DNA of 64,000 bases from Podarcis pityusensis (GCA_964106645.2 OZ067041.1); one strand, 5' to 3'; shown: positions 1 to 64,000, counted from the stretch's first letter. Made by a program: numbers and translations. Notes: generated by a model from the sequence alone, not told the origin.

Positions 1-3000
1 TTCATTGGCCAGCTCAGTTCAGCTGCTCAGTAGCACCGGCTCAATCACCTGCGGGAATAGAGAACCTACAGTGCTGCCCTGAAACGCTTTCCCTTGAAAC
101 TCTACCTATCAATAACTTCTCAAGCACAGCTTGTGTAGCAGAAGTTAGTCTAAGCCATAGCCATCTTCTCTGTTGCCCACACATCTAAAGTTTAATGAGT
201 GCTGTGTGTCTGTAAGCTATAAACAAGGCAGATAAAACATTATGTCACAATTCCTCTCCTGTCAACACCGAGTGCTTGAGTCCAGCGATCTCTTGGCAGC
301 TATGGACACAAAAGCTGTGTTTGGCTCTATGGGACACTGTTTCTTATATATATGAATTATATGCAGTGGTGGGCAGTTAAATTTCATGAAGGTCTGCAAA
401 GTAATGACAGCAGGCACTAAGGGCGATGCAAACAGTTATGCTGGCAGAGGGAGCTGGGTTATGTGGCCCAACCAACCAAGGGGAGAGGGTGGAACTTTTC
501 ATCAATTAATCTGGGGTGGCCTAAATGTACTACAGTGAAATCCAAGCACTGTTATCACTTGTCCTTTCTCCACTACTTGGCCTCTTTAGAGCATACATTC
601 TGCTTTTAAAGAGCTCACATTTGCTTAAGTTAAAGATGCTCACTTCTGTCAACATTATCAGCAGACTCATGATTGCAGACTAGTGATTATTATTACCACT
701 TTCTCACAATAACCATGATTGCATGGATGAGTCCATAATTATGCAAGGGGGGGGGGAATCCCACCATTTCATGTGAAGCCATTCAGATGCAAGCTGAAGC
801 ATCTGTAGGAAAGGGGTATGGTTGGAGACCATTCTGTCTTTATCAAGAATGAACCATCAGCTCTCTTGTAGTGCAGATGGTGTGAGGAAAAGCAAATGAC
901 TGGCTTCCAAGCTAGCAGGGAGGAAAGTCTTTCTGGGGTACAAACAGCTGGATGGTACTATTTACCCTGGAGGAGAGTCAAACGAGGTAGCCTGCTCTAC
1001 CATTTTTTAGAATCCTTTGTATGTCTAGGGTCTGCAGGCAAAGTCAAAGAGACAAGATGGTTTGGAAGTCTGTTTATATCACAGGTACACTCAGAATTTC
1101 CCATTCAATATTATTCACATGGAGGATGATCTGTGTTAGAATAATAAGATAGCAACATAGTTCTTCATCATCTTTAGCATCCTCTAATGAGCTGGTGTCT
1201 GCCTTCAAAAACAATCATCTCAGGACACCAAGGGAGACAAAACAAGAGAACATGTATAAATCAGATTTTAGTCAGCTACCCAATGAGATGTGAAATAGGT
1301 TCCAGGACAGATCATACCCTACAACAAACTTGTTTGCCATGATAATGTATAGACATTCCCTCTGTTATAGAAGTCTCCTTATCACACCTTAAAATTCCTA
1401 CCTAGTAAAAATGTTTGTTGTTGTTGCTGCTGCTGCTGCATATTTAATGGAGGTTAAATTTTTTGGAGCAATCTTACTTAATGTTTTCTCTCATTGCCTC
1501 TGAAACAGAGACATTTCATCTTTTCTTTCAGAGCTCCAGATTACAAAGTTACACCAGTTCATTAGAAGAAGCTAAAGATAATGAAGAACTATGTTGCTTT
1601 CTTGTTATTCTAACACAGGTCATCATCCATGATGAATAATTCTGGCTAGGAAATTCTTAGTTTACCTGTTTCACATGCTCCTCATTCTATTTCTGTGATT
1701 TTTCAGAGCTTTGATTGTTACATCTGCTTTTACATTTCTGGTCAACAAGGATTTCTAGTGCCAGCGCTATTGACTTCTTTCTTTGGTCTTATTTCCTCTC
1801 TATTTGGGCTCTGTCTTTCTTTTCTCTTTGAAATATGGATCTGTTGGGGCACCTGGAGACTGCTAGCCTGATACTCCCCAAGAGCATACTTTAATTTGTC
1901 TACCAGAGGAAATTATCTGTTTTTTCATGTAGCATTTCTCACTATGGAAATATCAATACCTATATCACCAGGTGGTAAATGTTAGTGGAAGTGTAATATC
2001 TTCAGGGCCTGCCCTACCATTAGACAGGAGTGAAGGAGCTGCATTTGGTGACATATCCTAAGAGGTGTTGGAGGACAGGGCTGTGTGTCACATGCCCTGC
2101 CCTACACTCCATTAAGCCAGTTTATTGCCATGGAGGATGCTGTCCTGTCACCAGTCCTAGCAATCAGAGTTTACAACTATCAGGAATAGCAATCCTGAAA
2201 GGGTTTGCCGGTTCAGATCAGTAGTAGTAGGCAAAGGGAAGCAATTAAATCAAGAACATACTGGGCTTAAATATGAGAGCCGTGGGGGGGGGGGAGGGGA
2301 GAATTACATAGAATACTTACATATACTGTATATCAACATTTTCAAGATGCAAAATTTAAAACAGGTCAGTAAACAATAAATATACTGAACGTGTGCTCGC
2401 ATTTCTAAGTGCCCAGCCTCTGGATGAACCGTTAATGGCGGGCCATTAATGGCAATCACAACATGTATTGCATTCCTTGCTCATCTATCACTTGAGATAG
2501 CATAGAATCTTTGATGGCACTGATATCCATCATGTTTCACTTTATAATAGGGGTAGGCCTTTTCCATAGTTATGGAATCTATGCAAAAGGTAGTAACATT
2601 TTACAACACTACACAAGTCTTTAAAGAGTACAGTGATGATTCTGTGAAATGTATCATTCCACTCATATAATTTAAAGGTGTCTGATATCTTGTGTCGTTG
2701 TAACTCTGAACACAGGTTGATTTGTGTAGTGCTAGAACAAATGAGCTAAACTTGGCACAAGACACTCAGAAACGGTGTTGGATGAAGGCAGCCCTGTATT
2801 GGGAAGCTTTTAGGGTTTGCTGTTTCATGTGTTATTTTATACCATGTTGGAAGCTGCCCAGAGTGGCTGGTGCAACCCAGTCATATGGGCAGGGTACAAG
2901 CAATAAGTTGTTGTTGTTGTTTTACTAGACTCCCAATTCTCATCAGTGCCAGCCAGCATTGTCCATGGTCAGGGATGATGGGAGTTGAAGCTCAGCAACA

Positions 3001-6000
3001 TCTGGAGAGTCACAAGTTTCCCATCCCAGAATATTTCTGTGCCAAATGTTTTAAGTTCTCCAGCTGTAACATCAAGCAGAGTGCATAGTGCCAAATACCA
3101 GTGGCACCTCTCTGTATGTTTCACTTCTGTCCAATGTGCTAAGGAGCTATGAGGTTGCAAAGAATGGTTGCCTACTACCACTCTGAGCTCGAATGAGATC
3201 CATTCCCTCTTTGCTGAGTAGTGTATATTTATGATGGAAAGAGTTGCAGGTGGTTTTTCTTCTAATCTCTTACCCACACTGCCGAGCTCCCAGTATTTAT
3301 TCATAGCATGCATCCAACATCCAGCTGCTATGCAGAAGTTCATCAGCACAGCATTGGAAGGGACAGGCAAGATAAAGATTTTCCTTTTCCCTCCTGCTGT
3401 CCAGTTTGTTTTCCCAGACAATCTTGTTTAAATGTTGGATCCCCTCCCTTCCTATAAGTAAGGATACAACATCAAACAAATACAGCAATGAAAAATTTTA
3501 AGCAAGCAGTGAGAAATTTGAAAAAGCACATTGATAACAAATTTTATTGCTCTTCCAAAATGGACTTGAAGGCTGTTTTTTATTTGTTTGGTGGTGGTGT
3601 GTGGAGGGTTATATTCAAATGTGATTAGGACCTGGATGATAACAAAAGTTAAATGCACACAGAAAGCAATAGCATAACAAATTTTAGAAAACAAGAGTTG
3701 AATACACTGCTACCTCTGTAGCACAGTTCAAAACATTCCTGGATAGAGGTGATTTATATTTCCAGTTCATTTCAGCTTCATTCTGGGTTTGGGGGATAGT
3801 CAAGGTGGTATAGGCATTGGTAGCCATGTAGACTAAGTTTCATATGGAGATTAACAGGCAAAATGTGACCTCCTGTGGCTTTGACACCATTAATTGTGAG
3901 ACCCTGTTGAGACAGCATTGGAATTGCTTTGAGTTTCCAGATTTGGATGTGAATGTGAAACAAGATCAATCTTGTACAAACTTGAAACACATAGTTCCTC
4001 TTAGGGGAATAACATCAGAGCTAGTGCAATATATGACTTTGAGCTAAGAGTTTTGGCTATGCCCTTGGCAAGTCATCTCAGTTACGAATTCTCACCATAC
4101 ACTTAAAGCACATATCTTTTCTCAAAGAATCTTATGAACTGTAGTTTTTTCCTCACAAAGCTACAGTTCCCAGCACCCTAAGCAAACTACAGTTCCCATG
4201 TTTCCATGGAGGAAGCCATTCATTTTATATGTGCTTTCAAAGTATGTTGTGGATATGATGTTAGCTGTTTTAGGGAAGCAGCTTTAGCCTCTACCTCCAT
4301 CTGCAGTATGGGGAATAAGACTGGTCTACCACAATCTTTATGACCACTGTAATGACTGACTGACAAAAAGGAAATAAAAGATGCAGAAGAGAAATCTGAT
4401 TTATGTTTGAACTTAGGTTTTTTTAACTTAGTGGCCAAGCACATGTTTTGTATGCAGAAAGTCCCAGGTTCAGTCTCTGGCATCTCTAGTCAAATAAATG
4501 AGGGGCAGCAGAAAATGGGAAAGACCTTTCTCTGCCCAAGACCCAGAAGAGCCATTGGCCAGCCACAATAAAACAATACAGGACTAGACAGAAAAATAGC
4601 CTGACCTGAGAGCAGCTTCCTTTGTTTAATCAGTAACAGCTTTTGTTTATGGTTTGTGCGATTGTCAAGGCTCTTTTGTACTTGAGTTCATCTGTAACTG
4701 AAGTCTGCTTCTTTCAGGAGTACATTAGCCTAATAGATTAGACGGCAACATGGAAGCATCTAACCTTATCTAAGCCCCTCCTTCTCCACTACCCAGTTAC
4801 AACATTAGTGCATAAACATCTCCTCCCTGTTGTCATTCCCCCTGCCTGTTCTCGCCTCCCCAAACACAAGGCCTTTGAGCTCTGCCCCTTCCATTTAAAC
4901 TGTGTTTCCCTACTTAATGACATACACTAATGTGTGTTAACAGATGTCTGAGGGGAAATTAGCTGCGGTGTCCAGATCAATTAGAGTTGAGTTGCTGTGC
5001 AGAAACAATTGCTCAATAGGCTATGGAGGCTTCGGAAACGGGTGGGTGGGAGGAGGACTGGTGGCATTTTTTTCCCTTTACAAAGGTGAAATTGTGCTGG
5101 CCCAGCTTGAGCCTGCCTGCTCCTGTGAACTCCAGCTCTAAACAACCCTCCTCTTTATTTAATGGATTCTGATCTCTCTACTAGATGGAGACAGCTCCGA
5201 CTGCTGCAGGCAGCTAGCAGCAGCAGCAGCACAATGGTGAATGCAAGGTAGCTATGCTCTGTCGCAAATGAACTTTGTAGGGCCAGATTGCACCTTAACA
5301 TGGGAAACCCATGCAGACACTTTTCTTTTTTTTTTACTTTTAAGGCAGCCATGATGGGTTCCAAATCTGATCTGATGTTGGGGAAAGCAGTCTGTAACTC
5401 TCTTCCATATAATCTTTTCCCATTCGCAAGTATCCCTCTCTCCTCAAGTTGCAGTTTGGACCCCCTGGAAGGAAATGCAAGAATTGCTCCAGGAAGATTT
5501 CTGTGATGGCCCTGTATAGGTTTTGCTACAAGTGTGAAGGAGAGAGTTTCAATGTTCTTTTGGGTTTTGGTTCTCTTTTCTTTTTTCCTCCACACAGTGG
5601 TATTAGAGGCTGCAACCAGGGATGGGGAACCTGTGAGCCTCCAGATGTTACTGGACCACAGTTCCCAACATCCTTAGCTACTGGCTGGAGCTTATGAAAG
5701 TTGTAGTGCAACAACATCCGGTCACTGGTTCTTCATTCCTGCGATCCACTGTAGTGCCCTCCCAATATTATGCAAGTTGGTGCCTTCCACTTATCATGCT
5801 GGAGTAAAATTTCCATCACCCCTAAACAGAATGGCCAGGCCAGGGGTGATGGCAGTTGGAGCATGACAACATCTAGAGGTCACCATATTGATTACCCCTG
5901 CTAATACACTTACCCAGGAGAAAATGCCATTGAACTCAATAGAGATTGCTTCATACAGAGAGAGAGAAAACAGGGCCAAATAGTATAGGTACATTTCAAA

Positions 6001-7568
6001 AAGGTTTAATTCCTTTTTACAGGGACTGTTCTGAAAACAACCATACAAACATTTTATATATTATGCAATTAATCTTCCAGACATTTTTAGGGTAATTGCT
6101 TCATCTAAATTAAATGAGGATGAGGTAATTATGCTAAAAAAAAAAATTCTGTTTGAGAATTTGTGTTGTTTTTAAATCAATTTTTAAAAGCGGAAGATTA
6201 ATTGCTTAATGTATAAAATGTCCGTACGGTGGTTTTTAGAATAGTCCCTGAAGAAGAAGGAAAGAATTTTCTTTCCAGAATGTGCAGGTATGTTCTCTCT
6301 TGATTTTATAATGGTCAGTGTGCCTTTTCTGTGTGGTTCCTTCCTTCCCAATAGACATGCACAGTATTGCAGTACACCTCTCATATGATGACACAGGAAC
6401 ACTGCCTGTACTGAAATACAGATTGCACCAGTATTCTGCTGGAGAAATACCAGCAAATACAGCTGGTGCAGACAAACAGTTATGTGCGCAGCTTCTTTTC
6501 AAGTATCTGTGGGGAGTGAAATGCCCTTCTAATATTTCTAGTCACCCATTTGGTAAACTAGCACATTTAAATGCTTTTTGAACCAAAATTCCACCAGGTT
6601 CTTTATAGTTTTATTGATTTTCTGCACTGAATTATTGTTGTTGTTGTTTTAGTTCCAGGCACCCAGTTCAGCAAACCAAGTCCAAAACCAAGTTTAAGTA
6701 CACAGATGGTTTTGCTGATGTTAACAGCCTGATACTTCTACCTGAAGCATCTGTTGCCTTCCACTGCTGGTCTTTTCAATTTTTCTCTCTGCTGATACAC
6801 TAGTTGCCAGTATATGGTCCAGAGTCCATATATGACCTCTGGGGCAATTATGTGAAACTCATAGGCACTTCTGAGAAGACTGAGCAGGTCAACTGATGCT
6901 TATTTGTGCTAAGTATCTAGCCTTCATATTTGTGAAGGGAAGTCATTTAACATTCTGTGATGTTCCAGAATAAAATTATCAAATAGTATGTGCAACATGT
7001 CCACCATGATTATGCACATGCATGTGAAAATTATGTTACTTAGCAGTAACTAAATATAAAAATGCCATTTCTGTCATGTTGCCAGTACTAATCAGCTGCC
7101 CGTCACTTTTTCTAAGTTTAAGATTTCACAAGGATTTCCTGTGTAAGTTTCTTAGTCTTCCAGATTTATATTCCTGAGGAACTAATAACAGTTCATTTTG
7201 CAAAGGAGATAGTGGAGAATGTACAGATGAAATGATTCAGCCAAAGTCAATTAAGACAGCTGTGTCAAAATTCCAGTCATCCGGCAATGTCTATTCTGTT
7301 TGCAATTTCAAGGCCATTTCCCACATTCCTTTTTAAAGAGATTTGGCTATGTAATATTGGAAAAGCAGTGTGAATATTTATTTTTGAAAGTAAGTATAGG
7401 GGGTTTCCAGAATTAGTTCTGGAGTTTGCACACTTTCTTTACTTGAATGGACATTACAGATCCTAAATCATATTTTCATGTATGTGGACTCTCAAGAGTA
7501 CACCAATGTGTCTTAAATGTAATGGAAAGTAGTCTTCTGGCATCTCTCTCTTTTTCTTTCTCGTTTGT

Positions 7569-7630
<62 letters not shown>
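7569..7630. repeat. Compound (CT)n(CA)n(GA)n microsatellite
   Basis: Seen directly. Confidence 0.95.
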
Positions 7631-10031
7631 TGCATTATCACACATTTTTCAAGATGCAGCCTATTTTAAATTTCAATGTCAGTGTTCCTAATCTCTCCAG
7701 GCACTTCAGTATAAACTTCAGTATAATTTCAAGTAGGTTGTGATTAACATACCACGTCTCTTGGCCCTCTCTGCCCCATCCCCCTTGTCATCACCCCAAC
7801 TCTACATTATGTTACACACCCATTTGTGCACCCATCGGAATGTGGAGAGATGGGGTATGAACATGCAAGCTTAGCACTAGACTCTTGTCAGATCAGCTTC
7901 CGAGCCACATTTATCAAAATTACACCACAGTCCTTTGCAGAGGCAGATATTAATAGTGTTCATTTGAAACCAAGAGTGTTACTAATGCTTTTTCCTGTGT
8001 GCTAAATCAGAGGAAACAAGAATTATCTAAACAAATGCACCAAGAGAAAGACTGTTGAGATTAGTCAACAAGACAGGTAAAATCTGAGGATGGTGATTAC
8101 TTCACCAGGCAAAAAATATAAAGGAAAGATATATTAGACTTAGTTTCAAGAGAGGCAAACTCTCTCTCTCTCTCTATATATATATATAGCAGCGTAATTT
8201 CTATAGGGCACCCATGATGGCTTTTCTCATCACTGTAGTAATTACATCAACATAATGGAAAGTAAAATGTTGAAAGGAGATGCACCTTAAATTGTGTATT
8301 GAAGATTTGATGTTTTGGGTGCATTTAATTCAGCAGGACACCTAAGGTTAGTCAGTTAACTGCAATGTGATCTTGCACTTTCTTCATAACAACTCCACCT
8401 CAAACTATCTCTAGCACCTCTTCCAACAGTGGTATCAACCATCACCCTTGGTCAGCTGCTTACTTGTCAGAAACGAAAGCTTCTTCGCTTACTACCAATG
8501 TTATCTATAGTGGTGAATTTCCTGCATTGACATGGTGTTGCAATTGATGACCTCTGAGGTCTTTCCAAGTTTAGGATTCTGTGATCTAGCAATGGTACTT
8601 TCCTTGCTTCCTACAGCAAATATCCCCACATCTATTCCCAGTCTTGCAATCAATATGACTGTGAAGATTTGCCATATGGAGTAAAAAGTAGCCTAAAATA
8701 TTAATATCATCATTCACCAAACTTAGACTCCTCTCTCTTGTACTCTCTCGTGTACTCTCTTGTATAAGGTGATATAGAATCTTTCTTCCATAACTGCAGT
8801 CCTATTGTAGAAGACATAGCCAATCAGCAACTTCCAGAATAATGCAATGCCCCTGTGAGTCTCTCAGCTTTCTTTCATAGACTTGGTTTGCATGACACAT
8901 GAAGCCATATTTTGGCTTACCAAGACACTGCAAGCAGGCAGACTCTTGGAAATGAACTTGCAGTCACTTTGTTCCTCCCAGGTCCTTTTTAAACTCACAT
9001 ATGCTGCATGCATGTTAGGGATAAGGAACAGTTGTTATGCAGATGAAGGTATACACTGCATCCTTATTGATGAGGGAGGAAGGGCAGATTCAAAGATTAA
9101 CTCCAGGTCAGTACGGGATACAGGTGCACATGAGCAATCCAAGTGATGGGGAAATTGATCTGTTGGACCAATTGCAAACCATTTGATGCAAATTCACAGT
9201 TCTCAGCATACTCCACAGAATGTATGAGGATGCACTTTCCCATCCATCTCTCATTCTGAATGTAAACATGTATGTATCCGAATATAGTGTTTGTTCCACC
9301 GGATGTTTCCCTCCCAAACAACCCCAGACACGGTACTAGTCTTGTATAATGTATTTTGTATGTGAGCATCTCTGAATTAGAGTCAAACCCTGATCACTTT
9401 TGGTCTGGCCATAGTTCCCCATGGTCAGACCATATAGCTCATGTTCTTTCATTATTATTCTCTGTCCTTTCAAGGTGTTTTCTGCCTCTCCACCACACCA
9501 ATACATTCACTCCTAAATCCCTTATTCAAAACCCCAAAAAAGGTTTTTTAAAAAGAAATAAGGAGAAATTGTATGTGCATGTGTGAATTTAAATATATTC
9601 GATAATTTAACCCAATCACAAAATTTGGATTTTCTCATTGCAGAGTTTGTAGCATTAATACAGAAATCTGATTATGATCTGTAGTGAGGGGTTAGATTTG
9701 TGCCTGGGAAGCAGGGATTCAGAAAAGGAGCAGGGATTATTGTAGATAGCATCCTCCACATGAGCTCAAAGTTTAATGATGTGGCAAACTGGGCTAATAC
9801 GAACACTTTGTGTATAAAAAGGATAGAAAGCAGAATTTATAATGCTTCAGCACACAGCACTGGTGAGCCCACTGTTACAAAACTGTATTCAACCCTAGCA
9901 GTCACAAACTTTAAAGTGGGACAGGAGCATGTATGAAAGAATTCATAGAGGGATCAGAACATGCCCTGAGGTGGAGAGCAAGCCTTGTGATGTAAGATTC
10001 AAAGCTGGAAAGTCCCTTTATCTCTATACAT

Positions 10032-10139
10032 CAGTGTTTTCAGACTTGGGTCCCCAGCTGTTGTTGGACTACATATCCTGTCACCCCTGACCCTGCTGTA
10101 GTCCAACAACATCTGGGGACCCAAGTCTGAGAAACACTG
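10032..10139. mobile_element. Palindromic hAT MITE (108 bp)
   Basis: Long inverted arms CAGTGTTTTCAGACTTGGGTCCCCAG.../...CTGGGGACCCAAGTCTGAGAAACACTG; 8-bp TSD CTATACAT. Confidence 0.88.
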
Positions 10140-10960
10140 CTATACATATACACATAGGCAACATGCCCAATCTTAGGAAGTTGCAGACATAAAAATAACA
10201 AGATCCATTGGAAAATAATATTCTAGCTCACAGTTCATGGAATTTGCCATCTAGCACAATCCTCAAAATGTACTAAGGTACTAGTTTATGAAGCAAACTA
10301 TAATGTGCCACCAGACAATCTCCAAAATGGGGGTTAGGATTCATCACAATACATGTGCTGTATATCTCTGGTGTATTTGAGCATGTGAACTACAGTGTCC
10401 AAGAAAAAAATGTACCAGACTGCACCAGGAAAACTGCCCTATTGTAATTTAAAGTTAATGCAAAACCAGTTACTGCATCCAACTCCTTTAGCAATGTCTA
10501 GTCAGATCTGGAGGGTAGCTGAGGAAAGCTAATTGGAGAGCAGGGGTCTCTCTTGAGTGGAGAGCTGCCTGGAGATAAAGATGGGCAGCCTGCCAACAAG
10601 AAAGCCCCCAAAACCTGGCTTCTTATTGATTGTCTCAGGAGAGAAATTTATTTATTCATTAGTCCACTGTGAATGTCCAAGGCTTGAGTACTCTTCATCT
10701 TTTGCTGATCCCAACCCCCATCTGCCAAACAATATGAAATGACTTGCATCTTCATGTCAGTCCCAATTGTCAGTTAAGCACCAGGAACAGCAGTGATTGA
10801 AATGGTATCTGTCACATCTAGTATTCTGAGAGTGACTGCAAATTATAATTTTGTATGCAACATAGTGAGGCAGAATTAACCACATCCCTGAAACTGATTG
10901 TAAATCAAGGGTGCTGCCATGACCCATGACCAAGACAGACTCGGACAGCTGCTTTGAGAA

Positions 10961-10963
<3 letters not shown>

Positions 10964-11002
<39 letters not shown>
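10964..11002. repeat. (GT)n microsatellite
   Basis: Seen directly. Confidence 0.95.
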
Positions 11003-11006
<4 letters not shown>

Positions 11007-11474
11007 TCATCTCTTAGCTATTCTGTAAAACTTGTCACTGGAGAACAAATATCTGCAGAGTCTGAAGAGAGAGCAGAATCACAACCTCACCTCATACTTC
11101 CAGAATTGCTTCTCTTGCAGCACTCTCAGATGTGCCAGTGAATGTCTTCAAAATACCCCTCTGGTACCATGCTATTCCTTTTTGCGCTATTTCCAAACTC
11201 AGTATTGCTGATGCAGTATCAATTTCCCCCGCTGTTTTCTGGCCTAACTGCATTCAGCTCCCCTGTGATCTGTCCATGGTCCTGAGCTGCTGTTTGAGAT
11301 TCCAACTTTTGAACCTCTCTTTCAGTTCTGTTTCTTCCCAGTGGATACATTAGTCCATCTTCTTCCTTGAATGAAGGTGTGCCTTACAATGCTACCCCTA
11401 CGTCTCCACAAGTCTTGGCCTTGATTAGACAAATACTAGGAATGGGATAGTTGGGGGTTTACTTATCATACAAC

Positions 11475-11881
11475 CAGGGTTCAAAATTAGCAGGGCGCCA
11501 GGTGCATTTTGCACCTAAAGATTCTCCATTTGCAAACACCTCAAAAAGGCTGGGTGCCATTTTTTGTACCTGGCTGATACTCAAGGATTATTGAAATGTA
11601 TGTGCTTTGAAACTTCAAAGTATATGTTAAGGATAGACAAAATGTTAAGGAGTTTACAATAAAATACTTTATATTGACAATTTCTTTTAAAAGTGTGATA
11701 TTAACAATGTAGCACTTACGTTAATTGTGTATTAGTTCATGCTTATCAAAATTATAAGTAAAAAGTGTCTGTCTCCCCCCCCCCCGCACACAATGGCGAC
11801 TAGACATTCTGTTTTGGCACCCACAACCCAGGTCCCAGGAGCCATTTGGCTCCTAGCTTTCTATCCCAGTTTCTAACACTG
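11475..11881. mobile_element. Non-autonomous hAT element (407 bp)
   Basis: 8-bp TSD CATACAAC at 11467-11474 and 11882-11889; imperfect TIRs CAGGGTTCAAAA / TTTCTAACACTG. Confidence 0.85.
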
Positions 11882-12827
11882 CATACAACCAAAACTATAC
11901 ATGACACTCTCCATGCATTTGCCCTATGCATTTTTTCAGTACATGGGAAAAGCTGTGTTCAGGCATTCACCCAAAGAGATGAAGGGTTAAACTGATAGAA
12001 GATGCTTAGAAAATGTCCCTGATAAGCTAGTGTTACCACTTACAGGGCATTTTCTAAATACATGGAGCTGAAAACACTATTAAAAATCTTCAGGATGTTA
12101 ACACTAATCACGAGTATCTAAAAATTAGCTGGTGTGCCCAAAGACATTGGGGTGAGGCTTGTGTGTGGACCTTTTTCTCCACCCCCAGATTAAACCCTCC
12201 ATGTGTTCAAGTGAACACATGAGCATGGCACAAGAATGAGTGCTGTTGTGCTTATCTCCTGCTTGTGTATTTCTCACTGGCACATGACTGACCACCGTGA
12301 GAAAGGATGATGGACTCGATGCACCTTTGATCCAGAAGGGTTTTTCTTATGTTTGTATGCTTGGCTGTAAAAAGGATGGTGTGCCTCAATGACTGTTTTA
12401 AGAGGGAAGAGGTGTGAGTTCCACAGCAGGCTATCCTGACACTAACTAGTACATAGGGAAGGCAATAGATTTGGATATAAATTTCATTCTTATTATTTAT
12501 AAAACCACCAAGCCCTTTATTTGTCTATTTTTTGAGGGAAGGGAACTCTTATGCAGAAAGGGAAACTTTCAGAAGGAGAAACTCTTCTGTCAACTCATGT
12601 TGTTTCCCATCTTCTTTTTATTCCTTCCCTCGCAAAGCAAATATTTTTTTAGTGACATCTGTCACCTTCACAATGCTTTGCAGCTTTCAGGTGAGGAGCT
12701 CCATAGGCAGGTAAAAAATCTGATCCAAATTAGCCAGTCTTCTGCATTGTCAAAGAAACCATCCCCACAATGGAAATGCAGATGCTTTCCTCTATAGTTT
12801 AGCGATAGACAATGTGGAATACAGATA

Positions 12828-13172
12828 AAAAGGTAAAGGGACTCTTGACCATTAGGTCCAGTTGTGGCCGACTATGGGGTTGCGGTGCTCTCTTTATTGG
12901 CCGAGGGAGCAGGCATACAGCTTCCGGGTCATGTGGCCAGCATGACTAAGCCACTTCTGGCGAACCAGAGCAGCACACGGAAACGCCGTTTACCTTCCCA
13001 CCGGGGTGGTACCTATTTATCTACTTGCGCTTTGACGTGTTTTCAAACTGCTAGGTTGACAGGAGCAGGGACTGAGCAATGGGAGCTCACCCCATAGCAG
13101 GGATTCGAACCGCCGACCTTCTGATCGGCAAGTCCTAGGCTCTGTGGTTTAACCCACAGCGCCACCTGCGTC
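12828..13172 (-). mobile_element. Sauria SINE, full length
   Basis: AAAGGTAAAGG tail, CATGTGGCCAGCATGAC core, GGGATTCGAACC B-box complement. 13-bp TSD TGGAATACAGATA at 12815-12827 and 13173-13185. Confidence 0.92.
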
Positions 13173-14697
13173 TGGAATACAGATAGACCATCCCTATTGG
13201 GCAATCTGACTGAGGTTCATGGGAGTCTAACAACACCTGGAGGGCACCACATTGGCTACTACTGCTTTAAAACCATATATAAGCTGTTTGTAGATAGCCT
13301 TTTAGAGAGTGAGATCAGGCCCAATGCATGCGTACGCAGTTACACACTGAGCATTTTTTTGGTGTGTGTGTATGTGTATAATAGATGATATATATTTCAG
13401 GCTTTTAAAAGCTATTATGAACCCTACTGATAACATGAAGTTTTAAAGCTTAGACTCAACCTTTTGGGAATGTAGTTGTCAATCTGGATCCTGGGGAGTT
13501 GCTATTTTAGCACTGATGAAGTGCCTATCCTTTCAGCACAGTGTGCTGTTTCCAATTTATAATATCCTACTTAGGACTCAGCTAGAAATTTTCAGGGGCT
13601 ATTTTGACCAAACTTGGATGGGGAGAGAGACCAAGAAACTCCCTGCTGAGCAGTTTCTCAGGAGCAGAGAATTTAATTGGAAAGTGAATAGGGAAGGTCA
13701 TAACGGCAGCAGCTGTGGGCAAGGAGGGCAAGGGTGGTGCTAATAAATATAATGTCCTTCATCTGGGGAGAGAAAATAAATTGCAAAGATAGAGGGCAGG
13801 CTGGGGGGCATGACACCAAGCACCCTCCTGCATTAGCACTAATAACTTTACTTTGTTTTTTTCATTCGCCTGTCCTGCTAAAAAGCTTCAGGGTTGACCA
13901 AGTCATTTCTGGTACTGATGCAGGAACTGGACAGCAATTGGTCTTCCAGAAATCCTACTACCAAATGGTCCACACCAACCATATACAGCCTGTGGGATGA
14001 ATCAGTGTGCTTAAAATGCGAAACTAACACACACACATCATGCAGGGAGAAGCTCCATTTGTGAGATTTCCTAAAATACAGAAAAGTGCAGCTTCAACCA
14101 CCATGCTTCCTGTAGAAGCATCCAGAAATTTCATCCCAAAATTCTTCTTCCGTTCCTAGTACCAGGCATGGATTTTTACTTCTATGGAAACCCAGGCAAG
14201 AAATCGTAGGAGTTCTGAGCTATTCTACATTTTCCCCAAGAGCCATTTATGAACCTAAGATAGTAAAACTTGGAATTTGTTGAACTGAATGTTCAAATCT
14301 CAAAAAAGGGTTTTCTGCATGTGTTGTTCTGTTTATGTTTGCCAGTCAGGAAGGTTCTTCTTTAGGGCAAAATTGTAGGATGAAGACTGAAAGTGATCTG
14401 CTTCGTGAGACATCCATAGAGGGCTGCTTTCGGCCCTCACTCTCTTCTTTTTCCTGCCACATTGTTTGGATGTCTGCTGCTTTAAGTTGAGCAGCCAGCT
14501 GTTTGTGTTTCCCCTGATCTTTTATTATTTCTACCACACCATTCCCACGGGTGGGGGAAGCTGGAACTGCAAAAGTGTGAGGTTCTTTTGCATACAATGT
14601 GTGAAATTCAGAGAAAGGTTAAGTGCACCGAAGCCCCATTGAAATCAGTAACAGTTAACTGCTTCATTGTGTATTTGATTTTGATGGAACTTGAACT

Positions 14698-14728
<31 letters not shown>

Positions 14729-14729
14729 G
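14698..14729. repeat. (TTTA)n microsatellite
   Basis: Seen directly. Confidence 0.9.
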
Positions 14730-17700
14730 AATTGCACTCAAAGCTCTTGCCTTATTTATCATGGAAGTCATGAACAGTTGCTCTGGATTAGGTATGTACT
14801 TCTTTTACGATGCAGTGGAAGGCATGCAGGACAGAATGTTCTGAAGACCACGTTCCACTTGTCCAATCAGAAGGGGGCCAGGCTTGTGCAACCATCTGTT
14901 CAAGACACTTATTTCATGCTTTCCCCAAAATTACAGATTGCTACTTTTCCTTAGCGTGAATCAAACTGAAAGGATTGGATTAAACAACTTGAGTTTGCTT
15001 TTCTGTATGCATTCAGGGGCGGTTAGCCTCAGAAATTATATCCTGTGAGAGTTTTGTAAAACCCCTGCATTCTTCTTGTTCCATTTTTGAAGCTAGCTTT
15101 GTTTATGAAATGGCTATTATTTCATACAAATACTAGTGAGATTGCGCCAAAGTCTCATTATCTCTATTCCATCTCCATACTAGCAACGGAAATAAGTCTG
15201 TATGCTCAGAAGAAAATATTGATTTGCTTCTGTGACTGCATGGACCCCTTAGCAGCTTCTATTGTGGAGGATGCAGATGTTTCTTCTCAGCATCTGTCAC
15301 CGGTGTGCCTTGGCACTGTCATCCCTCTTCTTCCTTGCGTATATGCAGAAGGGATTGCTTTTCTTCATGATATTTTTCACCAGTTTGGCAGGGTGACAGT
15401 GTTTTTGCTCCTTCGGATTAGAGATACCTGCACTAAATTGGTCAGTTGCCTGAGGTCCTTGGAGATCACTGGAACCAAACATTTGACAAGCTGTAGAAGC
15501 CTGCTCTATTTACGAAGCTTTCCAAGCCAAATGTCATCAATTTGATGGGCCTCTGGGAGTTTGCAAACTCCACAGCAGGCTCATTTCTGGAGGGAGAGAT
15601 CTCTGATGTGTCTGCTCCCTGTCCACTGAGATATAAAATGCTTCCAGAGATGGTTGAGAAGGGACAGTAACAGTCCTCATTTTGTGTGCATCCAGGTAGA
15701 ACAAAACCATTCATGCAGAATCATGCCACGTTTTATTCTGCCTTGACCCTCTTTCATTTTTGTTATCTTGTGGCATCAGCTTTAATGTTTACAAGAGATC
15801 AGACTTTAGCTTTGTTCACCTCCGTGATAAAAGAGGAAGCTTAGAATTGAAGGAAGAAGGAAAAATAACCAACTTTTTGAGTCATGCAATGCAAAAGGTA
15901 GCTGTAGCTCAGAGCGCAACATGTCTGCAAGGGAATAGTGCAGCGCACTGTGGATGAATGTTGAGAGCTGAAGGGAAGCAATTGAAAAGTGAACTTCTCC
16001 CTAGAAATAGACTGGCCACTCAAAACAAATTGCCAACTTGCCTTCGGGTGAGGAAGCACACCTGCCAATCCCACTATAGCCAATTTAGTGCTGTAACTTT
16101 AACAAGCCACATTCAGTACCATGGGCTCAACTTCTCTTGGCAAGCTGAAATCAGCAGGTCATTTCCACCTACAGCACCTGGTGCTGAAGCAAGAGGAGAC
16201 AGCTGAGGCTCGTTACTGGAGCAGAAGGCAAATCTCAAATGAATGCCGCTTGTCTAGGGTTATCTATTCTCTTGCATAGACGCTAAAAATATCTGTTGCA
16301 TTTCCTGTTTCTGTATCACAAACGAAAATTTGCATTGGCTACTGTCCATTTAATTTTAAAGATAGCTCACTTCCAGTTAGGGATGAGGGATAAGTTTGAT
16401 TTTCTTTGCATTTTAATGAAAAACTATCAAATTCACACTTCTCAGATCAATAGGCAAAGCAAAACACAATTACCCTTTTTAATTCACACTTCTCTGAATT
16501 TTGCAATGCAGTTCTCTGACCATACATTGTGTATGGAAATGCATATATTATGCATTCAAATGCCCGTATTGGTGAAAATAGTATATCAAATGCATTATAG
16601 TAGGTGAAATTGCTTTTTAAAATGTGTATGTTAGTCATAACTGCATACAAAAATGTAAATATTATGATAAATTTGCACTAAAATGCTGATAAATTTTCAT
16701 GATAATTTTTTTATGTTCCAGAAATTGAATTTAATATTTAGAAACTGAGAAATCAAAATTGGAAGATTTAACCTCTCCTTCCAGTTTTTAATCTTACATG
16801 CACAACATTCATGAGTGAAAAATGATACAACAATGGCTTAGACTTGTGGTAGTCAACCTGTGTCTCGGTTGCACCACTTCAGATCTCAAGGGCCTAGCTT
16901 GATTGACTCCCCTTATTATGGCAATTAGGAAAGTAGCATATCAAGGAGAAGACAAGGATAGATTATTTATTCCTGACAATTAGTTTTTGTGGGATAGTAA
17001 ATGGAGGAATATGCAGTCAGGCCCTACCTGACATGATACAGTCTGGACACAGATTTACTCCCTCACTGAACTGGTATGCAAAATTACAATTAACTGTGAA
17101 ATAAGTGGAAAATTTAATAGCAGGTGATGCAAGGACAATATGCTTGAGATATAAACAGTATTTGGTCCACAAGGAGCTTAGATTTTAACATTGTTATTAT
17201 TATAAACATATTTTCAGAGTAGTACCAGTAACATAAAAGACTGAGTTTGAGATTAAATTGTGTAAAATATTTTTGCCTCGCATGTCTTGAATCAGAAAGT
17301 AACTTTAATAGGACAATTCTCTCCTTCTTGCATCAGTTTCTAAGAAATTAAGAGTAACAAAAAATAATTTGGAGTATTCTTTGTAACTTATTTAAAATGC
17401 AGTGATTAAGCTGATAAATTTGATGTGATTTTTGTGAGTGAGAGAATCTAAATTTGGTTGTTTGGTTGAATCTTTCTAGAATTAAAAATTTACAATGTTT
17501 TTGATAACTTCTTTATATGCCTCCCACAAACCAAAAGCATTAACTGTTCATAAAATATATATACATATTTACAGTGTGTGTGTGTGTGTGTGTGTATCTA
17601 TCCAGACTCTATAAGTTAATTGATGCCAACAGACTTTCCAAGTCAGAACTTAGTAAACATAAGGACTTTAAATTCATTCTTATGAGTTCTAATTTAGCAA

Positions 17701-19884
17701 TATTAATTTGGGTTTGCATCAGCCACAGTTAATCACTTTAATGCTCTATTAACATAAAACATAGTATAAACAAATATGTTACCATTTATTTATTTTAATT
17801 GTACAAATAAGCATAAGAGGTTTTAAAAATGCCTTTGGCCATAGTCCTATGCATACTTACTTGGGAGTAAATCCCACTAACTCCAATGTATAGGATTGTG
17901 TTATGTATTGGCTTGAACCATGCCCCTATTGCCCCACAGGTGCAATTTGTTCACTTGTGAACAAATTGTCAGTCACAAGCTTAATATGGGCTAAACTGGA
18001 CATGATGGCATCATGGTTAAAGCATGGGACTAGGACTCCTTTCTCAACCATAAAGGTCATTGCATTACCTTGAGAGTTACTGTCAGCCTAAACCAGCCTC
18101 CCCCAGCCTGATGCTAGCTGGAGCTGATAGGACTTGCAGAACAAAACAGCTGGAAGTTCCTGTTAACTGCAGGAAGAAAGGCAAGCAGGCTAGCCCTCAG
18201 GTGTATGGGGTGTTAGGAGAGAGAGAGTACATCTGGTAAGGTACATGTCTTGCTCCTTTTGTGGTAGTTTGTCCACCTTTTGTCCCCACCCTGCACTCAG
18301 CTTTCACCTGTGGCTCCTAGAAGCTATCAACAGTGGCCACACCTGGGAAATGCCTTCAACTGGCCAACTAAACCAGTTGAGGGTAGCTGATGGGTCTCAA
18401 ACCCTCAGCAAGTTAGGGAATTCCCCTGCATGTGAAGACAGGCTCCAATGGATTGAATGGACAAGACCAATAGTGGGTCCATGGTCAAGATGGTAGTTTT
18501 TGCATATGCTGTAGGCGGGAGTGATGGGCAGATAGGGCTCATCAGGGCAGCCTATCCAGGAGAGGAAAAACTGTGATCCTAAGCCTCCACTGCATTGCGG
18601 GATATCTTCCAAAGAAGAAAAGGTTAAGGAGTAAATCCTACACAATACCAGAGTGGAATCCCTAAGATGGTTGGGTGGAGCCTTATATGCCTCCTTCCAG
18701 CAACTCATGCAGCCAAACTGGTGCTAAACATACTGCTCTGCTTTGCTTTGGACCACATCATGGAGGCCGAGAAGCAGGACTTGTTGTCTGGGCAACCCAG
18801 GATCTCCATATAGGTACATTGCCCAGGCTTGTGCCCCAGGGATGTCACTCTGGTGCTGTTAACACAGTGATTTGACTCCATTGAGACAGACAGATGCCAA
18901 CCAAGTCCAGCCCTACCCTCTGTGGTTAATAGCAGCTTTGGAGGGATTTAAACTCCAGGCACCATGGTCCTGATTTGAATTTGGTGCTTCTGTGGCCACT
19001 TTCAGTAAAAGAAAAAGTCAATGGGAGAGTCAGGCAATGAGAATCCTCCATCACTTTAGGTTTTGCCCTGACTTCACTTGTGCAGGTTATAATGTTTGGG
19101 CATCCCACCACCTCTCTCATTCAAAACAGGCTCGCTTATGTTGCAGAGTTCTTGCAAGCAGGCATTACTGAAGTTGTGTTCTTGAAGTGTCTGGAACATT
19201 TTCAACATGCTACAGAAATTGTTAAACATTACTCCTAAGTGCTGCGTCTCAATTGCATAGGGATTTCCGCCCCCCCTCAAGAGACAGAACAAAAAAGGGA
19301 CAGAGCAGGCCCAGTGAGTAGCAGGAGCTCATGTGGATTTTGGAGCTACTCTTGAGTTGCTGCTAAGATGAAACAAGGCTTTGCGGGATTTGCTGTAGTA
19401 AGTTATTTCCAAGTTTCGCTGCAGCAAGCAACACAAGGGTTCATCACTCTTCGCCCACATGTCGAGTGCAGGATAACACATTAGCTGCAGCGGCACACAC
19501 TGCTGTTAATGCTGCCGGAGCTCCATAGCACTGGACTGCCTGTGTTTGAGTGACCTCACTGCCACACACACACAAATATTCCAGAGGAACTCAGTTAATG
19601 GCGGGCACCACCATTAGGAAATTTGGGGTGCAATAAATAAAGTAAATTAATGTACTCTTTCTCTAATCTCTCCTCATTCATTCGCACATCAGTTCTTGTC
19701 AGCCTTTTCCTCCTGTGTGCAATATTTTTATTTGTTTTCCCCTCATAAAAACTAAAAGGCCTCGGAGGAAAAGAAATGAAAGATAAGCTTAGGTGAATAC
19801 ACTGCTGATTACTTGTAACTGCAACCTGAGGTTTTGTGAGGAATGCACCAAGCATTGACAACACACAAGAGAAGGATTAGCAAC

Positions 19885-19885
<1 letters not shown>

Positions 19886-19918
<33 letters not shown>
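19886..19918. repeat. (AAT)n microsatellite
   Basis: Seen directly. Confidence 0.95.
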
Positions 19919-21527
19919 CCCTCTCCAAACAGGGTTGTTCACATGAAGGGGAAGATTCCAACTATGGCTAAGGGTGGGTTTGGAAATCTTCATTGCTATA
20001 GTTAAATCAGCCTTCCTCAACCTGGTATGCGTCAAATGTTTTGGACTACAGTTCTCATCATTCTTGACCATTGTCCTTGCTCGCTGGGGCTGATGGGAAT
20101 TGGGAGTATGCAGGGTATGAGGCTGCGGAAGGATGAGATTTTTTTCATGCTCAACTGTTGGTTTGGCTCTGCCTTTAATAAAAAGTAGGCGAGTTTGCCA
20201 TAAACCAAATCTATCTCTGCAACTTAGTTTTGGGTTATAATTTTACACACACACACCAGAAAATGATCTTTAAAAAAAAATATTATGAGAAAGATATGAT
20301 AGTATTAATGTTATAAGACTTTGGGGGTTTTTTAGTGTGTTGCCTTGGTTATTCCCAGGTGAAGAATAGGGAGCTATTCCCTTAGAATAAAAGGTTACAG
20401 CATTTGGCCCTTTTTCTTTTATAGAAAATGTATAACATTATGCATGGTATTGAGAAAGTGGATATAGGAAAGTTTTTCTGCCTCTCTTATAATATGTGGG
20501 CATTCAGTGAAGCTGAATTTGGGACAGATGAAAGAAACCACTTCTTCACACAGTGCGTAGTTGATCTATGGAATTTGTTCCTCTTTGCTTCCTTTTCTGT
20601 CTTTTGAAGATGCTGTTCTGAAAATGGTGTCAGAGGTTGCTAGATGTGCAATAGCAGTCAAATCTCTGAGTTTAGGGGTGGGTGTATCTCGTCTCTACAG
20701 CACATGCATGAGCATGAAGATGTTTGTGAAGTGCATTGTATGGTGGTGTTTTGCACACTGCTGAACTACAGGACCATGACCTTAGCACATTTGCAACTAA
20801 AAGGACAAATGCCTTCTTGTCTTTTAAAAACAGTTCAGGACAGGCTGTTGTTGCACAAAGAAACACAGCAAGAGGGGCTGGATGAGGCGTGTTGATTGTT
20901 GCTCCCATTGCTTTCCACATTGATTTCAGTGGGATCTAAGTTCAACCAATTTGGGGATAAATCCAAACTTAGTCATGCTCAGAGCAGACCTATTGAAATC
21001 ACTGTGACTTGAGTTAGACATGACTAACTTAAGACTCCTTAATTACATTGGGCATTTTCTGAGCATGGCCAAGTCTAGATCCAACCCACAGTATAGAGTC
21101 TTCAGTAGCATGGTATGGGAAGGGGGTGGTGATGTCAGGAAATGATCTTTGCTCTCAGAATGGAGGTAGTAGAAGTGTGTCCATATTGTCAGCTGAGAAG
21201 TGTTGGAGGGGTGAAACATGCGTTGCCCTTAAAGATAGTGAGAAAATAAGTAATAGACTTTGTATGCTAGTGGGAGGCTATGTCTGGAAGGCTGGTTGAA
21301 AGTATGATCTGACAATAGTGTAAACCTCACCTTAGCCATAAACTATTAAGAGGCTTTAGCCAAAGTGCTGTTCTCCCATCCATAGCACTCCACCAGCAAT
21401 AGAGGAGGTTGCCTACATTAAAGGAATTTTGTAGAGGTAATTCAGGTGGATTTTTCAAACACTTGAAATATACTCTATAAATCCTAAGTCTTATTACCCA
21501 TAAACACACCACTGATCCAAACCTTAA

Positions 21528-21975
21528 GGGAAGGGCCATAGCTCACCTGACGCCTACATGACATATATTTAGGTGCCATATCAAAACGTTTCTCTTTAAC
21601 CAGGCGTTTGGCAGATTAACATTCTATGGCTTTTTAAATGTGGGCGGGGGCGATAATTGGTTTGTTTTTGCTTTATTATGTATTTTGTGTTCTCGTTTTG
21701 TATTTTTACATTGTGAACCGCCCTGTGATTTTTCAGATGAATGGCAGCATACAATTTTTAATAATAATAATTAATAATGTAATAATAATTAATAGCAGCT
21801 CAGTGGAAGAGTGTCTACCAGAAGCTTTCTGGTTCAGTCCCGGGCATTTCTAGGTAGAGCTGCACATTCCCTCTGCCTGAAATGATGGAGAGTCACTACC
21901 AGTCTGTGTAGGCAATAGTGAGCTAGATGGACCAGTGGTCTGACTCTGTATAAGGCAGCTTCCTATGTTCCTATG
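21528..21975 (+). mobile_element. tRNA-derived squamate SINE (TTCCTATG tail) interrupted by an L2-like 3' fragment at 21546-21796
   Basis: GGGAAGGGCCATAGCTCA|GTGG.. head is split by an insert with a (TAA)n tail and duplicated AGCTCA; ends GGCAGCTTCCTATGTTCCTATG. Related decayed copies near 4430-4625 and 59840-59990. Confidence 0.7.
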
Positions 21976-23579
21976 TTAAGCTTGCCACTTTGTCATGGTG
22001 ATATCATACAAAGGTACAGTGGTGTGTACTGGGAGGACACAAATCCTGAAATTTAACGTATCCTACTTATGCAAGGGATTAAGTATGGGGTTTATTTCAG
22101 CAATATATTTTAGTAATGTGCTTTTATTAGTCCCCCACACCCTGTTATATATATGCTGTATAAGTTATATAAAGGCCTTGTAAAATGCTTATATGGCAGT
22201 GTTTGAAAATTGTTGCCTGCTATAAATAAAAATGAATGAATATGTAAATAAGATGTGTATTCTCAGGTGTGCCTAAGTCCTCTGGGCCACAAGAAATGTC
22301 AGTGATTGGTGATGGAACCACTTGCATTTCGCCCTTACCCCCAGAGTCCTCACCTCATGATTGTGAAGCACATAGCATCCAGGAGGAAACATAACAAAAA
22401 GTCTCCCATCGTGTTTCTGTCACCAGGTCTCAATCCACAGAAGTATTTCCTGGCTTGAATTATCATTTCCAAGCAAGTGTTTACTGACACTGTGTTTTCC
22501 CTTTGACCATTATTTTTGCAATTCAGTTCACAAACAGTGTGTGCTGGTATACATTCAGTACCATGGGCCTGCATCATAAGAACTTAGGGTATTAAATCTG
22601 TATCTCCCCACAATAATAAATGCATCTTAATGTCAAAGGGCTTCAGAAAAGAAGGGAAGATTACATTTCTTTTCAAACAAGTAATTGGTGCCCCAGCAAG
22701 GTAATGCTGAACAGAAGTTTCCTCAGCAGTTTTTTTCTTCTTATTGTTTTAAATGGTTTGTTGCGTTTCAGCAGGTATACAGGATGTTAAATGTTAAAAG
22801 CATAAGTTTCCCCAAGGCAACTTGACTCATATATTACTGTCATGCAAAAAATTGCATATTGCTTATGCCAAGATATCAGATGAAATCAGTCTACATTTGG
22901 ACATTTGGATTGCCTTGAAAGAAAAGAAGGGAAAGTAGGTTTTCTGCAGTAGTAATTAAATATTTTTGACACACACATTTATTAGATCCAGAACATTTAC
23001 AGCTGCAAACACATTGTGAATCTCACTTCTAGGACTCAACCCTCCCCCCCCCCCCAGCATACTCCCAAGAAACATGCAATTATCCCAAAGCGAGAGTGCT
23101 GTTTGGTTTAGGGAAATTTCTATATTCTACAAAAAGAATGGGTAAAGAACTTAAGCATATTGTCCATTATATACTTTTTTTCATTTCTGACAATTCCAGC
23201 TTGCAATACAGTCCAAATATTTTCAGTAATAATGAGGGGAGAAAAGAGTAAAATGCACATGTTCTAGCCGTGATCTAGGAAATCTTGCCTACTCCAATTT
23301 AAACTGAAATAATATTTTCAATACAAATTTAAAGAATGCTGGGATTATCTTCAGATCACACACACCAGGTAGGATTTCTGTTTACATGGTTTTATGCTGG
23401 ATAGACAGGGCATTCACACACACACTCCCCTTCATGTGTTGAGAGGGTCATAGTGGAGAGGCAAGTATTATCCGAACTGATCCTATGCAACTCTTACACT
23501 AATTACACACTCAAGGTATGGCATGCTTTAAATGAGTGCAACACTGTCAGAGTCCTCTCAATTTTAGCTGCACCCTGGG

Positions 23580-23828
23580 TAGGCTTGCCATACGTCAGGA
23601 TGACATGTCTTGATTTTCTAGTGTAAAAATGGCGTTGGGGGAATTTTGTCGAATTGGCAAAATGTCAGGGAAATCCCAGATGTATGGCAATGTGATGGGA
23701 AAAGCAGCGAAAACAGCTCTTAAAGCTTAAAATCACTAATTTTGGGGGAGATTTTCCCCAAACAGCTCAACAATATGGGTTTGTTCCCCCCAAAAAGGTA
23801 TTTTGCTTTTTGAAATATGGCAACCCTA
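23580..23828. mobile_element. hAT (Blackjack-like) MITE
   Basis: TIRs TAGGCTTGCCATA / TATGGCAACCCTA; 8-bp TSD ACCCTGGG at 23572-23579 and 23829-23836. Confidence 0.85.
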
Positions 23829-24593
23829 ACCCTGGGCCTATATTATTTAAAAACACAAGGAAGACTTGCAAACTTGTATCACGTTTGCTTTCCTCCAGTC
23901 TTTCACTTTCTCTTCCTCATTTCTCCCTGACTTGTCAGGTATAATTAGTAGTTGTTGAATGAATTGATCAGCTAATTTCCTCCTCACCCTCGGATGCATT
24001 TAATCCATTAGCGGATGATTTGTAGAGACTTGGCTCCCCCCCCCAAAAAAAAACCCCACCACACACACCATTTCCTTGCCTGCGTTTTAACAATAATTAT
24101 ATTTACTAAATCATCACCATTTCCTGATTGCCCACCTCACTATGTTCTTTATTTCCCTTGGAAAAGGCTTTGTGGTATTTTTACCAAGCACTTTTGCATC
24201 TCACTTGTTTTAAAAAATCATCTTGAATGTCACCTCTCTTTCATATATTAATGGGCATATCTACTACATAGCAATTTTCTCCTTCTTGATAAAAGCTGTC
24301 TAGGACATTAACCCATTCTTACAGTTTATGCAATTATGTATTCCTTGCTTTGCAATTAATTTAGAATACCTTTTTATCCACGTTGACTTGTTTGCCTTAT
24401 AGATAACTTTGCCCCACATTCAGATCCTCAGAAACCTCCAACTGCAATAAGTGTTGGATAATGTTGTGTGCTATGTTGTGCAGTGGGGTGATTTAGTCTT
24501 CTGCAGAGCTGAAGTCTTCTCTTCATAAAGATTAATAAAAGGTTTATTTATTTTTAAAGTATCCCGAGCCGCAAGTGGAAGCATAATGATACC

Positions 24594-24730
24594 AGAATCA
24601 TATATTGCGGAGTTGGAAGGGACCATGAAGATCATTTAATCCAATCTCTTGCAATGCAGGAATCTTTTGCCCAGCCTGTGGCTCAAACCCACAACCTTAA
24701 AATTAAGAGTCTCATGCTCTACCCTGTTGA
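24594..24730 (-). mobile_element. Second, more diverged tRNA-Lys/CR1-tail SINE
   Basis: Reverse-complement match to 52963-53095 (GTTGGAAGGGACC...TTAAGAGTCTCATGCTCTACC). Confidence 0.75.
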
Positions 24731-24751
24731 ACACAGTGAATTCAACTTTTC

Positions 24752-25127
24752 TTTTCTTTTCTTTTCTTTTATTTATTTATTTTAATTTTTTAAAAAAAAT
24801 AATTTTTATTAACCGACCAATCACATCAAATCAAACCAAATTACATAAATTCCAAATTACAAAGCCAAATTTTAAATTTTTGTTGGGGGTACCCATATTT
24901 CAAGTTCCGAAGGGGATCCAATCCTCTTCTTGCTGCTGCTTTAATGTCCACAAATCTATCCATATGATGTTCACAGTGCTATCCAGTCCTTTCTTATTGT
25001 TTTCCACATTTCTTCTTGTTATTCTCATATATTTCTCCTTTCTCTTTGTGTCCTCTGATGCTCTTCAAAGCGGGTTAAGACAAATTGTAATCCTGCGTGG
25101 ATATTTTTATTCATCCAAGAGCCATAT
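24752..25127 (-). mobile_element. 5'-truncated poly(A) retroposon (L1-type 3' end)
   Basis: 16-bp TSD GTGAATTCAACTTTTC at 24736-24751 and 25128-25143; AATAAA followed by an A-rich tail on the - strand. Confidence 0.8.
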
Positions 25128-27934
25128 GTGAATTCAACTTTTCAGGCTGGCATTGGAGACAGCGGTGAAATTTTCATAGGGGAACAGTTAGGGCCAAAGG
25201 CACTAGCTTGCGAGGGGGCATGGGGAGTCGATGTCATGCATGTGACATTGTGTGACATTGTGACATCCTGGCATCATGCACAAAAGCATTGTGCTTCCCT
25301 CCCTAAGCTGAGCAGAAGTTTCCCGGGCTTTGAGAAGGAGGTACCACGGTTCTGACAGGATGCTGGAGCTCTCCTACCTCCTTCCAAAAGCTGAATGGGC
25401 TTTGGGAAGATTGCTGGACTGATCTTGGATCCAGCAGAGCTTCTCACTTTCCTCCCTAAGCCAGGCAGAAGCTTACTGGGCTTTGGGAAGGAGGTACCAG
25501 GGGAACATTTAGGAGACCAGCTTAGTCCCCTGAGTCCAATGACCGCAAGCCACTGGGAAACATCCACATTGAGGGTTGTGTTCTGCGACTTACCCAAGGC
25601 AGGAATATATGACTAGCCGATTTGCGTGTGCTTCTCGCTTTAAGCTCCTCCTCCAGTTTAGTTCCAGTCTTCACTGAAGGCAGGTGTATTTCTCCTACTC
25701 TTCTTGCTTTACCTTTTGAACTCAGGCTCCTGTTGGATCTAGATCTACTGCTGGGCAGTTTGGTCTAGATCCCCTTGAAGGGGGCCCACATCTGTTATCA
25801 GACATCGTAGCTGATGTGGCAGTTGGGAGATAGGTTCTGCAAGACATCCATCCTCATCCATCCATCCTCATACCATCCCTTGCAGCTATACAATTTTCAC
25901 CCAGCTTATGTAATTCCCTCTAGGTGGATGTGCCCAGTGCCAACCTGAGAATGGAGCAAAGGGCCTTCTAGGGTAGCATAAGGAGACCCCCACTGTCATA
26001 CCTTATCACACTTCACTCTTTTTACACTGACTTCCTTGATTATTCACTCAACCCATGCCACTTTGCATAATCTACTCCTTTTTCCTTGTGGTGTCTTTTC
26101 ATTGTTTTCTTCTCGAGATGAAATATCATTTTTGCTTTTGTTTTGTCATGGACAAAATTGAAAGGGGAGTTTAAAGGGAAGAGCTATTCTTGACAAAGCA
26201 CATTGTCTAATGTGCATGTCTCCTGATGCCAACCTGGAAGCCCTGTCTACCATAAGTGATCAATGTTCCTTGCTAGCTTTCTTGAAATCATGACGGCACA
26301 TGAGAATTCTTAAAAGCATCTTCATTCCAAAAATTGTTGTTCAAGTGGCTGAGAAGCCAGTACTCATGTCTTCTATATCCTACATTGCCTACTGTGCCCC
26401 CAACCTCAGCACAGCACAGCACTGCTTGAGCAATCAAATAGACTGAATAAACAGGAATAGAAATGTATAGGACTATGTGATTTTGTGTGCTGCCATTTCT
26501 TAATCTGATATCCTGGCATTTAGAGGGTTAGCTTGGCTTTACTTTGCAGCACTTCCTATTTACCTTTCCTTCCTATTCATCCAAGGAGATGCAGTGTTTA
26601 GAAACTGCAAAATATACATACCATACCTTACCAATGATACTATATATGCCGCTGGACGTATCACTATGTGGCAATATATGTCCACTCAGCCTTTCTACCT
26701 GACAGTGCCTATCTGCCTCAACTTCAAAGGGAGGCAAGTAATGGCGTGCTTGCGGCCTCTACATTTCTGTTCTTGTGTCTCTTGCTAAGTGGCTTATAAT
26801 AAACAGTATTCCCCTTGAGAACTGCAAGACATACTTTTCTAAGAGAATTAAATCTTAATGGAAAATTACAGTAATTAGATACGATATCTACGGCTCATGT
26901 GGTTTTTTATGTTCCTGAATCAAATTGGAGTACTAATTTACCCTGGAAAATATGCAAATCAGAATTTTGAGGCCATTGAGAACTCGGAATTTAACTTCAT
27001 TGGTCACTCATGCAGGAAAAATCTGAACTTTGAAAATTAAGGCAGCCATTTTGCCTGAATGGTAGGCTGGACATTGGGAAAGCATAAAGTGTTCTGGTAT
27101 CTGTCAAAGTATTATCCGAATAACACATGGCTATAGCCACGGCTGGCACCCGAAGGTTCACCACACTGCTCCAATGAATGAAAAGTTCCAGGGGACTAGC
27201 ATTAAGAAGTAGGTTCCCTGTCGACGAAGGTCAGTGAAATAGTCTGGGAATTTCATAACAACTGTGTTTGAAAATATACAGGCTGGCCATAGACAGAGGT
27301 ACAGCTTACAGACTGTAACAGAAAGCTGGATTTCTAGGGAGATAGTCTGCACCCTCAGGTGCTTATGGAGCCCAAACTCTTTAGGTTTTCTTCTGTGCCT
27401 GATCTAAACTGCAGTCTGTTTTTCTTTTCACAAAACAACACCTTGCCCCTCCCCCTGTGATTTCTGACCATCACCTATCCATGTTAGCTCACATGGAAGC
27501 ACACCACTTGAACATCATGGACAACAGCACTCCTTTGACAAATCCAGGTATTGCCTCCAGCAACCCACACTATCAGAGTGGTCTGATAGGAAAGAATTCT
27601 CATAGGAAATGCCAGAGCTTATTTTCTTGTGCAGTCTGACTATTGGTTGAGATTATTCCCCTCCCAGGGAAGGACCAGTAGACATGTCATATCACATAAA
27701 CCCAAGCAACTGGGAATCATACTGCGGATGTTGTAAGAGTTCTTGGACTGCTCAAATCTAGCGGAGAGACCTATGTAGCCATTAACACTCTTCACTGAAC
27801 ACAGGCATTGTGGATATTAATTTGTGCGACTGATATGAGGAAGTAACAATTGGAAATTGAGGTGGAAAGCAAGTATTTGAACACAGTATTCATTTCCATA
27901 TACTTTTAAATATGACAGTGCAGCATAAATACAT

Positions 27935-27949
27935 TCTCTCTCTCTCTCT

Positions 27950-27999
<50 letters not shown>

Positions 28000-28020
28000 C
28001 AGAGAGAGCGAGAGAGAGCG
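27935..28020. repeat. Compound (CT)n(CA)n(GA)n(GAGACA)n microsatellite
   Basis: Seen directly. Confidence 0.95.
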
Positions 28021-30011
28021 CACACATAATGGCCTCTAGGTTGCAGGGATGTGAATACAGCATCAAGAAGTTCAGGTATATTGCAGTTCTGGAATTGGTA
28101 ATTGAATTTTTGCTCTCATTGCTATCTCTATTGTTTTTTACTTCATACAATCTGAAGAAATCCTGGGTTATTACTGATTTGAATATGCAAATTAATTAGC
28201 ATAGAAACAATATCAGCGTGCTTTCCAAATTTATGAAATTCTTCAAAGGTCTGGGTTTCTTCTGTGGTTCCTTTTACCAGTCAACTCATGGTTCATTTGA
28301 GGAATTTTTGTTTGTTCTTAATTTCAGTGCATATATTAGCAAAGTTGTCCCAAAGTTAACAATTTAACATATCAAACCGTATATTATTCTTCACTACATT
28401 TTTTGTTCCTCCAGCTTCCCTTTTTACTCCTTCCCTTGCCTCTCTTTGGTTTTTCTTTCACTCTCTGCCTCTAATAGTCTCCCCAAGTGATAGTTAGCGA
28501 TCTCAAATTCAAGACAAGCTGTCTCTGCTGACAAACACAGAAGTCAGTCACACTGCTCACCAAAGGGGAAAAAGACAATTGGTCTCTACAGCACACATCT
28601 GATGGCTGCATTCTTTTCCATGGTAGGGAAGGAATCTGTCTCCCTTCAAACTTTCTTAGTCCATTTGATTTGCATTGATTATGTGGCCTTGGGGGAATGA
28701 AAGGTGAAACAGCAGAAGTTGAGCTACTCAACTTCATGGGGTACCCTAAAACCCAAAGGGCATATTTGTGATTTCATCATAAAGTTGTAGCAGCCTAAAT
28801 GAGTCGTACAGTCTAATTCCTTGTGCTAGGTCATCCCCTTGTACACACATACCCAGCAGTACCTCATTTAATCCTGTGTGTCCCTAAACCGCAAATAGAT
28901 TTGAAGCCTCTGATTTAAAACATTATTGAAAATGTTTGGTTGTAAGTCACTTTGGGTTGCCTTTAGCAAGATAAAGCAACAAACAAATTTAATAAATATT
29001 AATAACAATAATATTAAAAGAAGCCCTGTGCTTTGGTGTATCTCAGTGATGCTCACCAGTATCTGATCTTGTCATGTCCTTGACCTTGCATGGTAGCAAG
29101 CCAAGCCAATAGCTGCAGTACCTTGAAAAGCTCCAAATTCGAAGCCTATCTTAAGGACTCGATTAAATAATTTTATATCTTCAGGAACAGATCACACTCA
29201 GAGGCTCTGCACATTCCTTGAGAAGTCCTTAAACAGGCAGTCCTTAAAGCCCAGTGTTCCTTCGCTCTGAAATTTTCTTCCAAGATGATAATGATGACAA
29301 TTTATATACAGGCCTTCATCCAAAGATCTCAGGATGGTTCACAAGATCTCAGGAAAAGACCAGGGGATGTAGCTTGCTTCCTCAGGGGTTTACAGGCTCC
29401 AGGAGTACAGACCCTTATTCAGCAGTCTCTACCTCAAGAGCCTCTGATCTGATGCTCTCTGACTCAGGCCTGCTCATGATGGTAAGGGTTGGGTCACTTT
29501 CCAGTAACCCTGCTGGCATTGGTTCAAAGGATCTGGCCTGGCCCTTCTCATCTGGATCAGAACCTACCCATACCAGCATTGGGATCCTGACAACTAATTT
29601 ATCAGAGAAACTAATGTAGGAGATTTTTATCTCCTCTTTCTCCAGACTCATACCTTAGGGGAAACGTGTTATTTTGTAAAGAATAGGAACTGAAGCAGAC
29701 TCTGGTCTGGTTTACACATGCACATACTTCATTTGATTTCTTTGCACTTAATGTTTCTTCCTCAAATTTTCCCCTGTACTATCCTTGACATGGTAGTACA
29801 ACACTAGCTATTCATTACACTCAGTATTAATCAAGAAGGGACATTTAGATTTTTTAGGCCAAAAATTGAGATGAAATATTTACTGGCGGGGAATTCTTTT
29901 CTCACTACTGATTCTTGCAAACTTCAGCATGGAAGCTCTTAAGTTTCATCTTTTTTTTAATCTGGTTCATATTGATTCCCTTCAAAGCTTTTACTTTTCT
30001 GTCATTTTTTA

Positions 30012-30261
30012 CCGTATTGGCCCAAATATAAGCCGCACCCACAAATAAGCTGCACCTTAAAAATTCGGGGGGGGGGGAGAGAAAAGACATTTCCCCATGT
30101 TCCTGGGCTGCTTCCTGGAGGGGGCAAAGCGGTGTGGCTCTCTCCCCCAAGAGCAGCCATGGAGCTGTCAGGGGAAAGGAAAGGTCGCAAATATAAGCCG
30201 CACTTTAACTTTTCACTGTCAGAATTGGGGGGGGGGGTGACATATATTCGGGCCAATACAG
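30012..30261. mobile_element. Tc1/mariner-superfamily MITE
   Basis: TA-CCGTATTGGCCCAAATATA...TATATTCGGGCCAATACAG-TA with internal ATAAGCCGCAC repeats. Confidence 0.85.
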
Positions 30262-32679
30262 TAATTGAAATTACTCTTTTCTTTTCTTTCCTGTTCAGTT
30301 TCACGGGTTATTCCAACTAACTGGGAATCATGTAATGAAGAGGATGATGTCTCAGTGTCATATAGATTAGGCTATATGGTGTCATATAGCCAACTGAGAG
30401 TAAGGAACAAGGACTGCATCAGTTCTGTGCATGATCTAAGTTGGTCAGACAACTGATTGCCCTCACTCCTATGGCTCAATATTTTCTGCTCCATTTGTCA
30501 CAATCATTGAAAAAGTGTTAAATGGGAAAAGAGCCGCTGCAGATACTCTCAAAAAGTGTCCCCCTCATTTCAGTTCAGCTTTAGCTCTCTATGCTTCTGA
30601 TAATGGATTTCTGCAGAAAAATGCGTTACATAAATTAAAATTTGGCTGATTCTACTTTTTTCAGTTGTTCATTATAATTTTATTCCCTTGGATATTAATG
30701 TGCATATATTTTAGCTCAAAATGTATCATGTGTTTTCTAGTCTCAAAGCTATAATACAGAATCATGTGTGATTGTGAGTGTGTTTATCACACACACTGCA
30801 TCATAGTGGTTGTAGTAGGCTGTACAAACAATATGCTAGCCACCTTAATTGGATCCTGATGCAAAAATATTAACTGAATGACCCAGCAAGGAAGTGGTTT
30901 GACGCAAATGGTAAAACATTATGAGAATAAAATACTGAGACAATAAAGAATGCTAATTGCTGTGTTAACTGAACTTAGCTGTTGTGTCCTTGGTTAGCAT
31001 TCAGCGAATTTAATTAAACGAATGCATATTTTGGTAAATTTGCTTGAAATTTCTGCCTACTATTCCACTTTGGTGAAATTGGAAATTTCAACCTGAATTA
31101 AGTTTTTAGTTAATTTCAACAAGTGACTTTTGTGCAGAAAATTCCATCTCATATTAAGTGGCACTAATTCACTTATTATGTGCTTTAATTCCTTGTAAAT
31201 CCCATAAAGCAGAATTGCAAAGCACCTACCACTACTAAATCAAACTTCTATTGTCTCAATGAATATAATTTCTGTATGCTGAACAGAAAAGGAAAACCAA
31301 GACAACAGATGCTTTGTCGCCATTGTTACTAGAGTTCCGTTTTGTATTTTGGCAAAGCTTTAGCCACATGATTGATGCACTGGTTTTGCTCCATTCAGTT
31401 TAGCAATCTATGCAATTTTCTACCATCCTGATTGAGTTTGTACCTTTCCTACAGATGGCATTTTCCTTTCTTAACTGTCTCCTGAATTCCTGAGTTACTG
31501 TGATGCATACGTCATTGGGAGCTACCCATGTGCATCTGATGGTTTGATTTCTGCCTTGTGCCTTGAGGCAGATGATAATATTAAAAATGTGCAAACTAAA
31601 TGGCCAGAATTATTCATACTGATGTTCACAGCAAAGTCTCCTATTAAGAAAATAAGAGCCTCGCTGCATCAAACCGAAGGCCTAATTTTTGTCCAGAATT
31701 CAGTTCTTTAAAGTGGCATGCTGGCTCTGATCCTGGAGGTAATATAAACCATTATGGCTAGTAGCCATTCATAGGCTTGTACTCCATGAATTTGTCTAAT
31801 ACACTAAGTCATCTAAGTTGGTAGACATTGCCATATCTTGTGGTAGGAAATTCCTTATGTGCTGCAGGAATAAATATTTATTTTTGTGTGTCCTAAATCT
31901 TCCAACATTCAGCTTCAATAGATGACTCCGGGTTTTATGAGAGGCAGAGATAATCTTCACTGTCCCCTTTATTCACACTATATGTATGGCGCTGAACAAT
32001 AACCCAAATGTGCTCCCCATTTTGGGGGCAAGGTGAACCAGATGGGCAATGAAGAGCATGGAGTCACAAAAGATTGACCTATGAAGCAGACACCCAGACT
32101 GCCATTAACGGGCCTAAAACACCTCTTGTTTCAGGAAATTTCCTTTTTTCATACAGCATCACACCTAAATTGTAAAATGCATTTGGCAGTTGGAATGTAG
32201 TCCACCATTTTTCTGCAGCAAAAGGCTTTTTTTCTAAATTTGAGAGCCAGTGTGACTTGGTGGATAGTGTCTTGGTTTTCAATGGGCCTGGTTCATAGCC
32301 ACACTCAGCCATAAAACTTACTACATGACCTTGGTCACCTGTATTAGTTCTTGTGAGGAGGGGAGAGATGGTCATGTATGGCACCCTGAGCTCTTTGGAG
32401 GAGGCAGAATACAAATAAGGATTTTGTCCTTGATACAACTTTCTACAATCTGAAGTTAGAGGACCTTGGGATTTCTGTTGCCAGTAAGTTTGAATATTGT
32501 TTTTCTGTCCATTTCCATTGAGCATTGTGACCATTTATAGGAATAAGAACAATTCTGTAGTAACATATCTTGGTAAAGAAAGCAAACACAATGGGCTAAA
32601 CATTTTGCTCCTACAATGTATTTTGTATGAAATTTACAATAACTACCAAATAACTACCCAAATAACTACCAAACTGTTA

Positions 32680-32812
32680 GAAGACATCTGAAGGCAGCCC
32701 TGTTTAGGGAAACTTTTAATGTTTAATAGGTTACTGTATTCTATTGTTTTGTTGGAAGCCACCCAGAGTGGTTGGGAAACCCAGCCAGATGGACGAGGTA
32801 TAAATAATAAAA

Positions 32813-32850
<38 letters not shown>
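32680..32850 (+). mobile_element. L2-like LINE 3' tail ending in (TTA)n
   Basis: GAAGGCAGCCCTGTTTAGGGAA...GGAAGCCACCCAGAGTGG...GGTATAAATAATAA; a paralogous copy lies at about 2780-2920. Confidence 0.65.
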
Positions 32851-32852
<2 letters not shown>

Positions 32853-34252
32853 CATCTTATTTGTTTGTTTTTTAATAATTTTAATTAGCGATGTCACCAA
32901 AATAAGTTGTTTGTAACTAGTAAAACTTCATAATATCTGACTCCTATATTGCACAAAATTTCTGATTTTTCCCCACCTAAAAACCCAGAGTCTGAAAAGA
33001 GTAAATAAAGCAAAAGAATCAACAGTTTGCACTATTATTATTTATGTTCATCTTGCTTGACAGCATGAGTAGTCCTCTTTCACTTTGCAAGCTCCACCAC
33101 TATTTTATCAATTAGCAATACTAAACTCTGTTCATATTTTGCTATTTTTATTTCTAAACATATTAAGGCTATTTGTTTCCACCTGATATCCAATTTGCTA
33201 AAAATACATTTTCAGCCAGTTGATTCAAAATCCTAGCAGCTCTTATTTGTTCCATTTTGTCTTGTCTCTAGAGATTAGTTCAAAGCAATAGATCACACCT
33301 AACAGTGATGAGGTTGCAGCTTTGGACTCTATGAATGTAGATATATGCTCAGCTGCATATAGCAGAATTTCATGTTATCACCAGTTTTATTCCCTTGATG
33401 TTACAGAATAAACTTCATATCCACATGTAAATGAGGGCAAGTTGCATTACATGGCTTTTCCTTGTCATAAGTGCAGTGAAAGTTGAAGATTTGCATATTA
33501 CTACACTAATACAACTTGATCTAATAAGGACTGTCATTTTACCTCTTTTGTATTGTGGAATAGCTATGGCATGAAGTGTTGTGATAGATGGTCTTATAAG
33601 ATTTTGAACCCAGCTTTGTAGGCATGAATCATAACACACCAGGGAAAATGCCTAAAAAGAACTTACCATGCACTTCAATTGTGTATAGCTTTTGCCCTTC
33701 AGATGCAATTTCAATATTTTTATCGGTCACTTCTCTGTTCCAAAGTATTCAAACTTTACATCACTTGACCTTTTTTTTTATCTGCCATCCTATATCAAAT
33801 GTAATCAGGATGAGACAATAGTGAAACATCCCATTTGTGCATAGAGTGCCAAAAATGGGGGGGGGGGGCTATTCCAAAACTGCTTTATCCATAATTTTGG
33901 TAATTATTGATATACATAACAATATCATGTGGGAATATTGTGGCTTGCAACCTGAATACTCCAAAATGCTAGAAAATAACTTCAAGACTGTCTCTCTTAA
34001 TACCGCGTACAGTGAATGACAGCATCTCCCATGTTCAGCTGTCAGAATTGTGCAGAAAAAAATATCCTCCCTGCCCACAGCAAAAACATGAGCATTGGTT
34101 ATTTCTTGTACCTACTTTCATCATCAGACCTTTTTCCTTGCGCCTCTCACATTGACAACTGTACCAACTTGTACTCATCCTTTTTTCAACTTGTTAGTTT
34201 TTTAACCATATACAGTGGTACCTCGGGTTACAAATGCTTCAGGTTACATACG

Positions 34253-34660
34253 TGTGATGGGACGATGAGCTGCTTGTGTGTAAAATCCTAGTCCCTCAGA
34301 GTTTGGTCAAGTTTGCAAACCTCTGTCTGTAACGGAGCCCCTTAAACATGGCTCCGTCAGTCGCTGGCAGATTCCGACAGTGGTTGCTTTCGGAATCGCT
34401 TCCAACATAAAAGCTCCTTAACGGAAACACGTCTTCTGGACTCTCTGCGTGACAGTTTCCGGCGAGGAGTGGGTGTCCCTACAGGAGGTCCTGAAACCTC
34501 CCCACTGTTTTCGCTGGAAGTGTCTCTGAGCCATCCCTCCAGCTCACTTTCCCTCAGCTCAGCTCCTCTCCCCCTACTGGTTCCCTCTTCAGCTGCTGAG
34601 TCTCTCCCAACCTGTGTGAGCCCTTCCACCTCCCTTCCTTCCGATGGCAGTTCCCTGACA
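34253..34660 (-). repeat. 3' LTR (408 bp)
   Basis: TG...CA termini, immediately preceded on - by the PPT; same sequence as the 5' LTR. Confidence 0.97.
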
Positions 34661-37600
34661 TCCACCTCCCCTCCAGGGCCCCCTTCATCCCCTCTCGCCC
34701 CCTCCTCTACGGGCGGTGAGGAGGCAAAACCCCGGAATGAACTTCCTTCATCTTCCGATGTCCCGAACACTTCTCTCCACCTGTTGCGGTTCCTGGTCTC
34801 GAAGTACTCCTCCTCCTCAGAGTCCATCTCCCCTTCCCCTTCCGAGTCCGGGAATCCTTCCAACTCCTCCTCCTCATCGGTGGTCCCAAAGTATTCCCTC
34901 CGGAACCTCTCCACAGGCTGAGGTTTCCTTGGGAACCTTTGATGGAACGTTTCTATCAATACCTCGTCATTGATATCTTCTGCCATTACCCAAGTGTTTT
35001 CTGACTCCGGTTCTCCTTCCCACGCTACCAAATACTCCACCTGATCCCCCTTCCATCTGGCGTCGAGGATTTCTGCCACATGGCTGCTGCATTCCCTTTC
35101 TTCTATGACCGGTCCCCGAGTGGCCATCCCTTCTCGTCCCCCCTCATACGGTGACAGTAACGACCTGTGAAATACTGGGTGCAGTTTCATGTGGTTGGGT
35201 AACCGGAGCCTGAAAGCCACTGGGTTGACCTGTTGAATGACCTCAAAGGGACCCAATCTCCTGGGTCTTAATTTCTTACAACCTCCTTTGAACGGCAACC
35301 CTTGGGTTGACAGCCACACCCTATCTCCCACCCTTATGGTTTCACCTTCCCTTCGGTTCTTGTCTGCCTGCCTCTTGTATTCTTCCTTCGCCCTTTCTAA
35401 GTTGAGTTGGAGCTGACGATGGATTGCTTCCATTTCTTCTACAAAATGCTCGGCTGCCGGGACACCCCATCTCTCCCCTTCTCCCCCTGGGAAAGCCCTG
35501 GGATGACACCCATAATTAGCCAAGAAGGGGCTCATCCCTGTGGACACATTCTCGGCATTGTTGTAGGCAAATTCCGCCAGCGCCAACTTTTCTACCCAGT
35601 CATTCTCTCTGTCATTGACATAACACCTCAGGTATTGCTGGAGGACCCCGTTTGCTCTTTCCGCCTGCCCGTTGGTTTCAGGGTGCCGGGCAGTCGAAAA
35701 GTTGACCTCCACCTGCAGTAAGCTCATGAGCTTCCTCCAGAACCTGGAAGTAAATTGTTTTCCTCGGTCTGAGACCACCCTCAATGGCACCCCGTGCAAC
35801 CTAAAAATGTGTTCTACAAATAACTTCGCTGTCTCTTCCGCCATGACTGCATGCGAGCAGGCTACAAAGTGGCACATCTTTGTTAGTAGGTCTACCACCA
35901 CCATGATGGCTGTTTTCCCCTTGGACTTCGGCAGATCAGTCATAAAATCTATCGACACTGCCTCCCAAGGTCGTTCTGGGGTTGGTAAGGGTTCTAATAG
36001 CCCCGCCGGCGCCCGCCTCTCCCCTTTGGCTCGCTGGCATTGCTCGCACCCTCTTACATACTCCCGTACATCTTCCCTCACCTTAGGCCACCAAAATTCC
36101 CTGGTGACCAACCACATGGTTTTGTGTTGTCCAAAATGCCCCGCCGTGGGGCTGTCGTGCAACTGCTTGAGTACCCTCCCCCTTAAGTCTCCTTCAGGGA
36201 TATACAGTGCCCCTTTGTAATACAAAGCTCCATTTCTTTCCTCGAAACCCCCTGGTTCCTCTCCCTCACCCCTAAGACCTCTGAGCTTATTCTGGGCGTA
36301 TTCATCATTCTCTGTTTCCTCTACCAGTTCTCTTTGTCCCACCAATGCCGCCCCACACACCCAGCGGTCCTCTGGAATGACATGTCTCTCTTCGGGTGCT
36401 CCCTCCCCCTCCAAATATTCAGGTTTGCGTGAGAGAGCGTCCGCCCTAATGTTCTCTGGGCCTGGCACGTAACAAATCTCAAAGTTAAATTTGGAGAACT
36501 CCTGGGCCCATCTCACTTGCCGTTGGTTGAGCACTCGTGCCGTCCTCCAATACTCTAGGTTCTTGTGGTCAGTGCACACTTGCACCTTATGTTGTGCGCC
36601 AATTAGCAGGTGCCTCCATCTCCGGAACGCCTCATGAATGGCTAGTAGTTCTCGGTCATACACCGTGTAGTTCCTCTCGGATTTGTTCAGCTTTCGCGAA
36701 AAAAAGGCACACGGTCTCCACTCTGACTCCTCCTTCCCTGGCTGCAGAAGCACCGCCCCAATAGCTCTGTCTGATGCGTCAGTTTCCACTCTCATCGGTT
36801 TTTGTAAATCCACATGCAGGAGTTGTTGTTCCGAGGCGAAGGCCCTTTTTAGTTCCTCAAATGCTCGCTCCGCCTCCTCAGTCCAAACGAACTTCTTCTT
36901 ACTGCTGAGACAGTCCGTAATGGGCGCCGTCAGGTGGGCAAAGTTTCGGATGAACTTACGATAGAAGTTCCCAAATCCTAGGAACCTCTGCACATCCTTC
37001 CTTGTTTTGGGTGTTTTCCATTCCAGCACCGCCTGGACCTTGCCGGGATCCATGGCCAATCCCTTGTCTGACAGGCGATACCCCAGGAATTCCACCTCCT
37101 TGGTATGAAACTGACACTTCTCCAGTTTCACCCACAGCTGGTTGGCTTGCAGCCTGCTCAACACTTCTCTGACGTCTCTCACATGCTGCTCCTCATTCTC
37201 AGAATACACCAACACGTCGTCTAAGAAGGCCACACAATTCTTGTAAAGCAAAGGCCCCAGGACGTGGTTCATAAACGATTGAAAGCACGCGGAGCCTCCT
37301 TGTAGGCCGAAGGGCATAACTAAATATTCAAATGCCCCCAAAGGGGTGAACATGGTGGTTTTCCATTCATCCCCCTCCCTTATTCGTATCAGGTTGTACG
37401 CCCCCCTTAGGTCCAGTTTAGTAAAAATCTTTCCCTTCCTGACCCTTGTCAAAATGTCGTCAATCCTGGGCATAGGGAAAGCCACTGGTTCTGACACTGC
37501 ATTTAAGGCCCTGAAGTCACACACAAGCCTCGGCTTGTTCGTGTTTTTTTTATCCACAAAAAACACTGGGCTGCCCCCCACCGCCCTGGACTCTCTGATG

Positions 37601-38448
37601 AACCCTCTCTTCAAGTTCTTGTCAATGAACTCTCTTAGCTCCTGCATCTCTCTGTCTGACATGGCGTACAGCTTGCCTACAGGGAGCTGTGCCCCAGGGA
37701 GTAAATTGATTTGACAGTCAAAGGGTCTATGCGGGGGTAATTGGTCAGCTTCCCTTTCGCTGAAGACGTCGCGGAGATCTGCGTATTGTCGTGGTACCTT
37801 CACGTTCTCCGTTACTTCAGTCCCTGCTAGGGTGGCTTGGGCCCCTGCCAAACCCTTTCCCTCTTTGCAGTGTTCTAAGCAATGTGCTGAACCAAAAGAA
37901 ACCACTCTCTGATGCCAGCCCACCAGCGGATCATGTAACGCTAGCCAGCTCATCCCCAATATAATGGGAGCTCCTCCCAAGGTGGCCACATTAAACGCTA
38001 TCAGTTCGGTGTGCCTTGCCACCTTCATTATCATTGGGACGGTCTGCAAGCTGACTTCTCCTCCCAACAGCTCCCTGCCATCGATCGTGGTCACCTGCAG
38101 GGGGTTGCTTAAAGGGATCGTCTGTATCTGGTGTTCAGCTGCAAACTCTTTGCTCATGAAATTGCAGGAGCTGCCTGAGTCCAACAGCGCCTTTATCTTT
38201 AGAGGGTGTCCGTTTGGCAGCTCTAGCGCCACTTCTATCACTAGGGCGGGTTTAGGAGGTTCTGGCGTGGGCACTTTCACTGCTCTTTGGCCTGGCTGCT
38301 GTGCCCCGACGGTGGCAGCCAGGCGTTGGCTTTTACTTGCTTCGGTATTTCTTCCTCTCTTCCCTCCACAGCTCCTACCATCCCTTGCCATTCCTTCCTC
38401 TGGGGGCAGACTCTGGCAAAGTGACCTGGCTGTTGGCAGAGATAGCAT
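34357..38448 (-). CDS. pol: Pol polyprotein (protease, RT, RNase H, integrase, chromodomain, acidic tail); probably entered by -1 frameshift near 38331
   Basis: Protease ALLDSGSSCNF; RT KLDLRGAYN, MPFGL, FLDD; RNase H VETDASD...RELLAI...TDHKNL; IN zinc finger LHDSPTAGH...CEQC; DDE core SIDF/SDRG/NGQAER; GPF motif; chromodomain EYLVAWEG...NTW. The ORF overlaps gag in the -1 frame. Confidence 0.97.
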   Translation of the reverse strand: MLSLPTARSLCQSLPPEEGMARDGRSCGGKRGRNTEASKSQRLAATVGAQQPGQRAVKVPTPEPPKPALVIEVALELPNGHPLKIKALLDSGSSCNFMSKEFAAEHQIQTIPLSNPLQVTTIDGRELLGGEVSLQTVPMIMKVARHTELIAFNVATLGGAPIILGMSWLALHDPLVGWHQRVVSFGSAHCLEHCKEGKGLAGAQATLAGTEVTENVKVPRQYADLRDVFSEREADQLPPHRPFDCQINLLPGAQLPVGKLYAMSDREMQELREFIDKNLKRGFIRESRAVGGSPVFFVDKKNTNKPRLVCDFRALNAVSEPVAFPMPRIDDILTRVRKGKIFTKLDLRGAYNLIRIREGDEWKTTMFTPLGAFEYLVMPFGLQGGSACFQSFMNHVLGPLLYKNCVAFLDDVLVYSENEEQHVRDVREVLSRLQANQLWVKLEKCQFHTKEVEFLGYRLSDKGLAMDPGKVQAVLEWKTPKTRKDVQRFLGFGNFYRKFIRNFAHLTAPITDCLSSKKKFVWTEEAERAFEELKRAFASEQQLLHVDLQKPMRVETDASDRAIGAVLLQPGKEESEWRPCAFFSRKLNKSERNYTVYDRELLAIHEAFRRWRHLLIGAQHKVQVCTDHKNLEYWRTARVLNQRQVRWAQEFSKFNFEICYVPGPENIRADALSRKPEYLEGEGAPEERHVIPEDRWVCGAALVGQRELVEETENDEYAQNKLRGLRGEGEEPGGFEERNGALYYKGALYIPEGDLRGRVLKQLHDSPTAGHFGQHKTMWLVTREFWWPKVREDVREYVRGCEQCQRAKGERRAPAGLLEPLPTPERPWEAVSIDFMTDLPKSKGKTAIMVVVDLLTKMCHFVACSHAVMAEETAKLFVEHIFRLHGVPLRVVSDRGKQFTSRFWRKLMSLLQVEVNFSTARHPETNGQAERANGVLQQYLRCYVNDRENDWVEKLALAEFAYNNAENVSTGMSPFLANYGCHPRAFPGGEGERWGVPAAEHFVEEMEAIHRQLQLNLERAKEEYKRQADKNRREGETIRVGDRVWLSTQGLPFKGGCKKLRPRRLGPFEVIQQVNPVAFRLRLPNHMKLHPVFHRSLLSPYEGGREGMATRGPVIEERECSSHVAEILDARWKGDQVEYLVAWEGEPESENTWVMAEDINDEVLIETFHQRFPRKPQPVERFRREYFGTTDEEEELEGFPDSEGEGEMDSEEEEYFETRNRNRWREVFGTSEDEGSSFRGFASSPPVEEGARGDEGGPGGEVDVRELPSEGREVEGLTQVGRDSAAEEGTSRGRGAELRESELEGWLRDTSSENSGEVSGPPVGTPTPRRKLSRRESRRRVSVKELLCWKRFRKQPLSESASD
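34661..34674 (-). other. Polypurine tract (plus-strand primer)
   Basis: GGAGGGGAGGTGGA directly abuts the TG of the 3' LTR on the - strand. Confidence 0.9.
38269..38337 (-). promoter_or_regulatory. Predicted -1 ribosomal frameshift signal (slip site plus H-type pseudoknot)
   Basis: A_GTA_AAA, 6-nt spacer, perfect 10-bp stem GCCTGGCTGC/GCAGCCAGGC, and loop GGGCAC complementary to downstream GTGCCC, all within the gag/pol overlap. Confidence 0.7.
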
Positions 38449-39290
38449 TTCCGGGCGCCTTTTCCCTCCTTCTTTCCCCCCTCACTGGGCTTTGAAACTG
38501 CGCGCGCGCGCGCTGTTCCGATTTCCATCGGCTCTGCCGGCGGGAAAGTTGGCTCTGGAATGTCTGGAATGCGGAACTCCTTCCAACGTTCCCCCTTCCC
38601 TTCCCGCCTCTCCAATGCTCTCGCCTCCTGGCGCGCTCCTATGGTCAGCGCTGATTTGGTCAGCTGGTCCATAGACTCCGCCCTGGGCGCCCGGGAAAGT
38701 TCGTCTTTCACAGCCGAAGAAAGCCCTTCTTCAAAGAGCATTTGAATGGGTTCCGCCGATAGATCCCACCCCAATTTATGGATCAACATGGTGAATTCAG
38801 TCCAGTACTCACGGACAGATCGGCTCCCCTGTTTGCAAGCCATTAACTGTCTGCGGACCACTCCCTGTTCAATATCGCTGGAAAACATCAGATCCATGGC
38901 GCGAAAGAACTTCATCGTGTCCTTTAGGACGTCACTATTCGCTGCCATCAGGGGTCTAACCCAGTCTCTCGCCCCCTTTTCAAGATGCCCAATCACGAAA
39001 GCCACTCGTGATTCCTCGTCAGGGAATTCATCAAACTGCAGATTGAGGGCATATTGCATCTCTGTCCGAAAGCCATGATAGTCTTTGGGCTCCCCCCCAA
39101 ACTTCTGCACCAATCCTGGTACCTTTCTGACGAGCTGGGTGTCTTTCCCCTTTTTGTCTGCATCCTGAGCCCTCCTCTCCTCAAGCCTCGCCGTCTGCAG
39201 CGCTAGCTGGACCTCCAACACCCGGTACCTTTCTTCCAGGCTTGGACCCGCTCCAGCTCCTGCTTCTCCGGTTCCGGCTGGGTTGCTCAT
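38277..39290 (-). CDS. gag: Gag (337 aa), sushi/PEG10-like capsid plus CCHC zinc knuckle
   Basis: ATG in good context (gcatcATG). Capsid-like region RVAFVIGHLEKGARDW...QGSRSVREYWTEF...LFEEGLSSAVKDEL, EPMEIG motif, and zinc knuckle CYLCQQPGHFARVC. Confidence 0.95.
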   Translation of the reverse strand: MSNPAGTGEAGAGAGPSLEERYRVLEVQLALQTARLEERRAQDADKKGKDTQLVRKVPGLVQKFGGEPKDYHGFRTEMQYALNLQFDEFPDEESRVAFVIGHLEKGARDWVRPLMAANSDVLKDTMKFFRAMDLMFSSDIEQGVVRRQLMACKQGSRSVREYWTEFTMLIHKLGWDLSAEPIQMLFEEGLSSAVKDELSRAPRAESMDQLTKSALTIGARQEARALERREGKGERWKEFRIPDIPEPTFPPAEPMEIGTARARAVSKPSEGGKKEGKGARKCYLCQQPGHFARVCPQRKEWQGMVGAVEGREEEIPKQVKANAWLPPSGHSSQAKEQ

Positions 39291-39322
39291 GATGCCTTCT
39301 CCTGCACAAGCTGCTCACGAAG

Positions 39323-39333
39323 ACTGTCGGAAT
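39323..39333 (-). other. Self-priming-type primer binding site (ATTCCGACAGT)
   Basis: Starts 2 nt after the 5' LTR. It does not begin with TGG and is the exact complement of ACTGTCGGAAT inside the LTR (39464-39454 on -). Confidence 0.8.
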
Positions 39334-39335
39334 GC

Positions 39336-39743
39336 TGTGATGGGACGATGAGCTGCTTGTGTGTAAAATCCTAGTCCCTCAGAGTTTGGTCAAGTTTGCA
39401 AACCTCTGTCTGTAACGGAGCCCCTTAAACATGGCTCCGTCAGTCGCTGGCAGATTCCGACAGTGGTTGCTTTCGGAATCGCTTCCAACATAAAAGCTCC
39501 TTAACGGAAACACGTCTTCTGGACTCTCTGCGTGACAGTTTCCGGCGAGGAGTGGGTGTCCCTACAGGAGGTCCTGAAACCTCCCCACTGTTTTCGCTGG
39601 AAGTGTCTCTGAGCCATCCCTCCAGCTCACTTTCCCTCAGCTCAGCTCCTCTCCCCCTACTGGTTCCCTCTTCAGCTGCTGAGTCTCTCCCAACCTGTGT
39701 GAGCCCTTCCACCTCCCTTCCTTCCGATGGCAGTTCCCTGACA
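39336..39743 (-). repeat. 5' LTR (408 bp)
   Basis: TG...CA termini; no differences from 34253-34660 found by eye; lies upstream of gag. Confidence 0.97.
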
Positions 39744-41258
39744 ATACGCTTCAGGTTACAGACTCCACTAACCCAGAAATAGTACCTCAGGTTAAGAACT
39801 TTGCTTCAGGATGAGAACAGAAATTGCGCAGCAGTGGCGCAGCAGCAGCAGCGGGAGGCCCCATTAGCTAAAGTTGTGCTTCAGGTTAAGAACAGTTTCA
39901 GGTTAAGAACGGACCTCTGGAATGAATTAAGTACTTAACCCGAGGTACCACTGTACATGGAAATGAGATCAACCAGAAGCCGTGCAGGAAGGCTACTCTT
40001 CCACTTTTGTTCCTGTTTGCCAGGATGGGGGAATCAAGTTCACAGTAATGACTTAAAGCAGGTATTGGGAATCTGCAGCCCTTGATATGTTGTTGGACAT
40101 CTCCCGTCATCTCAATCCTGATCATTGGCAATTATGGGTGAGGCGGATGGGTGCTGAGAATCATACACCATCCAGGGGCTCATAGGTCCTCCATGTCTTG
40201 ACCTAAATGATGATGGGATTCAGCCTCAATATGGTTGTAAAATGTCATCCCCAATAAGCCCAGCTGTGTTGTGAATTAGCTCTCCTATTAGCTCAAAACT
40301 GAGGGTTGGGACACATGTTAAACTCAACATAGGGTTGCTGCTGAAAATAGGCTTATGGTGATGTGTTCTCCCTGGTCCAGTCCTATGATATTCAGCTGCT
40401 TACTGCATGGATCTCCTCTGTCATCTTCTGAGATTTTACATTCCTTGACACGTGTTTGTGTTGTCCAATTTCAGTAACGTTTATGGGAAATTTCATATTT
40501 CTTAGTTTAATTTAGGTACTGTTGATAAAATACTTGACGATTTAGATGGCTATTACTTTGTCCATTGTCCATCAAATATGAAATGCATCTGTTCTCTCAA
40601 TCCTAAATATCTAGAAAATATTATATCTGTACTAAAATTTAGCATCTAAGGAGCAATTAAGTGAGAAGAGTTGCTTCTTTATATAAAAACCATGGTCTTA
40701 GGAAGCTGCCATCTACAGTGATCTGTTATCACTGCTAACATCAAAATCCCATGCCAAATTCTCGCAAACACTTTAAATATAAATGCTGCTCCAACACATA
40801 TATTATTAGGTTTGGTTTTTTTAAAAAAAATACTCTTTACCCTGTTGGATTAGTCAGCATCCCAGGGATTAATCATTTGGATTTAGTGCAGTAAACACTT
40901 TGTAGTGTAATTTAAACATGCAGTAAGAATAATGCCTTGCACCATTATTCACAGCATGTCTTTAAAATATAGTAATCAGCAAGCTCTAGCTGGTATCAAA
41001 TTTGCAGGGCAAATGCATCTAGAGATTATTGCTGGTAACCTTATTTAGTTTTACTTCATTCTGCAAAGAGAGTAAATTTTATTTTATTTTAAACCATAAA
41101 TTCAAGAATAGAATATATAGAATTCTTTGGTCAACTCCTTAAGAGTTCAACTATGGTTATGTTACATAATTTCCTTTTGACAGTTGGCTAAGTTAGCATC
41201 ATTGTTATATCTGAATGAAGCAGAAGCTAGCTTTATTCTACCTTCATCATTCTTGTTA

Positions 41259-41500
41259 CAGGGGTACCTCAGATTAAGTACTTAATTCTTTCTGGAGGTC
41301 TGTTCTTAACCTGAAACTGTGCTTAACCTGAAACACCACTTTAGCTAATGGGGCCTCTTGCTGCTGCTGCGCCGCCAGAGCACAATTTCTGTTCTCATCC
41401 TGAAGCAAAGTTCTTAACCGGAGGTACTATTTCTGGGTTAGCAGTGTCTGTAACTTGAAGTGTATGTAACCTGAAGTGTATGTAACCCGAGGTACCACTG
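41259..41500. mobile_element. MITE, same family (intact copy, opposite orientation)
   Basis: TA-CAGGGGTACCTCAG...CCGAGGTACCACTG-TA with internal CTTAACCTGAA repeats. Confidence 0.9.
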
Positions 41501-44488
41501 TATTGTTGAGCTGGACCTAGACTGAGCTAAAGTCCTAGCTGATGTAGAAGATCCCATTAAAATCAAAGTGAAAAATAGAGTTGTGACTAAGTACAATTAA
41601 TATGACTGGGAACTAAATGTAACTAACCTAGTCTGGATCCAATCTGTAATTGTCATCACCATTGTATGATGATGATGATAATGATCATAGCTACCATTAC
41701 AAGACTGAAAATAACATAGACCCTGCACACATGCTGACAATTAAGAGTATTTTGTTCTTTATGAAAACAGAGAGATTGGAACCAATAATTTTCTATTCTT
41801 AAACCAGTATTTTCTATCGTTAAGGTTGGATGGAAGGGAACCTATATCTCATTCCAAACCTGCATAGTTTTCACAATGTAGACCTGAATGACTAGGGTGA
41901 GAGTCAAACTAGATATTATTTTAATCATATGGTGAACAACCACATCAGGAGATTATTTTTAAAAAAAATTAAAGTGTGCTCACTCCATCAGCACCCATCC
42001 TAAAATATGAGGGGGGTTTTTAATGTAATATAATGCTAATTAATATAGTACTAAGTGCACTGGCACTTTAGCATGCATTTATCCAACTGCAGATCCTTTT
42101 AGCTGGAGGTGGTAGGGCAGGGGCCTCTCTCTCTACAAGTCACACCCGTCAGTGGTCCTGCTGTATGCCCTCCCTCAGTGTTGACATTTCTATTCCACCT
42201 TAAGGAACAGGCATGAGATTGTTGCATGTTACATGTCTGTTTACATTCCAGCACAGTATGCTGGGAACTTCCGTTTGTGTATAGCTTTTGCTGTTCTTTC
42301 TGAGACGACAGGAGAGAGAGACGACATGTTTCTTTGTTCTGATTTATGTTTAATAAATCTGTAGCTGTAGAATGATTTCACAAGCCTCACGCCTATTCTG
42401 TGTGCGCAGTACACTCTGCTAATAGTGTGCCCTGGCTTTTGAAGTCCGGGTCCCTGATTTACGTCGGAGCATGGGACTTGCCGATCAGAAGGTGCACTTC
42501 ACCCGGCTGGAATACTTTGTTGAACTGTGATCATGCCTCTTCTTTACCTGCAGTTGCAGATCTTGGGGTCTCAAATTTTAGAGGCACCCTGTGTAACACC
42601 AAAATCTGGCACCCCTTCCTCCCACCTCTCACCTTCCATTGGATGCCATAGTTCTGGAGCCTCAGTACTACAGAAGCTCTGTGCCTGGTGTGACTGCACT
42701 AGTTGTGCTCCCCCAGATCTCCCTTTGTTACCTGGATGGAGAGATCTCTGTGTAGAAACATCTGACCTTTGCATGGATAAAATGTAACTTACTGTGCAAA
42801 GGTAAGAGTCACCCCTTGCTCCATGCACTTTTCCCTCTGGCCCAATCCAACACTGGTATAGTATTGTGTTGCATTGTGGAGTTTTTAACTGAATAACTTT
42901 TTTAAGGTTGGATACTGCTTTGGGACTGATATAGAAGGCAGTATATAACAATTTTTAAATATTAATAAATAATCACTCTTAATATGCACACTTTTATTTG
43001 GAAGCAAAATAAAAACAAAACCCTCCAATACTGGTAGCTGTATGTGCCTCCAACCAAGAAATTCAGAGCCTGAAATCCAGTCAATGAATTCAGAAGAAAA
43101 GCAATTTGTCTATGTGACTGAATGGAAAATTTTGGAATTGTATTTGCAAAGCAAAGATTTTGCCTCTAAATCCCAAGCAGCAGCATATTTGAGACCTGGA
43201 AATGTTGGTGGATTCTGATGCATCAGTATTTAGATTGAAATCAGATTTAACATATTTGCAGGTGACAATCAGTTCCAAGTTGATGAACTCAGTTGGCTGT
43301 GATAAAATAAGGATGTTGGATTTAGTTCGGAACAGGTGTGTGGTTCTGTGTGTCCATCTGTGCTGTGTTCATAGTATACAGAATCTTTTCTGCCCTTCTT
43401 CTCTGAATGCAAAGCACCCTTAAAAGGATTTTGGTTTATTATGAGATACAGGCCAGTCTTCTTTTCCTCTTCTAATCAGGAAACTAAATGATCTCACTTC
43501 AAAGGTGCTCTTTGAAGAATGCCTACTTGATTACTGAGCAAAGGGGGAGGGGGCTAATAAAATATTTACGCAGATAGGTCCGAGCCTAAGATTTGTATCT
43601 TCACACACACCCGAAGTTCAAAGTTATTAAGGCTGAAAAAGGTTCGGTTTTGCACCTCCCTGTCTCTTCTGATGTTCCTGCCACATATATCCATGCAGAT
43701 TAAAAGCCCAATGACTTTATTACACTCTGTGATTCACTCATGTGCTTTAAACCTGGTTGGTCTGGTTGCCAGCTGCCAGTTTCTTGCCTTAAAACACAGG
43801 TAAAATGTAAGGAGTGCTGCAAAGACACCCACTACTTCATTCACCTCTAGCTTTGGGCTCATATTTTGGCATAGTATGGTATATAAAAGTGGCAAGGAAT
43901 CAAGTGTCCTGATGCATTGCCTCAGCCAGTATATAGACATGGAGACATTTTCAGTGATAGTTTCTGATGGTCCCCACGTCTACTTTCTCATTCTGTTCTT
44001 ATACTACTTATACTACTAATATGGTAAGAAGATAAGAGGAGCCTGCTGGATCAGGCCGAGGGCCCATCTAGTGCAGCAAACCGTTATCACAGTGGGCTGG
44101 ACAAGGTAACTGTTAGATGGATTGGTAGCTGGTTGACTGAACAAACTCAGAGTGCTCACAAATGTTTCCCCGTCAACCTGGAAACAAGTAACAAGTGGGG
44201 TGCCACAGGGTTCTGTCCTGGGCCCGTTGTTGTTCAACATCTTTACAAATGAGCTGGATAAAGGAATTGAGGGGGTGCTCATCAAATCTACAGATGACAC
44301 CAAACTAGGAGTGTAGCTAACGCCACAGAAGACAGAAACAGGATTCAAGTTTACCTTAACAGATTTGAGAACTAACAAAATGAATTTCAATAGGGGCAAA
44401 TGTAAGGTTCTACACTGAGGCAGGAATAACCTGCTGCACAAATATAAGATGAGTGACAGCTGACTTGCCAGTAGTACATGTGAAAAGG

Positions 44489-46613
44489 GACTTCCGGAGG
44501 TGGCGCCACCGGCAATGGCGGACTCCCTCTGAACTGGAGGGACTGGCTCCACGGTAAACAGGGTCTACTCTGCTACGGCGAAGCGGGGACCCCTTCCAAA
44601 TCACAGGCGGATGAAGCCTGTGACCGTGGGACTCGGCGGGCACCTTTAGCGCCCCCCCAATCCGCTAAGGAACCCATAAACGGGCTCCGAAGTGAGGAGG
44701 GGGAAGTGGCGCGGTGCTGTGAGTCAATCGCTATTTCCGTGGAGCGAAGCCGCACAGCTGCTGCCGGAGAGCGCTGCCTTTTTTTCCTGGGACAATTTGG
44801 ACTTTAAAACAAGCACCCGTGAGTACTTAGAATTCGAACAAATGGGATATCAAATAAAGATTTGCGAGAAGGACAGAATTGGACTATAATAAAAAAAAAG
44901 TTATCGAATTTGGTACGGAGTGGGAAGGGCTAAACAGGAAGTCACCCTCCCGTTCTTTTGTAAACAGAATAAAGCAAAGGCAATTTACACTAGAGCTTAG
45001 AAAATCGTCTTTAAAAGAGTGGATTTCAACATTTTAAACTGGGAATCTTTTTTTCGGACTATTTGAGTAATTGCAAAAGGAAGTTATTTCCCTCCGTCCT
45101 GATCCTGGAGCGGGGTGTCAGGACTGACGTGAGTTTACCAAGATAATTGTCTTTTGACAGATAGCTAAAAGAAGAGAAACTTTGTGATTCCACTGTTCCC
45201 TTTCGCATTTTAAAGGAATATATATGGACAAAGTATCTTAAGTATTTTTTTGGGGGGGAAGGAAACTTTCTAGCAAAAATAAATATAAGTCTTCCCCCTA
45301 GGGGGAGCTTGTGAAACTGTAACTAACTCCAGGAAATTGACAGCTGTTACAAAATAACCGTGGGAAAGTATTTGACTGTGCAAGACAATGTATTCAGAAG
45401 CCTTGGTCTGCGCTTTTTACAAAACAAATGCTCTACTGGAAGAATTACATGATAAGGTGAATTGGATGGCCATTTCGACTAGAAATCTTAAACAGGCAGT
45501 GGAATGTTTTGACCAGACTGTGGGAAAACATGTGGAGCCCATTCAGGATTCAAACCAGGAGTGTGTTTTGACAGAACAGGAGTCTGTGGCATTAAATCAG
45601 CAGTATGTTTTGACAGAACAGACCCAACAGGAGTATGATCATTCGGACTGGACAAATGAATTTGGAAAAAGTCAGATCCAGAATGGGAAAGTTCGGTGTG
45701 GCTTGGAAATGGGGGGTTGGATTGACCCCCCTATGTTGGGATCTCTGGACTCTTTAAATATGGTAATGGGCTGCGATATGTTTGGGACTGTGGGGGCTCT
45801 CAATTTTGGAGGGCCCTTGAAACATGCCTTTAAATACTACATGGAATGCAGCGATGAATACGGAAAAGGGTCTGATCTGACAAGAAGGGTTAAAAACATT
45901 ATTAAGTTGGAGCTACCACGAGCAAGAGACATTGTCAAGCTGGAGTTACCACGAGGAGATAAGGGAAATTACAGTTACAAATATGAAGAAGAGCTGCGGA
46001 AGGGCCATGGAAGTGACCTGAGGACCTCGGACATAAGGTTACCGGGTTAGACTGATGGGAATAAGGACTGACAAATCCCGGAACCAGGAGGAAGGGACGT
46101 TGGATAAAGATTGGACTTGTCTATATCATCCTTTTACTCTTTCGTTATTATCAGAATGTTTTATAAAGTTGATGAATGATAGAAAAATGTTGGAAGAAAT
46201 TACCTGACTTTAGTAAAGATGCATAAAGAAGTATGAAAGAATATGACGATTATAAGAAGCTGGTAAGGTTAAGACTTAAGTTTTAAACTTTAAGGTTTAT
46301 TTTATTATAGAAAGATAGGATTAAATTAGTCGAGGTAATGTAATGATAGAATCTTATGAAACATGGAAAGGAAAGGATTTGCTGGGATAAGTAATAACTA
46401 GAATACAAAGGAAGGGAGGAGGAGGAGGTCTACGAAAGTAGGTAATGACAGTCAAGGGTCTGAAAATAATGAACCTGTTTTATTTTTGTTCTTTACTCTT
46501 TTTTCTGTATTTTCTATTTTTTTGTATTTTTACTTTTTGTATTTTTTTTTTTTGTTTCTGTGTAACTTTTGTATCCTTTGAAATTTTAATAAATATCATT
46601 TAAAAAAAAGAAA
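44489..46613 (+). mobile_element. 2.1-kb non-autonomous L1-type retroposon, apparently full length
   Basis: TSD GAAAAGG at 44482-44488 and 46614-46620, interrupting a CR1 fragment. CpG-rich 5' end GACTTCCGG...ATGGCGG, T-rich 3' UTR, AATAAA at 46588 and an A tail. No RT or endonuclease coding visible. Confidence 0.8.
45388..46050 (+). CDS. Orphan 220-aa ORF within the non-autonomous retroposon
   Basis: ATG-initiated ORF with a heptad-like N-terminus and internal repeats (QECVLTEQ/QQYVLTEQ; IIKLELPR/IVKLELPR). No family recognised. Confidence 0.4.
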   Translation: MYSEALVCAFYKTNALLEELHDKVNWMAISTRNLKQAVECFDQTVGKHVEPIQDSNQECVLTEQESVALNQQYVLTEQTQQEYDHSDWTNEFGKSQIQNGKVRCGLEMGGWIDPPMLGSLDSLNMVMGCDMFGTVGALNFGGPLKHAFKYYMECSDEYGKGSDLTRRVKNIIKLELPRARDIVKLELPRGDKGNYSYKYEEELRKGHGSDLRTSDIRLPG

Positions 46614-46646
46614 GAAAAGGATCTAGGGATCTTAGCAGACCACAAG

Positions 46647-47039
46647 CAGGGGCAAACGAAGGCTAACTGACACCCGGGGCGGGGCAAACCGACGTTTGCG
46701 CATTTTGCGCTGCTATGTACAATGTACGCATAGCGTCGCTATGTAGGGCGCGTGTGCAGCGTTCCCACCTACAGTGCATGCTTGCGACACTGCGCATGTG
46801 TCGTACATAGTGGTTTGCCGCCAGCGCCGCTCGAACACCGTACGGATGATGGCGGGATCCTCTGCTCGTGGCTGCAGCTGCGAACGGAGGATCCTCCACA
46901 TGCAGCTGCGGTGGCGCAATGGCTGCTCACGCTGCCGCACCCGGGGGTGGTGGGGCAAGCACCCCGCGGTGTGCCTTCTTGTCACATACACCCCGACATG
47001 GCACCTGGGGCATACCACTACCCCCTTGCAACGCCGCTG
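46647..47039. mobile_element. CpG-rich hAT-type MITE (393 bp)
   Basis: 8-bp TSD ACCACAAG at 46639-46646 and 47040-47047; imperfect TIRs CAGGGGC.../...CGCCGCTG. Confidence 0.8.
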
Positions 47040-49008
47040 ACCACAAGCTTAATATGAGTCAACAGTGTGATGCAGCAACCCCAAAAAGCTGTGGTTTTGC
47101 GCAACTGGTATTCAAAAGTATTACTGCTTCCAGTGGTGGAGGCACAAGTATAGTTTTCATGGCTAGTAGCCATGCAACTGAAGCAACCCACTGGCAAAGC
47201 CGTATAATTGTTCTCATTATTTTCTTGCTTATTCCATTCCTATTGAAAGCTTTCCCCTCACCCCTCTAAATAAAACTTGTGAAATGGGTGGTTGAGATCT
47301 TAGTCATATTGCTACAAAACTTAATGAGTGTTTCTCTTTCTGACATATTTTAAAAGAGCCCAGATGTAGTAACTAACTGAATTGACCTTTGATAACTGCC
47401 ACTCTTGTGTGCCTGTGAGCAGATTTCAACCAAAACAAAAAATTACAGGAAGCTGTTCTTGCTAAATCAAATTGGATGCTTATGTAGCACTTTGTATCTT
47501 CAAAGCGATTCATGGGCATTAGCATGCGTCACCCTAAAGGGCTTGGGAATTTGCTTAGATTGTTAGCCTTGTGGACAGAGGCAGCATCACGCTGCTTCTT
47601 GTTATAGGTGTAAAGAGCAGTGATTAGCCTACAGTGTAGAGGAGAAGAGGAAAATTAGCCACTCACTTCTATTTACCAGTTCTGCCCCCTCTTTAAATCC
47701 CCTCTCCTCCTTCTTCACACTCCTCTCATTCACTTTAACTCAACAATGACTAATGAGGCCAATTTGATGCCAATTAGTTGCCATAGGAAATGACTGCTAA
47801 TTGTAGCAGCCAAGGTGTCAGCTCCAAAATGCTCAAGGTGTGTCTGTGCATGTGATGGCCAGCATGCCCCCTCCCTTTAATCTTCACCTGGGGGCTGATT
47901 AGTTTCTTTGTATTTGTTGCAAAATGTTGTTAATTAGGAGCTAGGGACAAGGAAATTACAGCCCTCAAGGCTTAATTGGGAAGCTCCTGTGGAGGCTTTT
48001 ATGACTATAAACTCCTTTTTTTAAGATGCAGGTTTAATGGTTTGCTCTTCGCCCTTATAGTTGAGGACTACAAAGTGCTAGAGTACTCATTTTCCACACT
48101 AAAGGAACAACAGATGTAGAACGTCAAAAAGATGGTGGATCACCAAAATTGAAGAAGCATGAGAGAAATTGATTCACAAAAGTGCCCAAGTTTACTGAAG
48201 CCAAGCACATTTTGGAAATCCAGCTTTCTTCTTAACAGGCAATCAGGTGAAAAGTGCGTCTTGAGTCCTGGGCATTCCTGAATCAAACACCTTTGAGCAG
48301 GGTAACCAATGTGGTACTCACAAGAGGTTGTTGAACTACAAACTCCATCAGCCCCATCCAACATGGCCAATGGCCAGGGATAATGTGAGGTGTTGTCCAA
48401 CCACATCTAGAGGACACCACTTTAGCTACCACATCCCAAAGAAATATCCTAGCTAGAGTCATGAAGCATACTCTCTGGATTGCCTCTGGAGAAGAAAATT
48501 GTATTTCCAAAATGCTTTGGGATTGCGTAAGGACAGAAACTTTTGAGAATTGACTCCTCTCTCATTTCTTGACTGAATGGTGCCTTTCATATTTGCTTTC
48601 TAGATAACCAAAATCCCAACAAGTGGGGAAAATTGTGTGGAACCCCAGATTTTGGCTTTGCAAGGAGCTTGTTAGAGAAGTATGTACATCTTCTGTTGAG
48701 TCACAACTGAATCAAATGTGAAATGACTCACCTGAAAACCACTAGGTTGGAGCTTATCTGAAAGGTCTGATTGTAGTGCTTTGCTGTGCACCCATCACGT
48801 TCCACAAGGATGCCCTCAGGAGCCAGGGGCCCAGTTACAGAAGATAAAAACCTCCACCAAAAGCTCATCAATAAGTTGTATATACAACACAGTCCAAAAA
48901 GCCAGAGAATTAGTTTATGTCCAAATATGATCCAGAGACAAAGTCTGGCAACAGTCCAAAGTCAGTATTTTTAGCTGTGATTCCTGCATTGCAGGGGTTG
49001 AACTAGAT

Positions 49009-49144
49009 CAGCCATAGGCAAACTTGGCCCTCCAGATGTTTTGGGACTACAACTCCCATCATCCCTAGCTAACAGGACCAGTGGTCAGGGATGATGGGAA
49101 TTGTAGTCTCAAAACATCTGGAGGGCCGAGTTTGCCTATGCCTG
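49009..49144. mobile_element. Palindromic hAT MITE inserted in a CR1-type 3' tail
   Basis: Inverted arms with GGACTACAACTCCCATCATCCC core; 8-bp TSD AACTAGAT at 49001-49008 and 49145-49152. Confidence 0.9.
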
Positions 49145-49334
49145 AACTAGATGATCCTTTGGGTCCCTTCCAACTCTCCAATTTCATGATTCTGATATCA
49201 CAGGGAGTTCAGACATGGTCCAACACAGCAAAGCAAAGAGACTAGAATGAAAAAATGAGATACCAGGTCAGGACTAGGCATGACAGCTGGACAAATGCAC
49301 AAGTGAGTATTCTCTGGATGCTATAAAATGATGA

Positions 49335-49403
49335 CTATCTATATCTATCTATCGATCTATCGATCTATCGATCTATCTATCTATCTATCATCTATCTATC
49401 TAT
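49335..49403. repeat. (ATCT)n/(ATCG) tetranucleotide repeat
   Basis: Seen directly. Confidence 0.9.
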
Positions 49404-50341
49404 TTAAATTTCTACACCACCCTTTATCTGAGGATCACAAGGCAGTTTACAATATAACATTGTAAAAGAAAAAATTACTTTAGCACAGAGAAAAAGTAGG
49501 AGCACAGGATATGCATGTTTGAATCAGCCTCACTTTCTCTTGAAAGCCAATGGAACTTTCCCATCAGAAGATCCTGTTCATTACACAAACCAAATACTTG
49601 GGTAGTTTTAAGGAGGAGGGTCATCCTTGCCTCTCCTTTCCTTCTCTCCATCTCCCCCCCCCCCCCGCCATTGCCCAGGCATATGTACAAGATAGTTGAG
49701 TCATGAAGACACAAGGGAAATGAAAGAGCAATGGACTTGGATGCGTGATTGGGTCAGAATGAGGAAACAAGTAGCTTGAGGGAAGCAGAGAGGAGGAATT
49801 ATCGGAACCAGAGAAATGGGAATCCTCTATTAAGACTAGGAGCTTGTATATGAAAACAGAAAGGAGCCAGCACAGGCACTCACTTACAAACTAGTGCAGT
49901 TGTAGTAAACAAGGAAGTATCAAGAGAGCCACTCAGAAGTTACTGCCTTTGTCTAAAAATGATATTTGTCTTCCAGCAGCTGTTTTCCCTGTATGTGTTT
50001 TTGAAGATATTCCCTCCCCCCGCATTTGTTACAAGTGCAGTTGGCACTTAAGAGACATGCTAATGTTTTGTGGAAACAAATCACTTGCTTTCATCTTGAG
50101 TGCAACCCTGATTGCACTGGGGGATTTTTGTATGTTTTCATGTCTCATTCTTTTTATCATTTACATCAATGTGAGTTGTTCCTGTCATGAAAACTAGAGC
50201 TTGAAAATCACCAGGGTTAGATATGATGTAGTGGGAAAAGACTGTCTGCCAGCTTCTGTAGAGCCCTGTCAATGGCCTACCTTATAACAATGCTATGCAC
50301 AGTTCCATGCTCATGAATAGCCTGTGGTTCAGCTGTCTCAC

Positions 50342-50449
50342 CATGGGCGTAGCCAGGATTTATGTAGGGAGGGGGCAGAACCTCAGTTAAGTATTTTTAT
50401 CGGTTTAATTGATGGGGGCAGCTCCCCCATCCACCTACCCATGCCCATG
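50342..50449. mobile_element. Short hAT-type MITE
   Basis: Termini CATGGGC.../...GCCCATG; TSD TGTCTCAC/TGTCCCAC (1 mismatch). Confidence 0.65.
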
Positions 50450-50718
50450 TGTCCCACCAGAGGAACATGACTATTGGACTCTTTCTCCAATGGAGCATGA
50501 AACACTGGGACCAGAGACTGTGAATTAATGCGGTCCTTTTAGGGAGATGAAGTTTTCTTTAGCACATTTTATGCAAGTACTGGGACAATACTGCCAAAAT
50601 TATGATTCTACACAAAGGCATTTCTTCTATATAATGGCACATTGTTCTTAGGTTGTGCTGAAAGTGGCATAGATCCACAAGTCACATCAGAAAGCCCAGT
50701 TGAATTCGGCAAAATGTA

Positions 50719-50959
50719 CAGTGGTACCTTGGGTTAAGTACTTAATTCGTTCCGGAGGTCCATACTTAACCTGAAACTGTTCTTAACCTGAAGCACCACT
50801 TTAGCTAATGGGGCCTCCTGCTGCTGCCGCACCGCCGGAGCACGATTTCTGTTCTCATCCTGAAGCAAATTCTTAACCCGAGGTACTATTTCTGGGTTAG
50901 CGGAGTCTGTAACCTGAAGCGTATGTAACCCGAAGCGTATGTAACCCGAGGTACCACTG
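50719..50959. mobile_element. MITE, same family (intact copy)
   Basis: TA-CAGTGGTACCTTGGGTTA...TAACCCGAGGTACCACTG-TA. Confidence 0.92.
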
Positions 50960-52962
50960 TATTCTGGATGTTCAAGATTGGCTTCTTTGGCTGTCCAGAC
51001 TATCCCCAAGCCACACCTCTCATCTTGACCTGGCTGGGGTTTTTCCTTGCACTGTGATAAGGCCTCTTTTTTTTGCCTGGATGGAGGGTGGAGAAATGTG
51101 GGAAGAATATAGCTTCCTGTACAAAAATATTTGTTGCCCTGCTCACTTTAGCCTCTAGCCCCAAACACCATGTGGCCCTGAAAGGTTGTCCATGAGGGAA
51201 TGTCGCCCTCAGGCTGAAAAAGGATCCCCAACCTTGACTTAGAGGTAGATTCCACTAGTTCCAATGTATGCTCCTCCTTCATTAAGGAAGCATGTATAAA
51301 GTTAGAGTTCACAGATGTCTACCCTTAATTTACAACTTAAATATATTACATATGCTCCAGCTGTCCTATTCACTAGGGGCAATACTTATTTCATAATAAT
51401 AATAATTTATTATTCCATCTACCTGGGTGACTATATATGTATTAAATTTCCATACCACCCTTCATCCTAAGATTGCAGGGTGGTTTACAATATAAAAACC
51501 AAAAATGCATACCACAATGACAAAACAAAAAGAATAATCTGACCATACAGTTTAAAAGGCTTGCTAAATAAAATAAAAGTTTTTTTTTAATGAAAGAGTA
51601 CAAAACAACTTTCCCCATTATTTATTTAATTCGATTCACAAATCGCTCTCCCTAAAATATCTCAAACGAATTTCACAGTAATCACGGAGCACCTAGAGTA
51701 GTTCAAGCTTGCTTTAAAAGCTTTACAAATATTTCAAGCTGCTGCTAAGGTCCACAACAACTCTATTAGCGCAGGAGAGCCAAGATTGTCCTTAATGCAG
51801 CCAAGACTTCCCAATTTAAAATTGTCCTTTAAAAATTGCATACAAAGCAGGTGGGGAAGAGAGAGAAGCTAGTACAATGCTGCAAATTAAGACGATGCTG
51901 CTTTTAACACCTATAATTTCTGACACAGTGGGGGGGAACCCATTAGAAAGGAAGGCTTCAAATGATTTTGGTCTGTTTTAGCTAGTGGATGACTCTGAAT
52001 GTTGACCGTGTAAGATCCAGTCTTGCTTTAGAGGCTGCTGAGTGTATTCTGGGACTGTAATGTTCATCACAGCCCTCCCAAGCAAGCGAGGCAGGCTTCC
52101 CAAGGGAGTTTGCCAGTAGTTAGGTCACCACATGGACAGATTTGTACAAGCAGGAGGCATTTGGAAGCAATCAGCCTAAAGTATCAAAATTTTTAATTTA
52201 AAAAAGATGAAGAAACTGAACTATGAGGTTGTCTGTACCTCTCTGGGGCTTGCTCAACCATTTCTTTCATCAGGGGCCCCCAATCATTTGGAGACATATT
52301 TAGAAAAACAAGAATTGTTTTGGGCCACACAAAACACACACATTTCCAAGAAGGAAAAGTGGTAATGCTCAAAAGCAGACATCTCAGAACAAATGAAACA
52401 CAGCCAAAACAAGAAACCAACATGTCACCAAAAAAACAGGCAATCTCCTCCTGAAACCCCAAAATTCCCATATAAAATTGGGAAGATACCACAAAGAATG
52501 CCTGATGGTGTTGTGGTGCCCACAGATGCCGGGGGGGGGGGGAGCTCCAGTGCTACATAGATGGTGCTGAAAATCACTTGCCAGGGCAAACTAAGGAAGC
52601 CGCCTAGGGTGGCAGAATGTTACAGTCCCTAGACCAGGCTCCCATTGCTGTGTCACAGAATTACAGCTTTTTGATTGTTAACTCATTAATTATTTGATAG
52701 AGTTTAGATAGAATAATTTATATTCATTTTATGTAATAATCAAATTTTCAAAAGATGTTAAAGGTCTTGTAACATGCACTTTAACTTCAGAATTTGATGA
52801 GCCTAAAACATAAAACAAAATTACAATCTTCGTTCCAACTTTTCTCATTTGTTCAGCTGATATAGGTGAACCATTTTCAAATGAATCAGTTAGTCTGTAA
52901 GGACCTTTCTCTCTCCATTTCTGAATAGCACATTCTTTTCAATCAGTTTTGTCAATCAATCA

Positions 52963-53095
52963 TAGGGCTCAGTCGGTAGAGCATGAGACTCTTAATCTCA
53001 GGGACATGGGTTCGAACCCCATGTCAGGCAAAAGATTCCTTCGTTACAGGGGGTTGGACTCTCATGGTCCCTTCCAATTCTATGATTCTATGATT
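52963..53095 (+). mobile_element. tRNA-Lys(CTT)-derived SINE with CR1-type 3' tail
   Basis: GCTCAGTCGGTAGAGCATGAGACTCTTAATCTCAGG...GGTTCGAACCCC matches the tRNA-Lys body and continues into GGTCCCTTCCAATTCTATGATTCTATGATT. Confidence 0.85.
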
Positions 53096-53210
53096 TTCCT
53101 GTCATATAAAAAGTGGGTGCAGTACAAAAGGCATCCACAGTGAGATTGAAGGAGCTAATTTAGGTGCCCACATCTTCATTACTTTCAGATCTACCTAAGC
53201 AAATGGCTTT

Positions 53211-53569
53211 AAAGGTAAAGGTACCCCTGCCCGTACGGGCCAGTCGTGACCGACTCTAGGGTTGCGCGCTCATCTCGCTCAAGAGGCCAGGAGCCGACGC
53301 TGTCCGAAGACACTTCTGGGTCACGTGGCCAGTATGACGAAGCTGCGTCTGGTGAGCCAGCACCAGCGCAGCACACGGAAACGCCGTTTACCTTCCCGCT
53401 ATAAAGCGGTCCCTATTTATCTACTTGCACTTAGGGGTGCTTTCGAACTGCTAGGTGGGCAGGAACTGGGACCGAACGACGGGAGCTCACCCCGACACGG
53501 GGATTCGAACTGCCGACCTTTCGATCAGCAAGTCCTAGGCACTGAGGTTTTACCCACAGCGCCACCCGC
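53211..53569 (-). mobile_element. Sauria SINE, full length, CpG-rich
   Basis: Colinear with the 12828-13172 copy (AAAGGTAAAGG...CACGGAAACGCCGTTTACCTTCCC...CACAGCGCCACC). Confidence 0.9.
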
Positions 53570-54688
53570 TTTACTATGGAATAAAAATGTTTTTAATATA
53601 TGTTAAAAATGGTAAACTTGGTACTCTATATCGGGGGGGGGCAACTCCCAAGAGACTGTGATCTACTTTTAGAATTAAAATCTGGCAATGATTTACCCCC
53701 GTTTTTTGGGGGTTCAGGTCAAAGTTGTTGAGGAGGAAAGCCCCATTTTTATACAAATACTTTCTTGGGAGGGAAGTTCCGTTTTGGGGGGGGGTTAAAG
53801 GCAAGGGTCAAAGGGGGAAAGTCACTCACAATAATATTGCTTTGAAGGAAAACAGCAAAAAGTGATAGCAAACTTTGTACACTGGGGTAGAAGACCCAGA
53901 TTACAATTAGCTGTGATCTATCAACAGTCTCAAGGTGTGTGTGTGTCTTGCTGTACCTAATTTACAAAGTTATAAACTTTGTAAATGAGGTACAGCTATC
54001 ATCTTTTGCTACTTAAATACAAATACAAATGGGTATAGTCTGAAACAAAACTTTTAAAAAAATGGTAGGTTTTCACCTAGGACACTGTTCCCATCCATGA
54101 TAATGTCTGCCTAGACCAGTTTTTGAAATCATTCTTAATATTTCTTATAAATGGCAGAAAATTAGCTTTATAAAGTTTTTCCCAGGTTTTTGTTATATTA
54201 ATTCCAAGATATTTAATATATTGTGGGCAGATCGTAAAGTCTATCTTCTTTCTTAATTCATCTTGTAAATCAGTTCAGACACAACAATTCTGGTTTAGTT
54301 TTATTAATTGTCAATCTGGTCACTCTGCCAAATGCTTCAGTTTTCGCCAGGCAGTGAAACAGGGCAGGCTGCCCCTGCCACTTTCAAATGACACTTCTTC
54401 AACAAAACCATGCATTCTGAAACCAGCTCCCAATAGGACTATGTTTTTTTGGTATAAAAGGTATCCATGCAGTTGGAATAAACCATATAGAAGCTGGCTT
54501 TCAAAAAGTAGGTTGACTACAGAGAGCACACCACCTTGGAATATATGCAGTACAGTGGTACCTCAGTTTACGAACTTAATCCGTTCCAGAAGTCCATTCT
54601 CAAACCAAAACTGTTCTTAATCTGAGGCACACTTTTTTTAATGAGCCTCCCGCCGCCGGTGCCCTTCCACTGTTCGGATTCTGTTCTT

Positions 54689-55301
54689 TGTTGTTGTTGT
54701 TTAGTCGTTTAGTCGTGTCTGACTCTTCGTGACCCCATGGACCAGAGCACGCCAGGCACTCCTGTCTTCCACTGCCTCCCGCAGTTTGGTCAAACTCATG
54801 CTGGTAGCTCATGAGAGCCAGCATAGTGTAGTGGTTAAGAGTGATGGACTCGTAATCTGGTGAACCGGGTTCGCTTCCCCACTCCTCCACATGCAGCTGC
54901 TGGGTGACCTTGGGCTAGTCACACTTCTTTGAAGTCTCTCAGCCTCACTCACCTCACAGAGTGTTTGTTGTGGGGAGGAAGGGAAAGGAGATTGTTAGCC
55001 GCTTTGAGACTCCTTAAGGGGAGTGAAAGGCGGGATATCAAGTCCAAACTCTTCTTCTCCTCTTCTTCTTCGAGAACACTGTCCAACCATCTCGTCCTCC
55101 TTGTGCCCTCCATCCTTCCCAACATCAGGGTCTTTTCCAGGGAATCTTCTCATGAGGTGGCCAAAGTATTGGAGCCTCAGCTTCATGATCTGTCCTTCCA
55201 GTGAGCGCTCAGGGCTGATTTCCTTAAGAATGGATAGGTTTGATCTTCTTGCAGTCCATGGGACTCTCAAGAGTCTCCTCCAGCACCATAATTCAAAAGC
55301 A
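54689..55301 (-). mobile_element. 5'-truncated BovB/RTE LINE 3' end
   Basis: Encodes AFELWCWRRLLRVPWTARRSNLSILKEI...QYFGHLMRR (BovB-type C-terminus) with a (CAA)n tail. 11-bp TSD ATTCTGTTCTT at 54678-54688 and 55302-55312. Confidence 0.92.
54811..55068 (+). mobile_element. tRNA-derived squamate SINE inserted in the RTE fragment
   Basis: A-box-like TAGTGTAGTGG and B-box-like GGTTCGCTTCC, GGGTGACCTTGGGCTAGTCAC core, (TTC)n tail. Confidence 0.8.
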
Positions 55302-55811
55302 ATTCTGTTCTTAGACCAAGGTAAAGTACTCAAACCAAGACACTATTTCCAGTTTTGCGGAGTTTGTAAACCAAATCATTCTTAAACCAGACTGCTCTTA
55401 AACCAAGGTACCACTGTATATGAAGAAATGACTCTTGGTGGCTCTCCTGATTTGATTAGGAGATAACCAACCCTTCCCCCAGATTTTTGAAACAGTGTGA
55501 TGCAAAAGAACTGGCTGATTTGTGTTTCTGATCACAGTATGTGAAATTCAGCCCACACAATCACTCTTTCTGTTAGCCCTCACAGCCTTTTGTTGCTAGT
55601 TTCAGCAGCACGCAAAGCTATAATGGACAGAATTCCCATGTACTTCAAGCCTTACAAACCTATGTTGCCTTGGCCTAGTTCTCCAAGCTGCCCATTTCCT
55701 TCCACGCAGTCCTAATTTTCAGCTTTCTCCTCATACCTTCTTTTCTTCAGCTTCGTATCAACTCCTGTTATTTCCCCAGGCCCTTCCTTTTTAGGTCTGC
55801 TTGAGTTGCTT

Positions 55812-56065
55812 AAGAACATAATAGGAGCCTGATGAATCAGGGCAATGGCCCATATAGTCCAGCATCCTGTTGTCACATTAGGTGAGCTTGCAAGCTAGAC
55901 CAACACTCTGCCCACCTGCAATTCCCAGCACCTGCTATTCAGAATCATAATGCCTCTAACAGTTGAGGTAGAACATAGCCATGGTGGTTGGTAGCTGTCA
56001 ATAGCCTTGCTCTCCTTGAATTTTTCTGAACTTCTTTTAAAGCCATCCAAGTTGGCGACCATCAC
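55812..56065 (-). mobile_element. CR1 LINE 3' end
   Basis: TAAGAACATAA...GAGCCTG..GAATCAGG...TAGTCCAGCATCCTGTT...AAAGCCATCCAAGTTGG pattern. Related pieces at about 31640-31980 and 44025-44095. Confidence 0.65.
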
Positions 56066-57602
56066 TTTAGCCACCCTATCTCTTTATTGACTTGAGGAAA
56101 AAATTGGCTGCCCCTGCTTGAGGTGGAAACAGCAGCTGAAAGGCTTCTAGCCAGCAAACTTCCAAATGGATGAGAGAACGATTTTCACCTAAGAAGCCAC
56201 CGCTTAAGGTGACTCAGCCTTGTGGTTATTTTAGCCTCCATAGTGAATCAAAGCTATTTGATTCCCTCTGTGCTCCTGAGTTCCTGCTTGGTGCTCTGGA
56301 AGCTGACTCATGGCTCTAGCAAAATCAAAAGAGCCAAGCAAATATTGTATACATTTTCTTTACTCAGCTGTACTTCCACAGCTAAATATAGCCCTGGCAT
56401 GACACACTGCATTGGTTTGCACTCAGTTCACATTTCCAGGATTATTTACAGAATCACAAGGACTCTTTGAAGTGAAAGCACAGATTCCGAAGCAAAAATA
56501 TGCATCGTAGGGGGAATTTCACAGCAAATTCAGCTTCCTGCCATGCCGAAGAAGACACCGCAACCTTACCTTCAAATGGAAACTGTATGCTATACAAAAA
56601 GATTAGTAAATCCCATGAGTAAATGCTTTCTCAAATTCAAGGGTACAGGCACTTTTACTTCGGACTTGTTGGGGAACGCTGATGACAGAATATATGTTAA
56701 AACTGCAGACCCATAGACTTAGAACATGGGTTGAGCTTGGCAGGAGTGAAGGAGTGGGGAAGGTGATTTGGAGGGGTGAACCTGCCTGTCAGAGTGCTGG
56801 ATCCTGTTCCTGCCTCCTGCTCTAAGCCCTTTAGGGAACAGACACAACTCAGTGGTACAGCATCTGCTTTAGATGCAGATGTTGCCCAGTCCAATCCCCA
56901 ACATCTCCAAACAGGACTGGCAATGTCTCCTGTCTCAAATCCCAAAGAGCTACAGCTTCCTATGCTTCCCCCACCTGACTACAGTGGAGTAAGCTAAAGT
57001 GGCTGGCCCAGATGGGCTGCTGGGAAAAAACTGCAGGCATATTATGAGTCCAGTTTCTCCTGTGCAGCGTATATCCACTTGAGGCAGAGCATTCCTCTTC
57101 TTTGCAGCTATTTGGTGCTACCTAGGTTTGAAATATGGGCTGCTGTCATAACTTGCAATTTGGCCCTAAGGCTGCACTCCTATGCAGATGCATTAGAAAG
57201 CAAACACCACTCAACACAGTCTTGGTTTATCATTAATGAATACATTAAGTTTTGTTGAAGTATTTCCTGAAGACATCAGTGTCCAAAGCTAAAAAGTGTG
57301 GGTCACTTACTCTCTGCCTCTTCCTGTCCCTACTCTGTGGTATTCTGATCACCTGTGTAATGAGTTTTAGTAAATAATTTTAAAAAGCAGTGGGGTTACT
57401 CCTGAGTACGGAGAGTTGGGTTGCACAACAGCAATGTATATCAGTGAGAGTAGCACCTGAATATTTGCCTTTAATATGTTATTTTTATTTGACTCTTAGA
57501 ATGAGGGGATTAGGAAGGGCACTCAGTAACCCAACTATAGGGTAGAGCTGCTCTGAAGTTGAAAAGCTAAGCCAAAACCAACCAACCTTTTTGTTTCCAT
57601 AG

Positions 57603-57728
57603 TTCCACCAAAGATCTCCAACATCTCATCAGATGTCACTGTGAATGAAGGCAGTAACGTGACCCTGGTGTGTATGGCAAATGGGCGCCCTGAACCTGTT
57701 ATCACTTGGAGACACCTCACCCCTACAG
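57603..57728 (+). CDS. LSAMP: Internal coding exon of limbic system-associated membrane protein (IgLON family), start of Ig domain 2
   Basis: A polypyrimidine tract plus AG (ctttttgtttccatag) ends at 57602 and a GT donor starts at 57729. The 126-nt phase 1-1 exon translates (V)[41 protein letters not shown](G), which I recognise as vertebrate LSAMP rather than NTM/OPCML/NEGR1. Confidence 0.93.
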
Positions 57729-60700
57729 GTAGGTAGCCTTGGTCTGTATCTATGTGCTTCTTATTGTTTCCTGTTTTGCACACCAGCAGAGGAAGTTTCA
57801 ATGTAAAAACAGCCAGGAAAAGGTAAGCTCATTGGATCAACAAAGTGTTGATGGGTTGTTGTTTTTCTACATCAGACTGTGCCAGTCAACACTGGGACAT
57901 TCTGCTTGCTGTTAGCAGCTGTTTTCATCTAATAGATGTGGTCTTTGTCATTGCAAATACAATATAGCAATAAGGGAACCTATCACTAGCCGCAGAAAAA
58001 GTGAAAAGGCCTTGCCCTTCTAATAATGAGTTCAAAGTGAGCCTTTCAAAATCACAAAATTGGCTTCTAGTATGGTGCCAATCGTCATTTCTTACCTGCA
58101 GTCTTAAGTCTCTCTATAGACTATTTTTGCAGATAGGTCATAGAAGAAAACAGGTTGGCTCCCCACCCCACCCCCACCCCCCGTTTTGTGTTACAAAAGA
58201 AGAGATGCTAGCAGGAATTCAATGAGTGCGAAACCAGCCAGGCCCAATGACCATTTAATTGTTCCTTTGATACTTTAATGTTGGTTGTCTTGGAAAGGGC
58301 ACTGTCATTAGCCTGACCCACAGGGCAATCAGAATAGGGAGGTTGCTTTCTGATTATTTATCCTTTTAGCATTTATCTTAGACAGAAAAAGAACATGCTT
58401 ATGGCAGTACTAAGAGCTTCTTGACACTGAAGCCTTCCAGACTAAGTGCTGCATCACACATTAATCAGCAACAAAACCAGGTTCATTATCAACTATGCAC
58501 TCTATGTGAAGGCACAGCCAGTTTCTGATGAATATTTCTGTATGATGCATGTGTTTTCAATCAGCTGTTTTCAGAACGATGCTTAGCAAGACAAAACCTT
58601 ATGTGCACACCTAAAAATGTAAAGTGTGAAGTGACCCCAAGATGATTCCACAGTGTTTTCATCTATATTATAACACACCCACACACACACAACCACATAT
58701 GGCATATTTTAGCCTTATCATAAAATGGCAATGCAGATTCTAACTGTGCCCAGTGAAATTTTCCACACATGAGGGATAGGGAACCTATGTTCCTCCAGAA
58801 GTTGCTGAACAACAACTCCCATCATCCTCAGCTATTGAACATGACATGCAGGCTGGGGAGTTGTAGTCCAACAATATCTGGAAGGCCACAGGTTCCTTGC
58901 TGAACACCAGTACAATTAGTTCTGAATTCTCAGGTAAATGATAGTTATAGATCTGACTCTCCAAAATGTTCTTTTTTTAGGACAGTATGAACCCATTTGT
59001 AAATAACTGTCTTTTACATTACAAGGTGTGGTTTTTTCCTTGACCTGTACCAGTAATTTCCTTCCATTTTCAAGGGATGTAATTTCCATACATATTTGCA
59101 TCCTATTAAGCTTTAGCAAGAAGATTTACAATTTTTCAAAGAATGTAGCAAGACGTGTGCAAATTCAACTTCTGACGGTGCCTACTCTAGCTCCCACATG
59201 TTATCAATGCTGATGATCCCAGCAGATGTGGGAGAGAATCAATTTCAATTCAGCAATTACCCCAGACGGACTCACAATTCACTCTTTAGGTGCCATTTCC
59301 TTTAGAAATGGATTCCGCTCTTATTCAGATTAGCGAAAAACACAAAATGAAACCCAGACCGTGTCTTCTGACTTCTGTCTTTTTAAGAATAAGAAATTTG
59401 ACAATATGAGCCAAGGTGTTAGAGGAGATTAATGCTGTCATAGGAGAAATTTACAGAGCAAGAAATACTGTGAAATTAAACAGCAGGCACGGATCGGAAA
59501 TTAGGAGGGAAATGGATGGGAATGGAAAAGTTGGAGATTAATTTTAGTTTAGTCACCCTTAAATCGGAGGGGGGATTGTCAAATTGTGAGCCAACCTTAC
59601 AGTTTATACATAGGACTAAGGTAAACAGGGTTTCTGGGAAAGCCTCTCTGATTTTGCATGGCATGCATGCAGGAAGAAACTGCACCAGCTGTACTTTTGC
59701 CTGTCTTGCAACTATTAAAGAGCCCTTTCCACTCTTTAAAAAAAACCACCCCACCAAAGAAGCAAAGAATGAAGCAAAGATTATTCCATATGAAACATCT
59801 TAGAAGAGCAGTTTTTGAAATCAACTAATATATTTACAGTCCTCATGCAGAATGTCCCAGTTTTAATCCCCAACATATCGAAATAGGGCTCAGAGAAATC
59901 CCGACTAAAACCCTGAAGAGTCACTGCCAATCAGTGAAGACAGTACTGAACTAGGTGGAACAGTGGCTTAACTCAAGATAAGGCAGCTACTACCCCTACC
60001 AATGCTACTAACATTACTACTACCCCTAAGTAATACTAGTGACAGTGTTACATTTCTATCCCACCTTTTGTTCAAGATTAAGGCATCATGCATGGTATGT
60101 TCTGTCCTTTAAACTCTCACAACAACTGTGTGAAGTAGGTTACGCTGAGAGAAAGGGACAGGCTCAAGATCACCCTGTGAATTTCAAGATTGAGTGGTGG
60201 TTTGAAACTGGGGTCTCCCCAGCCCTGCTCTGACACTCTAGCCATTCATTACATTACGCTGGCTTTCAGAAGTAGTAGTAGCAGCAGCAGCAAAATGATA
60301 ATAATCCAAAAGGCCTGGTCCTCTCCCATTGAAACAAGCTATATAATAAGCAAGGGAGGGAAATGCTGCCAAGAATAAATGGGGCGGAAGAAGGGAAGCA
60401 AGCCAACGAAAGAAATGTGAGCAAAGCAAGGCAGAGAGAATGTTTCCTCCACTGAATTCTGAAGTAACCAGCCGTTCCCTTCTGCCATTGCCAGTACTAG
60501 GTGCAACTGTGCCAGCTCCTGAGGTATGATTGGAAATGTGTTCTGTTTCCCACCCCCCTTAATTAAGTTATATGCTTGCAATCTGCTAACTTCCAAGACC
60601 TAATTTTGCTCCAAAGGGCTGCTCTCCCACAGCATTTTATTTTCTTCCTGCTTGGAATATTAGTCTTGCAACATTCAGACATCTCTTCTAATGTTACCGC

Positions 60701-63170
60701 GGAAGTCATTCCACATTGCGTACGGATCATTGGTGTGTATTACAGGAGTTAAGTGGATGCTCATTGCTTTGAAAATCTATCCTGGAGCCTTCATCATTTT
60801 TAAAGTTTCCTGCAAAGTAACCCTTTTTTTCTACTTGGGTATATTTCTGTATATTTCTGGATGACCACCCCTTCGTATCTGCTAAACTCATTTGCCAATA
60901 TTTAGTTATTCTATGTTAGCAATGACCTTTATAATTGGTCTGTGAATGAAGCATGTGGCTTATTGCACTGATGTCTAAGGATAATACAAACAAAATAAAA
61001 ATAACAAGACTATAGCAAATTCCAGTGAGTTTAAGTCCCAGCACCAAATCAGTATCAAACTCTGAATGTTAGATAGTCAGTCCCTTCACAAAACATTCAA
61101 CTACTTAAAATAAAACCACAGCTGAGGTGCAGGTGTTCATTGCTTCTTTTTAGAATTATAAAGTACAGTTCAACCCTAGATGATTAGGAGACCCCCAGTG
61201 CTTCACTTCTATACTAAATGGTGCTTTTATACTGCCATTAATTGGAAGATAGATAGGAGAAAGTAAAGGCATATTTACATTCCCCCCCCCCCGCAACAAA
61301 AGTAGGGGGAATTGCTTTCCCCCCTTGTCTTTTCTTTTACCAGATATGCAAAATATACCAGACATTTTTTTTCTCTCACATCAGCCACCAGTTCCTCTAA
61401 GCCCATAAGCTGCCTGTAGCAAGCAGGCTTCCTCCCTGGTGAGATGGTTAAATTGTCACAGTTGCTGTCGACTGTAGCACAGAAGCCTGGGGTAAAGGGA
61501 GAGGAGCTGAGGTATGGGGAAAGAAGCCCTTTAATAATTCAGATGGCAAATATCAATGCAAATCAGCTTTAATTCTGGGAGGTATTCTGGTAATGAAAGC
61601 TGAAATGCCATTTCTCAGAATGACATCAGCCCCTGATTCATTCTTCATGACTGTTCTGCCACTTTTGTACGGTAAACAGATTGGTTTGGGATGAGCAAGC
61701 AGAGAAGAAAAACAACCGCACCTACTCAGCACAGTCATTGCCCTCTTCATATTCTGGGATGGTGAGCTTCAAAGCTTGGATGACCACCTTTTGTAGCACG
61801 TTCAGGGATTCCATGTTGGGCACAGTGATTACCAAAGCTAACCAAGCCGTGAATATTTCTGTAGCTCAAACGGCAGAACTTTCCTCTGTGGATCAGTCTT
61901 GTAATAAGGGTGGGCAGTAGGCAGCACTTGCCAGGGTTCAGGAGCCAACAAGTTTGAGGAAAGACAACTTCACTGCCAGAAATGTAAAAAAAATAAAAAT
62001 ACACTGAATGTTGAGAAGATATGGGAGTGAAATTGGAGGCTCCTTTCTAGTGGTTGTTGGGGATTTGGGGGGGGGAGATAATTAGGTGCCTCCATCTTCA
62101 GTTGAACTTCAATTAAAAGGGGGAAAAACTGTTTTGCCTGAGGCATCCCTGCATTTCAGGTGTTTAGACTAGATGACCATTGGAGTCCCTTCCAGCTGTA
62201 CATTTCTATGAATCTATGCGTCAAACAAAAAGTTGTTCTATCATAACCTTAAATCCATATGAAATTCTTTTAGTTAGCTGTGGGGGAGGAGAGAATTGGC
62301 ACCATATCCAATTTCTTACTGTGACAGTCAAATTATGGATAAGAAGGGGTGCTTTGTCAACAGTAGCCTCATTCTTCCTGTGCACATATTCTAGTGTTAC
62401 CTCTTTCTAAGTGACTGGATATATATTGTGAATATTGTTTAACAGATGGGGTTTCCTCAGCTATTAATCTGCACCTATATTTTCATTATGCATTTGCATG
62501 CTCTGCAACTTATTGACACTTCCATTACAAGTTCCCTGTCTTTTTGTTTTTAAATGGAGTAGTTTCTAAGTTGCTGGGCCGAGATGTCATGTTCAGCATT
62601 TGCCCCAATTAGCTCCCTGTGTGCTTTCTTGAATCACTATTTGTAGCAGAAAGTCAGCTAAGTAGTTCCTGTGACAGTTAGCCTGGCCCGTTCCCATGCT
62701 AGCGACCAGACGCTTCTCCTGCATGAGGCAATGGCTTGTGGTGAAAATGCTCATTTGTGCAAAGAAGATACTGTGAGAAAGTGTTCTAAGCAATATATTA
62801 AATGTCTAGATAAAGGCCATATCAATATCTACCATGGGAGGCATTCAGGCTCATTAGCATGAGAAGTAATGTGAAAATGTCATACATACGCTATGTATGA
62901 ACCACAACAGAAATCAGAGCCACTCCATATGTTTACCTACAATAAAATAGTTAGCTGGAAGATTCCATTCCCATTATTTACTTTCCCAATTCCTTTCCAT
63001 GCAATACCAGTAATAGGACAAACGCTGCACCCAAATATCTGGGACAGGCAATTCAGTGCAAATCAAACCTTTCTAACTGGGCTTATCAAATATATTTGAT
63101 CCATCTCTTTTTCAACAGTAATAATTCCTTAATCCCGTCTAGATAAAATACATATCCACATAGCAATGCT

Positions 63171-63171
<1 letters not shown>

Positions 63172-63200
<29 letters not shown>
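63172..63200. repeat. (GT)n microsatellite
   Basis: Seen directly. Confidence 0.95.
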
Positions 63201-63204
<4 letters not shown>

Positions 63205-64000
63205 CTCAATAAACAATGGACTTAATACAACCTCCCCACAAACTTTGTGCAAATAAATTAGGGTGAATGCTCCATAAACAGATTGTTGGGAAGAAAACCT
63301 AAACTTTTATTCAGCATTTATTCTTTTGGGGTCCATTGGGTATTACACTGAAGAAACAATAAATTCTCTAATGTGGTAAGAGTTATGGTCCAGTCCAGGC
63401 CAAATCTCGTATTTGCAGGTAATGAGTCATCTGTAAAAGCAAAGAGAAATTCAGGGCACCTTCGTTGAAAAAGGGTTACTCTAGTTATCTAGTTTGAGTT
63501 TAGTACAGCATTTGAGGCTGTGAGTGTTCAGAACTCAATACGATACTTCGATTAGGCAATTCAATTCACTGGGACAAAAGTAGCTTGAGGGGGCTTGTCT
63601 CTTTTTCTTTTTTGCTCTTGCAGAGGGGAAAAAATCATCTCTCCTGGTTTTTCAACTTTACATTGCATTCAAAGAAAACTAAAAGTTATGCTTTCCCATA
63701 CACTGGACTCCCCCACAAGGCTTAGTATTAACCTGAGATGTCCCCGGGCAATGCAAAGGTCCAGCATAGACTACAGAGTTGAAAGAATCCATTTCTGACT
63801 TTGTGCAGCTGTTTCAAGTGGCGCTGCTTATCCCTACCTCTTCCTAGTAATTTGATGTAGTTAATTTGCTTCCACATACTTGATGGCGATGCCTTTGCTC
63901 AAAGTCCTCTCTTCACAAGCTGTTTAATCGTGGTTGGTAACGAGCTGCCTCTGACAAAGTTGCTGCAACTCATAGAGCTGCTTTTGGGACCTGAGCCTTA

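What the first reader, a model, noticed from the sequence alone, without database searches (positions are those of the whole stretch)
34726..34908. Retrotransposon integrase tail carries two tandem LEDGF-IBM/TND-interacting-motif (TIM) mimics
Seen: just after the chromodomain, Pol has two copies of one pattern, RFRREYF-GTTDEEEE-LEGF (34908-34852) and RWREVF-GTSEDEGSS-FRGF (34782-34726). Each is an amphipathic helix ending in F, an 8-9 residue acidic linker with CK2-type S/T sites, then [F/L]xGF. Known: this is the architecture of the motif by which JPO2/CDCA7L, POGZ, IWS1 and MLL1 bind the LEDGF/p75 integrase-binding domain and related TFIIS N-terminal domains. Examples recalled from memory are IWS1 DIFGESGDEEEEEFTGF and POGZ QLFEGESETESFYGF; JPO2 also has two in tandem. 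HIV-1 integrase hijacks the same LEDGF pocket through a different surface. Inference: this lizard chromovirus may mimic a host motif to tether its intasome to LEDGF/HRP2 or Pol II elongation factors and so integrate into transcribed gene bodies. Its position in an LSAMP intron fits this but proves nothing. I know of no description of TIMs in an LTR-retrotransposon integrase.
Basis: partly seen in the sequence, partly recalled or inferred. Interest (0 to 1): 0.9.

Follow-up and report, generated by a model that had tools for sequence, protein, structure and literature searches.

The report
Host-like tethering motifs in retrotransposon integrase
A young, intact gypsy-type retrotransposon of a lizard carries, in the floppy tail of its integrase, two conserved copies of the short motif that host proteins use to dock onto the chromatin reader LEDGF, which suggests but does not prove a new way for a retrotransposon to choose its insertion sites.

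Summary
On the minus strand, 34253-39743 is a complete Ty3/gypsy chromovirus with 408-bp identical LTRs, a 5-bp target duplication and intact Gag and Pol. After the chromodomain, Pol has two motifs (aa 1181-1199 and 1223-1241) built as an aromatic helix anchor, an 8-9 residue acidic/Ser/Thr/Gly linker, and [F/L]xGF.

The motifs are not chance. They match the published TIM/IBM architecture. A composition-preserving shuffle gives at least two matches in 0.02% of trials. They occur in every member of one well-supported clade (three subfamilies, 44-84% identity) and in none of about 90 other chromovirus tails.

The anchor residues are kept while the linker and spacer drift, and synonymous sites are near saturation. 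Selection therefore acts on the protein. The same clade has lost two or three residues of the chromodomain's aromatic cage.

Binding to LEDGF/HRP2 or any other TFIIS N-terminal domain could not be tested, because no partner sequence was available by reference. Integration bias was also not tested. I found no earlier description in the papers held.

Verdict: these are real, selected short linear motifs. LEDGF/TND tethering is the best-supported reading (about 0.5) but is unproven.

The parts
34253..39743 (-). Complete Ty3/gypsy chromovirus insertion (5491 bp), flanked by the 5-bp target-site duplication ATACG at 34248-34252 and 39744-39748
   Evidence: Direct repeat. Base-by-base LTR comparison. 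TG..CA ends and the duplication read directly.
39336..39743 (-). 5' LTR, 408 bp
   Evidence: 100% identical to the 3' LTR.
34253..34660 (-). 3' LTR, 408 bp. Its first 301 nt in element orientation (34660 down to 34360) also encode the last ~101 residues of Pol.
   Evidence: The Pol ORF ends at 34357.
38277..39290 (-). Gag ORF (337 aa): capsid-like domain plus a CCHC zinc knuckle
   Evidence: Pfam Retrotrans_gag, Ty3_capsid and zf-CCHC.
34357..38448 (-). Pol ORF (1363 aa): protease, RT, RNase H, integrase (zinc domain, catalytic core, SH3), chromodomain and a 192-aa tail
   Evidence: Pfam hits in that order. ORF with no stops.
34936..35079 (-). Chromodomain (Pol aa 1124-1171) with a degenerate aromatic cage (His / Trp / Glu in place of Tyr / Trp / Tyr-Phe)
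   Evidence: Pfam Chromo, E = 7e-10. Alignment with 20 other chromoviral chromodomains. AlphaFold2 pLDDT about 90.
34852..34908 (-). Motif 1 (aa 1181-1199): helix anchor F1182/Y1186/F1187, 8-residue linker GTTDEEEE, then LEGF
34783..34851 (-). Acidic spacer between the motifs (aa 1200-1222). Poorly conserved and variable in length.
   Evidence: Mean column identity 0.37, with indels.
34726..34782 (-). Motif 2 (aa 1223-1241): anchor W1224/V1227/F1228, 9-residue linker GTSEDEGSS, then FRGF. Its five anchor residues are invariant in all seven two-motif family members.
34661..34700 (-). Polypurine tract region next to the 3' LTR. It also encodes the Gly/Glu-rich stretch of the tail.
   Evidence: Purine-rich sequence read directly. 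The GGPGGEVDVRELPSE stretch, conserved across the family, spans the PPT/LTR junction.

Best explanation
The two motifs are selected short linear motifs in the disordered C-terminal tail of the integrase of a lacertid-lizard chromovirus clade. They most likely act as TND-interacting motifs of the LEDGF/HRP2-binding (FxGF) type. The short amphipathic helix would put its aromatic anchor into the first hydrophobic pocket of a host TFIIS-N-terminal-type domain. The acidic, probably CK2-phosphorylated linker would lie on the basic patch. The FxGF would fill the second pocket. This would tether the intasome to a reader of transcribed chromatin, as host partners such as IWS1, JPO2 or JIL-1 are tethered. 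Shown here: the motif architecture, its disorder context, protein-level conservation, a single origin in one clade, and the co-occurring decay of the chromodomain's methyl-lysine cage. Inferred: the binding partner, the phosphorylation, that the tail stays on mature integrase, and any effect on target-site choice.
For: The architecture meets each published TIM feature (PMC9987994). The pattern is rare in composition-matched shuffles. It is present in all 10 intact-tail members of one clade with SH-aLRT 100 among 141 chromovirus integrase C-termini. It is absent from about 90 other tails, including the sister squamate elements from Vipera and Rhineura. In seven two-motif members, motif 2 anchors have column identity 1.0 and motif 1 anchors 0.8. 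This compares with 0.37-0.46 for spacer, linker and downstream tail. Against L001 and L002, third-codon-position identity is only 0.45 and 0.41, and conserved F and G anchors use different synonymous codons. A conserved DFxGFDE in fly JIL-1, found the same way, does bind the LEDGF domain of JASPer (PMC6877644). Integrase C-terminal tails are a known place for tethering peptides: MLV IN-BET and Ty5 IN-Sir4 (PMC4176367). The clade has lost the first and third cage residues of its chromodomain, and one subfamily has lost all three. This fits a change of tethering mode (cage definition in PMC3350952).
Against: No binding, co-folding or phosphorylation test was possible. Short-motif matches often prove false. 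Motif 1 of this copy has Leu in place of the first Phe (Met in P0002), and one relative has FEEF without the Gly. The P0009 subfamily has a Ser/Thr linker with no acidic residues. AlphaFold2 gives only a three-residue helix before motif 2, at low confidence. A profile of 16 motif instances retrieved no LEDGF-partner chain from the PDB sequence set. Named members come from one genus only, and the two unnamed contigs are of unknown host.
Confidence: 0.5

Rival explanations
1. The motifs are real, selected short linear motifs, but their partner is not a TND/IBD. Possible partners are histones H2A-H2B or H3-H4 (bound through acidic-aromatic anchor motifs like those of histone chaperones), a coactivator surface that binds acidic-hydrophobic activation peptides, or a surface of the element's own Gag or integrase.
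For: All the conservation evidence says only that the residues matter, not what they bind. The spacer holds a further acidic run followed by an aromatic residue in most members. The IWS1 region that carries TIMs also binds histones (PMC13175633).
Against: The most strictly conserved element is the F-x-G-F tetrapeptide at a fixed 8-9 residue distance from an aromatic helix anchor. That is the specific signature reported for LEDGF/HRP2 partners, not for generic acidic-aromatic histone or activator motifs.
Confidence: 0.3
2. The match is a chance product of an acidic low-complexity tail and has no function.
For: The tail is 30% Glu/Asp and 9% Phe. An [FLM]xGF tetrapeptide alone appears in about 10% of shuffles.
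Against: The full pattern appears twice in only 0.025% of shuffles. The anchors are invariant across subfamilies whose synonymous sites are near saturation. None of about 90 other chromovirus tails has it in an acidic context.
Confidence: 0.05
3. The conservation reflects a nucleotide-level cis element (for example something near the polypurine tract) or an overlapping reading frame, not the Pol protein.
For: The motifs lie 65-250 nt upstream of the PPT/3' LTR. Long plus-strand ORFs overlap them (34469-34921 and 34716-34973). The stretch over the PPT/LTR junction is indeed conserved for nucleotide reasons.
Against: In the motif codons the amino acids are kept while third positions change: TTC/TTT for Phe and GGT/GGG/GGA for Gly. 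Over the two motifs, the proportion of differences against L001 is 0.19 at non-synonymous sites and 0.70 at synonymous sites. The antisense ORFs are what GAR-rich codons read backwards would give.
Confidence: 0.03

Closest known systems
Cellular TND-interacting motifs / LEDGF IBD-binding motifs (IWS1, JPO2/CDCA7L, POGZ, MLL1/KMT2A, MED1, CDC7-ASK; fly JIL-1)
   Same: A disordered context, a short helix with an aromatic or aliphatic anchor, an acidic Ser/Thr/Gly linker of 8-16 residues with CK2-type sites, a terminal FxGF, and often several motifs in series (PMC9987994; PMC6877644).
   Different: Here the carrier is a retrotransposon integrase, not a host transcription factor. Motif 1 of this copy has Leu for the first Phe. 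Binding is untested. No significant sequence similarity to any solved partner chain was found.
Lentiviral integrase-LEDGF/p75 tethering
   Same: An integrase would be tethered through the LEDGF IBD to transcribed, H3K36-methylated chromatin.
   Different: HIV-1 integrase binds through a structured, prearranged catalytic-core dimer surface, whereas cellular partners use an unstructured motif (PMC10854676; PMC4176367). LEDGF is reported not to bind integrases of other retroviral genera. Here the proposed ligand is a host-like linear motif in a disordered tail.
Gammaretroviral (MLV) integrase C-terminal tail binding the BET ET domain
   Same: A short peptide in a disordered integrase C-terminal tail, dispensable for catalysis, docks on a small helical domain of a chromatin reader and steers integration (PMC4176367).
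Yeast Ty5 integrase targeting domain-Sir4, and Ty1 integrase-AC40
   Same: An LTR-retrotransposon integrase C-terminus carries a short targeting peptide for a host chromatin or transcription protein (PMC4176367; PMC7459421, listed).
   Different: The partners and motifs differ. Those cases are shown by experiment, and this one is not.
Chromoviral chromodomain targeting (MAGGY group I chromodomain reading H3K9me2/3)
   Same: The same element class, and the same position of the chromodomain at the integrase C-terminus.
   Different: This clade lacks the first and third aromatic cage residues. That pattern is described as group II and reported only from plant elements (PMC3350952). The clade adds the FxGF tail.

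Membership tests
TND-interacting motif (TIM) / LEDGF IBD-binding motif (IBM) | Lies in an intrinsically disordered region | tested here: met
   No Pfam domain after aa 1171. AlphaFold2 pLDDT is below 50 over most of aa 1186-1262.
TND-interacting motif (TIM) / LEDGF IBD-binding motif (IBM) | Obligate short alpha-helix carrying a conserved F/V/L/I anchor | tested here: inconclusive
   Motif 1 has a predicted helix at aa 1179-1187 that ends in Y-F. Motif 2 has only a three-residue helical turn at 1225-1227, at low confidence. The anchors W/F(-4) and F(0) are conserved and lie one helical turn apart. This is a prediction only.
TND-interacting motif (TIM) / LEDGF IBD-binding motif (IBM) | Acidic linker of 8-16 residues enriched in D/E/G/S/T | tested here: met
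   The linkers are 8 residues (GTTDEEEE) and 9 residues (GTSEDEGSS). Composition is kept, though sequence is not, in the relatives. The exception is the P0009 subfamily, which has a Ser/Thr-only linker.
TND-interacting motif (TIM) / LEDGF IBD-binding motif (IBM) | FxGF, reported as essential in all known LEDGF/HRP2 partners | tested here: met
   Motif 2 is FRGF here, and FRGF or FLGF in all eight sequences that have it. Motif 1 is LEGF in this copy, so it is not strict. It is FVGF, FEGF or FQGF in other subfamilies, MEGF in P0002 and FEEF in P0156.
TND-interacting motif (TIM) / LEDGF IBD-binding motif (IBM) | CK2-type phosphorylation of the linker that raises affinity | not testable with these tools
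   Two S/T-x-x-D/E consensus sites are present in each linker, read directly from the sequence. Phosphorylation itself cannot be assessed.
TND-interacting motif (TIM) / LEDGF IBD-binding motif (IBM) | Direct binding to a TFIIS N-terminal domain or the LEDGF IBD | not testable with these tools
No TND/IBD sequence could be obtained by reference, so the job was not sent.
Chromovirus (Ty3/gypsy with an integrase chromodomain) | PR-RT-RNase H-IN order with a C-terminal chromodomain, LTRs and a target-site duplication | tested here: met
Group I (classical) chromoviral chromodomain | Three aromatic cage residues (Y24, W45, Y48 in HP1 numbering) | tested here: not met
   The residues here are His, Trp and Glu at the three positions. 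The P0009 subfamily has lost all three. The sister Vipera and Rhineura elements and the fish elements keep them (definition in PMC3350952).

The most novel reading that the evidence does not exclude
This lacertid chromovirus clade has switched its targeting mode. The chromodomain lost its methyl-lysine cage on the same branch on which the integrase tail gained host-like FxGF motifs. The motifs may have arisen by convergence or by capture of a piece of a host elongation-factor gene. The element would then ride on LEDGF/HRP2 into H3K36-methylated gene bodies, as lentiviruses do, but by mimicking the host's own linear motif instead of using a folded surface. This would be the first LEDGF-pathway retrotransposon.
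Probability: 0.35. Interest if true: 0.85.

Novelty: new variant of a known kind. Interest (0 to 1): 0.72.

Why it matters
Tethering of integrases to chromatin readers explains where retroviruses and yeast retrotransposons land. For vertebrate LTR retrotransposons almost nothing is known beyond the chromodomain. A retrotransposon that copies the host's LEDGF/TND docking motif would be an independent second route to the tether that lentiviruses use. It would show that TIMs are open to mimicry by selfish elements. It would also supply a natural set of variant peptides (F, L or M at the first FxGF position; acidic or Ser/Thr linkers) for studying TND specificity. The paired loss of the chromodomain cage makes a directly testable prediction: this clade and its sister families should differ in where their young copies sit.

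Tried and rejected
- **PDB sequence searches.** I searched with the 88-aa tail, with each motif alone, and with a 16-instance motif profile. All returned only chance hits (MHC class I, glycerophosphate oxidase, ARL2) and no LEDGF-partner chain. That is the usual outcome for short motifs, so it is not evidence either way.
- **ESM Atlas.** The feature search on aa 1176-1246 gave scores below 0.8, which is uninformative.
- **Homologue searches.** The search from the P0005 tail found only P0005 itself. An exact look-up of this Pol found no record.
- **Primary papers.** Tesina 2015, Sharma 2018 and Cermakova 2021 are not held. The motif definition therefore rests on the 2023 review.
- **Reads.** The flanks at 34200-34252 and 39744-39990 are themselves a very high-copy repeat. 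The many 'skips about 5500' joints therefore cannot be read as empty-site alleles. The runs guessed to be RNA hold only 90-99% similar contigs and do not show transcription of this copy.
- **Complex prediction.** I did not type one from memory.
- **Rejected explanations.** The nucleotide-level cis-element explanation and the chance explanation were both considered and rejected.
- **Consensus lines.** The alignment tools print majority-consensus lines for the two short tail alignments.

Full report
**The element.** The finding lies in a complete LTR retrotransposon on the minus strand, 34253-39743 (5491 bp).
- Two 408-bp LTRs (34253-34660 and 39336-39743) are identical at every base.
- The LTRs begin TG and end CA. 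The 5-bp duplication ATACG flanks the element, and a purine-rich tract abuts the 3' LTR.
- Gag (38277-39290) has a retrotransposon capsid domain and a CCHC knuckle.
- Pol (34357-38448, 1363 aa, no stops) has protease, RT, RNase H, integrase zinc domain, catalytic core, Tf2-type SH3 and a chromodomain, in that order.
- This makes it a chromovirus of the Ty3/gypsy group, inserted very recently. It is the only copy in the window.
- The Pol frame runs on for 192 residues after the chromodomain. The last ~101 of these are encoded inside the 3' LTR.

**The observation.**
- Each has aromatic residues spaced one helical turn apart: F1182/Y1186/F1187, and W1224/V1227/F1228.
- Each then has a linker of 8 or 9 residues made only of G, T, S, D and E, with two S/T-x-x-D/E sites. 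Then comes LEGF or FRGF.
- No Pfam family covers this region.
- An AlphaFold2 model of aa 1110-1262, built on a nine-sequence alignment, folds the chromodomain with pLDDT about 90. It puts a helix at aa 1179-1187 and a three-residue turn at 1225-1227. The rest is below pLDDT 50.
- In 200,000 shuffles of the 91-aa tail before the LTR, a pattern of this type (F, 8-16 residues with at least three D/E, no K/R, at least 75% D/E/S/T/G, then [FLM]xGF) appeared at least once in 0.28% and at least twice in 0.025%. A bare [FLM]xGF appeared in about 10%.

**What the literature says defines the motif.** The 2023 review of the TFIIS N-terminal domain gives these features (PMC9987994):
- TIMs have an obligate alpha-helix with conserved F/V/L/I, which binds the first hydrophobic pocket.
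- They have a flexible acidic linker of 8-16 residues, enriched in Glu/Asp, Gly and Ser/Thr, that CK2 phosphorylates.
- They have an optional FxGF, which fills the second pocket. All known LEDGF and HRP2 partners carry it, and it is essential there.
- Several proteins carry two or three motifs in series.

The window's motifs meet each sequence feature, except that motif 1 has Leu for the first Phe. There is a precedent for arguing from the motif: fly JIL-1 was noted to have a conserved DFxGFDE, and it binds the LEDGF domain of JASPer (PMC6877644).

**Relatives.**
- A word-based search with the tail found three Podarcis muralis Pol proteins, 69-84% identical in the tail.
- An exhaustive HMMER search with Pol aa 1001-1363 found 14,605 proteins. 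I examined the best 150. A further search added two more P. muralis members.
- The motif is present in three groups:
  - the two-motif subfamily: this copy, P0001-P0004, P0156 and P0157, plus the truncated P0042;
  - P0005, from an unnamed metagenome contig, 46% identical, with one motif (...WKTVF-ESDENEDTD-FLGF);
  - the P0009/P0154/P0155 subfamily of P. muralis, 44% identical, with ...DDWLF-TPTLSAST-FQGF directly after the chromodomain.
- About 90 other chromovirus tails have nothing of the kind. Fish elements carry a basic PRPRGRPRR tail. The Vipera and Rhineura elements carry acidic tails without aromatic anchors.
- In a maximum-likelihood tree of 141 integrase C-terminal regions, all ten FxGF-bearing rows form one clade with SH-aLRT 100. 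The clade also holds P0010, a fragment whose tail carries a deletion. Its sister group (support 89) holds the Vipera and Rhineura elements. The tree came from a quick search on 179 columns and no rows were left out.

**Selection acts on the protein.**
- In the seven two-motif members, mean pairwise column identity is 1.0 for the five anchors of motif 2 and 0.8 for those of motif 1. It is 0.46 for the motif 2 linker, 0.37 for the spacer, 0.39 downstream, and 0.75 for the chromodomain. This is the usual signature of a short linear motif.
- DNA was available for two relatives, L001 and L002. Third-codon-position identity to the window is 0.45 and 0.41. Only 48% and 42% of identical amino acids use the same codon, so synonymous sites are near saturation.
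- Over the two motifs, the proportion of differences against L001 is 0.19 at non-synonymous sites and 0.70 at synonymous sites. The Nei-Gojobori ratios themselves are unreliable at this divergence.
- The conserved Phe and Gly anchors use different synonymous codons in the three sequences. This excludes a nucleotide-level cis element or an overlapping antisense frame as the cause.
- Leu in the window's motif 1 (TTG) is one base from the Phe codons of the other subfamilies.

**A correlated change in the chromodomain.** Classical chromodomains need three aromatic residues (Y24, W45, Y48). Chromoviral group II domains lack the first and usually the third, and have been reported only from plants (PMC3350952).
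- In the alignment, the fish, Vipera and Rhineura elements keep all three.
- The two-motif subfamily and P0005 have His/Glu/Gln, Trp and Glu at those places.
- The P0009 subfamily has lost all three.
- The FxGF tail and the decay of the cage therefore map to the same branch. I read this as circumstantial support for a change of tethering mode. It is an inference.

**How it most likely works.** Integrase C-terminal tails are an established place for tethering peptides. The disordered tail of MLV integrase binds the BET ET domain, and a six-residue peptide at the Ty5 integrase C-terminus binds Sir4. The reviewers of that field predicted further cases (PMC4176367). LEDGF binds lentiviral integrases through a folded surface, while its cellular partners use the unstructured motif (PMC10854676). 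It is reported not to bind integrases of other retroviral genera.

The best-supported reading is that this clade's integrase presents host-like TIMs to a TND. The FxGF points to LEDGF/HRP2, which would place the intasome on transcribed chromatin. I put this at about 0.5. That the motifs are functional at all I put at about 0.85 or more. The main rival (0.3) is a different partner for the same residues.

**What could not be done.** No TND or IBD sequence was obtainable by reference, so no co-fold was run. I did not type one from memory. Integration bias needs the whole genome.

**Sequencing runs.** Near-identical family sequence occurs at very high summed depth in at least five coded organisms. 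Because the insertion sits inside another high-copy repeat, the skipping joints do not show an empty allele. The contigs from runs guessed to be RNA do not prove transcription.

**Earlier notes.** Four other first-stage notes on this genome report the same motif in other copies. They are the same kind of unchecked reading and are not independent support.

**Novelty.** Searches found no report of such a motif in an LTR-retrotransposon integrase. The searches were 'TND-interacting motif' with 'retrotransposon' (0 papers), LEDGF with chromovirus, FxGF, and retrotransposon/integrase/LEDGF/short linear motif/tether. The principle of an integrase-tail peptide that tethers to a chromatin reader is known. 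The motif class, the proposed reader and the paired loss of the chromodomain cage are new. I therefore rate it a new variant of a known kind.

Noticed in passing
window 34360-34660 (minus strand); also P0001-P0005: Pol reads about 101 codons into the 3' LTR. The LTR-encoded end, a basic run followed by LLCWKR and an acidic Ser-rich tip, is kept in the two-motif subfamily and partly in the 46%-identical P0005. So U3 of the LTR doubles as coding sequence for a conserved integrase terminus, possibly a nuclear localisation signal.
   Followed up: partly
window 34936-35079 (minus strand): The chromodomain keeps only the middle Trp of the aromatic cage (His/Trp/Glu). This is the 'group II' pattern that the literature describes only for plant chromoviruses, seen here in a vertebrate clade. 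The related P0009 subfamily has lost all three residues.
   Followed up: partly
window 34450-34530 (minus strand), Pol aa ~1307-1332: There is a third conserved stretch in the LTR-encoded tail: a hydrophobic W-L (or L / L-I) followed by D-T-S-S-E-N-S-G-E-type Ser/acidic residues. It is present across subfamilies and could be a helix-plus-acidic TIM of the kind that lacks FxGF, or another CK2-site cluster.
   Followed up: no
window 34200-34252 and 39744-39990: The sequence on both sides of the insertion has summed contig depth thousands of times that of the unique flank at 34000-34199 in four runs. The chromovirus therefore inserted into another very high-copy repeat.
   Followed up: no
window 34000-39990: Near-identical 31-mers of this family occur in runs of at least five coded organisms (A-E), at very high depth across the whole element. 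Runs guessed to be RNA (organism F) hold 90-99% similar contigs of up to 500 nt. The family is abundant and shared among related species.
   Followed up: partly
window 38277-38448 (minus strand): The Gag and Pol ORFs overlap by at least 171 nt, with Pol in the -1 frame relative to Gag. This suggests frameshift expression of Gag-Pol.
   Followed up: no
P0006, P0007, P0008, P0112, P0113 and others: Many database 'proteins' that match the integrase C-terminus are chimeric gene models that fuse chromovirus fragments to host exons (receptor-, protease- and P450-like). These are annotation artefacts to keep in mind when counting tails.
   Followed up: no
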